From the NCBI GenBank assembly GCA_051599415.1, contig AP039692.1, forward strand, positions 186,001-250,000: a DNA stretch of 64,000 bases, read 5' to 3'. Below, one piece after another: positions 1-64,000 of this stretch. The notes beneath the pieces were generated by a model, which did not search any database, had not been told where the DNA came from, and worked only from the letters and a program-made list of their open reading frames with translations. This DNA comes from Savitreella phatthalungensis (Eukaryota). The translations under genes were made by a program, and so were the position numbers. The number at the start of each line of letters is the position of its first letter. Position 1 is the stretch's first letter.

Positions 1-401
1 GCTACATACGAACTGTCCAATAATGCACATACAGAGCTTCAGCTAGGGCGTATCGCACTAGACCCGTGCACGATGGTTCACAGACCACTGGAATCACAAA
101 GACTGAGCCTGAATCATTGCCAGAATTCGCCGCTCCGACGACATCATCAGTCGATACGAGGACAAATCTCATCCGCTGCTTCTGAGCCAGGCTCCAGAGC
201 AGACCAGTGAAGTGCCACTTTTGTAAACGCCTCAGCTGCTCCAATCTAATAGCGACCTGTATCTCTGGTCGTGCCTTACGAGCATCAACGATCAAGTGCA
301 AGTAATAATCATCGTCTCAAGACGTCGATCTCCATCACAGCTCACTCCACAGTCAAGTTAGCTACCTACCTTGCAACTCGTCGCAGCGTTGCTGAAGAAT
401 C

Positions 402-1598
402 ATGGGCTTGATTGACAAGCTGAAGGGCCACAAGAAGGAGGAGAGCTTTGACGATGTGGCAGCGAGACAGCAGCAGCAGAGCACCGGAAAGAGCAGCAAG
501 CGAAGGTCTTTGAGCCTCGGGCGCAAGTCTAGCAAGAAGCTCGGTGCAAAGGACGTCGACGCTGTCCCGCCTGTGCCAACTGAAGGTACGACTGCAACGT
601 ATCCTGTTGATGGTACGCACGGAGTTGAGTCTGCTCGGGAGAACGCTGCCGCGAACTCCGTAGCTCACAGCAACGGAAACACGAATCCGTCTGAGATTCC
701 GGCGGCTTCTTCATCTGCCACGCCGGGCGCGGGTATCACGAATGCTGCATCCGCGGCAAAGGCGCAGGGTTCGGCAAACGAGAAGTCTGTCGACGGCATC
801 ACGTCTGGAGTGCACTCACTCCATATCCCTGCCAGCGACCCACGCTTCGACCGATCCAAGCTGAGCGATACGCCTTTCGATGAGGCAGCATTCTTTGGCG
901 ACTCACAGACCACGACAGACTTCCAGCAATCGCAGCTTAAGGCTGTGATTCAGCAACGTATCCAGCCGACCGTGCACGAGATTGTACATCCAATCTTCCA
1001 CCACGAGCACCACGTCACACACCACCAAACACGCATTCAGCCGGTGCTTGAGCAGGTGATCTTGCCCGCAAAGCACTTTGTCATCATCGAAGGCAAAAAG
1101 TATGAAATCCTTCCGGAAGCTGTCGTCAACCACGTTGTTGTGCAGCGTGAGTACATTCCGATGAACGTCAAACCGCAAGTCATTGTACACAATTACGTGA
1201 ACGGGGAACCGCATGTGGGACCGATCACCGGCGTTGGCGCTAGTCCACTCAACCAAGACGTTGCAACTGAGCACCAGCGCTTCATCAACGCTTCGTACGA
1301 GCCTAATGCGGCAGCCAAGCACCAGAAAGATGTGCCCGCAGCTGTACTGGACTCTCGGCCTGCTGGACAAATCGTTGACACGGGCTTTGACGCGAGCAAG
1401 ATTGATCGTGCTGCTGCGAACCTGTTCAACAACCCGATCTACAAGGGTCCGATTGAGAATCTCAGCAACCACGCCAATATGACGACCACAGGTTCAGCAT
1501 ACAGTGCTGCCGGTATTCACCAGGTGCCAAACACGTCGAAACCTCTGCCAGGCGTCAATCTCCCAGGCGGCAACTCTGCAGCGGTCACATCTAAGTAA
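402..1598 (+). CDS. Hydrophilic protein with a His/Val-rich segment resembling the fungal 'allergen'-type uncharacterised family
   Basis: 398-aa ATG ORF. Central segment QQRIQPTVHEIVHPIFHHEHHVTHHQTRIQPVLEQVILPAKH resembles that family from memory; flanks are low complexity. Confidence 0.7.
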   Translation: MGLIDKLKGHKKEESFDDVAARQQQQSTGKSSKRRSLSLGRKSSKKLGAKDVDAVPPVPTEGTTATYPVDGTHGVESARENAAANSVAHSNGNTNPSEIPAASSSATPGAGITNAASAAKAQGSANEKSVDGITSGVHSLHIPASDPRFDRSKLSDTPFDEAAFFGDSQTTTDFQQSQLKAVIQQRIQPTVHEIVHPIFHHEHHVTHHQTRIQPVLEQVILPAKHFVIIEGKKYEILPEAVVNHVVVQREYIPMNVKPQVIVHNYVNGEPHVGPITGVGASPLNQDVATEHQRFINASYEPNAAAKHQKDVPAAVLDSRPAGQIVDTGFDASKIDRAAANLFNNPIYKGPIENLSNHANMTTTGSAYSAAGIHQVPNTSKPLPGVNLPGGNSAAVTSK

Positions 1599-2130
1599 CT
1601 GGCAAGGCGACAGTCCTCTGAATCCCCCATGATTCCACACAATCAAGCAGTATGCTAACGTAAGGGATACTCGATCATAGTAAGCAGTAATGACTATCGA
1701 CATGAATGGGTCTTGTGTTAATTCTACGTATGAGTGTCGTCATAGTCAACCATATGCACTTTTAACAACATTTTGTGTGCATTCGGCCAACGGAAAAAGT
1801 CTGGCCGTCTCAGGCCTCTGTTACATGCATTTGGAGTTACGCGAATCAGACTTTTATACTGTGAAGTCACGAGGTCAACTTCATCGTCAGCTTCTGTGTG
1901 AAGATATCCTATTGTCCTCAGGCGAGAAGGTCTCAGTCCTCAAAGTCACAAGAGCAGTACAAGCCATCGTCATCATCTTCCTGACTGTGAAAAGATCAGC
2001 TAGATCAAGCTCTTCTTCGCTCAATCTCTCAGTCCTTTTACTTGAGGCATACGAACGTGGACATTGGCAACGCCTTGTGACGTAAAGTACCAGTCCGAGG
2101 GTCGACTTCTCTATCACAACAGCATCAACC

Positions 2131-4980
2131 ATGGCAAAGACGGTCCAGGTCACATTTCCTGCACCAGAAGATGGACAGAGTGTGCGAATTGCCGGTGCAT
2201 GGAGCAATTGGGCTCCTGTTGACGGACACTTCGACAAAGCCTCTTCCCAATACGTTTTCGATGTTCCTGCTGAGGAGCATGGTAGGGGAACACCATACAA
2301 ATTTGTAAAGTCATCTGGAGAATGGACACTCAGAGATGGTCTACCTACCACGCCAGATGAACAAGGTGTCCTCAATCACAAGGCTGTCCTGCACAGAGCC
2401 TCAAATAATGCTCTCGACGAAGCCATGACATCTGCTGAGCTTGCAAAGCCGGCACGCTCAGATCGAGACCATCTACCTCCACCGTCTGCAGTTCACGCAC
2501 CAGTCGCTATCGGTACGGAAGTTATCAATGCAAGAGCAAAGGGAAACAACTACTCAGATAACGAGAACCGCGCTCGCCATTCCGGCACGGGCGCCGGCAT
2601 TGTCGATGCGGCTGACCCGAACATTGTTGTTGGCGAGGAACGCGACTCGCGTGCCAGGACACGCCCTCAATCTGCCGCAGGCATGGCTGGACACAGGCGG
2701 GAAGCCTCCGTCGACAGTCATCTCAATCCTTCCGCATCATCCTTTGTCCCAGGACAGCACGGTCCTGCCCCATCGCGCGCAAATCAAGGCAGCGGGATCC
2801 CGAGGCCAAAATCGGCCGGCTTCCACCAGCAACCTCAGCCGAGGTCTAATGTCCAGGGACACGCCAGACATAAATCACGCTCCCGTTCCCGTTCTACCAT
2901 GCAGGGTCATCGTAAACAGGCTTCATTTTCGTCATCACACTCTCCTGTGCTGCAACAGGGCCAGGCTCTTGGTGCGGCGCATCACGACGACCTCAACCCT
3001 TCAGCAAAGGAATTCAAGCCACAATTCGACCAACCCACGCGTCCTGTCCAGCACGTTTCGGGGTATGCAGCGGCGCTCAAGAAGGCATCAAGCAACGAGT
3101 TCAAAGCTCCATTGCCCAAGACTAAGAGTAACGAGTCTGCCTCACCAACAACTGAGATCCATGAGCCAGTGGCCTCGCCCGCCTCAAGCCAGTCCAATGC
3201 CAATAGTGCTGCACCCGTAGAGAGCTATGCTGAGATGGCCAAACACCAGCCCACGCAGCAGCACGCCCCAGCATCAACTCAGAAGAGTACATCTCCGCAA
3301 CCCACGAAATCGAACCAGCAATCTAGAGATGCTCTCGGCGAAGGTGTGCATGTGATCGCTGACAAGTCCAGGCAGGCTGCCAGCACAGTTTCGCAGAAGG
3401 CAGCGGATGCTGCAAGCGTCACCTCCGATGCAGCTGCGGCCGCTGAAGAAAAGCTAGCTTCCGGTGCAGCAGCTGCGAAGGACGTTGCTCACGATGCCAC
3501 TGTCAAGACAGAAAACGCTGCCAGTCGCGGCGCTCGAATGGCTCAGGACACAGCCGCAGATGTCGCATCCGCAGCGCGCGAATCCGCAACTCAGGTAAAG
3601 CAGACTGCTGGCGAGATCACCGAGACCGTGTCAGAGAGAGCTGCTGCCGCCAGTCAAGTCATACAGGAGAAGGCAGTGGAAGCAAGTGACGCTGCTGCTG
3701 AGGGCATTGCATCTGCTAGAGAGTCTGCACGTGAGACGGCCGCGAGCGCAGGTAAATCTGTTGCCAACGCGGCGTCCTCTGCCAAGGAACAAGCGTCCGA
3801 GGCCGCAGAATCAGCCAAGCAGACTGCCGCTAACATCTCATCTGCTGCTGCTGACAAGGCAGCCGATGTGACTGCTAGAGCACAGGAGCAAGCTCGTGAC
3901 GTCCGTGATGTTGCTGCCCGGGCTACGGCTGAAGCAAAAGCGCGTGCGGCCGAGACTGTTCAGGCGGCAGAGTCGACTGCAGAAGATGCAGCTGCAGCTG
4001 CCAAACAGAAGGCCAGCGAAGTCCGTGATGCTGCTCTCGAGACCGCCGCAGATGTCAAAGACCGTGCAGCTGAAACTCTTCAGTCTGCCCGTGACACTGC
4101 CAGCGCAGCTGCCGACAAAGCAGCCGAGATCGCTTCGGCAGCTAAGAAGCAGACTGTCGATGTGGCTCATGCCGTTGCGGACGAAGCCGCAGATGTAGCA
4201 GCCGCAGCTAAGCAAGAAGTGGCTGCTGCTTCTCAGATCGCTCAGGAGAAAGCCAGTGAAGCTGCACAGGCCACGAGCGAAGTCCTGGACGCTGGAAAGG
4301 AGAAAGCTGCTGAGCTATCTGCCGCTGTTCAGAACAAAGCTTCTGATGTGGTTGAAGCCATCTCGCAGAACGCTTCATCAGCAGCCGATTCAGTGCGCGA
4401 GGTTGCTGCGGAATCACGCGACAACGCTGCGCACGCAGCCGCTCAGCTTTCCGACGGCGTTCGTCACGTCGCCTTCAAAGTGCACGAGCAATCACACACG
4501 CTCGCTGACGATGTCGCGACCGCGCTCAATGACGCTAGCGCCGCCATCTCCACGAGAGCATCCAACGCCGCCGATGCAGTGCAATCGACGATCGCCAACG
4601 CAGCCGCCACCGTCGAGTCGAGCATCTCGTCTGCGCGCGCTCGTGTCCAGGCAGGCGTCGATGCGCTCGAGGACGAATCGCTCAAGCAGCGCGCTCGCAT
4701 TGATGGCGACACCCGGAAATCCATCTCCGTCAGCACAGGCGCTAGCAAACCTACCGTCATCGTCGAAGACGCAGAGCCAGCTGCCGAACCACACGGCGAA
4801 GCAGAAGCTTCCGCCACTGTCACCAAACGTCCTACCACCTCGCAATCCCGGCTGACGGTGAACGAGAGGCGGTCGACAATCTTTGCCACTGTCTTCTACG
4901 CTGTCTTTGGCAGATTCTTGCCGCGTGGTGGACTTCGTGGAATTCTCGATCGCTTGGCATTCTGGCGTCCCCAATCATAA
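2131..4980 (+). CDS. CBM48/AMPK-beta-like glycogen-binding domain + two PAM2 motifs + LEA-like Ala-rich helical repeats (Crp1/Mdg1-like N-terminus)
   Basis: 949-aa ORF with ACCATGG start. N-terminus VTFP...VRIAGAWSNW...YKFV...GEW...DEQGVLNH is CBM48-like. SHLNPSASSFVPG and DDLNPSAKEFKP follow, then about 400 aa of A/E/K/D/T repeats. Confidence 0.85.
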   Translation: MAKTVQVTFPAPEDGQSVRIAGAWSNWAPVDGHFDKASSQYVFDVPAEEHGRGTPYKFVKSSGEWTLRDGLPTTPDEQGVLNHKAVLHRASNNALDEAMTSAELAKPARSDRDHLPPPSAVHAPVAIGTEVINARAKGNNYSDNENRARHSGTGAGIVDAADPNIVVGEERDSRARTRPQSAAGMAGHRREASVDSHLNPSASSFVPGQHGPAPSRANQGSGIPRPKSAGFHQQPQPRSNVQGHARHKSRSRSRSTMQGHRKQASFSSSHSPVLQQGQALGAAHHDDLNPSAKEFKPQFDQPTRPVQHVSGYAAALKKASSNEFKAPLPKTKSNESASPTTEIHEPVASPASSQSNANSAAPVESYAEMAKHQPTQQHAPASTQKSTSPQPTKSNQQSRDALGEGVHVIADKSRQAASTVSQKAADAASVTSDAAAAAEEKLASGAAAAKDVAHDATVKTENAASRGARMAQDTAADVASAARESATQVKQTAGEITETVSERAAAASQVIQEKAVEASDAAAEGIASARESARETAASAGKSVANAASSAKEQASEAAESAKQTAANISSAAADKAADVTARAQEQARDVRDVAARATAEAKARAAETVQAAESTAEDAAAAAKQKASEVRDAALETAADVKDRAAETLQSARDTASAAADKAAEIASAAKKQTVDVAHAVADEAADVAAAAKQEVAAASQIAQEKASEAAQATSEVLDAGKEKAAELSAAVQNKASDVVEAISQNASSAADSVREVAAESRDNAAHAAAQLSDGVRHVAFKVHEQSHTLADDVATALNDASAAISTRASNAADAVQSTIANAAATVESSISSARARVQAGVDALEDESLKQRARIDGDTRKSISVSTGASKPTVIVEDAEPAAEPHGEAEASATVTKRPTTSQSRLTVNERRSTIFATVFYAVFGRFLPRGGLRGILDRLAFWRPQS

Positions 4981-5097
4981 GTTAATCCTACTCTCTTCTC
5001 TCTCTTCTTCCTTCTCATCAAGCATCGCAACGTTACCCATCAAAAAGCATGATCATCATTACCCTACTTACTACCAAAACCACATTCGTTGTACCTC

Positions 5098-6114
5098 TCA
5101 GAAAAACGCAGCAGTCACTGCTCCGTGCACATCGCTGATAACTACCCCGCGATCGTCAGTCGACGCTCCAGCGGCCACATACAATGGAATGAAGTGCTCG
5201 TCAGAGTCGTGAGCCTTTCGATATCCCGGATGACCCAAGACTTTGTTGACGAAAACATCGTGATTGTGTGGTGTGGTGAGTGCAAGTTTGACGAGACTCT
5301 CGAACTCGACTACTGACTGAGATGCCTGGGAAGGTGACCACTCGGTCCAGTTGCGGAAAGTGTGGATCGATAACCCGCCACTGAGGATCAAGACACCTTC
5401 GTCCCTGAGTGATGTCAATGCGCGACCGATCGCCAGATTCTCTTCAGCCGTACGTCCTTGTGAGACCTCGACGATTGCCGGCATTCTGACGGCTTCGTCT
5501 GCTGTGGTAGAGGGATCTGAAGCGGTCGGTAGACCGGTCGAGGGGTTGTAGTATCCCGTGAGATCATCACCCCCAAACATGATCCGCAATGGGACGAAAC
5601 AGCCGTGATCGAGAGCGCGTTGGTCAGTGACGGCGGTGGCGCTGATGCCTGCGGTGTTCAGCAGCGTGAGCACGCGATCTGAGATGGTCGAGTCAGGCAG
5701 CGTTGCACACTTGACCTTGTAGGCGGCGTCGGGGAAGCCGTAGTAGTCGTACAGGAGGTTGTCGCGCTGGTAGTTGGCTGAGTTGCGTGCAATCTCTACC
5801 TGGAGCGGCCCTCTCTGCGACGCGTTCTCCCAGTGAGCAGAGAAGAGGACGATGGCTTTCGGGCGGTAGGTCCGGAGGAGATAGGGTCCGAAACGTTGTA
5901 GGAATTTGAATGCTGGCCCGCCGTGACCGCCGGTGAAATCCTTCGATGCAGCCATGGGCGATCGAGCGACCCATGCAGCCACCTCGCTCATCAGCGCTGG
6001 TGACCCATGAGCGAAAGAAAATGTCGGCAAACGCGATCCCGGCAAGTGCTTCGGCAGAAGAGTCTCTAGAGATATACCGTCAAGGCTTCCGGCTGGTGAA
6101 GCGTCGACTGTCAT
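5098..6114 (-). CDS. Extradiol ring-cleavage dioxygenase, LigB / 4,5-DOPA dioxygenase-like
   Basis: Motifs FAHGSP, SAHWE, YDYYGFP, DHGCFVPL, GGLSIH and EHFIPLYVAAGA. Confidence 0.9.
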   Translation of the reverse strand: MTVDASPAGSLDGISLETLLPKHLPGSRLPTFSFAHGSPALMSEVAAWVARSPMAASKDFTGGHGGPAFKFLQRFGPYLLRTYRPKAIVLFSAHWENASQRGPLQVEIARNSANYQRDNLLYDYYGFPDAAYKVKCATLPDSTISDRVLTLLNTAGISATAVTDQRALDHGCFVPLRIMFGGDDLTGYYNPSTGLPTASDPSTTADEAVRMPAIVEVSQGRTAEENLAIGRALTSLRDEGVLILSGGLSIHTFRNWTEWSPSQASQSVVEFESLVKLALTTPHNHDVFVNKVLGHPGYRKAHDSDEHFIPLYVAAGASTDDRGVVISDVHGAVTAAFF

Positions 6115-6513
6115 TGCCAGAGAGATTGATTCCGAGAATTGTGTTGAGCAATGACGGTAGTGCTCGGATCGTCTAGCTCTTTATGTCTTATGGTATGTGT
6201 GCTGTAAGTGTTGACATGAGCTGAAGTGCTGTGCTAAGGCTATTTGTCATTCTTTCCTGTTTGGGACATAAAGCATAGACCAGCCAGCTTGGGAGAATTT
6301 TAGTAAGCGTCGAACAGCAAGGGCGCCGGGGTGCATGGATTGTTCCGATCTCCACAGAAACCAAATTCCGCCCCAGAATGCTAGATAGAACACCTCCTCC
6401 TGCCTCTCGACGCCGAGTCTTGACAGACTGCATGGACAAAGTCTCGAAATCCGTTCAGTACGTTTATGAGTTGTGTCATGGTCGATTCCTCTCGTCTCAG
6501 AGTATAGGCATTC

Positions 6514-7875
6514 CTAGAGCTTGCTCTGTTTGACGGCCTTGATGGCCCTCTCGACTTCTCTCGTCAGGGTTTTGCGTGTGAGTTCGACGACGGGTGACGG
6601 TGATCGTACACCTGACGTGTTACTGACTCGTGAGTCTGACCTGGGCCTTTGCTGGTGTGGATCAGATGATCTGAAGCTGATTTCTGACTGAGAGTCGACC
6701 TCCGAAATGCCATCTGCTGTGGTGGCGGCGTCATCGTCAGATTCATCGACGACAGTCCAGTGACTGCCTGCAACATATGTATAGCCTTCCGGTGGCAAGA
6801 CAGCCTCCAGATTTGGGGTAACGTAATCGTCCTCTACGCCAGCATGACCGACCGTCGCAAAGCCGGAGTAGAATACGGAGGATGACAGCCGACGACCTCC
6901 ACGGCGCCACGAGCGTCGTGGCTTCACGGGACGGTATTCGTACACAAGAACGCGCTTGCGATCGATTGCGTTGAGAGGCTGAGTATCTGGATCGATGTAC
7001 TGGCGATCGACGTGATGTGCCACTTGCTTCTTGACTTTCTCTCGCGTCTGCCTGCCGGCACGCTGGAGCTGGCGAACGAGCGGCTTAAAGTGTGGGTGGC
7101 CTGAAAATATGGCGACCCAGCCAGCCGCGAGGACGAGCAGGCGGATCTGGACGTAATTTGCGGCTAGAAGGTTAAGTAGACACATCGACACGCAGACGAC
7201 CAAGGTAACAGACGACTTCTTCTCGTCTGCAAAGTTGGCATAATCGTTCAACGCTTTCGCAGCTTCGTCATAACCTGACACGTAGTCCGCCATCATGTTC
7301 TGTATGTCGCGCATGTTTAGGAGGAAGTCGCGACCTTCGGCTGTGCCTCCGAACTTCTTCGCCTTGCCAAGTGCGCCTGCCCTGCTCCATGTATCATCCA
7401 GCTCCGGTGGCAGAGGAATATTGCTCGGTGGCGGCGGATGCAGCTGCAGAAAGCTCGGAACAAGGAAGTACGCAACTGCGAAGACATACGGCAGAACCAG
7501 CAGCAGTACCGGCTGTAAACAGACCAGCGTCCAGATCATGCCATATCCGACGGTCTCTCTTGTATTCTGCCAACTGTAAATCCGGGTGAGATGATTCTGG
7601 ATAGTGAAAACAACGCCAATGCGCGAGCTGAACTTGCGGAAATTACTCGCCAACTGTGCTAGGTTGAGTGGTGTAGCATGTTCTTCTCGTGGCGACTTTC
7701 TGTCTTTCGCAGATGTCTCTGCAGGCACAAGCGATGAGAGCAAGGATGCAATCAAGGTCTCTTGGATCGATGCTGCATTCTTCTTGCTCGGCGACTCCGG
7801 CCCACGCATGCCCGTACTTTGAGCGTGATCCTCATTCCCAGCCGCATCTCTGGAAGCGCGCACGTCATTTGACAT
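6514..7875 (-). CDS. Pex24/Pex28-32 family integral membrane peroxin
   Basis: LASNFRKFSSRIGVVF...SW, hydrophobic hairpins, NMRDIQNMM, NFADEKKS and a degenerate DysF-like PPEGYTY...W. The track ORF opens at TTG 7908; the first ATG is 7875. Confidence 0.85.
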   Translation of the reverse strand: MSNDVRASRDAAGNEDHAQSTGMRGPESPSKKNAASIQETLIASLLSSLVPAETSAKDRKSPREEHATPLNLAQLASNFRKFSSRIGVVFTIQNHLTRIYSWQNTRETVGYGMIWTLVCLQPVLLLVLPYVFAVAYFLVPSFLQLHPPPPSNIPLPPELDDTWSRAGALGKAKKFGGTAEGRDFLLNMRDIQNMMADYVSGYDEAAKALNDYANFADEKKSSVTLVVCVSMCLLNLLAANYVQIRLLVLAAGWVAIFSGHPHFKPLVRQLQRAGRQTREKVKKQVAHHVDRQYIDPDTQPLNAIDRKRVLVYEYRPVKPRRSWRRGGRRLSSSVFYSGFATVGHAGVEDDYVTPNLEAVLPPEGYTYVAGSHWTVVDESDDDAATTADGISEVDSQSEISFRSSDPHQQRPRSDSRVSNTSGVRSPSPVVELTRKTLTREVERAIKAVKQSKL

Positions 7876-8181
7876 GACGCACTCCGTCGCTTCTAGAGCG
7901 AATGCCAAGCTGCTATGCTCGTTTGGTCGTTGAGGAGTATTGAACTGAGTAGTATTGAGCTGTCGAACGTGATGTCTCCGTCACATGCTTTTTGACCTAT
8001 GCACTTGGGTTTCCCCGCAGACTCGCTCAGGTGACGTAGAAAGAAAAAGTGTTCCAACATTGGAAATGCAATTAATTTGACTTCGAAAATGGAACTGATG
8101 GGATGCACAACCACCATCAGGCTTAGCATGAAGATGGAGGTTGGCAACTAGTCGAGTCAAAGCTATTAACATATCCACCAG

Positions 8182-9225
8182 CTACTGACATCTTCGGATA
8201 AAGTTTATGATGAGCTCGTTGAACTCTTGTGGCTTCTCGTAGAACATCCAGTGTCCTGCATCGATCTCGCGGAACTCTGCCAGATCCTGACCGCTTTTAG
8301 AGTGTATACCGTTGTTGATGCGGTTTGCGGTTTCGCGCATGCCTTCAATCGAGAAGGGTCCTGACTTTGTGCCTGCGAGTACAAGTGCCGGGACGTCTAC
8401 TGCTTCAGCGATCGCGTCACGGTGGTCGTACCTGGTGTGATCTGCCATCAGCCTTGCGAGCCACTTGCCATCACACGCGCGAGCGATGTCGAGGAAGAAC
8501 GCCTCATCCTGCTCTCGTTCTTCCTCAGACACTGTCGCTGAAGCCAAAGGCGCATACCGATACCCGAGGCAGTCCGCTACCAGTCCCCGGTACCCGTCAT
8601 CTGGCGTCTCGCGAAATACTTTCTGTGCTGCGTGGAGGGTCGCCTCGTCGTACAGGCCGCGATGTGCAAGCTGTGGCGTCCAGCCTGTGTAGGGCTCTCT
8701 ATCCTGCAAAGGCGCCTGGTCAACAATTACGAGACCTGCAAAATGGGCGCTTGCTGGGGAGAATAGCTCGATGTGTGTCCAGAGGACCGCAGCCCCGATA
8801 GAACATCCCACACCAATGACCCTCAACCTGCGGCCGCGGTCGAGGTGGGCTAGGAGGAAATGCAGATCTGCTGCTAGTCTTGCGACGTGATAACCACCTG
8901 TGGTCTTTGATGAACGTCCGTGACCGCGCATATCCCACGCGACCACATGCAGGGTTGTCGAATTGTCTGACAGCAGGCCGGGGTAGTTCCGTGTAAAGTA
9001 CGCCGAGGAGCCAGCAAACCCATGCAGTAGCAGGACAAGCGCATCTCCGGAACACGCATTCTTCAGTGAGGAAGACGCTTGATAAGCAATCTCGCAGCCA
9101 TCATCTGTCGTACGGGTGCTGTACTCCATCGGTGCTTGAAACTCCGGTGACAGCTGCTGAGGCGCTCTACTTTTGTGGAGCCGTCCTGACAGCTCTTGAA
9201 CTGCAGCCTTCGAGGCCAAAATCAT
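8182..9225 (-). CDS. Alpha/beta hydrolase (non-heme chloroperoxidase/YdjP-like)
   Basis: LLHGF, DMRGHGRS, nucleophile elbow GCSIG, VDQAP and catalytic His in GHWMFYEKP. Alternative start ATG at 9129. Confidence 0.9.
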   Translation of the reverse strand: MILASKAAVQELSGRLHKSRAPQQLSPEFQAPMEYSTRTTDDGCEIAYQASSSLKNACSGDALVLLLHGFAGSSAYFTRNYPGLLSDNSTTLHVVAWDMRGHGRSSKTTGGYHVARLAADLHFLLAHLDRGRRLRVIGVGCSIGAAVLWTHIELFSPASAHFAGLVIVDQAPLQDREPYTGWTPQLAHRGLYDEATLHAAQKVFRETPDDGYRGLVADCLGYRYAPLASATVSEEEREQDEAFFLDIARACDGKWLARLMADHTRYDHRDAIAEAVDVPALVLAGTKSGPFSIEGMRETANRINNGIHSKSGQDLAEFREIDAGHWMFYEKPQEFNELIINFIRRCQ

Positions 9226-9332
9226 GCAGCAAGCGGGCTGGTTCAGGCTTTTATCATGCGGAAAGTGTTCATTAAGTGCTGACTATGTATGTTACATCCG
9301 ATAGGTCGTATGTCGTGTGATGCGCAAATGGA

Positions 9333-10334
9333 TCAGAAGCTTTTTGCTGTTCTCAGGTCACGGATATCGACAGTGCCAGGCCACCATCGGGCATTTGCTT
9401 TCGGAGCGAATTGCTTTGTCTCGCGCCACTTGAAAGGTTGGTGACCAAAGTTGCAAGCGGTCGTCGTCGCGCCTTGCATGCCGAGACAGATGTGAATATC
9501 GTTGTCGACAACTGCCCCACCGGACAGCTTTGCAGAATAGAGTGCAATAGAACGCGAGCGCTCGACGCCATTAAATGTGAAGAACACCCGACCATCGTGG
9601 GAAATACCGCATCCGATCGTGTCGCCGGCTTGTGGTCGCCGGCTGAAAAGTGGCGTCGTTGCGCCAAAGTCGTTGCTGTTGACGATGAGCGTGCCCGTGT
9701 GCGAGTGTAGCCCGATAGAGCCACGTGCAAGCCCCGGTGCCCGGAAGGTAGGATGAGGACGGACTGCGAGGCCGATAGCGAGCTTTGAGGTGTCGTCCAT
9801 GGCGTGGATGTATACTTCAAAATATGCAGCTTGTCCACTCCTCAGTCGCACAGGCTGGTAGATGCTCGGGGAAGTGACGGGAAGGAGAAGTAGAATGCTT
9901 GCCCAGGACTGTTTTGCTGGCGTCTTCAGCATGAAACCGGGGTTGCCCTTGAGATCGCGTCCACTGATACGACCCTTCCACCACCTGCCAATTTCCCAGT
10001 GAGTGTAGAGGCCGCGGCCGTCTGCTTGATACACGTAGCGAAGATACGCGCTGAGCAGGAATTCGGGTGTATATCCTTCAATAGGGTGTGCTCTGTGCCA
10101 GTGGCGGAGCTCCTCCTCTTCAGACCACTCGCGGCAGTCAGCAGAATTGAATGCAGGTAGCGCGTATTTGTGACCAGGAATAGGAGCCTCGCTAAAGCCG
10201 GAGTCGAAGCTGTTGCGAACAGGTTCCGGAACGCTGGCCTCGCTTTGTTCATAGCTTGGCAGGTCGTGTGGCTCGTACGTGGGTGGGAGCATGTCTTGTT
10301 GGTCGGTGGCTAGGACGAGCTTGACGATGTTCAT
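9333..10334 (-). CDS. SPRY-domain protein, Ssh4/Ear1-related, with PY motifs
   Basis: YFEVYI...LAIGLAVRPHPTFRAPG...SIGLHS...GDTIGCG...VFFTFNG...NFG..PF is a SPRY domain. N-terminal PPTY and LPSY motifs. Confidence 0.85.
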   Translation of the reverse strand: MNIVKLVLATDQQDMLPPTYEPHDLPSYEQSEASVPEPVRNSFDSGFSEAPIPGHKYALPAFNSADCREWSEEEELRHWHRAHPIEGYTPEFLLSAYLRYVYQADGRGLYTHWEIGRWWKGRISGRDLKGNPGFMLKTPAKQSWASILLLLPVTSPSIYQPVRLRSGQAAYFEVYIHAMDDTSKLAIGLAVRPHPTFRAPGLARGSIGLHSHTGTLIVNSNDFGATTPLFSRRPQAGDTIGCGISHDGRVFFTFNGVERSRSIALYSAKLSGGAVVDNDIHICLGMQGATTTACNFGHQPFKWRETKQFAPKANARWWPGTVDIRDLRTAKSF

Positions 10335-10513
10335 GTTCTTGATGTTCGTTGCAATGGTCTGATGTTCCAGTGAAGTGCGGATTGAAGGGCTTCTTATAGT
10401 CTTTCAGGAATCACGAAGGCGGCTTTGGACTGAACGCAAAAGATGGCTGGTAGCCGTCATCATCGTCATGCCTTGGCGGCGTCCCGTATCTCTTCGTCTC
10501 ACTTAATCTCATC

Positions 10514-13063
10514 TCATCTCATCTCCAAAACTGCGAGCAATTTTTCACGATGCAAAGCGCAATCGGTGACCTTGTCTGCGACTTTCCGTGCATGCTGCTT
10601 CTCCCTGCGCGGTTGCCACTGCGAGTCGATGACTTCACGCCGGATGAGACGGCCTGATCCAACGACTACAAACGTGTCCGAAGGAAAAGCACTGGTGGAA
10701 AGCGCAATGCCTCGACGCTGTTTTGCGCGGAGCTTTCTGGTCGATGCAGTAAGCTCTGTGACATGAATTTGCTTGCCTGCTTGCGAAAGTGAGAGCTGGA
10801 GATCGAAATCGTTGAACACCTTTACGAGGGATTGCTTGAGTCCCGCAAGAGGCGTCCCACTTGGCATCCGCCGCAGGAGGTCGACAGGATCAATAGACTG
10901 TGTAGCTTGCTCAAGCAGACCACGAATGAAGGCTGGCTTATCTAGCGAGTATGCGATAAGATCCTCCCAGAGCTCTTCGTCGTTCTGCGCCAGGGCGAAG
11001 TTGATCGCTTGAGTAACATCTTGGAGCTTCTGAATGATGAGATGAAGAGCACGTTTATTGTTGCCTGTTTTGCCAAGCAGAAAGATGAGCTCGGGAATGT
11101 AGTCTCGAGTCTCGCAGATTTCAATCGCTTGTTGCAGAGGAAAGCCTGCGCTGCTGTGGACCAATTCGCTGAACTTGTCGCGATCATACTCCGCGAAAAG
11201 CGACAACTGCAGGTCGAGATACGGCTCGACGGCGGTGGGAGCACGCTCGGCAGCATCACGCAGATAGCAGAAGAGCAACCGATCATGCGAACCAAGCTGT
11301 GAGACAACCTTTGCAGGAGGAATAGCGCCAGCATTGAGGACAAGCATTTCAATTGCTTGCGCATTGACATAGTCCCACGGATCATCGCTTGAGATATCTT
11401 CAGCCACGCCAAGTTGCACGATGCGTAAGATGTCGTCCTGGACCGCGTCGAAGAAATTGTAACGTTGGACGAGCTCGAACGCCTCTGGTCGACCTAGCTG
11501 AAGGTACTGTGTGAATGCCTTGCGTGGCTCCTCGGCTTTGACATAGAGCTCAGCGAGAGCCTGGCGCACGGTACCGACGTCGCACGTGCTTAGACTGTTC
11601 AGGATCGCACGCTCAATCGCAGATTCGTCGTATACTTCGATCGGCCAGGTTCTGATCAGATCGAGTAGCGATTCTGGCTGCGAACGAACGTAGCTGCCAA
11701 GCACCATGTCGTATATCATAGACCCGAGTCTTGGCGATTCTACAGGGATCCAAGGTGAGATGGCATCGAGATGTCCTTTCTCCGCATACGCGAAGATTTC
11801 CCTCTCCCACGCTTCGACTTCAAGACCGAAGACTTCTGGTGCAAGTTTGGCAGCTTCAACAAAGTCGTCCTGTTCTTTGAGATGCTGCATGTAGCGATCT
11901 GCGATTGCTCGGGCGGAGAGCTCGCCTGAGAGATCCTCAAGCTTTGCCGCTTCTAGAGCGTCTTCATATCGCTCGACATCTGCGAGCCACTGAATGTGAT
12001 CAGCAGCTGTCCGTGACTCTGCTATGACCACGTCTTTCGGACTCATGATGTAGACAACGGAAGAAGAGGTTCCAGGCCGTGTGGCTAAGTCGTAGTCGTT
12101 GGCTCCAAGACGACCGTAGCCAGCGAGACCGAGTGCATCCTCGGAAATGATCTCAAGCTTGTCGTTGACGATATAGATTTCTGGCCGCTCCGCATCGGTT
12201 CGACGAGGCGTCTCTCGATCCTGAGTGATGTAGCACATGACTAGTAATCCATCGTGGAACCGGGCGAGTCCTGCGACGATGTTGTCGAGATGGAGTGCGA
12301 TCTCGTAGTCGAGGGTGAGAATCTTGCCAACCCCTTCGTGAATCGAAACCTTAAGAAGCTGGTCGAACCAGCCGATGAGCAAAGTCTCATCAGTCTGCCA
12401 AAGTAATCTGCAGCGGAAAAGATCTGGCCGTGGTGCATTCGGAGGCACGGGAACAATACCAATGTCGCGCATGTTGAGTGTATCGTAGAGACGAACGCCT
12501 TTGTCATTCGACCATGCCACCAGGTTGCCACGCCATGCTGAGGCCATGATCGGTCCTTGTCGGTTGCCAATTACAGTCTCACGCTGACCAGTCCATCCTT
12601 TCTCGACAAGGACCATCTTCTCAGAAAGACCACCGGCGACGAAGCGAGCCTTACCGTTGTTCTTGTATTCTGGGTCTATTGCAACGGTCTGTAGAGGTCG
12701 ACCAAACGGATAGGTGGTCGCTTGATTTGTGGCAAGATTTGTGACCACGACATTGCCATCAATGCCTGCTGTAGCAGAGATGGTGCCTGTGCTATCTAGG
12801 GAGACGGCTGCAATGGCAGCCTTGTGAATTCGGAGGCGTTTACGTGCGGTGCCATCGGCATCAAGGACGTAAAGGACGCCGCTGTGTGTGCCAAGCAAGA
12901 TAGTCTGCTCATCAAGAGCGATAGAGCTCACGGAGTCACGTGCTAGCAGTGTTGGCAGTTCTCCTTTGAGCTTGCTGTACTTGAGAATGGGCTCTTCAAC
13001 TGATGCATCGGAAGTAGCATCTGAAGTATTCACCGACCGTGAATGGCTGCGTGAACGCGACAT
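10514..13063 (-). CDS. VPS41: HOPS subunit Vps41
   Basis: EPILKY start motif, WD40 propeller (LGTHSG, SPKDVVIA, DHIQWL) and clathrin-repeat region (ELIFLLGKTGNNKRAL, LWEDLIAYSLDKPAFIRGLLE). Confidence 0.96.
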   Translation of the reverse strand: MSRSRSHSRSVNTSDATSDASVEEPILKYSKLKGELPTLLARDSVSSIALDEQTILLGTHSGVLYVLDADGTARKRLRIHKAAIAAVSLDSTGTISATAGIDGNVVVTNLATNQATTYPFGRPLQTVAIDPEYKNNGKARFVAGGLSEKMVLVEKGWTGQRETVIGNRQGPIMASAWRGNLVAWSNDKGVRLYDTLNMRDIGIVPVPPNAPRPDLFRCRLLWQTDETLLIGWFDQLLKVSIHEGVGKILTLDYEIALHLDNIVAGLARFHDGLLVMCYITQDRETPRRTDAERPEIYIVNDKLEIISEDALGLAGYGRLGANDYDLATRPGTSSSVVYIMSPKDVVIAESRTAADHIQWLADVERYEDALEAAKLEDLSGELSARAIADRYMQHLKEQDDFVEAAKLAPEVFGLEVEAWEREIFAYAEKGHLDAISPWIPVESPRLGSMIYDMVLGSYVRSQPESLLDLIRTWPIEVYDESAIERAILNSLSTCDVGTVRQALAELYVKAEEPRKAFTQYLQLGRPEAFELVQRYNFFDAVQDDILRIVQLGVAEDISSDDPWDYVNAQAIEMLVLNAGAIPPAKVVSQLGSHDRLLFCYLRDAAERAPTAVEPYLDLQLSLFAEYDRDKFSELVHSSAGFPLQQAIEICETRDYIPELIFLLGKTGNNKRALHLIIQKLQDVTQAINFALAQNDEELWEDLIAYSLDKPAFIRGLLEQATQSIDPVDLLRRMPSGTPLAGLKQSLVKVFNDFDLQLSLSQAGKQIHVTELTASTRKLRAKQRRGIALSTSAFPSDTFVVVGSGRLIRREVIDSQWQPRREKQHARKVADKVTDCALHREKLLAVLEMR

Positions 13064-14101
13064 TGACAGTGGCTAGCTAGATGACTATCATCAGTGCTTG
13101 GATGCGCGCCGAGCATGAAATGGAGCAAGTCGAAACTGCACGTGAGGACTCGAGAGAACAAGTAGTGCAAGAGCCTCGTCAATGCATCATGGAGGTAGTA
13201 GCTCCAACTGGGTGAATTGACGCGTCTAGTCAATTTTGTCAAACGACAGGTCAGCGGGAGGTCGAGCACGCAATATGAATCGAACAGTGAGTATGAGAGA
13301 AGGACTGAGATGGGCTGTAAGTGTATAGTTATGATGCTGTAGTCTGCATGGCCGTGGTGCATTCCTATGGAGCTCGGGGAGGGTGTTAGATTGATCGAGC
13401 ACGTGTATATCTGGCCGATCAATATTTGTTGAACACACGTGATGGATAAAGTGCCTCGACTAGCTGAATTGTATTTACCCCATTGATCCAATGCCCGCCG
13501 CGTCCGCAGAGAAAAATGTTATTCTCGGCCGTAACACCGAAGGATTTGTGCATATCGAAGGTCATCAAGATGATTCAATTATGATGATCTCGCTCGGCTG
13601 AATTTTGATGGTTGAAGTTTGATCGCCTAATTCTGCAAATACATGAACTTGATATGCTTAATTAAGTTTCATTTCAAAATACTTGACTCGATCAATCCAG
13701 CTCTCTTTCCTGCAGGACGATGATTTGATCCTTTTTTCCTTGTTTAAAAAAGTCTGCTCCCATGGAGTGATCGTGTGCAGGTCGGTCTTTCCTTCTTTTC
13801 TTCCTCCTATCTGTCTTTCTTTCTTTCACTTGTTCTTTCACTCTTTTGTATGTCTAATTGCAGTACAGCATCTTCCTGTTTATCAAAAGGCGTCCAGCGC
13901 TGAGTAGAACGAGTCTGTGCGTACGATACAAGGAGAGTCATCTCTCATACCCACCTGATCTTCTATCAGTCGCTCTACCATCACGTCATCTAGAGCGACT
14001 AGAACGAAAGAGTCACACGCTCAACTTCGGCTCCTTTCCGACACAAATCGTCCTTGAGAGACCCACCGGCGCGTGCCGCTTTTGCTGGGCTACATTCATC
14101 C

Positions 14102-14302
14102 ATGGCAGATCCAAAGTCAAGTCCTGTTCAGACACCAGGTGCAGAGGAGACCCCCGCAAGAACTCAGCACGATGTACCAAAAGAGCTGCCGTCCAAATAC
14201 GTCAATTCTCACAACCTTCACAGCTTAGAGCTTCCTAAAGAGGTCAACGACAAAGTCAACGCTGCAAGAGAGCGGGAGCATCTCACACGCAAGGACACAT
14301 GA
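14102..14302 (+). CDS. Candidate 66-aa small protein of unknown function
   Basis: ATG ORF MADPKSSPVQ...LTRKDT in a gap between Vps41 and uL13m. The preceding ~250 nt lack ATG. No homology recognised. Confidence 0.45.
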   Translation: MADPKSSPVQTPGAEETPARTQHDVPKELPSKYVNSHNLHSLELPKEVNDKVNAAREREHLTRKDT

Positions 14303-14618
14303 TCTCCTTTTGGACAAAACCACTTGCTCCTCCTTTTCACTTTCTCCAATCTGTATTCATAACATGACCACACGTACACACACCACTATAGACTTAGACA
14401 CGTCCCCTTTTTCATCCTGCAGCACAGATACATGCAGGTGCACATGCACTTGACCTATACTACCTAGATGAATCCTAATCTCACCGTACTAATACACAGT
14501 TCACAATAAGACCTGCCACCTGTGGAACCCCTCAATCTTCTGATTAGCTCTGTAAGAATCATGAACAGTCGTGCTGTACAAAAGAGGTATGGTATGAGCA
14601 GCCATGTTGTCATCTCAA

Positions 14619-15196
14619 TCACGATAAGACCTTCGTGGTTTGCGAAGAGACCGATTTGACCTCTCTAGCCTTTCCGGACGCTGTCTCGTCGAGTTTCAAC
14701 CTATCGAACCGCCTGACGATATTGTCGATATACGGGTGATCCTCTCCCTCGAATGTCTTGAGCCTTGCGAGTCTCGGTTTCCTCAGCCTGTTTTTCGGAA
14801 GCATCGTCGACACCGCCCTCCTCAGTACCTCTCCGCCGCCCTGCTGCTGCATCAACTTCCGCATCGAGATCGTCTTGAGGTGTCCTGGCTTTGTCGAGTG
14901 GCTGTAGTACATGTGCTGGTCGAGTTTCCTGCCGGTGACTGCAAAGTCGCTGCAGTTCTTCGCGACCACGTAGTCGCCGCAGTCGACCATCGGGTGAAAG
15001 ATCGGCTTGTGCTTCCCCATCAGCGTCTTCGCAATCGACGTCGCCAATCGACCTAGAATCCGATCGCGCACATCCACCTCATGCCTGTCATCACCATCGT
15101 GTCAGTCACATTGCTACCCCCATCCAACAGAGACCTGTATGTCACATACCATAAGCGCGTGTACGCAGAACGCGTACTGCCGATTCGTACCGACAT
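14619..15196 (-). CDS. MRPL23: Mitochondrial ribosomal protein uL13m; exons 15196-15150 and 15084-14619
   Basis: LGRLA...LMGKHKP, DCGDYVV, MLPKNRLR. The 65-nt intron 15085-15149 (GTATGT...ACTGAC...CAG) restores MSVRIGSTRSAYTRLWHEVDV. Confidence 0.95.
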
Positions 15197-15343
15197 CCTG
15201 AGCTTCGATGATCGAGTACCCTCTCGTTTGTCTTTTCTTGGAGCTTGTCTTTATGCTCGATACGTACAGTAGGCTGGTAAAAATGTTTTGCACTGCCGTG
15301 CATCCATCATGTCCCATGCACGGACGTAACGTCGATTAATCAT

Positions 15344-16906
15344 ATGCATCGATGCACGAAATCAAAATCACCTTCCACACACCCGGCCTACACCTACACC
15401 ACGTCGATGTCCGCACCTGCGGAAGTAGGACGTCCGGCTTGCGTTGCTGTTGGCGAGCGGGTGTCTGTGGGTAGTGCTCGTGGGACTGTCGGGTACGTTG
15501 GGCCTCTGCCGCCTGGCGGAGGGGACGGTGGTGGTGTGTGGGTTGGGGTTGCGTGGGATGAGGCGAGTCGTGGTAAGCATTCTGGGACGTTTGATGGGGT
15601 GAGCGTGTTCGAGGTCGATGTTCCTGGAAGCGCATCGTTTATCAAGCTCGATAAGCTCAACGCTCGGAAGGATCCCACCACCACACTCCTCGAAGCAGTT
15701 ATTTCCAAGTACACTAATCGAGACCTACAAAACACCACCAAATCCAGCCAGGTCGAAGTCCCAGGCATCTCTAGGACAGTCGAAGTTGTCGGATTTGCGA
15801 GGATGCAGGATCAATACTATGGCGATCTGGGCAGGCTGCGGGTTGTGTCGGTGGACGGTTGGCGGGTTGTGGGTGTTGGTGACGTGGAGGAAGTTAGGGA
15901 GAGGCTGCCTAGGTGCGAGGAGCTCGACCTTGGCAGCAATTTGATCACTGACGCGGATGAGCTTGTCGCGCTGCTTGTCGCCATGCCGAATTTGACATCG
16001 CTTAAGCTGAACGGTAATCGGCTACACGGGCTTACGAAAACACAAGCACGGTCACGTGGCATGCAGGAGCTCGGACTTGCAGCTACGGGAGTGTCTTTCC
16101 TGGAAGCAGAAAAATTCGTCCAGGCTGCTGGCGGTGTACGAACCCTCGACTTGAGTGAGAATCGACTGGCTACCGACGGGCTTCAACGAGTGCAGGTTCG
16201 TGGTGTGACCGATGTGATCTTACGGCATAATCACTTGACGGATCTCGCGGCAGTGCTTTATGCGTTTCTGGATGCTCAACGGATCGATCTCACAGGCAAC
16301 TTGCTGAGCACACTCTCCGTTTCTGAGGACAATACGGTGCTACAAGGACTCGTTTTGTCTAGTAATGACGAACTGCCATTGCCGTTGACGGTGGAGTCTG
16401 TGGCCGAGCTCAAGAAGCTTTTGAGTCTCGTGTCTCTGCAGCTGCCGATGTGCGGCAAGCAGGAGGTCGACGATGCATCTCGCGCCAACGTCCTCGCAGC
16501 ACTGCCGCAACTGCAGGTGATCAATCGATCTCGTGTGACGTCACAGGAGCGGGACGATGCTCGTGTCATGTTGGACCGACATAAAGCCGGATTGAACGAG
16601 CGGCGTCTGGAGGCGGGATCCGGGATAGCGAGTAACATGGTGTGCTTGCAGCTTGTCATCCAAAGAGCCTCGGGTGCTCCGCCGGCAACATGCCACACGA
16701 AGCGTGTCCTGAGGACTAGCACCGTACGTCAACTGAAGTCGACGTGTGCGCGGCTTGCAGGTGGCGCTCAAGCAGCCAGTATGACGTTGCACTACCGCGA
16801 AGGAGAGTCTGATATCTGGCTCGAGCTCGATGATGATGTTGCACAGTTGAAGCTCTGGGATATTAGCGATGGCGGCACGGTGCGTGTGCTGCTTGGCGAT
16901 CACTAA
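15344..16906 (+). CDS. PAC2: Tubulin-folding cofactor E (CAP-Gly, LRR, ubiquitin-like)
   Basis: CAP-Gly GTVGYVG...WVGVAWD...GKHSG, LRRs (LDLGSNLI, LKLNGNRL, LDLSENRL) and C-terminal UBL. The start may instead be the ATG at 15407. Confidence 0.92.
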   Translation: MHRCTKSKSPSTHPAYTYTTSMSAPAEVGRPACVAVGERVSVGSARGTVGYVGPLPPGGGDGGGVWVGVAWDEASRGKHSGTFDGVSVFEVDVPGSASFIKLDKLNARKDPTTTLLEAVISKYTNRDLQNTTKSSQVEVPGISRTVEVVGFARMQDQYYGDLGRLRVVSVDGWRVVGVGDVEEVRERLPRCEELDLGSNLITDADELVALLVAMPNLTSLKLNGNRLHGLTKTQARSRGMQELGLAATGVSFLEAEKFVQAAGGVRTLDLSENRLATDGLQRVQVRGVTDVILRHNHLTDLAAVLYAFLDAQRIDLTGNLLSTLSVSEDNTVLQGLVLSSNDELPLPLTVESVAELKKLLSLVSLQLPMCGKQEVDDASRANVLAALPQLQVINRSRVTSQERDDARVMLDRHKAGLNERRLEAGSGIASNMVCLQLVIQRASGAPPATCHTKRVLRTSTVRQLKSTCARLAGGAQAASMTLHYREGESDIWLELDDDVAQLKLWDISDGGTVRVLLGDH

Positions 16907-16987
16907 AGTTGATCACCCTTGATGTTGATGATGACGATCATGGCTGAGGCGTGTATGGTTGTGGGCCAGTGGTGATCCTCGACTGAC

Positions 16988-17270
16988 TCATTTGCGTGGT
17001 TGTCCGAGATCCATCACGCTGGTGTAGGTGTTTTCCTCGAGCAGGGACTCAAGCTCTTTGCGGAGGTATTCAAGCTGACCACGGGTGACGAGAATTCTAT
17101 AGTCGTCAAGATCTTCCAGGAGGATGGAGTGATTTGCTTGCTCGTCCAGCTTGAGAATGAGTTGCTTCACTGTCGGATCACTGGGACGGTCAGTTTGTGC
17201 GCACTGGTAGCAGCAGCCTAATAAGGCAGACGAACCATTCAATCAGGACGCCAGCTTGAGCGCGCGGCAT
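16988..17270 (-). CDS. TFB5: TFIIH subunit Tfb5/p8; exons 17270-17236 and 17180-16988
   Basis: The 55-nt intron 17181-17235 (GTTCGT...ACTGAC...CAG) yields MPRAQAGVLIECDPTVKQLIL...ILLEDLDD...LEENTY. Confidence 0.93.
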
Positions 17271-18610
17271 GGTTGGAGAGTTTTGAGACCTTGCACGCGC
17301 CTCCTGAGCACTCGCAGGTTGTCTTTGGAAGTCGTCAATTACGTCGAAGTCAAGATGCGTGCATCGTGGATAGATGAATCGAGTAGATGAATCGTAGGTA
17401 TGGATGGATGCACAAGAATTGTCCAGGCTAATTCGCGCCCTCACGCAGGCGCCATTGAAATTTGGGTTAAAACTCGAAGTGCCTGGCTATTCTCGAGCTA
17501 TCCAGATCAGATCATAGCTACACGCATCTGTTCTTTCAAGAGTTCCGGCTTCCAGCAACGGCACTAATGCACCTGAATCATATTGACACGGCGATTGAAT
17601 TACAGCCACAGCGGAACTCGGACGTTTCGGCGAGTCATGTTGGCCGAAGAACCATCGCATTCTCTGGTGGACAAAGTCTTTGCAGGACAGGCTACATGAC
17701 TTGTTGACATTCGATTATTGCACCATGGCGTGAATCATTCTTTCCAGATGCTTATGCGCAGAGGAGACAAGAGACTTCCATGCTTGCCGAATTGTGCTCT
17801 GATATCTTCGGACTTTCACCTTGTTGGTAGTAGCATGGACGTGGAGTAACGTGACACCGTCTGACTGGTCTCTGCAGAGATTGGTTTACGCTGACGAATA
17901 GCAATCTGATGCGATCGACTGCTGCCTTTGTGGTCCGTTTCTGAGCTCGTTCTAGATTGGGATTAACCTTGCATGCGGCTGAGCGGCCCGCAAATCAACC
18001 ATTTTTCTTAGAGATAGTCAACGAGGAAGAAACTGTCGATGAGCACGTTTTATTTTCATTCTCATTTTCCAAAACTATCCAAAACCAGCTAGGATAGTTC
18101 TGATGACTGAGAATCATATGTGGTGCAGAACAAAATCTACCGACCACCAACAGTTTCATCTTTCAAAAGTCTAAAATATACTCAGTCAATTCTGTTCACC
18201 TCGGCTGTTCGAGTTGAAGCTGCATTAAACTACCTGCTGCAGATTCAACTATCTATCAGTTCACTTCACTACGCATCATCTTCCGACCATTCGATCGGCT
18301 GAGAAATCAATGTGCTTGAGCACGCACAGGTCTAAGGCATACCAGAGTCAATCAGAATTCACCAACCAGGCTACTCTCACTTCATTCGTCTGACAGGTTC
18401 TCCCTAATTCACCATTCATACCCTTTCTCCATCTCGACATATGAAGTAACTTTCCGAATGTACGAGCGAGGAAGCGCCTACGCAGGCGTGTACGAGTCCT
18501 TTTCGTACTGCTTGTAAAACTCGCTCTCCGTCTGCACGCGCATTCACTCGCTAGATCTCAGACGACATCTATAACAGAGTTGATCTGCTTTGTGCTCCAC
18601 TCTACTCGAT

Positions 18611-18664
18611 CAGACACAGACACAGACACAGACACAGAAACAGACACAGACACAGACACAGACA
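18611..18664. repeat. (CAGACA)9 hexanucleotide microsatellite
   Basis: Nine units, one of them CAGAAA. Confidence 0.95.
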
Positions 18665-18913
18665 CGTCCCAGGCTGCGCGCACCTCTAGATCATACATTA
18701 CCACTCTGTAACACTCGCATCACTTGTGTCAAATGCCAGCTATCACTTCCAAACTCAATCGCTGAGCTGCATCTGACACTCAAACAAGCACGCCGTCAGA
18801 TATTCGAGCCTCTCAGATCCTTCGGATCTGACGTGGTGTGCGTCAGCTAAAAGCTCGTAGGATCTCATTGCACACCAGCAAATCAAGAAAAGCCCGCGCT
18901 CGAGGACACGGCT

Positions 18914-19960
18914 ATGGACGCTTCGGCGCTAGAGAGTCTGCTGCGGCAGCCGCAGCCGACCTACGTGCGCGTGGTGACGACGACCATGATTCTGACGGGT
19001 TCATCAGGATCACAGCGTATCAGTGTCGTGACGACAGTCCCTGCTAACGCCACATCCTTGGGCACGACATCGAATGTGCGAGCGAGCGCGACAGCCAATC
19101 GAACGCTAGCGACATCTGCGCGCGTCAGTAGAAGCAGCGCAAGTCTGTCGAGCATGTCAGCCACGCCAGCAACAGATCCATTCGTGGAGTTACCCACAGC
19201 TACGCCGACGAGCTCGCCTACTGACGATGCAGCACCATCACCGACACCGTCAGACATCAGTTTCGATACCGACAACGACGCTGCCGCATCCACGCGAGCT
19301 CTAGGGTTCTTTGCTTTCTTCGTGTTGGGATTCATTGCTGCAGGGATGATTGCGTGGTTCTTCCTCAAACGGAGGAAGCGGCGCTCGAAGCATTTGCAAC
19401 GCCAACGAGGAACGACAGCCTTGCGACGCGATGTCGAGCTGGGCAGATGGCGCGTCGCTTCACTCTGGAGGACACGCACGAGTGGTGCTGCCAGTAACAA
19501 TACCTTGTCTGATCCCGTGCCAGAATACGAGGGAAAGTTGCCAACGTACGGGGAGCAAGAGGTGCCTCTAGAGGACTTTGCTGGGTCCTCATCAGTCGTC
19601 GAAGTCCACATCGATGGAATCAGGCGGTCAGGTTCACAGACACTGCACGATGCATCCGAGACGGCTACACGAACATCTGGAGCTGAAGACGAGGAGCATG
19701 GATATGACAGGAACGATGGAGCGTCTGAAACGATCTCCTATACAGCGACAATGGATGACGGTGGTATGACTGGTTCGTCTGCTGCATCGACTTATGGGGC
19801 ATGGCAGAGCAACAGCAGTACATCCGGGGACGAAGATCGTCTATCACGACAGGAGACTGCTGCATCATCGACGCCGAGCTTTGCAGCAGTGACAATGGCT
19901 CGACTACCTAGCGCGGCTGTGTCAAGGTCAAGTACACCTTTCAATCCCCGACCGCAATAA
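18914..19960 (+). CDS. Single-pass membrane protein with S/T-rich N-terminal region and PY-like cytosolic motifs
   Basis: TM ALGFFAFFVLGFIAAGMIAWFFL followed by KRRKRR. VPEY and LPTY in the tail. Confidence 0.75.
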   Translation: MDASALESLLRQPQPTYVRVVTTTMILTGSSGSQRISVVTTVPANATSLGTTSNVRASATANRTLATSARVSRSSASLSSMSATPATDPFVELPTATPTSSPTDDAAPSPTPSDISFDTDNDAAASTRALGFFAFFVLGFIAAGMIAWFFLKRRKRRSKHLQRQRGTTALRRDVELGRWRVASLWRTRTSGAASNNTLSDPVPEYEGKLPTYGEQEVPLEDFAGSSSVVEVHIDGIRRSGSQTLHDASETATRTSGAEDEEHGYDRNDGASETISYTATMDDGGMTGSSAASTYGAWQSNSSTSGDEDRLSRQETAASSTPSFAAVTMARLPSAAVSRSSTPFNPRPQ

Positions 19961-21028
19961 CGAAAATAAGAGGATGCGATGTCATCCCAACAGCTGGATC
20001 TAGTATTCCAGCTATGCCATGAAATCGACCTAAAGTTTTCTCTTACGCTTCCAATACTTCATAACGAGTTACAATCATAATTTACAATATTCTCCAAGAC
20101 GAATATCGAGTCGAGTGAGGCACGGGCATGAGCATCGAGTCGAGTATGAGCATGAGCGGAAGCAGGTACAAGGATTCAAGCTTCTCCGAAGGCTTACCGA
20201 CAACTTACATCCATGAATCGACGTGGCTTCGGCGTTTCCGCCAATCATCGTCATCAACAACTTTCTTCGGGAGTTTGAATAGACCGAGAATTGATCAATT
20301 GCAATTACGCACATCATGATCAATCAATGCATGAATTATGTGAGTGTAGCAGCCATTTGTAACAATTAATCTTGAACTCTTTAGAATTTCCAGACAGATA
20401 CCTTACAATTGATCAAGTGAGTAAGTATGAACGTACGGGAATATTCATATACAGGCTTGAGGATTGTCCTAATTCGTTCGCTGATCTGTAGAAGGTTTAT
20501 GCGGACAAATTTACCTTTACCTGGGAAGCTTAGAAGTAAACAGCTGAGCCAATTGCAGGTCAACCGTGAACAGGCAATCACCAAAGGAAAACAAGCGCGT
20601 TCAATAGGTCGTCTGCCAACAACATCTACCACTCTCATAACCTCAATCCCTCTGCTCTACTAGTCAGACGCTGCTGACAGGCCAGTGGCTACTCTCGAGG
20701 TCACAAAGGTAGATAGACAGACTTCAGCGAGTGACTAGGCACTATCACGCCCACCTCAATTGCACCCTTCAACGACGCAAGGTCTGCCAAGAGATACAGC
20801 CAAAAGTCATAGTAACGGACCTTCCTTGGCATCGGCAGGAGATCTCACAACTCCATCGTCCCATCATGCGTTCATAAGCTTGCTACAGCGACCACTGGTT
20901 TTAAGACTAGTCACGAGTACTGCACGACGATCACGCTTCTTTCTTACGCGAACGGGTTCGAAGCGTGAACTCAAGTCCGTCGAGTGAGTGGCTGTCGACT
21001 CTTCTAGGCGTGTATTCCTGGGTCAGTC

Positions 21029-23986
21029 ATGGATGTCCAGCTTGAGCAGGTCCAAGTCCTCAATCGCGACATCTTCGTCAAGTATGTCGATGTTCCTGCT
21101 GGCGGCACGCTTCATTATCAGATCAAACCACAAGGCCACTCCATCTACTACGGAATGTGGCGGAAGCATGCTGCTGCGGCAAGAGATTTCAACTCTCACA
21201 GCAGCAGTCCCTCTTCTCCAGTCTTATCGAAAGAAACAGCGGCCTCCACAAGCTCATCTGCCACAAGCACAACTCCTAGTAAGAGGCCCTCTATCGGTGG
21301 CAACCCGGCACAGGGAAGCTTCTACATGCAAGCAGTGCAACGCAATCGGAGCTCCATGTCAGTCACATCCAACAGCTCGCGTACGAATCTAGACGAGCGT
21401 ATGCGTCACGCCGATCTCGACCCTGTGCTGGGTAAGGTCCGCGTGGCCGGTGGCAAGGTGGCGAAAGGTGATCTCGTTGCTCATGAACCCGCAATCTACG
21501 CCCTCGTTCTCGACAATACCTTCTCTCGCGACAAGAAGAAAGTCGTCACGTTTGTGCTCCACGTGTCCCCACCCGCCACACCTGCCCTCGCTTCTGTCCA
21601 GCCGTCCACTGTCGCTCTTAAAGACCCTATCCCAGACAAGCAGATTTCCCGCGCAGAAACAAACCTCGAAGATGACGACAAGACTGGCATGGCCGCAGTC
21701 AAGACGAACCCTCCTCAGCGTGCAGAGGAGCATCTTTCGGGCGCTTTGCTCAAGCGCCGGCGAAAAAAGCTGCAGGGCTGGGCAAAGAGATGGTTCGTGC
21801 TTGACCTCCGCCAGCGCACTTTGGTCTACTATCTAGATTCGAGGCACAGCATCCTCAGAGGGTCCATCAGACTCGACCTCGCCGTCGTCTCTGCCAACCG
21901 CACTCGCTTCGAGATCAACATCGACAGCGGCGCGGAGGTCTGGAACCTCCGTGCATCCAATCTCGGCGCTCACGTCATGTGGTGCGATGCCCTTGCAGAA
22001 GCAACAAGCAAGTCCAGATCCGCCGACACGAGCACTGCTCGTACGACAGCTGTTAAGACGTTTGAGCCACACATCTCTCCGGCCATCGAAGACTCGTTGT
22101 GGCGGCGCGTGGCGGCAGTGCAGACAAAGCTTGACCGAGTATGTCAGGATCTCGACGCTGCTGTGCTTGGTCTGCCAGGTGCAAGTGCATCTGCAGTTGA
22201 CTCGGACGGCGAGTCCCAGGACGGCTCGCTACCAGATTCGTCAACACCAAAGTCGTCGTCACGCAGTAAGCTTCTGTGGCGACGACGTGGCACCGATGCC
22301 TCAGAAGCTGTAACTAAATCTAAGCACCACAGCAAACCTACAATAACATCTTCCGTTGCACAAACAACGGTCGCTGCACTCCAGTCGCATGTCGCAGAGC
22401 TGCGTGCTCTTTGCGACGAGCGCAGAGTTGCGCGTGGTGGTCCGAGCGACAGCGGTGCTGCTCCTGCACTGCGCAATGGGCCGCTACTCGGTGTGATTAG
22501 TGAGTCAGCTGCTGAAGGTCGGCGCTCACTCGACTCGATGCGTTCTAACGCAGAAGACGAGGTATTCGAGGACGCACGAACGGACTTTGACTTTGATGCG
22601 TTCGACGATGCAGGCATCCTCGTCGCCGCACACCACAACGCCGACTCGTCCGAGGACGAAGACAACAGTGACATCGTGTCGAGTGGTGATGAATCTGATC
22701 TGTACGAGGACGTCTTCAATTCCACCGCAGCCCTGCCAAATGCCGGCGTCGCAAAATCCACATCCGCTCTTCCACTCAGCAGCAAACAGTTGTACCCACT
22801 CACGGAAGTCCTTGGCGCTATCACGCGTCGTACGAATATCCCGCCGATCCTCGATGCGCCGCCAAGCATGTTGTCTGTTTTACGGAAATCTGTCGGTGCA
22901 GACAGCGCAAACAAAGCTGCACCGGTAGGCTTGAACGAACCACTATCAGCGACACAGCGTGCTGCCGAAGAGCTCGAGTACGCTCGCCTGCTGACGGAGG
23001 CGTGTCAAGTCGACAGCACCACTGGCAAGCGAATCCTGCTCATTGCGGCATTTGCCATCTCAGCTCTGTCAGGATCGCGTGATCGGGAGCGATGCCTTCG
23101 CAAGCCCTTCAATCCGCTACTCGGGGAGACTTTCGAGCTAGTACGCGAAGACCTTGGCTTTCGGTTCGTTTGCGAGAAGGTAGAACATCGACCGCACATC
23201 GTCACGGCGTCGTATGCCGAAGGTGACGGCTGGACATTTGCCCAGTACGGCGCCAACCAGCAGCGCTTCTATGGCAAATCCGTCGAGCTCGTCACCACCG
23301 GCACCACCACCGTCACCCTCCACACAGGCGACGTGTACGCGTGGGAGAAACCGATCGTTTATTTGCGGGGAGTCGCGTACGGGGAGAAGTACGTAGAGCC
23401 ATCAGGGACGATGACAATACGCAACCTTGTCAACGGCGAGTACGCGCATGTCGAGTTCCTGGCTGCACAAGGTGGTATGTGGGGTGGTGGCGGTCGTAGT
23501 GAGAATGTCACGGTCAAGGCATTCTCCCGTGGGCGCGAGCCTCTGCCACTATCACTCCAGGGCAAGTGGACGGAGTCACTCTCGCTTACCTCTGGCACCT
23601 GCGAGGTGATCTGGGAAGCAGGCAAACTGGTCGACGATCCAGGGGAGCACTGTGGTTTGACGCAATTCGCCGCACAGCTGAACGAGATCACACCAATCGA
23701 GCAAGCAAGACTACCACCAACAGACTCGCGTCTCCGACCAGACCTGCGAGCACGCGAGAATGCAGACAACAAGCTGGCAGAGCAACACAAGGCGCAACTC
23801 GAGGAAACACAGCGTCAGCGTAGAGCATTGAACGATAAGGCAGACGCCTGGTTCACACCACAGTGGTTCGAGAAGCAAGGTCAAGCGTATGTTTTTAACC
23901 AAGCAGACAGTTCATACTGGAACGCCAGAAAGCGAGGAGACTGGTCGAAAAGTCTTCAACTCTTCCCATCTCAGAATATCTCGTAG
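21029..23986 (+). CDS. OSH3: Oxysterol-binding protein homolog Osh3 (GOLD-PH-FFAT-ORD)
   Basis: GOLD (YALVLDNTFS), PH (LLKRRRKKLQGWAKRWF), FFAT-like EVFEDA and ORD (LNEPLS, KPFNPLLGETFE, EKVEHRP, LPPTDSRLRPD). Confidence 0.95.
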   Translation: MDVQLEQVQVLNRDIFVKYVDVPAGGTLHYQIKPQGHSIYYGMWRKHAAAARDFNSHSSSPSSPVLSKETAASTSSSATSTTPSKRPSIGGNPAQGSFYMQAVQRNRSSMSVTSNSSRTNLDERMRHADLDPVLGKVRVAGGKVAKGDLVAHEPAIYALVLDNTFSRDKKKVVTFVLHVSPPATPALASVQPSTVALKDPIPDKQISRAETNLEDDDKTGMAAVKTNPPQRAEEHLSGALLKRRRKKLQGWAKRWFVLDLRQRTLVYYLDSRHSILRGSIRLDLAVVSANRTRFEINIDSGAEVWNLRASNLGAHVMWCDALAEATSKSRSADTSTARTTAVKTFEPHISPAIEDSLWRRVAAVQTKLDRVCQDLDAAVLGLPGASASAVDSDGESQDGSLPDSSTPKSSSRSKLLWRRRGTDASEAVTKSKHHSKPTITSSVAQTTVAALQSHVAELRALCDERRVARGGPSDSGAAPALRNGPLLGVISESAAEGRRSLDSMRSNAEDEVFEDARTDFDFDAFDDAGILVAAHHNADSSEDEDNSDIVSSGDESDLYEDVFNSTAALPNAGVAKSTSALPLSSKQLYPLTEVLGAITRRTNIPPILDAPPSMLSVLRKSVGADSANKAAPVGLNEPLSATQRAAEELEYARLLTEACQVDSTTGKRILLIAAFAISALSGSRDRERCLRKPFNPLLGETFELVREDLGFRFVCEKVEHRPHIVTASYAEGDGWTFAQYGANQQRFYGKSVELVTTGTTTVTLHTGDVYAWEKPIVYLRGVAYGEKYVEPSGTMTIRNLVNGEYAHVEFLAAQGGMWGGGGRSENVTVKAFSRGREPLPLSLQGKWTESLSLTSGTCEVIWEAGKLVDDPGEHCGLTQFAAQLNEITPIEQARLPPTDSRLRPDLRARENADNKLAEQHKAQLEETQRQRRALNDKADAWFTPQWFEKQGQAYVFNQADSSYWNARKRGDWSKSLQLFPSQNIS

Positions 23987-24275
23987 CGTTGTCCATCTGA
24001 GTAGAATCTTCATGCTAATGCCTCTCTGTCCACATACTACAGGTACATCGAGTGCCACCGGGAGCTTGACTGCAACCTAATCACGTGTTTTCAAATCACC
24101 AGCTCCAAGGTTACCCTCAAATTCAACGTATGCACGTACGTACACTGTACTTGCATTAGGGGTGAGCAGAAAATTAAAATTAAAATTTCAACTTGGCCCA
24201 GATTAATTGTGGCCGATTGTTTGAACTGTGTCAAGTTTTCTCGTGACGACAGCTTGTACCCGTATCAGATAGATG

Positions 24276-25952
24276 TGTCTAGCTCACTCCAGCTCTCTTT
24301 GTCCCGCCCGCTACAGTATCGCAAGCACGACCACCATATCCACCATTCCTACACACCCGACGCACACGCACACACACACATACACACACATACACACACC
24401 TACCTCTTCGTCCCTCTCCCACAAAGGTCACAAACAGTCGCGTAATCACAAAAGTGATCCAATCCAGTCGCTCTCTTCGTCATCCCAAACATCCGTGATC
24501 GCAGTTGGCGTTTGTCGATCGGGTTTGTGAGTGAGATCGATCGAGCGGGCGACCGAAGGACAGAGAGACAGAAAGAGTATAGCGCGATCGATATTGAGCA
24601 ATCGTCAAGCTTCTACTCTATTTCTCTTCTGACGACTCGTCGCTTTGTGTGCGGCAAACCCCTCGTTGTAGTACAAACACAGGTCAAGTGAGGTCGTCTA
24701 CGCAAAGTAGTCTCTTTCTCCTTCCCTTCTTTTTTTTCCCGACAAAATTCTTCATCCTCTGCGCTGAACTGAGCTGAGTCGAGCCCTGCGATATCGTACA
24801 GCGGTCGCAAGCACGCAACCTGACCTACTAACTTTTTTTCCGCGTTGTCGTATTACCGAGACTTTCGAGGCGGTTTAAGCATAAAAAGAGAGAAAGAGAG
24901 ACGTAACAGTGCGTTCGCAAGGTCTACGTCGAGTCTGTGTCTGCTGCTAAGCGTCCTCATAAGAGAGATTTTCCACCTTAAAAAAGTGGTCGGTCGCCCA
25001 TTGTTGCACGCTCGCTAGAGGCGATTTCTGCGTCCGTGTGTCTATCAATTCACTCGAACACAGCTTTCGTAACCACTTGAGAAGAAAAGGTTTTGCGTGA
25101 GAATCGTCACGAGAAGGTGGGCATTCATCCGACGAGGCCTTGAGAGGATTCTTAGTTACCCTCGTCAAAGCGGTACATTCAAAGCTACTATCTGTGCAGG
25201 GGCCATAAAGAGCAAGGCGAAAAGAGACAACCGAGTATCAGGATTGGAGAGAGTCTTTGTCAATTGACGGCGTAGACGTGACCTATCTGGAATTATCAGC
25301 GTCTGATTGAGGATACAAGATCCATTTGTGACTCGACAACAATCGACCGATCGATCGACCGACCAATACGATACATCGAACGAAGATCTTCTAAGAGACA
25401 GAAGATTTGCTCAAGCGCAAAGGTGTGCTAGAACGAGCTGAGAACTGGATCTGGATTTGGATCTGGAACTCTCTCCCGTTTTGTCTGCATCTATCTCATC
25501 AACCTGCCTGTCTGTCTCATATCAGACTGTTTTCGTGCATCTTTGGTGAATTTTCCTGTTTCATCAGAGATTTTGACCTGAAAAGAGTTGAAACTCTCTT
25601 CTCTTCTTTTCTATTATTCAGTGCTTTCGAAATCAAATCGAAGCACAACTTTGATCGGAAATCCCAACCGGAAGATCACAGGAGTCTCTATCGAAATCCA
25701 CTCCACCCCCATCTGGCACAATTGCAGGAAACTATCCCGGAAATACCATCGGAATCGTCGCCGAATAAGCCACCCAGAATCTGACATAGAGGCGGTCAAC
25801 ATTATCTTTCGACCTCCCTGCCTGCACACTCAGTATTCAGTCGTGCTCCTACTGCTCTCGTCTTCAGTGTCCATCACGAGACAGGCTTAGCTTGCTAAGC
25901 GTCACTATCCTCCAATATTAGCCAGAAGTGATATCACACCTCTGACCCGTGC
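24276..25952 (+). promoter_or_regulatory. Putative very long AUG-free structured 5' leader of the PNUTS-like gene
   Basis: I found no ATG on the + strand between ATG 24273 and the CDS start at 25953. Multiple hairpins; CA-rich tract at 24351-24399. Confidence 0.6.
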
Positions 25953-28900
25953 ATGCAATATCATTTTGCCACCGATCCACAATCTTTGATCGATATGGAC
26001 GGCCACGGAAGCGGTTGGTCAGGACAAGCACCAGGGCCCGTTCCAAGTCCAAGCCCAGGTCCAGGTCCAGGTCCAGGTTCAAATGGTTATCCTAACCATC
26101 CTGATGAGTACCTACACTGGCAGCAGCAGCAGCAGCAACAGCAACAACAACTCGCTCGTCATAGACACGAACAAATTCTACAGCAGCAGCGTCAGGCGGC
26201 TTATCAACATGCCGCACGTGCAGGTAACCCTTCAGATGTCTTCATGTCTCCTATGCAAGCCTATCCCTGGTCCCCGGCTCATCATGGTCAGCAAACGCCA
26301 TCACAACCGCCAAACCAGCATCACCCAGCTTCATCTCACATGTACCCACAGCAACAGCCACAGGTCTATGGAGATTGGCAGTACGCCCAGCAGCAACAGA
26401 GCCATCTTCTGCCTCAGCGGAATCCTTATCAGCAGATGACCGGCGCTTACGATCTAATCGCAAACGGCGATGTAACCCTACCGAATGGCTATGCCAGTCA
26501 TGCTCCCTATCCCGGCATGCCATTCGACCAGCCTATGACCGGCTCCGGACCCGACCTTCACGCCCAGTCTCCACAACCGGGATTCAGAACGTACCAGGGT
26601 CCGACTGTGGGCCCAACCACCCAAGCCCGGGTGTCCATCTCTCCTTCCGTCCTCAACAAACAGCCCACCGCCACGAAGTCGAATGGCCAAAACCTAATGC
26701 CGGCACTGGCTCAAGCGGTACAGGTGAATGGCAAATCAGTGACGAACGTTGCCAAGCAGGAACCATCTGTTCCAGCCATCATCGAGCTTGACTCTCCAGG
26801 CCAAGGTTCCCCATCCGTGATCTCCGTCGAGGACGACCCCAACGTCGATGCCGTTTGGACACGTGGCACCGTTGTCGCGGATGGCCGACGCCGACTCGTG
26901 TCACGACAGCAGTCGGCACCGGAGCGTAAGCTAACGTCTGGTGCCTCCTTGCAGCGTGTTACAGCTCCTCGAGTTCCGTCACGGCCGAGCGAGCCGTTGG
27001 CCGCTATCAAATACGATATTGCCCACTGCTTGAATGTGGAGAACACGTCACAGGCGCCTGACAAGTGCGCGACCGCACTCCTGGCTACCATGTCTCAGTG
27101 CGACCCGATTCCACCCGCGAGCGACGCAGGCGTCAAGGTAGTCCGGACACCCGAGCAAGCACTCTTCGACAGCGTCGATGTCAGCGATCGGCAAAACACC
27201 CTTCTAACCGCCGTCATCGTCGGACTGCGTGACGATCGGCTCATGTCACACCACCTCTCTACCCACAAGATGTTCCGTGCAAAGCTGCGGACGTGGTTCG
27301 TGCGCGCACACAAGGAGAACAATCACAAGACATTGTTGCATCTCATTGGTGTCCTCGATATGCTCAAACTAGACGCTGAACTGCTTGCAGAAGTCAAGTT
27401 CGGCAAAGTTCTGCTCGTCATCGCTCGTCGCAGCGAGGACGCCGATGTCAAGGCACGTCTCGCAAAATACACTCGCAAGGCAGAAGCAGCAAAGCTCCTA
27501 GAAGACAAGGCCGACAAGGAACCTACCGCGCCTGCTCCTTCAGACCCTGCACCGACCATGGGCTCCACACTCAAAGGTGCTCCGCCGCTCGAGGAAGCAG
27601 CAAAGAAGCGCAAAGTCACTGCTCGGCCTGCGGACGTTAAGCCCATCCCAAAAAAACCGGCTGCAGCAGCGCCCGCAGCAGCACCGGCAAAGGTCAATTC
27701 AGCCTTTTTCAGCAAGCCTGCGGGACCACCGGCATCATCGACAGGTCAGAAGCTCACTCTCTCAGATGTCCTCTCGCGCGTCAACAAGAAGCGCGCGCCA
27801 GATGTCAGCTCTACGACTCCTGCTAGCAAGACTCCGACAACAGCCGCAGAGAAGGACCCGGAAGCGAGCACATCTAGCAAGAAACGTGATTTCTCGTCCA
27901 TCGTCAGCGACATCCAGGGAACCGCCACATCACAGTCGTCAACCACAAAATCTTCCTCACTCTCGACCGCTGGAGCCGCCAAGCGTACGAAAGTCAAGAA
28001 AACCGTGCGCTGGCGTCCTGGTCCGGAACTAGAGCAAGTCAAGCTCTTCGAAACGGTCGAGCCTGAGCACTACGACGGCGAGGAAACGTTTGGCAATTCA
28101 AAGGATCTCGAAGGTCGTGAAGGCGAGCTTCTCCACGCATCTTCCCGATTCAAGACCGGTGGGCTCGGAGACTTCTTCATCGAGTGGGACGCCCTTCAAC
28201 TCGTCGATGTGTCTGCGATCTCGGAAGGCGCATCGACACGTAGCAACAAGCGCGCAGGCACTTTGCCAGTCACCTCGAAAGAAGCCGATCTGCAAGAAGA
28301 ACGCGAGAAAGAAACCTTCCTGATCGTTTACAACAAGGAGAGCGATATCCCTTGGACCCCAACAGAAGCCACGGTCGATGCTGCCACCGTCGATAACGCG
28401 GAACCACCGAAGCAGATCCCACTGGCTGACGAGCTTCTTAGAGACAAGACCGTCCAGCGACTCCTAGGTCTACCAGCATACGCTCCGCCCCCGCCGCAAC
28501 TCGCGACGGCGCCACCTGCAAATCAACCACCGCCACCGGATCTGCACTCGACCCTCGCTGCCCTCCAGGGCTTCATCAAGCCGGCAGATCAACAGCAAGC
28601 ATCGAATCCCTCGGTGCCGGCGACGGACATTGCGAGTATCCTCGCGCAGCTTCAGCCGAATGCTGCCAACGGAGCACCCGGGCCACCGATGTTGCCGTTC
28701 CCAATGCCGATCCCGCCACCATCAGCAGGCACCGATACAGGATCGTCCACGTCCATGCAGTCGCAGTCAAATCCACCGGCCATGTTCCCGCCGTTCCCGA
28801 TGCCGCCGATGCCACCGTTCCAAGGCATGCCGATGGATGCACAGCAGCAGGACATGCCTGGCAGCAGTAGTGACTTTATCCACCCAGATCGCCAACAACA

Positions 28901-29156
28901 GAATTATCATCACCACCACCACCAGCAACAGCAGCCGCAGCAGCAGCAGCAGCAGTATCAGCACCACCAGCAGCAAGACTTCCAAAGTGGCGACAAGTAT
29001 GACGATCGGCCGGCAGTCACAGACCAGACGCGAGATGTTCGGCCGTGGGTGAATCTCCGAGACGGTGCGAAATACCGACAGATCTGTCGATTCTTCGTCA
29101 AGAGCGACTGCCGCAAAGGTGACGATTGTCCCTACATTCATCCCTCTCAGATCTGA
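25953..29156 (+). CDS. PNUTS/PPP1R10-like PP1 nuclear targeting subunit (Ppn1-like)
   Basis: Q/P-rich N-terminus, TFIIS-N-like helical domain (LRTWF...LLAEVKFGKVL), RVxF-type PP1 motif KKTVRW...LEQVKLF, P/M-rich region and terminal CCCH finger CRFFVKSDCRKGDDCPYIH. Confidence 0.82.
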   Translation: MQYHFATDPQSLIDMDGHGSGWSGQAPGPVPSPSPGPGPGPGSNGYPNHPDEYLHWQQQQQQQQQQLARHRHEQILQQQRQAAYQHAARAGNPSDVFMSPMQAYPWSPAHHGQQTPSQPPNQHHPASSHMYPQQQPQVYGDWQYAQQQQSHLLPQRNPYQQMTGAYDLIANGDVTLPNGYASHAPYPGMPFDQPMTGSGPDLHAQSPQPGFRTYQGPTVGPTTQARVSISPSVLNKQPTATKSNGQNLMPALAQAVQVNGKSVTNVAKQEPSVPAIIELDSPGQGSPSVISVEDDPNVDAVWTRGTVVADGRRRLVSRQQSAPERKLTSGASLQRVTAPRVPSRPSEPLAAIKYDIAHCLNVENTSQAPDKCATALLATMSQCDPIPPASDAGVKVVRTPEQALFDSVDVSDRQNTLLTAVIVGLRDDRLMSHHLSTHKMFRAKLRTWFVRAHKENNHKTLLHLIGVLDMLKLDAELLAEVKFGKVLLVIARRSEDADVKARLAKYTRKAEAAKLLEDKADKEPTAPAPSDPAPTMGSTLKGAPPLEEAAKKRKVTARPADVKPIPKKPAAAAPAAAPAKVNSAFFSKPAGPPASSTGQKLTLSDVLSRVNKKRAPDVSSTTPASKTPTTAAEKDPEASTSSKKRDFSSIVSDIQGTATSQSSTTKSSSLSTAGAAKRTKVKKTVRWRPGPELEQVKLFETVEPEHYDGEETFGNSKDLEGREGELLHASSRFKTGGLGDFFIEWDALQLVDVSAISEGASTRSNKRAGTLPVTSKEADLQEEREKETFLIVYNKESDIPWTPTEATVDAATVDNAEPPKQIPLADELLRDKTVQRLLGLPAYAPPPPQLATAPPANQPPPPDLHSTLAALQGFIKPADQQQASNPSVPATDIASILAQLQPNAANGAPGPPMLPFPMPIPPPSAGTDTGSSTSMQSQSNPPAMFPPFPMPPMPPFQGMPMDAQQQDMPGSSSDFIHPDRQQQNYHHHHHQQQQPQQQQQQYQHHQQQDFQSGDKYDDRPAVTDQTRDVRPWVNLRDGAKYRQICRFFVKSDCRKGDDCPYIHPSQI

Positions 29157-29327
29157 GCAGGGACACTACACACACACTCACGCACGCACACACACGTATA
29201 TGGATGAGAATGATCATGGATCAGGTAATTAGTCGATCGATTCGAGGTTTGACATTCGTGGGATTCCGTCTGGAAAGATTCGTAGAGGTTAGGCTTGGCG
29301 GGCGCGTATGGAAGAGTTTGAGATCAT

Positions 29328-29864
29328 CTATACGAGCCAAACACGATCGAACGTGATGCCACCGACATTGCCACCCATCATGGCTTCTCTGACGTTCCTC
29401 CTGAACAACTCCCGATTGCTTACCAACTCCTTGGCTGCATCCTTGTTTAACGGATCCGCAGGATTCGGCTCGATAAACAAGAACTGCAAGCCCACGACAA
29501 CAGCGTTCAAATTCAGCACAGGTTTCCAATCCTCTCTCAATATGTTGAGGCAGACGTTGCCATCGAGGTCGATGTTTGGGTGGTAGATCTTCTCTGCAGC
29601 CTTGACCTTTGGTGGCTCGTGTGGGTATTCTCCGTTGATTGCGAAGTCGAATGTGAACCTCCCACCCTTGTACAGCCCTTCGTCTGGTGTGATGAGCAGC
29701 TGGAAATTGAGCAAGTCATCAGGATTCGCAAACCGCGTCTCCATCGTCGATGGCAGCGACAGCTCAGTCAGATCCTTCTGAACCCGAATCTGTGCAGCAG
29801 ACGTACGAGGCTTCTTCTTCTCTAATGCCGCAGCGTTCTGCTTCATACTCCAGATCTTCAACAT
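29328..29864 (-). CDS. UBC12: NEDD8-conjugating enzyme Ubc12
   Basis: MLKIWSMK N-terminus, [10 protein letters not shown] and [23 protein letters not shown]. Confidence 0.97.
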
Positions 29865-30435
29865 CCTCGCCGCAACGCCCTCTCGAGCACTCACACAATC
29901 GCTAGAGCACTACGTGGGCAAGCGCAAACTTGCAGAGCGACGATCGAGTTTTAGGCTGCTTCTGCGGCGTTGTATGGGCCGTTACGAGGGATAAGATGCT
30001 TAGAGCACCCCAGGTTGTACTCGCGAGTACTTGTACCTCTGGTGACGTCTCTTGCATGTGGGTCAAGTGGTACAGTCAGAAGTCAATATGTGATCGAACG
30101 ATTGATCATGCATCTGTACGTACGTTGCAATCAATCAAATATTGATGTTTTAAAATAGACTCTGATTAGATATTAGTTTTCCAGTAGGCAGTTGATTTAA
30201 GTTTATTAGTCTTCTAGATAAGCGTTTTCAATTTCCGTCTATTCCAGTACTGAATCGCTGTTTGATTATTTGTGAGCAATTGTGCAACACAGACGATTGT
30301 GGAGAGTGAGCGATACATCTCTTTTTCCAAAGAATCCCCGCGCCCCAAAGAACCTCTTTCTCTATCCCACATTTATTAGACCAACACACCACACGCATTA
30401 CCGTCTCTACCTCTCTACACCTCCTACATCTTACA

Positions 30436-30867
30436 ATGTAAGTCTGCGCCTTCGCGAGTGATTGAAAACGATCGCTGATACATCTGTCTAGGTCTGTGCC
30501 TGGGAATGCGGCTGCGAAAGCTGTGCAGGAGAGTGCGGTGACGCGATTGACGAATTGGATGAAGACTCCTGATTTCCGGAGTTACTTGATGTCTACTCAC
30601 TTCTGGGGACCTGTTAGTAATTTCGGCATCCCGCTCGCTGCCGTCATGGACTTGAAGAAGGATGAGCAGATGATCAGCGGGAGGATGACAGGCGCTTTGG
30701 TGATTTACTCGTCAGTGTTTATGAAGTACGCGCTCGCCGTCACTCCCAAAAACTACCTCCTGTTTGGATGCCATGCAGTCAATTGGTGCGCTCAGACTGG
30801 ACAGGGATACAGGTGGCTCAACTTCTGGTACTTTGGAGGAAAGGAGCGCAAGGGTGTCACCGCTTAG
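30436..30867 (+). CDS. MPC1: Mitochondrial pyruvate carrier 1; exons 30436-30437 and 30492-30867
   Basis: YLMSTHFWGPVSNFGIPLAA, ISGRMT and PKNYLLFGCH. The intron 30438-30491 (GTAAGT...GCTGAT...TAG) joins AT+G in frame. Confidence 0.93.
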
Positions 30868-31060
30868 GCTTCGCTCGGTCCTCGCAATTTTTGCAGAACT
30901 CTCACGTACACGTATATACGCATTGGTCTTCGCTTGTTTGTCATACACTCAGTCCGCCTAAGGCACTGGTAGTCATGGTCATTTGGAAGGCTAAAACTAT
31001 AAAAAAAAAAGGTGATCGTCATTCATCCAAGTGGACGAAAGAATGGTAGATTGCTGTGAT

Positions 31061-33721
31061 TTAGGCATACTCCATGCTGCCGCTGTCCACAAGTTCATAC
31101 TCAGATTCGACATCGAGGTCGAACTCGAGCTCGCTCACCTCACTCGGTGGACCCTGGAACGGATTTGTGATAGTGGCTTGGTTGGTGTTTCTGCCTCCCG
31201 CATTGTCCGTGTGATCGATAGCGTTCATGTCGACTACTTCGTAGTGACGCTGAGATTCATTTGTGAAGTCTGATGCGCCATCGCTAGAACGTCTGTCTGC
31301 CTCGCCGCGATGATTGGCGCCGTCGACAGTCGACGCGTTCGCCAGTAGTTCAGTCGAGGCGCTTGGAAGAATCAATTCGTGCGAAGTCGACAAGGTCGCA
31401 CTGCGGTCCACCTTCGAAGTTGACACATTGTCAGGCCTTGCGGTTGGGGTGGATGACTCAGTGTCTTTCTCAACGGCGGCCGCATTGACGTAGTTGCTGA
31501 GCGACTGCAACGCGCGAGCTTCACATACATCGACGTCGATCCACAGACGAGGACCGAAGCGCAGGCCATCAGGCGTACACAGCCGCCAGTAGGAGATGAC
31601 GTTGCTGCAGACGGTATCGGGAGCACGACGCATTGCCGAGACGACAGTCGTTTCGCCAGGCGCGACTGCAGTTCCTGGTGCCACTTTTGTCTCCAGCGTA
31701 GCTTCAGCACCTCCTTGGCCGCTTTGAAAGTGGATCCCGCCGGCAAAGGCGAGGAAGACTCCCACAGGCCAAGAGGTCTCGCCAGTGTTGCGCACGCTCC
31801 ACTGCTTCACAAACGTCGATCCAGCCGCAACAACAGAGCCGTCGGGGATAGTGAGATCTTCCACCAATTCGGCTTTCGGTGCGGCCGCGCTGATTGTACT
31901 TTGAGGCGGGCCGACAGGCTGTCTCGTTGCCGTTGGAGGCGGCGACTCGATCCTAGGAGGGAAGATGGCTATAGGATGGGTCTTGTCATGTGCATCCGCT
32001 TCATTCGCGCATCCACCACACATATCGAAATCCTCGCATCGGCGGCATGAGAAGCGAGATGTGGCTGGCGAAATGATCGTCTGGCAGCCATCGCAACGAT
32101 AGGCGGTCTTGCAGTCCAGTTCGCTCGCGTCTTCCGAGACAGCCTGGATACGGTCGCGCCTACCAAATAGAGAATTGAGAGGTGTCTTGTGGCGAATGAA
32201 GACGTGAGTCTTGTCGTGTGTCTGCTCGGCACTGCTGTAGCAGGGCTCGCAGTAGTCAAAGTCGGGACAGCTAGCACACATGTAACGGTCGCCAACAATG
32301 AGTTTATCACAGCTGTCGCACGCGACACCACGGTGATGAATTGGTAATGGCGCCGGCTCAGATTTGACTGCGGGCGATGCGTGGTCTAAATCAGGCTTCG
32401 ATTGTGCCGACATCTTTTGCTGCTGCGGTTGCTGTTGCTGGGACCTATTGGCTGGAATGCTTATGCCTTTGAAGCGCGATGCATTACCGTTGAAGCAATG
32501 CAAAGCATTCGATCCTTGCGCGACTGCCGGCTTCGTAAGTCCAAAGTTACCATTGATTGCCAGGCTGATGCCGCGACTCTTCGGCACCTTGTAGACTGTC
32601 ATCGGGTGCTCTCCGTCGTGAGTCTTGTTAGGATCCGCCTCGCAGTTCTCACATAGGTCGAGATCTGGGCAGACCGTACACTTGTACCGTGAACCGCGAA
32701 TTTCCTTTTCGGCGTCTGGCTTGACCGCACAACCAGGCCCGTCGCAGAAGATGTTCTTGTGCACGGTGGTGCGTGATTGCCGGCAGCTTGAGATTGCGTC
32801 GGCCGTGGTGACCTTCACGAAGCGATGGGAGCTATGATTCTTTGCCGCCTTGCTATCAAAGCAAGAACCGCAATAGTCAAAGTCAGGACAATCGAGACAT
32901 TTCTGACGTACCCCAACGATGGAGGACTCACAGCCATCGCAGATGGCATTGTGCTGGACGATTGACTCTGCGGGTGGAGCAATTGGACTACTGTTGCTCT
33001 TCGCCTGCTGCACTGTTGGGACACTGTTGGCCTTTGCTAAGGCATCGGCAATTGCATCATTGAGCATGGTGGTAAACTCGGCGCGTGTCATTAATCCAAT
33101 GGTCGAATCCTGTGTTGATGGCTTTGCCTGAGTCTCGTAGCTTTGCGCACGCGACAGAACAGGTCCATTACCAGCATCGAGGAACGCCTGCAGGTACCTG
33201 TTAGCCTGTTCTTCCGCCTTGCTTTTCAACGCAGGCTTTTGAGTCACGCGAGTCTTGGCCGTTTGCAATCGTTTCGCGTTAGCCGCAAACTTGATCGGCG
33301 CAGCGGGATTTGCGCTTCGTACTGGCGCAATGGGTGATGCGAGCATTGTGGTAACCGCAGAGCTTGGCACGCGATTGATGCGGACACGGATTCGGCGCAC
33401 CGATTTGACGTGACGATACTGGCTGTCGTGACAGACTGCATAGTGATGCATGTGAAGAGGCTCATATTCCTTCGAACCTGCCCTCCTCATGGTGAAAAAC
33501 ACTTGACAGTCGCTGCAGAGACCAGCCATGCGACGTAGTTCGTCCGTCAGCAGTGTCACTTCCTCGGTGACGGGGCAATATTGGAAGAGACGGTTCAAAG
33601 GAATATCCTTATGAATCGAATCTTCTTTATAAGTCAGCTTGACGGTGATGCCTTCCGTATCGATTGGAGTCTTGGCTGGCTGTGACCCTTCATCATATTG
33701 ATCAGTGAGCGGTGGACCCAT
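31061..33721 (-). CDS. NBR1: Nbr1-like selective autophagy receptor (PB1-like, 4 ZZ, FW domain, AIM)
   Basis: Four ZZ fingers (CDGC, CDGPGC, CDSC, CDGC), FW domain (DLTIPDG...FVKQWSVRNTG..SWP...YWRL...FGPRLW) and acidic YELV near the C-terminus. First ATG is 33721. Confidence 0.9.
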   Translation of the reverse strand: MGPPLTDQYDEGSQPAKTPIDTEGITVKLTYKEDSIHKDIPLNRLFQYCPVTEEVTLLTDELRRMAGLCSDCQVFFTMRRAGSKEYEPLHMHHYAVCHDSQYRHVKSVRRIRVRINRVPSSAVTTMLASPIAPVRSANPAAPIKFAANAKRLQTAKTRVTQKPALKSKAEEQANRYLQAFLDAGNGPVLSRAQSYETQAKPSTQDSTIGLMTRAEFTTMLNDAIADALAKANSVPTVQQAKSNSSPIAPPAESIVQHNAICDGCESSIVGVRQKCLDCPDFDYCGSCFDSKAAKNHSSHRFVKVTTADAISSCRQSRTTVHKNIFCDGPGCAVKPDAEKEIRGSRYKCTVCPDLDLCENCEADPNKTHDGEHPMTVYKVPKSRGISLAINGNFGLTKPAVAQGSNALHCFNGNASRFKGISIPANRSQQQQPQQQKMSAQSKPDLDHASPAVKSEPAPLPIHHRGVACDSCDKLIVGDRYMCASCPDFDYCEPCYSSAEQTHDKTHVFIRHKTPLNSLFGRRDRIQAVSEDASELDCKTAYRCDGCQTIISPATSRFSCRRCEDFDMCGGCANEADAHDKTHPIAIFPPRIESPPPTATRQPVGPPQSTISAAAPKAELVEDLTIPDGSVVAAGSTFVKQWSVRNTGETSWPVGVFLAFAGGIHFQSGQGGAEATLETKVAPGTAVAPGETTVVSAMRRAPDTVCSNVISYWRLCTPDGLRFGPRLWIDVDVCEARALQSLSNYVNAAAVEKDTESSTPTARPDNVSTSKVDRSATLSTSHELILPSASTELLANASTVDGANHRGEADRRSSDGASDFTNESQRHYEVVDMNAIDHTDNAGGRNTNQATITNPFQGPPSEVSELEFDLDVESEYELVDSGSMEYA

Positions 33722-34204
33722 GCTTCGACTAAGCTCGTCGCTCGCTGGAATCTCTCTCAGAGAAAGACAACGCGTTTTCTTGTGCGCAGTTCCTTGTTCC
33801 TTGACCACTCGCTGTGCCAGCGCTCCTTCAAATGGTCGGCAGATACGTAGAGGGCGATGTTGCAAGCTGTAGGACTGGTGAGTGAGTGGGTGGGGGGTGA
33901 TTGTGTATGTGCTTGCGTATGTGGTGCGCGAGTAGTGGTGATGACTCCGCCTGTTCTCCTATCATATATGTGATCCCTAATGAGATTGTCGATTTGACCT
34001 TGTTCAGATTTGAAGACATTTGCAAACGGAGGCGTATCATTTCACTCGGTACTCCACAATCTAACATTACAATACAATGCACGGCTACGGGATCTGGCTG
34101 ATGACGCTCATGCTCATGACCGCCGCTACTGTAGTCCTCGTCCCGGTCGTCGACGGGCTCTCGATCTCTCGATCTCCTCTGATCAGCGTCGAGACTTTCC
34201 CTTG

Positions 34205-35023
34205 CTACAAAACACCGATACTGTCATTTTTGATTGAGAATCCAACGCGACGCTGCTCGTCAGTAGTCTTGACGTAAAACGTGCCTCTCCGAATGACGTC
34301 CATCCTTGCTTCTGCGGTGCTGTATGCCTGTGCGAGTCCCTGCTGGAAGGGTAGGACGTGCTTTCGCTCGACGAGCAGCTTGGTCGATAAATTCTGGTCA
34401 AGCGACATGTATGTGTATCCTGTATCCCATGAGGTGACAACTCCCTTCGCTGAGCCTATTTTCAGGCAGGCGGCATGCAGCGCCTTGAGCAAGGTTCCTG
34501 TGGACGTGTTGTCGTTCCAGTGATACGCTGAGATAGAGTCGACGAGGGTGTACGCAACGATCGCGTCGGGCATCTCCCGTGCCAATCTCTCTGGCAGGGA
34601 TTGGAGGGCTGCCAGACACAGCGCCGATGTCTGCGGCATGATGACCAGGATCTGATCGAGGTAGTGCTTGCCCGAAGCTCCATCAAGACGAGCTTCAAGT
34701 AATGACAGCAGCCTGCCGAAATCGAACTTGATCTCCGTGTCAATGACAACCACTGCCTTCCCTTCGACGACGGCCTTCATACATAGCATGTAGAGCAGAT
34801 GCGTCTTGCCAGCACCGACTTTACCATGTAGCTCAATGATCTTATGAGCGTCATCTCTTCTCGCTTCGGCGTCATTGTCTCCTCCACCAGCGGCATGAGA
34901 GAGCTTTCGAAGAAGCGGACGTAGATGGATGTGCGTTGACGGCTTCGTATACTTGGTGTAACATCGCTGCAAAAGCTCGTCTCCGTCTTCGGAATTCTCG
35001 AGTAACGCGAGAGATCGTTCCAT
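34205..35023 (-). CDS. Rad51 paralog, XRCC2/Rlp1-like
   Basis: IIELHGKVGAGKT (Walker A), VIDTEIKFD and LVDSISAYHW (Walker B). No N-terminal HhH domain. Confidence 0.8.
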   Translation of the reverse strand: MERSLALLENSEDGDELLQRCYTKYTKPSTHIHLRPLLRKLSHAAGGGDNDAEARRDDAHKIIELHGKVGAGKTHLLYMLCMKAVVEGKAVVVIDTEIKFDFGRLLSLLEARLDGASGKHYLDQILVIMPQTSALCLAALQSLPERLAREMPDAIVAYTLVDSISAYHWNDNTSTGTLLKALHAACLKIGSAKGVVTSWDTGYTYMSLDQNLSTKLLVERKHVLPFQQGLAQAYSTAEARMDVIRRGTFYVKTTDEQRRVGFSIKNDSIGVL

Positions 35024-35191
35024 AGCTTCCACTAATCACTCATCTCGAGTATTGGCATGCTTCTTCGCGGATTCAAGGATTTTCGCATCTGCAACTATAC
35101 ACGCGCGAGATATCAATCATGTCGTCGTGATGTCAATTATACTGCTGTGTAGATAGGTCTATGAGGCGATTGATCCTGATCGGCAATTTTC

Positions 35192-38100
35192 TTAGTCGTA
35201 AATTTCGATTGGCTGAACGCGATCCATGGTATACAGCCAATTGTTCTTGAGATCTTCCTCGATCAGCCATTCGGTAGGCCAAATGACGAGATGGCCACGA
35301 ACTCCGCATAACATCTTCTCCATCATCGGCACTGTCGGAAGGTGGATATCGCCAAACTTTCGCCTGGGTCCGGCCGTCGTTGCATTGGCGTTACTATTAG
35401 CGTTCGAGGTTGTGGTTGTAGTTCGAGCTGCCTCAAGATCAAGCTGTGATTCTCTCTTCTTTTCGTCATAATCGCTTTCATCGTCGTCGTCATCTCCCGT
35501 GTCTCGACCCTTCTCGCCATTGGCAAGGGTCTCTGAGCTATCAGACTCGAGCGTGCCAGCGATGCCGTTAGTGTCGTCGTGGCGCTGTGCTGCATCTGCC
35601 TTTGCGCGTTCAGCAGTCGCCTCTCCACCACGGTGCTTCTTCGACGCTGGTGCGCCAACTGGTCCACCTCCAGGCGCATCCTTTGATAGATCCTGTTGCG
35701 TCCGGTGCCCGCCCTGAAGCTTCGCAAGCTCCTCCGAATACTTCTCCCACTTGTGATATTGCTTCCACGTCCGGACTTGATCGTCGGGCTGACAGCGGAA
35801 GACCTCGCGGAAGATGTCTGTATTGCTAACAGCCAATGAGCACCAAACATCGACGTAAAATTCGTCGATAATAGGATCCTTGAATCCGTGAGGATCAACG
35901 CTCGCGATCGGCTCACCAGTCAGTGGATTGGTAAACGGTTGCTCGGCAGCCTCGTCGAAAGGCTTCTTCCCAGTGTTAGCTTCCTCCTCCGTGAGTGAGT
36001 CAAATGGTCCAGCATTGCCGGCGCCAAGATGCACGAGCGGTTGATTTGGCGTAGCGTCAATTCCACTGGCCTCAAACATTGCCTTGATCTTTTCACGTGC
36101 AGCTTCGATCCGGTGAACACTCGAGTCATATGGTAGCCCAGACTTGGAGTTCTGGAAAGTCTTGTGCTTTGACAAGCTGAGGCCTGCGTCAGGATCGCGC
36201 TTCGCGTGTTCCATTTCCTCTGCAAAGTTCTCGCTGCGCTGCATTGTCGACGGAATGCCGTGCGCAAGCGCGTTTGCAGTCGTTGTCACCTCTGCGCGAC
36301 CGAAATCATTCGGGACATTGATCTCCTCGTGTTTGTCGAACCAGCCGTCATCGACGCCGGGAGCGTCAATGCTTCGCGTCGGTATGCGGGCATCGCGACC
36401 ATCTGCGTTAGCTTTGTCTTTCCGAAGACGGTCATTAGCATCAAGGATCGACCACTTCTCCTTGGCGTACTTCGAGGCGCTTTGAGCACGCGATGAGCCA
36501 GCATCCGTAATTGCCTTGTCTTTTGGCGAGCTCCCGCCGATACCTTGTCCACGGCACTGCTCGGGATTCCATGGCTTAGCGTCTTTGTCGTATTTAATTG
36601 CCTTGACCAAGCCGTCCATGTTGAATTCCTGCTGTTCGAGCTCGTCGACGTTGACACCAAGATGCTCTCGCATGAGGCGCATACGCAAGGTATGAGCGAA
36701 TCGGCCCACCCTAAATGGCACGCCACCCATCGTCGAGTCGACCATATCGGTATCACGTACCACAGCTGCGACTTCAGAGTCACGGTTGCCCCTTTGCGAC
36801 CGCTCATTGATGTTAGCCGAGCCAATAATTGCGATTCGATCGTCCACCACCATACACTTTGCGTGAATGTAGACCATCTCGGATACGAGCACCTTTGGGC
36901 TGTGTCCTATCTTGCCCCAGCCACGCAGGCCGAAAAAGTTGATATAGTGCTGCGGATCAATCCCTGCAGCCCTGATGCGACCGAAGATGGAGGTCTCGCC
37001 ACGGGAAATGGAGTTGAATTGGCACTTCATGATGTACCGCAGTGCAGTACCTTCGCTATTGTCGACCGAGCCGGGGAAGCCAGGCATCATTGGAACGACA
37101 ATCGTTGCTCGCCAAAGCTCTTTGTTCTTGTGGGCTCGGATAGCACGTTCGACGAGTGCGTCGCCGATGCGATTTTCGATCTTGGTGCCTTCAACCTCAC
37201 AGCTTGTGATGAAGAATTGATTCTCAACGTAGACAAAATGCTCGCTCTCACGAATAAGCTCGCAATATGCGTTCTGGATGCTGCATTCTGTGGCGTCAAG
37301 TCCAAGGGACCAATTGCCGGAAGATCGGAGGATCTGGACCTCACACGTACCTGTGAGACCAAATCTCTCAAGCTCGTCCTCGTCGTAGTCCGGTGGCGGT
37401 AGCAGCATTGGCACGACCTGGCGCGGCGGCTTCGTACGGATGAGATAGTTCCAACGCTGAACATAATGACGGGCAACGTCCCGTGCTGCTTGGCCGTGTA
37501 AACACATGGAGATGTCATGCCAAGCCATCCTCGGAATTTTGCTTCGATCGTAAAGCTCAGCGTAAGGCTTGTCCAGAGTGTGGAAATCAAGGACTCGAGG
37601 ATTGCTATAGTCCTTTCCTGGCCAAATCTGTGGATCCTCCGGCATCCGGTCATTGCGTTGCTCTTCAGACAGATTCAAGCGATCGTCGCTCTTGCTATTA
37701 GCCCGGCCCGTCGGCTTGTCATCAACAATCAAGTGCTCGTGTGTGTCCCAACGACCAAAGCACAGATCTAGTCCACCGACAAAAGCGAGTTCGTTGTCAA
37801 TGACCATGATCTTCTCGTGGTGAGCCCAGAAGAAAGTGACTTGCTTAAGATGTCCTGGTGAGCGTTGTACCATGATGTTGGGGTGCAGACCGAGGAGTGA
37901 GTACTTCGTGTATGTTGAGTCGATTGGGACTGTAGTGCCGACATTCTGGTAGACGATGACAAAGATCTTGACTCCTTCTTGCGCCTTGCGCTGTAACAAC
38001 CGGTCCAATCGCCACTTCTCCGACAAAGCTGGCGGACGACGCAGGTATAGCTCCGGGCTCAACCACCAGTCGTGAATATAGATGATGTCGCGGGCATTGT

Positions 38101-39766
38101 AGATTGCGCGCGAAACGTTCCAGAAGTAATCGCGTCCATCGACGAGCCATTGGGCTGCGACGTTCATCCTGATAGGTGCGAAGCTGCCGAATCGGTGCTT
38201 TTTGCTCCATGGCGTCGCATCCGCCATGGCAGAGATACTCTCCACGAACTGCGACATCTGTCGCTCGTTCTTGGCGATGAGGTTTACTCGGCGTTCCGAG
38301 TTTTTTATGTGGAACTGATGGTGCTGAGGATGATGATGACCGTCATCATTGCGCGACGGGATCCAGTCCTCCAGGAAATGGCGTCGATTGATCTCGAATG
38401 AGTGATCAAGGTAGAAGCAGTCGTATATCGTGTATGCTTCCGGCGACGAGACAACGGCGATGTACGACTCGCGCACGAGATACCACCTCGGAGAGTGCCG
38501 GCGCTTGATCTCGAGTGGATTACAGGTGAATCCGCGAGTAGCCCCACTGACGCTGCGAACGACAAGGAATCCTTCTTTGCCGGACTTTCGCTCGTCAGCT
38601 GCAAGTCGTACAGAAAGCGTGCTGAGCTCGAGGAACTTGCAGACCCTGTTGCACTCTTCTCGGAAGGTGTAGGCCACTAGACAGTCTCGAAGCCACAGGC
38701 TGAGCTTCGCTGCCACGATCTCTGGGTAGTGCTGACTGTGGTCAATCATTGGACTGGCGCCACCTATAGCACCCGCAAGCGCACCAACGCCTGCGGCAAG
38801 ACCTGGGCCGACCTCTTTGGCAAGTCCTTTGCTCCGCTCCTTGCGCTCTGACTGTCTTGAATTGATGTTGCGAGCTCGGCGGAAGAATGGAACAGCTTCC
38901 GACGGGAATTTTGGCACTTTTGATGCCCGGCCTAGACGCAAAGTTCTGCGAAGTCCAAGAGCTAGATTGAGACGCCAGAAGTCCTCGAGATCGCGCTTGA
39001 TGACCCATTGCTTCGACGCCTCTCCTGTGCCGTACTGAAGCTTGACGGTAAATGGGATGTGGAGACGACCTTCTACCTGCTGATTTTCCCGACCGCCGCC
39101 TTCGAGGGGCTTGATCTGGAAATCGAGCATGCTGAATAGGACGGGTATGCGAGGTTTTTTCTTGTCGTCTTTGAGGAATTTTGATGCTGCAAGACTGGCG
39201 GCCAATGTACCAGACATGAGGTAGCTGACAATGTCTTTGTTCATCGATTGTGGCTGCTGGCGCTTGCTCACTTTACTAGAGCCACTGCCAGGCTGGAGGC
39301 GTGACCTGAGTCTGTCCCATCGATCCCGTGCAGCTGACTTACTGGCTGTTGTACCACCGGTGTTGTTCCTCGTCGGGTTGGGCCGGCCAGACAAGCTGCG
39401 ATCGAATCTGCTACGTGGCGCTGCGCGAGTCTCCTGCATGCTCATCGATCGTGTCGGTTGTGCTGCCCGGGGTTGCTGTGAGGAATGCTCATGATCATCG
39501 GTCTGTGTATCTTTTGTGCGTGCTGAGTGGTGCAGATGCATGCCTCCAAAGTCACTCTTTGCACGCATGCGGTCAACGATACTGTGCATGAGATCGTGAT
39601 GCTGTGCCGGTGGCGCGAGTGTTGCCTGGTTCTCCACTGGTCTGTGCTCTAGTTCATCTTGATCGTGGAGCTGCGTGGAACTCTGCGTACGGTCAGACTG
39701 ATTCTGCGGCCTGGTGTGTGGGCGCAGACGCAACTCTGGCGTGCTCGTCCTCGACTCATTTGTCAT
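35192..39766 (-). CDS. SPO14: Phospholipase D1 (PX-PH-2xHKD)
   Basis: HKD motifs HHEKIMVID and HAKCMVVD...GSANIN; IYIHDWWLSPE; PRMAWHD. Confidence 0.97.
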   Translation of the reverse strand: MTNESRTSTPELRLRPHTRPQNQSDRTQSSTQLHDQDELEHRPVENQATLAPPAQHHDLMHSIVDRMRAKSDFGGMHLHHSARTKDTQTDDHEHSSQQPRAAQPTRSMSMQETRAAPRSRFDRSLSGRPNPTRNNTGGTTASKSAARDRWDRLRSRLQPGSGSSKVSKRQQPQSMNKDIVSYLMSGTLAASLAASKFLKDDKKKPRIPVLFSMLDFQIKPLEGGGRENQQVEGRLHIPFTVKLQYGTGEASKQWVIKRDLEDFWRLNLALGLRRTLRLGRASKVPKFPSEAVPFFRRARNINSRQSERKERSKGLAKEVGPGLAAGVGALAGAIGGASPMIDHSQHYPEIVAAKLSLWLRDCLVAYTFREECNRVCKFLELSTLSVRLAADERKSGKEGFLVVRSVSGATRGFTCNPLEIKRRHSPRWYLVRESYIAVVSSPEAYTIYDCFYLDHSFEINRRHFLEDWIPSRNDDGHHHPQHHQFHIKNSERRVNLIAKNERQMSQFVESISAMADATPWSKKHRFGSFAPIRMNVAAQWLVDGRDYFWNVSRAIYNARDIIYIHDWWLSPELYLRRPPALSEKWRLDRLLQRKAQEGVKIFVIVYQNVGTTVPIDSTYTKYSLLGLHPNIMVQRSPGHLKQVTFFWAHHEKIMVIDNELAFVGGLDLCFGRWDTHEHLIVDDKPTGRANSKSDDRLNLSEEQRNDRMPEDPQIWPGKDYSNPRVLDFHTLDKPYAELYDRSKIPRMAWHDISMCLHGQAARDVARHYVQRWNYLIRTKPPRQVVPMLLPPPDYDEDELERFGLTGTCEVQILRSSGNWSLGLDATECSIQNAYCELIRESEHFVYVENQFFITSCEVEGTKIENRIGDALVERAIRAHKNKELWRATIVVPMMPGFPGSVDNSEGTALRYIMKCQFNSISRGETSIFGRIRAAGIDPQHYINFFGLRGWGKIGHSPKVLVSEMVYIHAKCMVVDDRIAIIGSANINERSQRGNRDSEVAAVVRDTDMVDSTMGGVPFRVGRFAHTLRMRLMREHLGVNVDELEQQEFNMDGLVKAIKYDKDAKPWNPEQCRGQGIGGSSPKDKAITDAGSSRAQSASKYAKEKWSILDANDRLRKDKANADGRDARIPTRSIDAPGVDDGWFDKHEEINVPNDFGRAEVTTTANALAHGIPSTMQRSENFAEEMEHAKRDPDAGLSLSKHKTFQNSKSGLPYDSSVHRIEAAREKIKAMFEASGIDATPNQPLVHLGAGNAGPFDSLTEEEANTGKKPFDEAAEQPFTNPLTGEPIASVDPHGFKDPIIDEFYVDVWCSLAVSNTDIFREVFRCQPDDQVRTWKQYHKWEKYSEELAKLQGGHRTQQDLSKDAPGGGPVGAPASKKHRGGEATAERAKADAAQRHDDTNGIAGTLESDSSETLANGEKGRDTGDDDDDESDYDEKKRESQLDLEAARTTTTTSNANSNANATTAGPRRKFGDIHLPTVPMMEKMLCGVRGHLVIWPTEWLIEEDLKNNWLYTMDRVQPIEIYD

Positions 39767-40005
39767 GGCGGCAGGCGAGCAGGCAGCCTGAGCCGTTCTT
39801 CAAGAGACTAGACTGCTTGGACAAAAGAGTCTGATCGCCTGGCGTGTTGCCAACGTTGAATTGAGGTGGTTGCTCGTCTTGATGTAGTTCGTGATGTAGT
39901 ATGTTAGATCTACTGAGCTCGACTATTGATACCGATCCATATATTGAATGCGTGGATCGTGACGGAATTTCTTCTAGCTAGCTCTGTATATTACATGCTT
40001 TTGAA

Positions 40006-40075
40006 TGTGCTGTGCTGTGCTGTGCTGTGCTGTGCTGTGCTGTGCTGTGCTGTGCTGTGCTGTGCTGAGCTGAGC
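40006..40075. repeat. (TGTGC)12(TGAGC)2 pentanucleotide microsatellite
   Basis: Direct reading; lies upstream of PLD. Confidence 0.95.
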
Positions 40076-41861
40076 TTTGATTTGATATGCTGTAGTGTTT
40101 CCTGCGAGCTTTTTCCTCCCACTTTTCGTCATACTCGTTTGCGGAGGAGGACAAGGCAGGCAGGTTGTCGGATTGAATTACCGCTGTGGGATCTATACTG
40201 ACTCATCTGTGAAGCCAGGGCTTGTAACCCGTATGATCTTCCTACCACTACGCTGACTGTTTCACCCACTGCGGAAATTGCTTCATTCATACCCTTACTA
40301 GCTATCTCGGTAGCCCGACAGCTGTTGAGTCTGATGAGGATGGGAATCGCAATTTCGAGGTTCTCTGGCTTAACTCGGTTTGGAAGTATCGCCTACGGTA
40401 CTCTATCCGAATCTCTCAGCAACCAGCTCTCTTCAAGCCTACTCGATTTCCATTCAAATGCAATCTGGACGCTGTAGGGGGATGAAATTTCACCGCTCTC
40501 TGTGCAGTTCAGAGTTCGAGCAGGAAACGGTGTGGTCATCGTGACTAGAGAAATCCTGTGAATATATATGCAGTACATTATTTATGCATTCAAGATATAG
40601 ACCAGGATTCACGAATTTTGACTTGCACGTGTACATCCCATTCATCCATGGCTTATGGCTCTGATGAGTGCGAGTGCTTCAGTGCCGTCACTGCTCAGAC
40701 AGCCAACAACACGAGAGCTTACGCTAGAAGACTGCTATAGCTAAAAGCAGCTGCCGATCGTTCAGTTCCTAACAGAGGCTGTCGTGAAATTCTGTGTGTG
40801 ACAATGCAGCCCAAAGGATCGCTTGGACATTTTGGCCTGGGCGTAGCCACCCTGACATTTGAACTCGCGCACTCAACAACCCGTTCATTTGCCTTTCAAT
40901 TTGGCACCTGGTTTTTGCATGGATACATGTCCTGATGCTTCGTCGTGCGAAAGACTTGACCATGTGGACTTCTTCATGGCTTCCGATTTGTGTTTGCCTG
41001 TATCCTGATCTCACTCGAAACTCAAATGAGTTTTTTATGAACCTAGGTTGGTCCATCCACGCTTTCTTAGACAGCACCTGCGCATACAACAATGGATACA
41101 ATCACGTACGCGTAAATGCAATGCCGCACGATGATCTGTATGAGGCTAGTGCATGACACAATCACCAGGTCAGTGATAGTCCTTCATCTAAGCAAGTCAA
41201 TTTTTGACAATCAAGGCCGCCACGGAGATCAAAGTTTGACACTGAGTTTGAAAGTTAAAAACGAAACTGATAAGTAAGGCGCACGAGAGATCCCAGTAGA
41301 CTCTCTTACGCATGTCGACACTCGCTTGTGGATAATTTCCTGAGGGGTTCTCTGGAAGGCCTGGCTCCAAGCTTATCAAATCCTCAAGACATGGGCTACA
41401 ATGATCTGATCAAGATTAAACAGATTAGATTATCTGAAGATCATTCGGATCGTTATCTTGAATTTTATCTATTCCGATGATGTTTTCTCACGCTTTTCTT
41501 GCCCAAAAAAGAGTCAGAAATTCAGACAATCAGAAGAAGATTTCGTGAAGGTACAATCTAATGGTGATCGATCAATTCCGCGATAGCTGGCCTAGAATCA
41601 GAATCAGAATTTGTCCCTTTGAGAAGTTCCTAAGTCTAATCAAAATCGAGTCAAGATCAAGATCAAGTGTATTCTAGTGTTCTGAATTCCTCCGCCTCTG
41701 ACTTTGGAACTGGGCTAACAAATTTTGACCATAAAGCTTTTCCTGCATTGCCTCCGCAAATATTTGTGTATGTCTGTTTCCTGTCAAATCTTGGCTGGCC
41801 TTCCTCAAACTCTACGGAGAAACTTTCCTTAGCAACCACGGGGCCAGACCAGCGGCCACTT

Positions 41862-41951
41862 GCAAGCAAGCAAGCAAGCAAGCAAGCAGGCAACCACACT
41901 CTGGCCTTCCTACGCTGATTCTGATTCTGATTCTGACTCTGACCCTGCCTC
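41862..41951. repeat. (GCAA)6 and decaying (GATTCT)n microsatellites upstream of ILV5
   Basis: GCAA x6 at 41862-41885. GATTCT x3 from 41916, then GACTCT, GACCCT, GCCTCT. Confidence 0.85.
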
Positions 41952-42151
41952 TGACAACTCCTCCTCGTGCTTCCCTGTCTGCTCCGTTCTCTCTGCTTCT
42001 CCCTGCTCCTCCCTGTTGACCATCTCTTCCTTCCAGACTCACCAGTCTCCACCAACAGCCCTACCACTGCCGAGTCCACACACCTGTCGAGAATCATAGA
42101 AAAAAATCTCCTTCACCATCATTTTGGTCTGCTTCATATCTCCAAGGCATC

Positions 42152-43324
42152 ATGTTCTCTAGGACCGCTCTCCGTGCGACTCGCGTGGCTGGCCAGCGTG
42201 TGGCTAGCCGGACGTTCACCGCCCTCGCTCGCCAGCAGGTCGTCATGCGTGCATCGCCTGCTGCGGCTGTGCGTGGTGTCAAGACTCTCGACTTTGCCGG
42301 CACGAAGGAGGACGTGTTTGAGCGTGCAGACTGGCCTCGGGAGAAGCTCCAGGCGTACTTCAAGGACGACGTCATGGCCATGATCGGCTACGGCTCCCAG
42401 GGCCACGGACAGGGCCTCAACATGCGCGACAACGGCATGAACGTCATTGTTGGTGTGCGCAAGGACGGTGAATCCTGGAAGCAGGCACAGGAGGACGGCT
42501 GGGTGCCCGGAAAGAACCTCTTCACCGTCGAGGAGGCCATCAACAAGGGCACCATCATCATGAACCTGCTCTCTGACGCAGCACAGTCCGAGACCTGGCC
42601 CCAGATCTCCCCGCTCATCACCAAGGGCAAGACACTCTACTTCTCCCACGGTTTCTCCATCGTCTACGCTGAGGACACCAAGGTCGTCGCACCAAAGGAC
42701 GTCGACGTCATCCTCGTCGCACCAAAGGGATCCGGCCGCACCGTCCGCTCGCTCTTCAAGGAGGGACGTGGCATCAACGCCTCGATCGCCGTCCACCAGG
42801 ACGTGACCGGCAAGGCAGAGGAGAAGGCACGTGCCCTCGCTGTCGCTGTCGGCGCAGGCTACATGTACAAGACCACTTTCGAGAAGGAGGTGTACTCTGA
42901 CCTGTACGGTGAGCGTGGTTGTCTGATGGGCGGCCTGCAGGGCATGTTCATGGCGCAGTACGAGGTCCTGCGTGAGCGTGGCCACTCCCCGTCCGAGGCC
43001 TTTAACGAGACTGTCGAGGAGGCAACCCAGTCGCTCTACCCGCTCGTCGGCCAGAAGGGCATGGACTACATGTTCAACGCATGCTCGACCACCGCCCGTC
43101 GTGGCGCCCTCGACTGGTACCCGAAGTTCTACAAGGCACTCAAGCCTGTGTTCAACGACCTGTACGACGCCGTCAAGGACGGCTCAGAGACCCGTCGCTC
43201 ACTCACCTTCAACTCCTCAAAGACCTACCGCGAGGACCTCCAGAAGGAGCTCGACGTCATCGACAACATGGAGATGTGGCGTGCAGGCCGCACCGTCCGC
43301 AAGCTTCGTCCGGAGAACCAGTAA
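42152..43324 (+). CDS. ILV5: Mitochondrial ketol-acid reductoisomerase
   Basis: Arg-rich presequence, IGYGSQGHGQGLN, SDLYGERGCLMG and NETVEEATQSLYP. Strong C/G third-position bias. Confidence 0.98.
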   Translation: MFSRTALRATRVAGQRVASRTFTALARQQVVMRASPAAAVRGVKTLDFAGTKEDVFERADWPREKLQAYFKDDVMAMIGYGSQGHGQGLNMRDNGMNVIVGVRKDGESWKQAQEDGWVPGKNLFTVEEAINKGTIIMNLLSDAAQSETWPQISPLITKGKTLYFSHGFSIVYAEDTKVVAPKDVDVILVAPKGSGRTVRSLFKEGRGINASIAVHQDVTGKAEEKARALAVAVGAGYMYKTTFEKEVYSDLYGERGCLMGGLQGMFMAQYEVLRERGHSPSEAFNETVEEATQSLYPLVGQKGMDYMFNACSTTARRGALDWYPKFYKALKPVFNDLYDAVKDGSETRRSLTFNSSKTYREDLQKELDVIDNMEMWRAGRTVRKLRPENQ

Positions 43325-46300
43325 AGCGGGCGATGCAACCTTTCCCTTCTTCCCATAGCATCTCTCTCTCCCCCTGGAAAGCGACCATATGCAAATCTGC
43401 AGCAACTCGTCATTCACATTTTTTCTCTAGACGTCAGTAGCAAAAGGAATAAAAAGTCGGTATTCATTTCACGAGAAGGACAGAGGTCCAGCTCGTCTGT
43501 TGTGTGCACTATCCACAAGACGACAACCCCGGTTGTGGTGACCTCGCACACGTGTATCAGCCTGAAAAGCTCACCTCCAGCCTCTGTGAGAGTCACGGCA
43601 TCGAGAACATTGACGGAGCGTCTTTGTAAGCCTGGACAGTACGTCACCCACACTTGTCAAATAGAGTTTGCTTCCGAGATCGCCTGTCTCCTGACTCGAT
43701 CTGGTGACAGATGTCCAGGAGAGGCCAAGTTAGCTCACCCATGTATCCACGGAGAAGTAACTCCGACTTCCGAGTTGTGCCAGGCCAATCATTGCTCGCC
43801 GACGTGTACATTATTTCTCACTTCAATCCCACGGCGAGTATTGGAGGGCACAACAAGACACCCGCCAATGAACGTGGCCTGTGAACGCGGGACAGAATCT
43901 CCATATCAGACGTCGGTACGCTGTCCAGCTTCAGGATACACGGTTGCGGAAGCATGTCGTCCTGCAGGAGAACAACTTTCCAACCGCGTGCATGCTTGTC
44001 TGTCCATTGGCGAGTGCATGCGCGCGTGTGCGCGAAGAAGTCCAGACATGACCCCTGACAGGTCTAATTTACTGAAGGCTATCCTGGCTGACCAGTCGGG
44101 TGTCCGTATGCCACACTCTACTTATCCAGATCGGAATTGTCGATTCGTGGTGCTTCGTCGACCCGCGGATGCAATACTGCCAAGAAAGCCGCAGGGCCGC
44201 AAACTTTCTTGACAGGCTGATTGAGGGGCCTGCACGGATGCGAAATCCGGGAGCCGATGGTACAGAGCCGCCCGGCCACCACGGCTACCATTGTCCGTCC
44301 CGTGAGCTAGACCTCACATCAACACAATACCAGGTCCACGTCAAATGCAGTTTCTGCAGATCGTTCTCCAAGTCAAGTCAACCTTAGCCTGCATCGTCTG
44401 ACGTGATTTGTCAGCTTCCCTGTCGGCGGAGCTAGAGATCCGTCACTGCGCAGGGCTGACAAGAGCTGCCGTGGCCTGCATGTGTTGAGTTATCATGTGG
44501 AAACTGTTGCACAATGTCATGTCAAACGTCAACAGGTCGGCATTCATCGCAAGCGTATTCATGCATGAACTCAATCCCAACCCCCGACGACGCCCATGCA
44601 GCACACGCGCGAGCTAGCGAGATATGGGATTGTGTTGTGTCTTTGGATGATTGGCGGGCTGTGGACGGCCCCGGGTTAGGTTGCCGATTATTTTGAGCCG
44701 CGGATTGTGAACGTGGTTTTCTTTTTCACCTTGGTCTTATCGAACGATGTCATGTCGTGACTCCACGCCGCTTTTCCCATTCGATTTCTTTCAAGGTCGC
44801 TCTGGGAAAGGTCGCGCCAAATTTAGAATTTTTCCTCATTCGCCCATGCTCTGCAGACTCTGCATCAAGTGCTTCCGAGATTCTGGTTCGTGGAGAAGAC
44901 GAATTGTCCACGCGATACCTTTTTGCATTACTCGAGACTGTGCCATGCCAGCTACAGGCTCGCTTGTAGACCCCAAGCTGGCAAGGAGGACGAAGATGAA
45001 ATTAAACTTTCAATTCTCACCCGCGTTCCCTCCCGCTTCCCGCAAATTGACATCCCTGCCTTTCTAGTCTGTCTTTGCTACAGGCAGTTTCGCGTTTGAA
45101 GATTTAGTATCTGGTAGCGGCCATGAAACAAAGCCCTTCGCTCAACTCAAAGCAGCAGCCCCTCCTCAAATGAATCGGCAATGTCGTCTTTTCCTTTCGT
45201 CTACACGGCTTTTCTCCGAACGTGGATATCTACGGCTGATCATCTACAGATAAATCTCTTGAGGCGGAAGACTTTGCCTACGTCGTTCCGCACGGCATTC
45301 ACAGACCGACTGTCCTCCGCAGGCTCCGTACGAACAAAGTTGAGCCATGTGCACATACATCTTGGCCATGAATAGCGTGGCCTCCGACATCTCGTCGGAA
45401 TTGTCTGCAAGCGATCGAATAGTCTCTGCGGCTACCTCTGACCCTTTCCACCCGGCAGGGATGACTGCAGCGCATCTGTAGCGACTTATCCGCCTATCAC
45501 CTGCACAGCTACGTTGCGAGCATGGGCATTTGACAAGACCGCTCTCGTCGCAATTCAGGCTGTCTTATCCTCTCTTGTTTTTCCTGATCTACAAGTCTGG
45601 CGACCGATCCGTCCCGCAGTTGCCCCAAGCTATGACTCAGCAGACAGATTTTTAGAGAAAGTTTCACGCACTGTGATACGGGGTGAATGCTCTAATTCGC
45701 AAGCTGAGATGGGATTGTCGCTGTCGCGCTTAAGGTCATGGTCCCGACGTCGTGATTTGAGCGGGGCGGCTAATGATGGGATCGACAAGCGATTGACAAT
45801 ATGGATCCGACCATCGGCCGGTGTCAGCTACGATGACTACATCCCCAAGTTGTTGGGCGTGCTTGGGCGTAGTTGAAGGGACTGCGGATCAAAACGCCAT
45901 TTTGACAATCCGATACACACCTCTAACTGATGATACAGGAATAATCTTTCTATGGACTTTGTCGAGCGCTCCGGTGCAGCGACTGCGCGTAGCAAATAAT
46001 CGACTGCGGGAGGAGTTGAGTAGGATTCCCTTCTGTCTGCTATCGAATTCTTATAGCTACTGAAAGTCGAAATGAACAGAACTCGATGCTCTATTATCTA
46101 CTGCCCCAAGTGGCTCGTTCTTGACTCGGTTGCAAGTATTAGCGTCCGAGGCATCAACTCAAGTCAAGCTGTTACACTGTGACCGAGTTAAGTCCAATCG
46201 ACCTTATCCCCGCTCTTCCACTCTACACTCTCTACTCTCTCTACGATTTTTGAAAAGAGTGGCTTCAATACTACTAACGCCCAACCTTTTCCAGATCTCT

Positions 46301-47101
46301 GTGGGTGTCGGAAGCTTATTTGACCGAATTTAGAGTGAATACACATGCGAGTTATTCGAATTGGAAATCAGAATTCGGTAAAACTGGCTGATTTCACATC
46401 CGACAACTCGGCTCATCAAACTCACCGAGCATACACCAACCAGAAAGTCAAAAGAAAGGAAAGCAAGCTCAGGAGTCTCATCCAAATCTACCGTACAGAT
46501 GAGTATTAGACTCTCTACTTGACCTGCCTGGAATCTATCCCACAGGAAATGGACAATCAGCCAGAGACATAGATACAGACACAGGATACAGACAGACCAC
46601 ACACGACTGAAGTAAGAACGAGAGTCACAGTGAGAGAGAGAGAGACAGAGAGCGAGAGAGCGCGAGGAAGTAGCAGAGAAATAGTGACACTAGATCACTT
46701 CCTCCTTCAAGCTTTGTTGCGATCGCCATAGCGGTTGCGCTCACAATCGATCGCACGTCAAGATTTGAAGATCGTCAACAAGTCTTTGCTGATAGTCACG
46801 CATCCATCTGCGTTGTCAAGGCAGTGATTGAGAGCTGATTCCTCCCTCCCCCCGGATCATCTCCCTTGGACGGCATTTCCGAGTGATATAGCCGCCCAAA
46901 GTCATCCCATCACAACCACATCCCATCAGACGGATAAGACACCGACATTGCAAAGTGCAGCAGGATCAGATCGAAGAAGTCAAATCCGCACACGTTCTCG
47001 TCGCTGGCTTGCAGCTCTGTCTTGCAATAACCGAGTCTTCTTCCAGCATCGATCATTCCCGAATACTCTGACGCCTGAACATAAAACTCCTTCGTCATCC
47101 C

Positions 47102-47119
47102 ATGCGCGAATCGATCTGA
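47102..47119 (+). promoter_or_regulatory. Candidate uORF (MRESI*) in the leader of the Zn2Cys6 gene
   Basis: The only ATG between 46552 and 47174. Confidence 0.45.
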
Positions 47120-47174
47120 CATCCTTGCCGTCCAACTACTTCATTTCCAGTCGACCGACTGAGCTACACGACTA

Positions 47175-49361
47175 ATGACCACCATGGCTGATAATTCCTC
47201 TGCTATGAAGCGTCGACGACCCAGGCGCAGCAAAGGCTGTGAGGCATGCAGGTTGCGCCGAATGAAGTGTGATGAGCAGCGCCCCCACTGCCATGAATGC
47301 ATCAAACGCGGTACGGAAAGCGAATGCGTCTATGGCGCAGGGCAGATCATCTTCCAGAGCGAAAACGCTTTTGTCGAGCAGAACTACGTCTTGACCAAGC
47401 CAAAGAAGCGCAAGGCGAACGGCACAGACGGCATCAATGGGAATAATCGAGCCTCACCAACGCATCCCAAGCGACCCGTCAAAGCACAATTCATCCTCGA
47501 GAATGGTACAAGCAGCTACCACGATGATCTATACGGCGAACCGCATCCGGGAGGCTTCGATCTCGATAAGACGGGATCGGCAACGGGCTCCCATGACTCA
47601 AATGGGTCCTATGGAGACAACGCACCAGAGCGCTTGAGCACGCCGCTTAGCCAGACAGGCTCACTGCCGAGCCAGTACGGCGGGCTGGCCCCGACTCCTG
47701 CAAGCTACACGGGCTACGAGGGAAATTCATGGTCGCGGCATCCGAGTAACGCAAGCGAAGTCGTCATTCCTGCGACTAGTCTCACCTGGGAGGCGGTTTC
47801 TTCCAGTGCAGGACTATTGCCTTTTCAGCCGCAGCAGCAGCGACGCCACCAAGCCTCCCAGAATCGCGCATTTGCACGAAATGGCGGTGGTCTGCAAAAC
47901 CTGATGCAGTTCCATTCAGGCCAAGTGAAAGACGACGACGATACAGGTGGCCTCGACGGCGTGGTCACTCGGCGACAATTCCTATCAGCCGATGAGATTC
48001 TGCCTGGAAAGGGCTATCAATCCTGGACATCTCGTTTGAACCCGAGACAGCTCATTTCCCTGCAGGACCACGCCCTCCACAGCTTCTTCAATGTTTGGCT
48101 GCCTTCAGAGCTGATACTCGGTGAGCCAGAGCTCTGGCGAGGCACGCTCACTAATGGACTGCACGGTAGCCCGATGCTGCGCGAGATTGTCCTCGCCATT
48201 GCCCGCGTCCAGATGATGCCATCTGACGTCAACACGCGGCGGGAGAATGCTGTCTCTGCGATGGAGCACTACAGCGCTGGTGTCATGCAGCTACAAGCCG
48301 CCCTAGACGACCCAACGCGTGTCCTCGATGACAACGTCCTCGTCGCCACTGTCCTTCACGGCACCTTCGAAATGGTGCTCGGGATGGACATCGAACGACT
48401 GGCGGTCCACCTCGACGGTGCTAAGCGTCTATTGAGGATGAGGGGCCCTATGGTGCATTGTCGTGACGGGTCCTTAGCACAAAACATCTTTGCTGGTATT
48501 TCTGCCGACGCGGCCCGCACTGCACTTCAAGATCGTACAAGGACCTTCTTCTCCGAGCCAGAATGGCTCGAGGCCACCCGACTGCTCAAACCAACAATAT
48601 TCAACAAGTGGGCTGGAACGGAGCTCTTTGTACTGACGCTGCGTCTGACGGAAGTCGTGGCTGATGGACGTCGAGACATGGCCGCCGCCATACGTCTAGA
48701 GGCGGACATCAAGGCGGAACGTCTGCGCGCACTGCCGGAACCAACCTATGTCAGCAATGCACTCCTCATGCAACGGTCTCCACGCGCTCATGCGTTGAAA
48801 TTGGACGAGTCACCATTTGGCACCGAGTCACTGTCTTACGACGAACCTCTGTCGAACCAGTACTGGTACACGCAGATGGCCATCACCTTCGACTATCTCC
48901 TGCTGACACTCCACTCTGTCTACATCGAGCTCTCTGCACAAGACCACGGTCAGCTCGACTACGAATGCATGGTTGACCTAGTCCTATGTGTGCAGTACAT
49001 GGCGCACGATCCTGCAAACATGACCGTCGCCACCATCACTGGCTACTGGCAGCCGCTCATCTACTGCGTCCACTACGCCCGCAACGTCGCAGAGCTCAAT
49101 TGGATCCTCCACTGCTTTGACATCACAGGTATCGAGTCGGCTCATCACTTTGGCAACATGTCGAAGGCCTGGATCGCCAAGGCTTGCGAGGCGCCATGTA
49201 TGACAGATCTCGAGAAGCGCATCCTGAAGGGTTACCTGCTTGAGAAAGGCGTCGCGGACGTCAAGCATTACACGAGCGAGCTCGAAGTCGCAGAGGCACA
49301 AGGCATCGGATTCCGCAGCGCTATGGACGGCATTCGACCCACACGTGTAGCCCTGGCATGA
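47175..49361 (+). CDS. Zn(II)2Cys6 transcription factor with fungal-specific TF domain
   Basis: CEACRLRRMKCDEQRPHCHECIKRGTESEC and later AMEHYSAG...HLDGAKRLLRMRG. The second ATG at 47184 has ACCATGG context. Confidence 0.93.
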   Translation: MTTMADNSSAMKRRRPRRSKGCEACRLRRMKCDEQRPHCHECIKRGTESECVYGAGQIIFQSENAFVEQNYVLTKPKKRKANGTDGINGNNRASPTHPKRPVKAQFILENGTSSYHDDLYGEPHPGGFDLDKTGSATGSHDSNGSYGDNAPERLSTPLSQTGSLPSQYGGLAPTPASYTGYEGNSWSRHPSNASEVVIPATSLTWEAVSSSAGLLPFQPQQQRRHQASQNRAFARNGGGLQNLMQFHSGQVKDDDDTGGLDGVVTRRQFLSADEILPGKGYQSWTSRLNPRQLISLQDHALHSFFNVWLPSELILGEPELWRGTLTNGLHGSPMLREIVLAIARVQMMPSDVNTRRENAVSAMEHYSAGVMQLQAALDDPTRVLDDNVLVATVLHGTFEMVLGMDIERLAVHLDGAKRLLRMRGPMVHCRDGSLAQNIFAGISADAARTALQDRTRTFFSEPEWLEATRLLKPTIFNKWAGTELFVLTLRLTEVVADGRRDMAAAIRLEADIKAERLRALPEPTYVSNALLMQRSPRAHALKLDESPFGTESLSYDEPLSNQYWYTQMAITFDYLLLTLHSVYIELSAQDHGQLDYECMVDLVLCVQYMAHDPANMTVATITGYWQPLIYCVHYARNVAELNWILHCFDITGIESAHHFGNMSKAWIAKACEAPCMTDLEKRILKGYLLEKGVADVKHYTSELEVAEAQGIGFRSAMDGIRPTRVALA

Positions 49362-49607
49362 TCCGTGACATCATCACGACATGGCTGAACTATGGCTGTC
49401 TCTTTTCAAGCCTTGCCCACACAAGCATTCACACACGTACGCATATGTAAGATATTTGGATATCTCGATCATCTCCTCTCTCTTTGTCCTCTTTCGTCCG
49501 CTTCCACCATTAACAAGGGCTCACCTGTCGTGAAAATGCTCGTCTACCCTGTGCACCGAGGATGGGATTGCCTCAAAGATTGATCCCATATCGCGTGTTT
49601 CCGAAGA

Positions 49608-50110
49608 TCACTCCGCCTTCTTGACCACTTCTGTCTTGACCTGGAGTTCCTTGACGAGCGCCTCGACTCTCCAGATTGCGCTTACACCTGCGTCAGTCAC
49701 CTCTGAAAACAATTGTCCTGAGTGGAATTCATCTTACTAGGCGACCAAGAGGCAGCTGCCGCAGAGATACATGTTGCGCTGTGCCATAAGTCTATCACCC
49801 TTGTCAGCTCCTGTCAATCAACAAATTTTGGGAGGTCGAGTTACTTGGCCAACGCGAGCTTGTCGTTTGGCGTGAGCTCAGATTTCTCATCCCGCTTAGC
49901 CGCAATACCCCTGATAGCATCGGCAAACAACAACCCCACAAAGATCAGCGCAATCCGCCAAAAGTGCCAGATCTTCAGAGCGATCCCATTGTCCTCAACA
50001 AACCGGACCACCGAAGACCGCACAGACGACTTCGCAGGCAGCGTCAGTACAAAAAACCCAAGGCATTCGAGACCTAGCAGGATTGAGACGAGGATCGACG
50101 GGATGTTCAT
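49608..50110 (-). CDS. Short Bap31/Yet-family ER membrane protein; exons 50110-49845, 49791-49738, 49680-49608
   Basis: The spliced product is 130 aa with TM helices, LLFADA, KLMAQRNMYLCG and C-terminal KKAE (KKXX). Introns 49792-49844 and 49681-49737. Confidence 0.85.
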
Positions 50111-50469
50111 CTTGGTGTTGCACGACTTGGAGGGAAGATGTCGATGGGGCTTATGAGAAGAGGGTAGGACGATGTGGTGAGGGTTTGTGAGAGCGTGGTG
50201 GAGTAAGGCAACTTGGGGGATCCCACGGGATTGACCAATCGACGTCATAGCCACATATATCCCCCATATTTCAACCTCGCTCACAGCACTTGACAACATT
50301 CGTGCATTCGAATTCGAGCCACTGACTCGGGGCACAAAATTGATTGAATGCAGGGGGTGCTCAAGTGTACAAGAGTGAACGGAGCACGGGCAAGGTTAAG
50401 ATTAAGATGAGATTAGAAGAGATGAGTGGAAGATGGCGTGGCGTGGCGTGGCTAGATGTGCAATGGTCG

Positions 50470-51261
50470 TCAGAGCGACTCCAGTGACTGGCGGATCGCT
50501 AAGAGCCGACGATCTAGCTCGTCAATGTAGTGCGTCTCATGGCGGATGATCATCTCTCCACCTTCATTCATATCATCCCTGTCTGAGAGTTCGTCCCGTA
50601 GCTCCATCAGCTTGTACACGTCTCCTTGGAGGACATTGAGCTTGGTGATCAGAGAGACCCGGGTGACCGTTTCGCGTGATGACAGCTGTTTGAGACCACG
50701 GTCGATGAGCGACAACAGTCTAGACATCCGTGGTCGGTCTGCTGGCCTGCATAGGTCGAGGTACTCGTCTAGTGGTCTCGGCGGCGCTTCTGCCGTAATG
50801 CTCTCGATTGTCTCAATCAATCCGATCTGATGTCTACCTCGTCTCTTCAGCAGACTGTCCAATACCTCTTCGCCAGTCAAATTTGTCCCTTTCGCATCAT
50901 CTGTAAGCTGACCGTCACCATCGCCGACCTCTTCGAGCACACCAAGACCGAGGTCCATCTCAATGTAGGGTTCACCATCCTGTACCGATTCGATATTGTG
51001 ATCGGTCTGTGTGGCCGACACGGCTAGTGCATCATTGGCCGATTTCATTCTGGGAAGGAAGGATGATAGGCGGGATGTGAGATCGGATGCATCCTGCCCA
51101 GCTACGGACTTGTCAATCTTTGGCTTCTTTCGAGCGGATTGGTCTCCATTTGAGGTACTGCGTGAGCCGCTAGATGCAGACCGTTTGCCATTCAAGGTCA
51201 ATGTGTCAAGAAGGGAAGATCGAGCACTCCTACCTCCACCCTCTAGAAGTTCTCTTGACAT
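50470..51261 (-). CDS. DUF4598/NOPCHAP1-like protein with extra C-terminal helical domain
   Basis: LTSRLSSFLPRMKSAN...IE...YIEMDLGLGVLEE signature. First ATG is 51261. Confidence 0.78.
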   Translation of the reverse strand: MSRELLEGGGRSARSSLLDTLTLNGKRSASSGSRSTSNGDQSARKKPKIDKSVAGQDASDLTSRLSSFLPRMKSANDALAVSATQTDHNIESVQDGEPYIEMDLGLGVLEEVGDGDGQLTDDAKGTNLTGEEVLDSLLKRRGRHQIGLIETIESITAEAPPRPLDEYLDLCRPADRPRMSRLLSLIDRGLKQLSSRETVTRVSLITKLNVLQGDVYKLMELRDELSDRDDMNEGGEMIIRHETHYIDELDRRLLAIRQSLESL

Positions 51262-52134
51262 GGGCGGAAATTCCGTGCTTTGTGCGACACTTCCAGACCT
51301 TGATTGAGTGATTCTGCTAGAAGGTTTTGATTGCTTGCAACTCTGCGCTTTCAAGAAAAGGGAAGTGGTGATTGAGCTGGAGTCGTACGAGCACTAAGGG
51401 AAGTTGAGTGATGTAGTGCAAAGGTGACATGCATCAGAATAGGTCTATGCTCAAGAGAATGTAATACATGTGTCTCAAGGATATTTGTGACTGGGTGTAG
51501 AGGATTAAATCAGATGCACGATGACCAGATCACCCACTCTCGAATCTCATCTCATATACAAATCCGTGAATATTCATTTGATCGAGTTGTGGAACGGGAA
51601 TTATCTCTCTAAGTTCTCGCCAGGGATGATTAAATGATTCTCTGTGTGATTTCAATTGACTTTTAGAGTTGAACTGTACGGCGTGGTACTTCCACTGAGG
51701 ATTATGTGCTTGAGGATTAAAGACAATATTAATAGGAAGATCAGACAGGCACATAAAATTTATACTCTGTAGTCCGATTTACAATAAATTGAAATATAAA
51801 GTAACTAATTTTAGAATGCAGAAGATCACGTGCACAGGGGCAATCAATCATCATCAAATTATTCAGATCAATCAATTATTCTTCCAAAACTTGTATTCCA
51901 CAGAAGTTTCTCTCCTGCACTCACTCACTGCGTACGTACGCAACCACCACCACCTTTATCAAAAGACTCACACAGACACGTACGCGTATCTGAACTTATC
52001 CACTGTCATCTTCCTTCTTCCTGTCGTCTGCAGAGGGAAAATCGTCGCTTAGTCTGACAATCACTTCCACCGTTTGATCTGACACCATTGTCCCAAGGAC
52101 TCACTTATTCCTACAAGAGCGCTCACATTGCTGG

Positions 52135-52217
52135 ATGGCCGGCAACAACTATTGGAAAGACAGGAAAGCAGCCAAGAAGCAAAGGCTCCAGCAGTTGCAA
52201 AAGAATCGAGAAGAAAC

Positions 52218-52275
<58 letters not shown>

Positions 52276-53178
52276 GAGCAAGACAGCACTACTCACTCTT
52301 CCACGGCTGCCGGCAAGCCTCTCCCGACAATCACACCAGTCTCGCCAAGACCACACTTTCCAAGCGCAGCCTCTGACTCCGGTATCAGCTCCAGGCAGTC
52401 GGATGCAGACGCTGGCTCGATCGATGGCGCTCGACCACGCAGCCCATCACTCGATAAATTCAAGCAGCGTCATCATCAGAAGCTGAAGCTGAAGCAGCAA
52501 TTGCAGCTACAACCCTCTCAGCAGAAGAAGGGCCAGACCACGCAAGCGCAACCTTCGAACAAGCAGACTGCTGCACGTGATCAACAAACACCAGATACAG
52601 CAGATCTGGCAAATGCGAGAACGAGCGCAGGTCAACTGCTTCCTGACGCCTCGAGCAGCATCGTCGTCAAACTTCCACCACGAGTCACTGTACCGCTAGC
52701 ACCGAAAGCTGCGGTCGTGCCATCGGCAAATTTGCCCTCAGCGACACAGCACGACAAATTATCAAAGAAGGCCAAGAACAAGGCGAAAAAGCTGGCAAAG
52801 CAAGCGAAGCACGCGCCACAACCTAAGACGGCTCTCGACAAGCAACCAGAGACATCATCACTGCCGCTTGAAAAGCTCAAGGAGAATGAAATCGTGCAGC
52901 AGGACGAGCCCGTGTATGCATGGCAAGTCGAGCAAGCGGAGACTGCGCATGTCATGTATCCTGGTTATGGCTATGCGCCTATGTACCCACCAGCGATGAC
53001 CATGTACCCTGCTTCGCCTGGCATGCCTATGGGTATGTGGCCGCACGCCGTCCATCATCCTGCTCATTATGATGGTCAAGTGCCACTCTACAGTGGTTAC
53101 GTCGAACCAATGTACTACAATGGCGCTGCAGGATTTTACCCTGTCAACTATATCAACCCGCACGCCAACTTTGAATAA
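52135..53178 (+). CDS. Low-complexity polyQ protein with K-rich and Y/P/M-rich regions
   Basis: 347-aa ATG ORF with Q19 tract; no recognised domain. Confidence 0.65.
52219..52272 (+). repeat. (CAG)18 coding trinucleotide repeat
   Basis: Uninterrupted CAG x18, then CAA. Confidence 0.97.
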
Positions 53179-53416
53179 TCTTCTCAATCGCATGCTGTAG
53201 CCCGCACTATGAGCAGCATAGCGACCATTCCGCACTTCACGAAGCTCTTCTCACGACCTCAACTGACCAGCATCAGCATCAATTTCATCCTTCAACATTC
53301 GCCATCATCATATTATCATGCTAAACCATCATCATCATCATGCAATTGTAGTAACGTCAGTGTATATCATCTTCTTTTGCCCCTTTCTCTCCGTCTTGCA
53401 GATCATCGTTGCGCAT

Positions 53417-54075
53417 TTATGGAGTCGATCCAAACAACGTATTACGCGTACCTTTGTAGACGCGCTCGAGCACGCTTCTCGATGGTAGGGATAATGGGAA
53501 GACAACCTGAAGCGTATCCTGCCCGCGAAGCTGTACGGCTAGGTAGTACTTGACCCCGAACCCCACAAACCCTTCGTGGATCAACACATCCTCAATCTCG
53601 TCCAACGGCATAAACCGCGTTCTTCCCTGCGACGTCGTCTGCAGACCGATCGACCTCATCGCCAGAACAGACTCGGCTACCAGTGTGTTAGCAACTGACG
53701 GGTCTTTTTCACTAGTCTAGGGATTCACATACGCAAAGAACCACTCCTCGACAACCAGATCGCCGCGGCTACAAGTGTCCCGATCGCCAGCAAGAAGATT
53801 CGCCGATCAGTCTGGAGTAATCTGATCGCCCACACCTTCAGACCCACAGGCCGGACATACTCAGCCGCACGCGCTAGCCACCCAAGTGTCATAGACGATG
53901 CGATATGCTCATGCTCCGGAGTCCACAAAGCCGCGCCACCAGCGACTACCAAGCACACCAGCAGGTACAAGCTCACTGCAAGCCCAGAGAATCGGACGTA
54001 TCGCGACCGCGAAGCTGGCGGATGATATGTATATTGTACCACATTATCCTCGTCCTGAAGCACCTCTAACCTCAT
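53417..54075 (-). CDS. GPI15: GPI-GlcNAc transferase subunit PIG-H/Gpi15; exons 54075-53733 and 53676-53417
   Basis: Two TM segments. The intron 53677-53732 (GTATGT...GCTAAC...TAG) joins to ESVLAMRSIGLQ...IEDVLIHEGF...YYLAV...VVFP. Confidence 0.9.
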
Positions 54076-54450
54076 CGTCCCCTGCCTCGAGTAGCAACCC
54101 GAAGATGGGCTATCAAGTGTGGGTGCTAAATAACCAGTACCCGGCTCTTGCATTCGTTTGTGTGCATTCAAAAAACACGGAAGTTCGGGATACACGGGAT
54201 TGATCCACTTTGGCGCAGAGATTGATTCAAATGACTCAATCAATCAATCACCATCGATCTTAGATTGTGGAGACAGGGCAGGTACCCATTCCGAGCAGAA
54301 CCTTTAACACATCCTTGGACTACACTGACAGACGTATATATCCTTTTACACTCTCGCGTTCCAAAGAGACGTCCTCGCATTCGGCTCAAGTGACAAGATC
54401 GCTCAATAATCGGTCTTGACAGACACTCTGAGCCTCGATTCTCGCAACGG

Positions 54451-55905
54451 ATGACCGCACTGGCAGAGCTCGCAGGCGCTAACCATCAACCAGAGAACCC
54501 GTATGTCAAATTGGTCGATGATCAGCGGATCGCACACTTCTCAGAAGTTACGCTCGAGAGTGGCGTGACCTTGCATGATGTACCTCTTGCCTATAAGACC
54601 TGGGGTCAACTGAACGAGGCGTGCAATAACTGTCTAATCATCTGCCATGCCTTCACGGGCAGCGCAGATGCAGAGGACTGGTGGGGACCTCTGTTCGGCA
54701 AGGGCAAGACATTTGATCCTACACGATTCTTCATCTTCTGCGCCAACGCCCTAGGCAGCCCCTATGGCAGCGCATCGCCCTGCACCCGCGACCCAGAAAC
54801 AGGCGAGATCTATGGCCCTGAATTTCCGCTCTGCACAGTCCGCGACGATGTGCGTCTGCAGAGGCAGGTCCTCGACGCTCTCGGCGTCAAGCAGGTTGCA
54901 TGTGCCGTTGGCGGGTCAATGGGTGGGATGCACGTACTCGAATGGGCATTCTTCGGGAAGGAGTACATCCGGACAGTCGTGCCGATCGCGACAAGCGCGC
55001 GAGCCAGTGCGTGGTGCATCTCCTGGGGAGAGACGCAGCGGCAGTCGATCTACTGCGATCCGAGCTACGAAGATGGCTACTACAAAGCTGACACGCCCCC
55101 GGCGATAGGTCTTGGCGCAGCCCGCATGTCAGCCCTCCTCACATACCGCAGCAGAAACTCCTTCGAGTCCCGCTTCGGCCGTAACCAGATGACGCCCAAA
55201 AACAACCCGTTCCCCGACAGACCAGACTCCTCGGCACCGACGCCGGCAGACGACCACTGGGTCAGCCACAATGAAGGTCATGCACGCAGAGGAGCAAGCC
55301 GACCTGTCGCTCGTATCAATTCCTCCACCAGATCATCTCGTTCTAGCAGCTTCGATAGCGGCTCTAACCTGGCAGACTCTGTGTCGAGTGTCGCATCCAT
55401 CGCTGGCCCGCGAACGTCCAATGGTGGTGCCTCGCGTCCCATAGGCAAGCACTTCTCTGCCCAATCATACCTGCGCTACCAGGCTAACAAGTTCGTCAAG
55501 CGCTTCGATGCGAATGCGTACATCTCCATCACGCGCAAGATTGAGGCGCACGATATCTCCCGCGATCGCACGAGTTCTGTCGCTGAAGCACTCGCCCAGC
55601 TCGATCAGCCTGCCCTCGTCCTCGGTATAGAGTCTGATGGACTCTTCACCTTCAGCGAGCAAGAAGAAATCGCCGAGCACATGCCCAACGCTACCCTTGA
55701 CCGCATCGTTTCTCCCGAAGGTCACGACGGCTTCCTTCTAGAATTCGGTCAATTGAATGAGAAAGTCCTCAGGTTCCAGCACCAACATCTTCCGGACATC
55801 GTTGGAGATGCACCTATCGCAGCCATCGACGACGCGCCAGATGCTTCTGTCGGTGCGACAAAATCAAGCACGTTCGGCGAGGTCGATGACATCACTGAAT
55901 GGTGA
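54451..55905 (+). CDS. MET2: Homoserine O-acetyltransferase
   Basis: CHAFTGSAD..DWW, GGSMGGM, FDANAY, SDGLF and GHDGFLLE. Confidence 0.96.
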   Translation: MTALAELAGANHQPENPYVKLVDDQRIAHFSEVTLESGVTLHDVPLAYKTWGQLNEACNNCLIICHAFTGSADAEDWWGPLFGKGKTFDPTRFFIFCANALGSPYGSASPCTRDPETGEIYGPEFPLCTVRDDVRLQRQVLDALGVKQVACAVGGSMGGMHVLEWAFFGKEYIRTVVPIATSARASAWCISWGETQRQSIYCDPSYEDGYYKADTPPAIGLGAARMSALLTYRSRNSFESRFGRNQMTPKNNPFPDRPDSSAPTPADDHWVSHNEGHARRGASRPVARINSSTRSSRSSSFDSGSNLADSVSSVASIAGPRTSNGGASRPIGKHFSAQSYLRYQANKFVKRFDANAYISITRKIEAHDISRDRTSSVAEALAQLDQPALVLGIESDGLFTFSEQEEIAEHMPNATLDRIVSPEGHDGFLLEFGQLNEKVLRFQHQHLPDIVGDAPIAAIDDAPDASVGATKSSTFGEVDDITEW

Positions 55906-55921
55906 GCTACTGGAATCAACC

Positions 55922-57235
55922 TCAATCGAGACCTGTCTCTGCATGTCCAGCGGCGACTGCCTCCGACAGCGCCGCCAGTGCATCATCTCGACTTTTTGGC
56001 CTCGACAAAAGCCATAGTTCGATCCCGCAATGCTGAGCAGTTGGGCCGCGTTCGGGATCAAGTGCCGTCGCGCGAATGTTGTCGCCGATCACAGGCTCAA
56101 CCGACGTGAAGCAACGGCCAAACAGCCGCCAAAGAGCGTCCTTCTCAACGGCTGAAAGACCTCGTTGCTTATACCCGATCAGCACGCATCCACCATCCTT
56201 TGCACAGCACAAGTCGATGAACGTGTGTGCGAGCGGAAGCAGATATTCCGGCTCGTACACGAGATCGCAAGCTATCACGAGATCTGGCCGACCGACGCCT
56301 TCTGCCGAGATGTCTTCAGGACCTCCGTCGTCCTCGACATCCTCCGCTGTTTTTCGCATCTTCAAATCGCTCATTTCGCCCCACCTGATACGCCGCACAT
56401 CAACAGAGACGCGAGTGCTATCAAGTCGATTCCGAACAGCTTCCCGATTGCGGTGCATGACGGTTAATGATTCCTCCAGATCAGAGAGAATCACCAGACA
56501 GCTCGGCCTCCAGACCCCTCTTTCATCTCGTCCTAGCACACTCAACACGACAGCAAGCCAGAGGCCGCACACTCCTGTGCCGCTAGACAAGTCGAGAATG
56601 GTCCACTGGGACTTCTCCCGATCTTGTCGTATCAAATCAAGCGCTGCTCCGGACGCAAACAGTGCGCTGTCCCAGATCTTTCCAGGGATCGCCAGCTCAG
56701 GTTGCTCTTGCACTAACAGCGGTGCTTCACCAAAAACACCCGTTTGTAGCGGTCTGTAGAACAGCAATATTTCGTCGCCCGTCAGCTCTGCAGCCTTTTC
56801 GTCTGCGTGCAACCCGATCGGTCCGAAGACGAGCGGCATCGCGTACAGTGGCCTGTCTACAGGATTCTCAATCGCCACCTCCAGCCATATCTGTCGTCCC
56901 TGTGCCGGCATGGAATCCATGTGTAAACGCACCTCGCAACATCCCTTACCGCCTCTCAAACCAGCCCATTCATATGCGCCGACACCTTCCCCCTTCGGCA
57001 CCCCAGGCAGCACCTCTACGCACACATCCTCAAGTGAGTTCCCTCCTGTCACGGCGTCAATCGCGCGGACGTTACAGCGGATCTTTTCAGTCTCCCCCAC
57101 AGCGCCTTGCGGGTAAAGTGACATCTCATTGACAATGCCGAATTGGATAGCCACCTTTGCCGTGTACGCGCCAGATCTCTGTGCATGAACTTTACACGGC
57201 GGCAGCGGCGACCTCAGCACCACCCTGTACACCAT
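55922..57235 (-). CDS. METTL21-like (Methyltransf_16) protein methyltransferase with N-terminal extra domain
   Basis: GKIWDSA, ILDLSSGTG, LSDL, WG and DLVIACDLVYE. Start uncertain (57343, 57322 or 57235). Confidence 0.82.
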   Translation of the reverse strand: MVYRVVLRSPLPPCKVHAQRSGAYTAKVAIQFGIVNEMSLYPQGAVGETEKIRCNVRAIDAVTGGNSLEDVCVEVLPGVPKGEGVGAYEWAGLRGGKGCCEVRLHMDSMPAQGRQIWLEVAIENPVDRPLYAMPLVFGPIGLHADEKAAELTGDEILLFYRPLQTGVFGEAPLLVQEQPELAIPGKIWDSALFASGAALDLIRQDREKSQWTILDLSSGTGVCGLWLAVVLSVLGRDERGVWRPSCLVILSDLEESLTVMHRNREAVRNRLDSTRVSVDVRRIRWGEMSDLKMRKTAEDVEDDGGPEDISAEGVGRPDLVIACDLVYEPEYLLPLAHTFIDLCCAKDGGCVLIGYKQRGLSAVEKDALWRLFGRCFTSVEPVIGDNIRATALDPERGPTAQHCGIELWLLSRPKSRDDALAALSEAVAAGHAETGLD

Positions 57236-57435
57236 CCGCCGGCGCCAGTCCGTCCCTCTCCCATCCTGCCCACCACCGCCAGGCAGGTTTCGTGCAGTGT
57301 AGAAACCCACGGCATCTTCCATCACCACACTCACCACTTTCATCCCGCGCTTTCACCTGAAGAATGGCGTGAAAACAACGATCATGTCATGTGGAGCCGG
57401 CCTGCCCTCTCCCTTTTTTGTCACAGGTATCTCTC

Positions 57436-57927
57436 ATGGCCCGACCACGGCTATTCATCCATCGGACAGACCATGCGGTCGTCTGCCTGCACCGACCCGC
57501 AGACCCAAACGCCCTCGCAGCACACCGCCACATCATCAACGCGTTCACCCACATCGCTACCGCCACGCACACCACCCACGCCATCTACAGTCTGACAAGC
57601 ACGCCTGCAGAGCACTCGCTCATTGTGCCGACTTCGTCTCTGGCAGAGATTCTAGGTGGAGACGGTGAGGGTTTGGATGGTGTGTCGGTGGAGCGCGGGT
57701 GGGTGTACCTGCAGGTGGAGTGTCCTGCAGAGGGTATCGACTTCGGTGTGGTTGGGTTACTGCACGACTTGCTGACCAGTCCCACACGTGAGCGGGTGTC
57801 GGTCTTCGCCACCAGCACCTACCTCACCGACTACGTCCTATTCAAGCAACGCGATGCGCCTCGTGCGGTCGCCGCACTCGAGGCTGATGGCTGGACGATC
57901 GTCGAGAGTACGTACCCCCGAGAATGA
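57436..57927 (+). CDS. Stand-alone CASTOR-type ACT-domain (ACT_7) amino-acid-binding protein
   Basis: SLTSTPAEHSLIVP, ERGWVYLQV, IDFGVVGLL and VSVFATSTYLTDYVLF. Confidence 0.88.
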   Translation: MARPRLFIHRTDHAVVCLHRPADPNALAAHRHIINAFTHIATATHTTHAIYSLTSTPAEHSLIVPTSSLAEILGGDGEGLDGVSVERGWVYLQVECPAEGIDFGVVGLLHDLLTSPTRERVSVFATSTYLTDYVLFKQRDAPRAVAALEADGWTIVESTYPRE

Positions 57928-57988
57928 TACTTTTGTAAACTAGAACTAGCTATATCGCATATGGTATGACAAAGACAACACCGTGTAC

Positions 57989-59041
57989 TTATGCGTTCAC
58001 CCACTCCACCCGCCATGGGACCTGCTCGCCGGCCCTGAATGGGACGACGCCGTTGAAGTCTTCTGGGATGACATGTGCTGGGGTGGTGTCGCGCACAAGG
58101 CGGACTTGCTGGTCGATGCCGACGTCCGCGTGGCCGTAGAACTTGCGACCGAAGCGTGAGCAGAAGTTCTCGAGCTTGTCGAGGGCGTTGCGCGAAGCAA
58201 AGGCGTCTGCGACGTAGGCGAGCAGGTGCGGCTGCGTGAAGACGCCTGCGGCGGTACGCTTGCCACCGGACTTGGCCGCACGAGGGTGTGGCGCAGAGTC
58301 GCTGCCCAGGAAGAACTGCGGGTTGCCCGAGGTCGCAGCGACCAGGAGCGCCTCGCGGTCAGAAGGCAGCTTCGCAACAGGCTTGCAGTAGCAGAAGGGA
58401 TCGTCCACCCAGGCATCCACTGTCAGGAACAAGTGGTGTGCGGTGATCGTGCCAGACACCGTCGGCCCACAGCTCTTGACGGCCTCGATCGCGGCAGCCG
58501 TCGAGCAGTGCTCCAGAACGATCCGCAGCTTCGGGAATCGTCGGTGAAGATCCAGGAGTGTTGGAAGGAAGGCGTGCTCGGCTGTCATCACCGTGACGTC
58601 CCCACCTGCCGATGCAGGAGGTACTTCTCCGTGGATGTTGAAGACGAGACCGCATTCCTCCATAGCTGCAAAGGTCGGGTAGAAGGGTTCGTATGACTCG
58701 ATTCCGGACTGAGAGTTTGTGGTTGCACCCTTCGGGTATGATTTGACGCCCGAGATGCCAGCCTCTTTCGCCTTGTAGATCGCCTCAGGTGTCACCTCGG
58801 CCGACAGGTACAGCGTCATCAGGAAGGTGACGTTTGGTTCGAGTGCCTGGAGCTCTGATCGATAGGCGACAGCCCGCTCCACCGTCGTCACAGGCGGCAC
58901 CAAGTTAGGCATCACATACGCAATGTTTGCTCCACCCTGCCTCACAGCAGGCACCACCTTTGTCATCAGCTCGCCCTGTCGTAGATGAACATGGTAGTCC
59001 GCAGCTGCTGGCATCACGATCACGTCTGTGGACGGTGCCAT
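57989..59041 (-). CDS. URA4: Dihydroorotase (homodimeric type; S. cerevisiae URA4 ortholog)
   Basis: DYHVHLRQ, VMPNL, KSYP.G.TTNS, HGE, LEH, CKPVAK and GSDSAPH. Confidence 0.97.
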   Translation of the reverse strand: MAPSTDVIVMPAAADYHVHLRQGELMTKVVPAVRQGGANIAYVMPNLVPPVTTVERAVAYRSELQALEPNVTFLMTLYLSAEVTPEAIYKAKEAGISGVKSYPKGATTNSQSGIESYEPFYPTFAAMEECGLVFNIHGEVPPASAGGDVTVMTAEHAFLPTLLDLHRRFPKLRIVLEHCSTAAAIEAVKSCGPTVSGTITAHHLFLTVDAWVDDPFCYCKPVAKLPSDREALLVAATSGNPQFFLGSDSAPHPRAAKSGGKRTAAGVFTQPHLLAYVADAFASRNALDKLENFCSRFGRKFYGHADVGIDQQVRLVRDTTPAHVIPEDFNGVVPFRAGEQVPWRVEWVNA

Positions 59042-59342
59042 CTCGACTATGCGTATACGTGGATGTGGCTCGTTTAGCCTATGATCTGTAGCCTTTGTCC
59101 TCTTGCTCTAAATAGGGAAGTTAACAACTTCCTTAAGTGTGCATGTTCTCCACAAAATTTCAATGTAGCTGTTCACCTTGAGAGCACAAGCAAAGACACG
59201 CACCCACGTCTCACACACACGCCTCTGGAGTAAAGAGCTAACGCGACAAAAGACTCCTTACCATCGCTAAAGCTCGAGTTCTACGCGTTCCTGTGTGTGG
59301 ATGGCGTAGATCTATCCTGACACTAGTGATCGATCCCCTGGA

Positions 59343-60585
59343 ATGGACGCGAATCAGCCAATCTGCATTGACAATGGGTCTGGCACGATCAAGGCTGGGT
59401 TTGCTGGTGGTGATACGCCGCAATGCTTCTTCCCATCGATGTAAGATGCCTGGTGACTTTTGAACGCACTCGTACTGACGCTTCGCTAGTGTAGGCCGGC
59501 CTAAGCACGTACGGTACATGGCTGGTGCGGTGGATGGTGATCACTTTATTGGGCGGCGTGCGCAGGAGTTGCGCGGGTTGCTGAAGGTGCGGTATCCGCT
59601 CGAGCACGGTATCGTGACGGACTGGGAGGATATGGAGCGAATATGGCATCACATCTACACGGAAGAGCTCCGAGTCTCACCGGAGGACCACCCGATCCTC
59701 CTGACCGAGGCACCCCACAACCCGCGCGCCAACCGCGATCGCGCAGCAGAGATCTTCTTCGAGACCTTCAATGCCCCTGCACTCTTCCTCTCCATCCAGG
59801 CAGTTCTCTCGCTGTACGCGAGCGGGAGGACGACCGGCGTGGTACTCGATTCGGGAGACGGTGTCACACATGCTGTCCCGATCTACGAGGGATTTGCGGT
59901 GCCGAATGCGATTCGCCGGGTTGATGTGGCTGGCAGGGATGTCACGCGGTACTTGCAATTACTCCTCCGCCGGAACGCTGGCTTGCGGCTCGATACCAGT
60001 GCAGAGTTTGAGATCGTGCGGGACATCAAGGAAGCGAAATCATTTGTGGCAACGGATGTTGCAAAGGAGGAGAAGGAATGGTTGGCTAGGATCGGCGCAC
60101 GCTACCTGGGTCCACCAGCATCGACGACAGTATCAGCAGGAGGGGCTGAGATATCTGAGGCTGAGGCCGCTGCACTTTACAGACTTCCGGACGGCCAGAC
60201 TGTCGAGCTTGGGCCTGAACGATTCAGATGTAACGAAGTATTATTCGATCCTGAGATCATCGGGTCCGAGAGCGAGGGTGTCCACGCGCTCCTACACAAC
60301 GCTGTGACACGGTGTGACTTAGATCTGCGCCGGACGCTCCTGGAGAACGTTATCCTGAGCGGCGGAACGACGTTGACGCGTGGGTTCGGCGACCGGCTTT
60401 TGAAAGAGCTTCGAGCGGTGTCGGTGAGAGACGCGAAAGTACGCATCTTCGCACCACCGGAACGCCGGACATCGACCTGGATTGGCGCCTCCATTCTCGC
60501 AGGTCTCGGCACCTTCTCTCGCATGTGGGTGAGCGCGGCAGAGTACGCGGAAAACCCAAACGTGATTCACACAAAGTGCCTGTAG
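59343..60585 (+). CDS. ARP1: Actin-related protein 1 (centractin); exons 59343-59440 and 59490-60585
   Basis: [19 protein letters not shown]. The 49-nt intron 59441-59489 (GTAAGA...ACTGAC...TAG) leads to [25 protein letters not shown] and GFGDRLLKE. Confidence 0.95.
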
Positions 60586-60687
60586 TACGGAAACCAGAGA
60601 CAGATCGAGAGAGAGAAACACCATTTGTACAGTACCAAAACGAGTTGTAGATTCTGCAGAATCTCATACATCCTCGCCTTCTCGCCT

Positions 60688-61434
60688 TTATGCGTTGGGT
60701 TGTAGCACGGCTGACATGCGGCGCTTGAACATGCCCATAAAGGTAGGAGATGCTGCAGGAGCGCTGGCTGAGGAGCTCGTACTGAGTCGCCTGTTGCGCG
60801 AGGACATTGACCCTGATCTGGCCTGTCTGGTGGCTGATCCGTCGCCGTCGTCGGCGCTATCATCGACCGCAAAGTCATCATCGATCCGCGGCACAGACCC
60901 ACCCCATATAGGCCGACCCTCGTTCCCTGTAGCTGTCCCACCAGCGGAACTCTGGCTAGACGACCTCCTACCAATCCCTAGGCTCGCACTCGCCCGTCTA
61001 CCTGTCTTTGCGTCTTTGAGGTTGCCTGCGCCGCCTCTGCCCGTGACGACTGTGTCTTTGGGTTGTGGTTGGGGAGTGTTGGCGATGGGTTTGTCGCTGA
61101 CGGTGACTGGCGTTTCGCCTGCAGGGAGCATGTTGCCGCGGCCTCCACGTCCCGTGGCGAAGCGTGCGCCCGTCGACGACTTGGTCACCACCCGCGTCAG
61201 CGCACCACCGTCATCCTCCTCACCAGCAGGCACACCTCCGACAGATCGGCTACGGCCAGCGTCACCCAGCGTCGGTGGACCTACAGACACACCACCGCCA
61301 CCAGCACCACTCGCCTTCGCTCGGCGCACGTTGCCAGCACCACCGCGTCCTGAAGATACGTACATCCGATCACTGCCAGGGTTAGCTCCGTCTGCGCCTG
61401 CGTTCGGCTTGAGTGAAGCAAAGATCGCGACCAT
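60688..61434 (-). CDS. DUF3602 / Par32-like protein with GRGGAGN repeats
   Basis: SGRGGAGN, TGRGGRGN and TGRGGAGN in a disordered protein. Confidence 0.85.
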   Translation of the reverse strand: MVAIFASLKPNAGADGANPGSDRMYVSSGRGGAGNVRRAKASGAGGGGVSVGPPTLGDAGRSRSVGGVPAGEEDDGGALTRVVTKSSTGARFATGRGGRGNMLPAGETPVTVSDKPIANTPQPQPKDTVVTGRGGAGNLKDAKTGRRASASLGIGRRSSSQSSAGGTATGNEGRPIWGGSVPRIDDDFAVDDSADDGDGSATRQARSGSMSSRNRRLSTSSSASAPAASPTFMGMFKRRMSAVLQPNA

Positions 61435-61639
61435 GGCGTTGGCGTGTGCGTGTGCGTCGTGTGCGGATGAGAAGTAGAGTCAGGAAGATGTTTTGTTGAG
61501 ATGTTTTGTGTCTGTGTGTCTGTAAGTGTGTGAGGGTGTGAGGGTGTGAGTGTGTGCTTTAGGTCCGTAATGCGTTTGTTGGCTGATAGGTGTATGTGTG
61601 GGGGTGGGTTTAGACAGAGGAGAGGCTTAGATGTTTGGC

Positions 61640-61721
61640 TGACTGGTTGAGTACTTGACTGGTTGAGTCTTTGACTAGTTGAGTACTTGACTAGTTGACT
61701 GCTTGAATACTTTTGACTCTT
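61640..61721. repeat. 8/16-nt periodic minisatellite (TGACTRGTTGAGTACT)
   Basis: Three near-identical 16-mers at 61640-61687, then 8-mer variants. Confidence 0.85.
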
Positions 61722-61901
61722 TGAATGGATCTTGTGACTCCCCACAGACCTTTAGAAGACTAGACACGTCCATTGGTACGCCCCTGATGAGTTTTCAACA
61801 GACCTGGGCCCCAGTGCCCCTTCGGTCAACCTCCAGTCACAAAGGTTGAAAGCCCCCTTTTGAAGCTGTTACTGCTTGAGGATGGAAACAGAGTCATAGC
61901 C

Positions 61902-61971
61902 AGTGCACAGTGTATAGTCTACAGTCTACAGTCTACAGTCTACAGTCTAGAGTATAGAGTCTACATTCTAG
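61902..61971. repeat. Heptamer tandem repeat (AGTCTAC), about 10 units
   Basis: Four consecutive perfect units at 61916-61943 with mostly degenerate in-register flanks. Confidence 0.9.
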
Positions 61972-62395
61972 AGTGGGCAGTATGGGTATGGATATGGCTG
62001 TGGTAGTCTGGAAAAGAGGAAACAGTGTTTCATCGTGTTTTTAGTTCACGTTCAGTTTGAGCAGTTCTGGATTTCCTGTTTTTCTGCTTCTTCTGCTTGG
62101 CTGACAACACAAATATAATGCAAGTTGACTTTTTCCCCCACATAAAATCCAAAGTAGATCAGAATTGTGGGGTGAGAAGACTGAATGGTGATTCCAGGTC
62201 CAGATCTGGAATACGTACTCAGCTGCAACAATGGGCCAGCCCGGGCAGTGAGCTCACTATAGCTTACAGTAGTCAGAAACACGGGACTTGTCATGTTCAA
62301 TTGATAGCTACGGATTGAGTACTGTAGGTGTAATTGGGCAAAAGGGCGAAAGAATATCGTGCTCACTTGGCTGGTTTTGTCCTTGTCCTGAAAAA

Positions 62396-63946
62396 TCACA
62401 ACCTGGCAGCAATGCGAGGTTGGATGTACTTGTATGCGGCTAGGATCAGAGCCAGGCTTAGTGAGAATCGAATGACCTTCCTGAAGAAGGATCGCTCGGT
62501 GTAGTCTGCATTCCAGGAACGCTTTGGTGCGAGCATCTTGAATTGGGAGATCTTGCTTGGGGTGTAGGGAGCGTATCGGATGCCCATGAGACCGTCTAGC
62601 CAGCCTGGTTGCTTGACGACGGTGCGGCGGTGAGTGAATGCGTTGAATCCGGCGACACCGTTGTGTGCGCCTGTGCCGGACTCGCCAACGCCACCGAACG
62701 GCATCCGCGTCATCGCACACTGGTGCATCACGTCGTTCACCATCGCACCGCCAGAGTCGACGTTCTCAAGCAGCTGCGCCTGCTCGCTCTTGTCGTTCGA
62801 GAAGATGTACACCGCGAGAGACTTCTCACGTCGCTGGATCGTCCTGATCGCATCGTCCAGGCTAGATGCCTGGAGCATTGGCAGCACAGGGCCAAAGATC
62901 TCCTGCGACATCAGCGAGTCGTCAAATGTGCATCCGGAGACGAGCGTCGGCTCGATCAGACGCTGTGATGCATCGGTGAATCCACCGACGACGACCTTGC
63001 CGGAGGTCTCATCAATCAGCTTCTTGATACGGTTGAAGTGGCCGGTGTTGACGATACGAGTGTATGTGCCAGGGTTGCGCCATGACTGCTCCGGGTAGAA
63101 CTCTGCCACCTGCTTCTTGAACTCCTCCGTGAACCGGTTCTCGAGTCCAGGGTCCGTGAACAGGATGTAGTCGGGAGCAACACAGGTCTGACCAGCGTTC
63201 GTCACCTTGCCCCATGCAATTCGGCGAGCAGCAAGCTTCAGGTCGGCGTTCTTTGTGATGACGACCGCGTTCTTTCCACCGAGCTCCAGTGTCACTGGCG
63301 TCAGGTTCTTGGCTGCAGCAGTAGCGACGATACGGCCGACATTGCCACCGCCTGTGTAGAAAATCGTGTCCCACTTTTGGTTGAGTAGGTGTGTGGTCTC
63401 CTCCACACCGCCCTGCACGACCCGGTAGCTGTTACGGTCGAGGTACTGGTGAAGCACCTTCTCCATAGCGACCGCACAGTTAGGAGCCAGCTCAGATGGC
63501 TTGATGATGGCCGGGCATCCTGCTGCGATCGCACCGATCAGCGGGCCAAGCGTGACGAAGAGCGGGTAGTTCCATGCGCCAATGATGAGTGCAACGCCAA
63601 GAGGACGCTTCTCGATCTTGGGAAATGTGAGGTTGAAGGGGAAAGCTGCATCACCGCTCTCTGGCTTCATCCATGCCTTGATGTGGCCAAGGACTTCGAC
63701 AATCTCGGTCTTGAGGGTCTGAAGCTCAGTGAGGAGGACCTCGTGTGCTGGCTTGCCAAAGTCCTTTGCAAGCGCGACCTGGAAGGTCTCCGTGTTGTTC
63801 TCAAGCGCATCGAACAGCTTCATGAGCTGTTTGCGACGCCATTCGATTGGACGTGTCACGCCGGAGAGGTAGGTCTCCTTGAGTGTGGAGATCTGCTGCT
63901 CGACATCTCCCTTTTGTGAAGGCTTAAAGTCTGCTGGATAGCTCAT
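62396..63946 (-). CDS. HFD1: Fatty aldehyde dehydrogenase, ALDH3/Hfd1-like, tail-anchored
   Basis: WNYP, KPSE, YTGG, LELGGK, GQTCVAPDY, EIFGP, PFGGVGESG and C-terminal hydrophobic anchor. First ATG is 63946. Confidence 0.92.
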   Translation of the reverse strand: MSYPADFKPSQKGDVEQQISTLKETYLSGVTRPIEWRRKQLMKLFDALENNTETFQVALAKDFGKPAHEVLLTELQTLKTEIVEVLGHIKAWMKPESGDAAFPFNLTFPKIEKRPLGVALIIGAWNYPLFVTLGPLIGAIAAGCPAIIKPSELAPNCAVAMEKVLHQYLDRNSYRVVQGGVEETTHLLNQKWDTIFYTGGGNVGRIVATAAAKNLTPVTLELGGKNAVVITKNADLKLAARRIAWGKVTNAGQTCVAPDYILFTDPGLENRFTEEFKKQVAEFYPEQSWRNPGTYTRIVNTGHFNRIKKLIDETSGKVVVGGFTDASQRLIEPTLVSGCTFDDSLMSQEIFGPVLPMLQASSLDDAIRTIQRREKSLAVYIFSNDKSEQAQLLENVDSGGAMVNDVMHQCAMTRMPFGGVGESGTGAHNGVAGFNAFTHRRTVVKQPGWLDGLMGIRYAPYTPSKISQFKMLAPKRSWNADYTERSFFRKVIRFSLSLALILAAYKYIQPRIAARL

Positions 63947-64000
63947 CTTTGTTGAGATCAAGAGAAAGCTTATTGCAGCTTAAGAAATTGATTGACTTCT

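Follow-up and report, generated by a model that had tools for sequence, protein, structure and literature searches.

The single-exon gene P0001 of the Taphrinales yeast Savitreella phatthalungensis (bp 2131–4980, + strand, of the window, the 64,000-nucleotide stretch of DNA that was analysed) is a real gene. By its sequence, its product appears to belong among the adaptors that combine a CBM48 domain with an amphipathic tail, and its conserved PAM2 block and the insertion of isopentenyl-diphosphate isomerase (IDI1) in a sister lineage are its notable features. From N- to C-terminus the protein consists of CBM48, two PAM2 motifs, a 446-aa amphipathic helix and an aromatic/basic tail. We see about an even chance that P0001 represents Taphrinales in a third fungal CBM48 lineage and tethers glycogen to a lipid surface while also recruiting Pab1. 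In such a tether CBM48, whose fold is seen in the model, would bind glycogen granules; the conserved aromatic tail would, by comparison with Atg45, insert shallowly into a membrane or a lipid-droplet monolayer; the PAM2 motifs would recruit Pab1-bound mRNPs through the MLLE domain that the host's Pab1 carries; and the weakly hydrophobic helix would fold on, and coat, presumably this same surface through numerous weak contacts, in the manner of Plin4. Such a protein would act under starvation or drying stress as a hub that joins carbohydrate store, mRNPs and lipid.

The gene, its CBM48 domain and its conserved motifs

P0001 encodes 949 aa in a single uninterrupted frame; its genome (12.7 Mb, 27 contigs) has long fungal genes of one exon. 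A search of the frame for strong splice-donor words found none, and 17 of the 23 strain variants over it (from two low-depth contigs of other runs) are synonymous, as fits a coding gene. A word-index search with aa 1–140 gave 274 candidates and no match, and an Atlas search with P0001 returned only AMPK1_CBM clusters below 0.9. Pfam finds neither a PAT/Perilipin domain nor an AMPKBI domain in the protein.

The CBM48 domain (residues 3–87; bp 2137–2391, + strand) matches Pfam AMPK1_CBM (PF16561) with 25.2 bits (E 1.9e-5), below the gathering cut-off of 26.8. The AF2 model of this segment is all beta (pLDDT 82.6), and Foldseek returns 17 matches at E≤0.001, SEX4 and AMPK-beta CBMs first (SEX4, E 8.8e-5, TMq 0.74), so that the AMPK-beta/SEX4-type beta-sandwich fold is present. 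As modeled, P0001 thus carries a real CBM48 fold in spite of its sub-cut-off Pfam score. In the alignment W27, K57, W65 and N82 correspond to W, K, W and N of AMPK-beta and are invariant in all nine rows, and Q78 occupies the position of an AMPK-beta Leu; we take these five AMPK-beta positions to be glycogen-binding residues. The low Pfam score and the replacement of this binding Leu count against a glycogen tether.

Six orthologue clusters were recovered. An exhaustive CBM search gave 51 matches, mostly multi-stretch CBM repeats, of which 12 were fetched and two kept (P0043 and P0047). A search with the P0043 N-terminus (four matches from 383 candidates) added P0053 and P0054, and P0057 and P0058/P0175 came from a search among long IDI proteins; an Atlas search with P0054 gave no usable match. 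The CBM, PAM2-like motifs, an SRSRS stretch, the block after the second PAM2 motif, EPAA[ED] and the tail are common to all six, and their linkers differ freely in length and content.

The genome has three AMPK1_CBM matches, P0001 and two others. One of these, L005, is AMPK-beta (AMPKBI is present), and the other, L006, is presumably a Crp1-like gene, a label that follows the Crp1 layout; P0001 was therefore rejected as the genome's AMPK-beta or Crp1-like gene. The orthologue CBM profile instead prefers a group of Atlas clusters named "AMPK glycogen-binding domain-containing protein": L009–L011 score 24.5–30 bits against 9.9 for L006 and 8.4 for L005, and P0048 is also preferred. A quick tree of 88 CBM columns likewise places the P0001 family closest to P0048/L009–L011 (SH-aLRT 89, on an unstarred branch). 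These relatives, which seem to be of filamentous-ascomycete type, share with P0001 the CBM48, a SYAxxA-like motif (SYAQVAA in L009 and L010) and an aromatic amphipathic tail, but have no PAM2-like match, long helix or IDI. Scored with the tail profile, their tails come first to third among 349 ORFs, at E values that are not significant (0.34–0.62). P0001 thus appears to group with a third fungal CBM48 lineage beside AMPK-beta and the Crp1-like proteins. The pairing of CBM48 and tail would thus be an older ascomycete design, to which PAM2, helix and IDI would be Taphrinales additions.

The tail (bp 4876–4977, + strand) is aromatic and basic, has two short helices in the AF2 model, where confidence is low, and ends in LAFWR; LA[FI]WR is common to all six orthologue clusters. 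Its highest 19-residue Kyte-Doolittle mean is 1.13, too polar to span a membrane, and a transmembrane tail was rejected on this ground. Its hydrophobic moment is 0.35–0.36 in P0001 and 0.52–0.64 in four orthologues, and a tail profile built without P0001 gives P0001 only 16.6 bits. Several other linear motifs, all on the + strand, are shared. The short block DH..P...G.E[VI]I (bp 2467–2535) is common to four of the six orthologues, and the basic Arg/Ser-rich SRSRS stretch (bp 2866–2925), between the PAM2 motifs, is conserved in all. A near-invariant extension directly after the second PAM2 motif (QF.QPT..V.H.SGYAAALKK; bp 3022–3117) is the family's most conserved linear motif, a second SYAxxA-type motif (bp 3220–3246) is kept in four of six, and EPAA[ED] (bp 4774–4788) occurs in one or two copies in every orthologue.

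Pfam PAM2 (PF07145) scores 30 bits in P0001 against a cut-off of 20, and in 20000 shuffles of the protein two motifs never arose and one arose twice. Searched over the genome, the motif was returned in at least two places, both in P0001. The second motif (bp 2986–3021, + strand; LNPxAxEFKP) is the better match to the consensus xxLNxxAxEFxP, as given in the accessible part of PMC9249222; the first (bp 2716–2751, + strand), at which P0047, P0053 and P0054 have a tandem pair, has S in place of the E. Two or three PAM2-like motifs are present in all six orthologue clusters, a count that rests on the motif pattern, the Pfam model being above cut-off in one (P0043). The host's own Pab1 has an MLLE domain with the KITGMLLE signature. 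Co-folding of this MLLE with the second motif scored 0.39 (the best of three controls scored 0.02), a weak pass, given that in the calibration the range up to 0.60 held 5 of 78 solved complexes that reached the mark and all 4 of the passing mismatches among 180. The runs agreed in at least 78% of contacts, with a partner pLDDT of at least 53. PAM2–MLLE is a solved textbook pair, and the pass may therefore reflect memory of it. A metagenome scan with the PAM2 block gave 295 pattern matches, none of them confirmed.

The preliminary description of this locus had read from the DNA an N-terminal CBM48-like domain, two PAM2 motifs and a basic/aromatic tail. All three stand, the first through the all-beta model and its SEX4 and AMPK-beta matches, the second through the Pfam score and the shuffles, and the third as an amphipathic tail conserved in orthologues. 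Its refuting condition, loss of the PAM2-like motifs in orthologues, does not apply, as the pattern search finds them in all six clusters; the AMPK1_CBM check that it proposed gave a match, but one short of the cut-off.

IDI1 in the orthologues

In all six orthologue clusters a complete, in-frame IDI1 lies inside the helix region, between the PAM2 block and the tail, and is followed by 150–295 residues without a stop. P0054 aa 553–775 match human IDI1 with an E value of 1.5e-71, and NTCCSHP, EHE[IV]DY and TPWF, which we take to be catalytic motifs of type 1 IPP isomerases, are present in all six fused IDIs (one of five patterns is missed in P0043). The junction that follows the IDI, RLG.E/A.E/A/S.L[FY].KI, is also conserved in all six. 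In the host, IDI1 is encoded separately, as a free gene (270 aa) on contig C13 whose product is identical to the NCBI entry for Savitreella phatthalungensis idi1. The fused domains are 74–84% identical to one another and 70–75% identical to this free IDI1, as expected of separate species and not of copies.

In an IDI tree of 28 rows (21 of them outgroup rows from long IDI proteins, none with scaffold hallmarks) the fused domains form a clade (99/91) with the free host IDI1 as sister, and this seven-member branch (100/99) falls outside the Pezizomycotina and Saccharomycotina rows. The sister position of the free gene points to one insertion; on this evidence an IDI1 insertion after the lineages split would be the simplest history, to which a later fission in the host lineage may be an alternative. 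Scaffold hallmarks were found in six of the 120 long IDI proteins listed, and none of those 120 is a Taphrina or Protomyces protein annotated at NCBI. Long IDI proteins of Hortaea, Elasticomyces, Friedmanniomyces and Ogataea proved on reading to be unrelated joins. The preliminary description missed the architecture of the orthologues, and the IDI1 fusion is absent from it.

P0054 has an apparent retained intron in its CBM and five of the fused orthologues start mid-CBM, so the fused proteins, known as protein entries, are probably unspliced frames. Taphrina introns average ∼50 bp (PMC4007546, Table 2, from the part of that paper accessible), which makes it unlikely that the IDI is a nested intronic gene. 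A short IDI isoform from a conserved internal start was considered and none was seen; the nearest upstream Met is 20–110 aa away. IDI fusions such as IDI–squalene synthase, of which there are many among the long IDI proteins listed, resemble the orthologues in that a single chain holds an IDI and another module, but in them pathway enzymes are linked terminus to terminus, whereas here the IDI sits inside a non-enzymatic glycogen/PABP scaffold. No description of such an insertion or fusion was found among the open-access papers listed on fungal IDI fusions, and nothing relevant in the literature on mevalonate isomerases of Taphrina and Protomyces; the accessible part of PMC4007546, a Taphrina paper, mentions isopentenyl only as tRNA-IPT, and the supplements searched gave no fusion match.

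Because IDI1 was inserted in the helix region, the isomerase of the sister lineage, if acquired once as supposed, would now be tethered by the same tail. The insertion hints that the surface in question might be a site of isoprenoid lipid synthesis or storage, such as the ER or lipid droplets. The fusion can also be a neutral passenger event, which counts against the tether. A bolder form of the tether reading, to which we give less credence, is that of a hub, specific to Taphrinales, which physically joins glycogen granules to Pab1-bound mRNPs and to lipid droplets or the ER. One branch would then have its IDI1 solely as an internal domain of the hub, placing isoprenoid synthesis on the glycogen–lipid interface, and P0001 would represent the pre-insertion state, with the lipid-coating helix in that place; this we regard as possible, though doubtful. 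IDI1 is a core enzyme of the sterol/carotenoid pathway, here inserted mid-scaffold, and the unfused state survives in the sister lineage. The two states make a natural before-and-after pair for testing enzyme compartmentalisation.

The long amphipathic helix

The helix (aa 405–850; bp 3343–4680, + strand) would be ∼67 nm long if continuous. It contains no Pro, one aromatic residue, 149 Ala and 9 Leu in 446 aa, and AF2 splits the region into four long helices. Its hydropathy has a period of 3.64 with a power of 65 (the maximum of 30 shuffles was 10.7), and the period, 3.641, stays in phase over ten windows (27–61 degrees). On the helical wheel none of the 151 residues in the 120-degree apolar sector, a wide Ala/Val surface, is charged; K/R lie mostly at ±60–90 degrees, on both flanks, and D/E opposite. 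Class-A helices have this charge arrangement, and the helical-wheel table places the P0001 helix among them. Its net charge is –25, its mean hydrophobicity 0.06, its mean moment 0.25 and its aromatic fraction 0.002. A fold search with the helix gave no match at E≤0.001, and a DNA tandem repeat was rejected as its origin, none explaining it.

The preliminary description had proposed about 400 aa of Ala-rich helical repeats of LEA or perilipin type and a Fourier test for 11- or 22-residue periodicity. The long Ala-rich helix is there, but the period is near 40/11 and not a clean 11/3 (3.667), so that no tandem 11- or 22-mer repeats are present. Lipid-coating helices are matched in their physics, as far as sequence properties can tell, but the LEA type is not: Pfam LEA_4 (PF02987) gives 14.6 bits, where its cut-off is 51.1, and on this score and the lack of tandem 11-mers the helix was rejected as LEA group 3. 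A looser kinship with LEA proteins is still to be weighed, in which P0001 would be a soluble stress protein with a helix that folds when dried and gives general protection to proteins or membranes, CBM48 and PAM2 placing it in glycogen/mRNP condensates and no lipid being a specific target. The class-A charge layout, negative net charge, Ala-richness and low hydrophobicity would suit this, as would six AKEKA-like cores, the helix holding the genome's sole LEA_4 candidate, and the habitat of S. phatthalungensis, leaf surfaces on which humidity varies, as described in the accessible text of PMC8877625. A membrane anchor is what the conserved aromatic tail suggests instead, and together with the LEA_4 score, the lack of a true 11-mer tandem repeat and the absence of the helix from parts of the family this makes the reading unlikely.

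Helix periodicity is found on both sides of the IDI in P0053 and P0175, and in P0047 and P0057 one side has most of it; it is short in P0057, weak or short in P0043 and absent in P0054, so the helix is not essential to the family. This distribution suggests that a shorter helix was probably ancestral, that the IDI landed inside it, and that the P0001 lineage has the longest form. It is improbable, somewhat more so than the soluble stress protein, that the helix self-associates as a coiled-coil rod of mixed 11- and 7-residue register and only spaces a glycogen/Pab1 end from a membrane end, with IDI1 a neutral passenger in a tolerant linker: the in-phase period suits near-straight helical bundles, and the four AF2 helices and free linker variation agree, but so few Leu, a wide Ala/Val face flanked by interfacial K/R, the empty fold search and the conserved junction after the IDI speak against it.

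For the tether, Plin4 is the closest physical parallel, being likewise very long, weakly hydrophobic and almost free of aromatic residues, with a similar moment (mean 0.257, aromatic fraction 0.002; PMC5889406, Table 1). In the accessible text of that paper Plin4 consists of exact 33-mer repeats with net positive, asymmetric charge, whereas the P0001 helix is net negative and symmetric, and charge reversal abolished droplet binding by Plin4; by analogy this difference would count against the tether, as does the host's possession of its own perilipin, a Perilipin_2 gene on contig C9. The 446-aa in-phase helix would nonetheless be a fungal counterpart of the Plin4 helix in its physics, with opposite net charge.

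Comparison with known adaptors

The nearest known layout is that of Saccharomyces cerevisiae Atg45 (Yil024c; 189 aa), in which the CBM binds glycogen, the C-terminal helix binds membranes and an AIM is required (PMC11145338, in its accessible part, as for all statements from it here). Like P0001 it has an N-terminal PF16561/CBM48, a disordered middle and a C-terminal amphipathic helix with an aromatic pair close to the C-terminus. P0001, at 949 aa, differs in its PAM2 motifs and giant helix and in its linkers, where no AIM-like word (W/F/Y-x-x-L/I/V) was found; the tail helix itself contains two such words, and linker words occur in three of the six orthologues, none common to the whole family. 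To judge from its layout, P0001 may be Atg45-like as a tether, but it is not classed as Atg45.

A glycophagy receptor, bringing glycogen and perhaps mRNPs to the phagophore as a functional counterpart of Atg45, is about as improbable as the coiled-coil rod. The shared outer layout and the elimination of AMPK-beta and Crp1, which leaves P0001 as the remaining CBM48 gene, speak for it. The genome encodes glycogen synthase and debranching enzyme, which suits a glycogen tether, and gave no glycogen phosphorylase match; this blank would also agree with a glycophagy receptor, but with debranching enzyme present it may be an assembly or search gap, and it is not used as support. The AIM distribution argues against such a receptor, routing of IDI1 to the vacuole would be odd, and the only Atg45 homologues reported come from Saccharomycetaceae and from Candida albicans (PMC11145338). 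Whether Atg45-like glycogen adaptors exist outside Saccharomycetaceae is stated to be an open question in the accessible text of PMC11546884, and the CBM48-plus-tail family to which P0001 would belong names a candidate lineage with Atg45's outer design across ascomycetes.

The preliminary description did not recognise the architecture. Its outer part, CBM48 with low complexity and an amphipathic tail, is already known from Atg45 and is shared by the filamentous relatives; the full P0001 combination is undescribed in the literature found. No description of CBM48 with PAM2 was met in the open-access literature, and that on fungal PAM2, MLLE and glycogen yielded only Ataxin-2 work, which mentions neither CBM nor isopentenyl. 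In Taphrinales the lineage would have gained a putative PABP-binding module, a direct glycogen–mRNP link for which no paper was found.

Two further systems share parts of the design. Crp1/Mdg1 also have an N-terminal CBM48 with low complexity; the genome's separate Crp1-like gene is a poor match to the orthologue CBM profile. Crp1 and glycogen synthase are found together at the cell periphery (PMC11145338). In Ustilago maydis, Upa1 and Upa2 combine PAM2 motifs with a membrane- or endosome-targeting C-terminus. The PAM2 motifs of Upa2 can be functionally dispensable (10.1101/455378), which counts against the tether. Where P0001 has its aromatic tail, Upa1 has a FYVE domain and Upa2 a GWW motif, and neither has a CBM48.

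The conserved motif pair and neighboring genes

In P0001, the 949 aa CBM48/PAM2 protein of the window, the SGYAAALKK / SYAEMAK pair (window 3022–3117 and 3220–3246, + strand) is more highly conserved than the PAM2 motifs. A Pfam search matched no family to it, and the pair is a candidate for an undescribed short linear motif. A LigB-type ring-opening dioxygenase gene (5098–6114, − strand) is convergent with the P0001 gene. A 398 aa ORF at 402–1598 (+ strand) has no Pfam matches; its His-rich stretch around amino acids 185–230 presumably resembles fungal proteins annotated "allergen."

Glycogen metabolism, CBM, and perilipin genes

The whole Savitreella phatthalungensis genome (G000) was searched; it encodes a glycogen synthase and a debranching enzyme, as well as a single glucoamylase-family protein (GH15). 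Glycogen phosphorylase (PF00343) gave no candidates in the whole genome, and the same search was positive in 12 of 14 control genomes; the blank may reflect real loss or an assembly gap. The genome has its own Perilipin_2 gene (G000:C9:409250–410245). The search for relatives with the P0001 CBM also matched several multi-repeat CBM proteins, among them P0002 (983 aa), which has eight CBM-like stretches.

Other long IDI proteins

A long C-terminal extension is common to the IDI1 (isopentenyl-diphosphate isomerase) models of the black yeasts Hortaea, Elasticomyces, and Friedmanniomyces (P0065, P0067–P0072, and P0074; the sequences of three were inspected), and may represent either a distinct fusion or a join made repeatedly in the gene models. 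Seven lichen-fungus (Teloschistaceae-type) models, P0059–P0064 and P0066, combine IDI with an MLH1-type mismatch-repair protein, as judged by their Pfam accessions; these may likewise be fusions or annotation joins.
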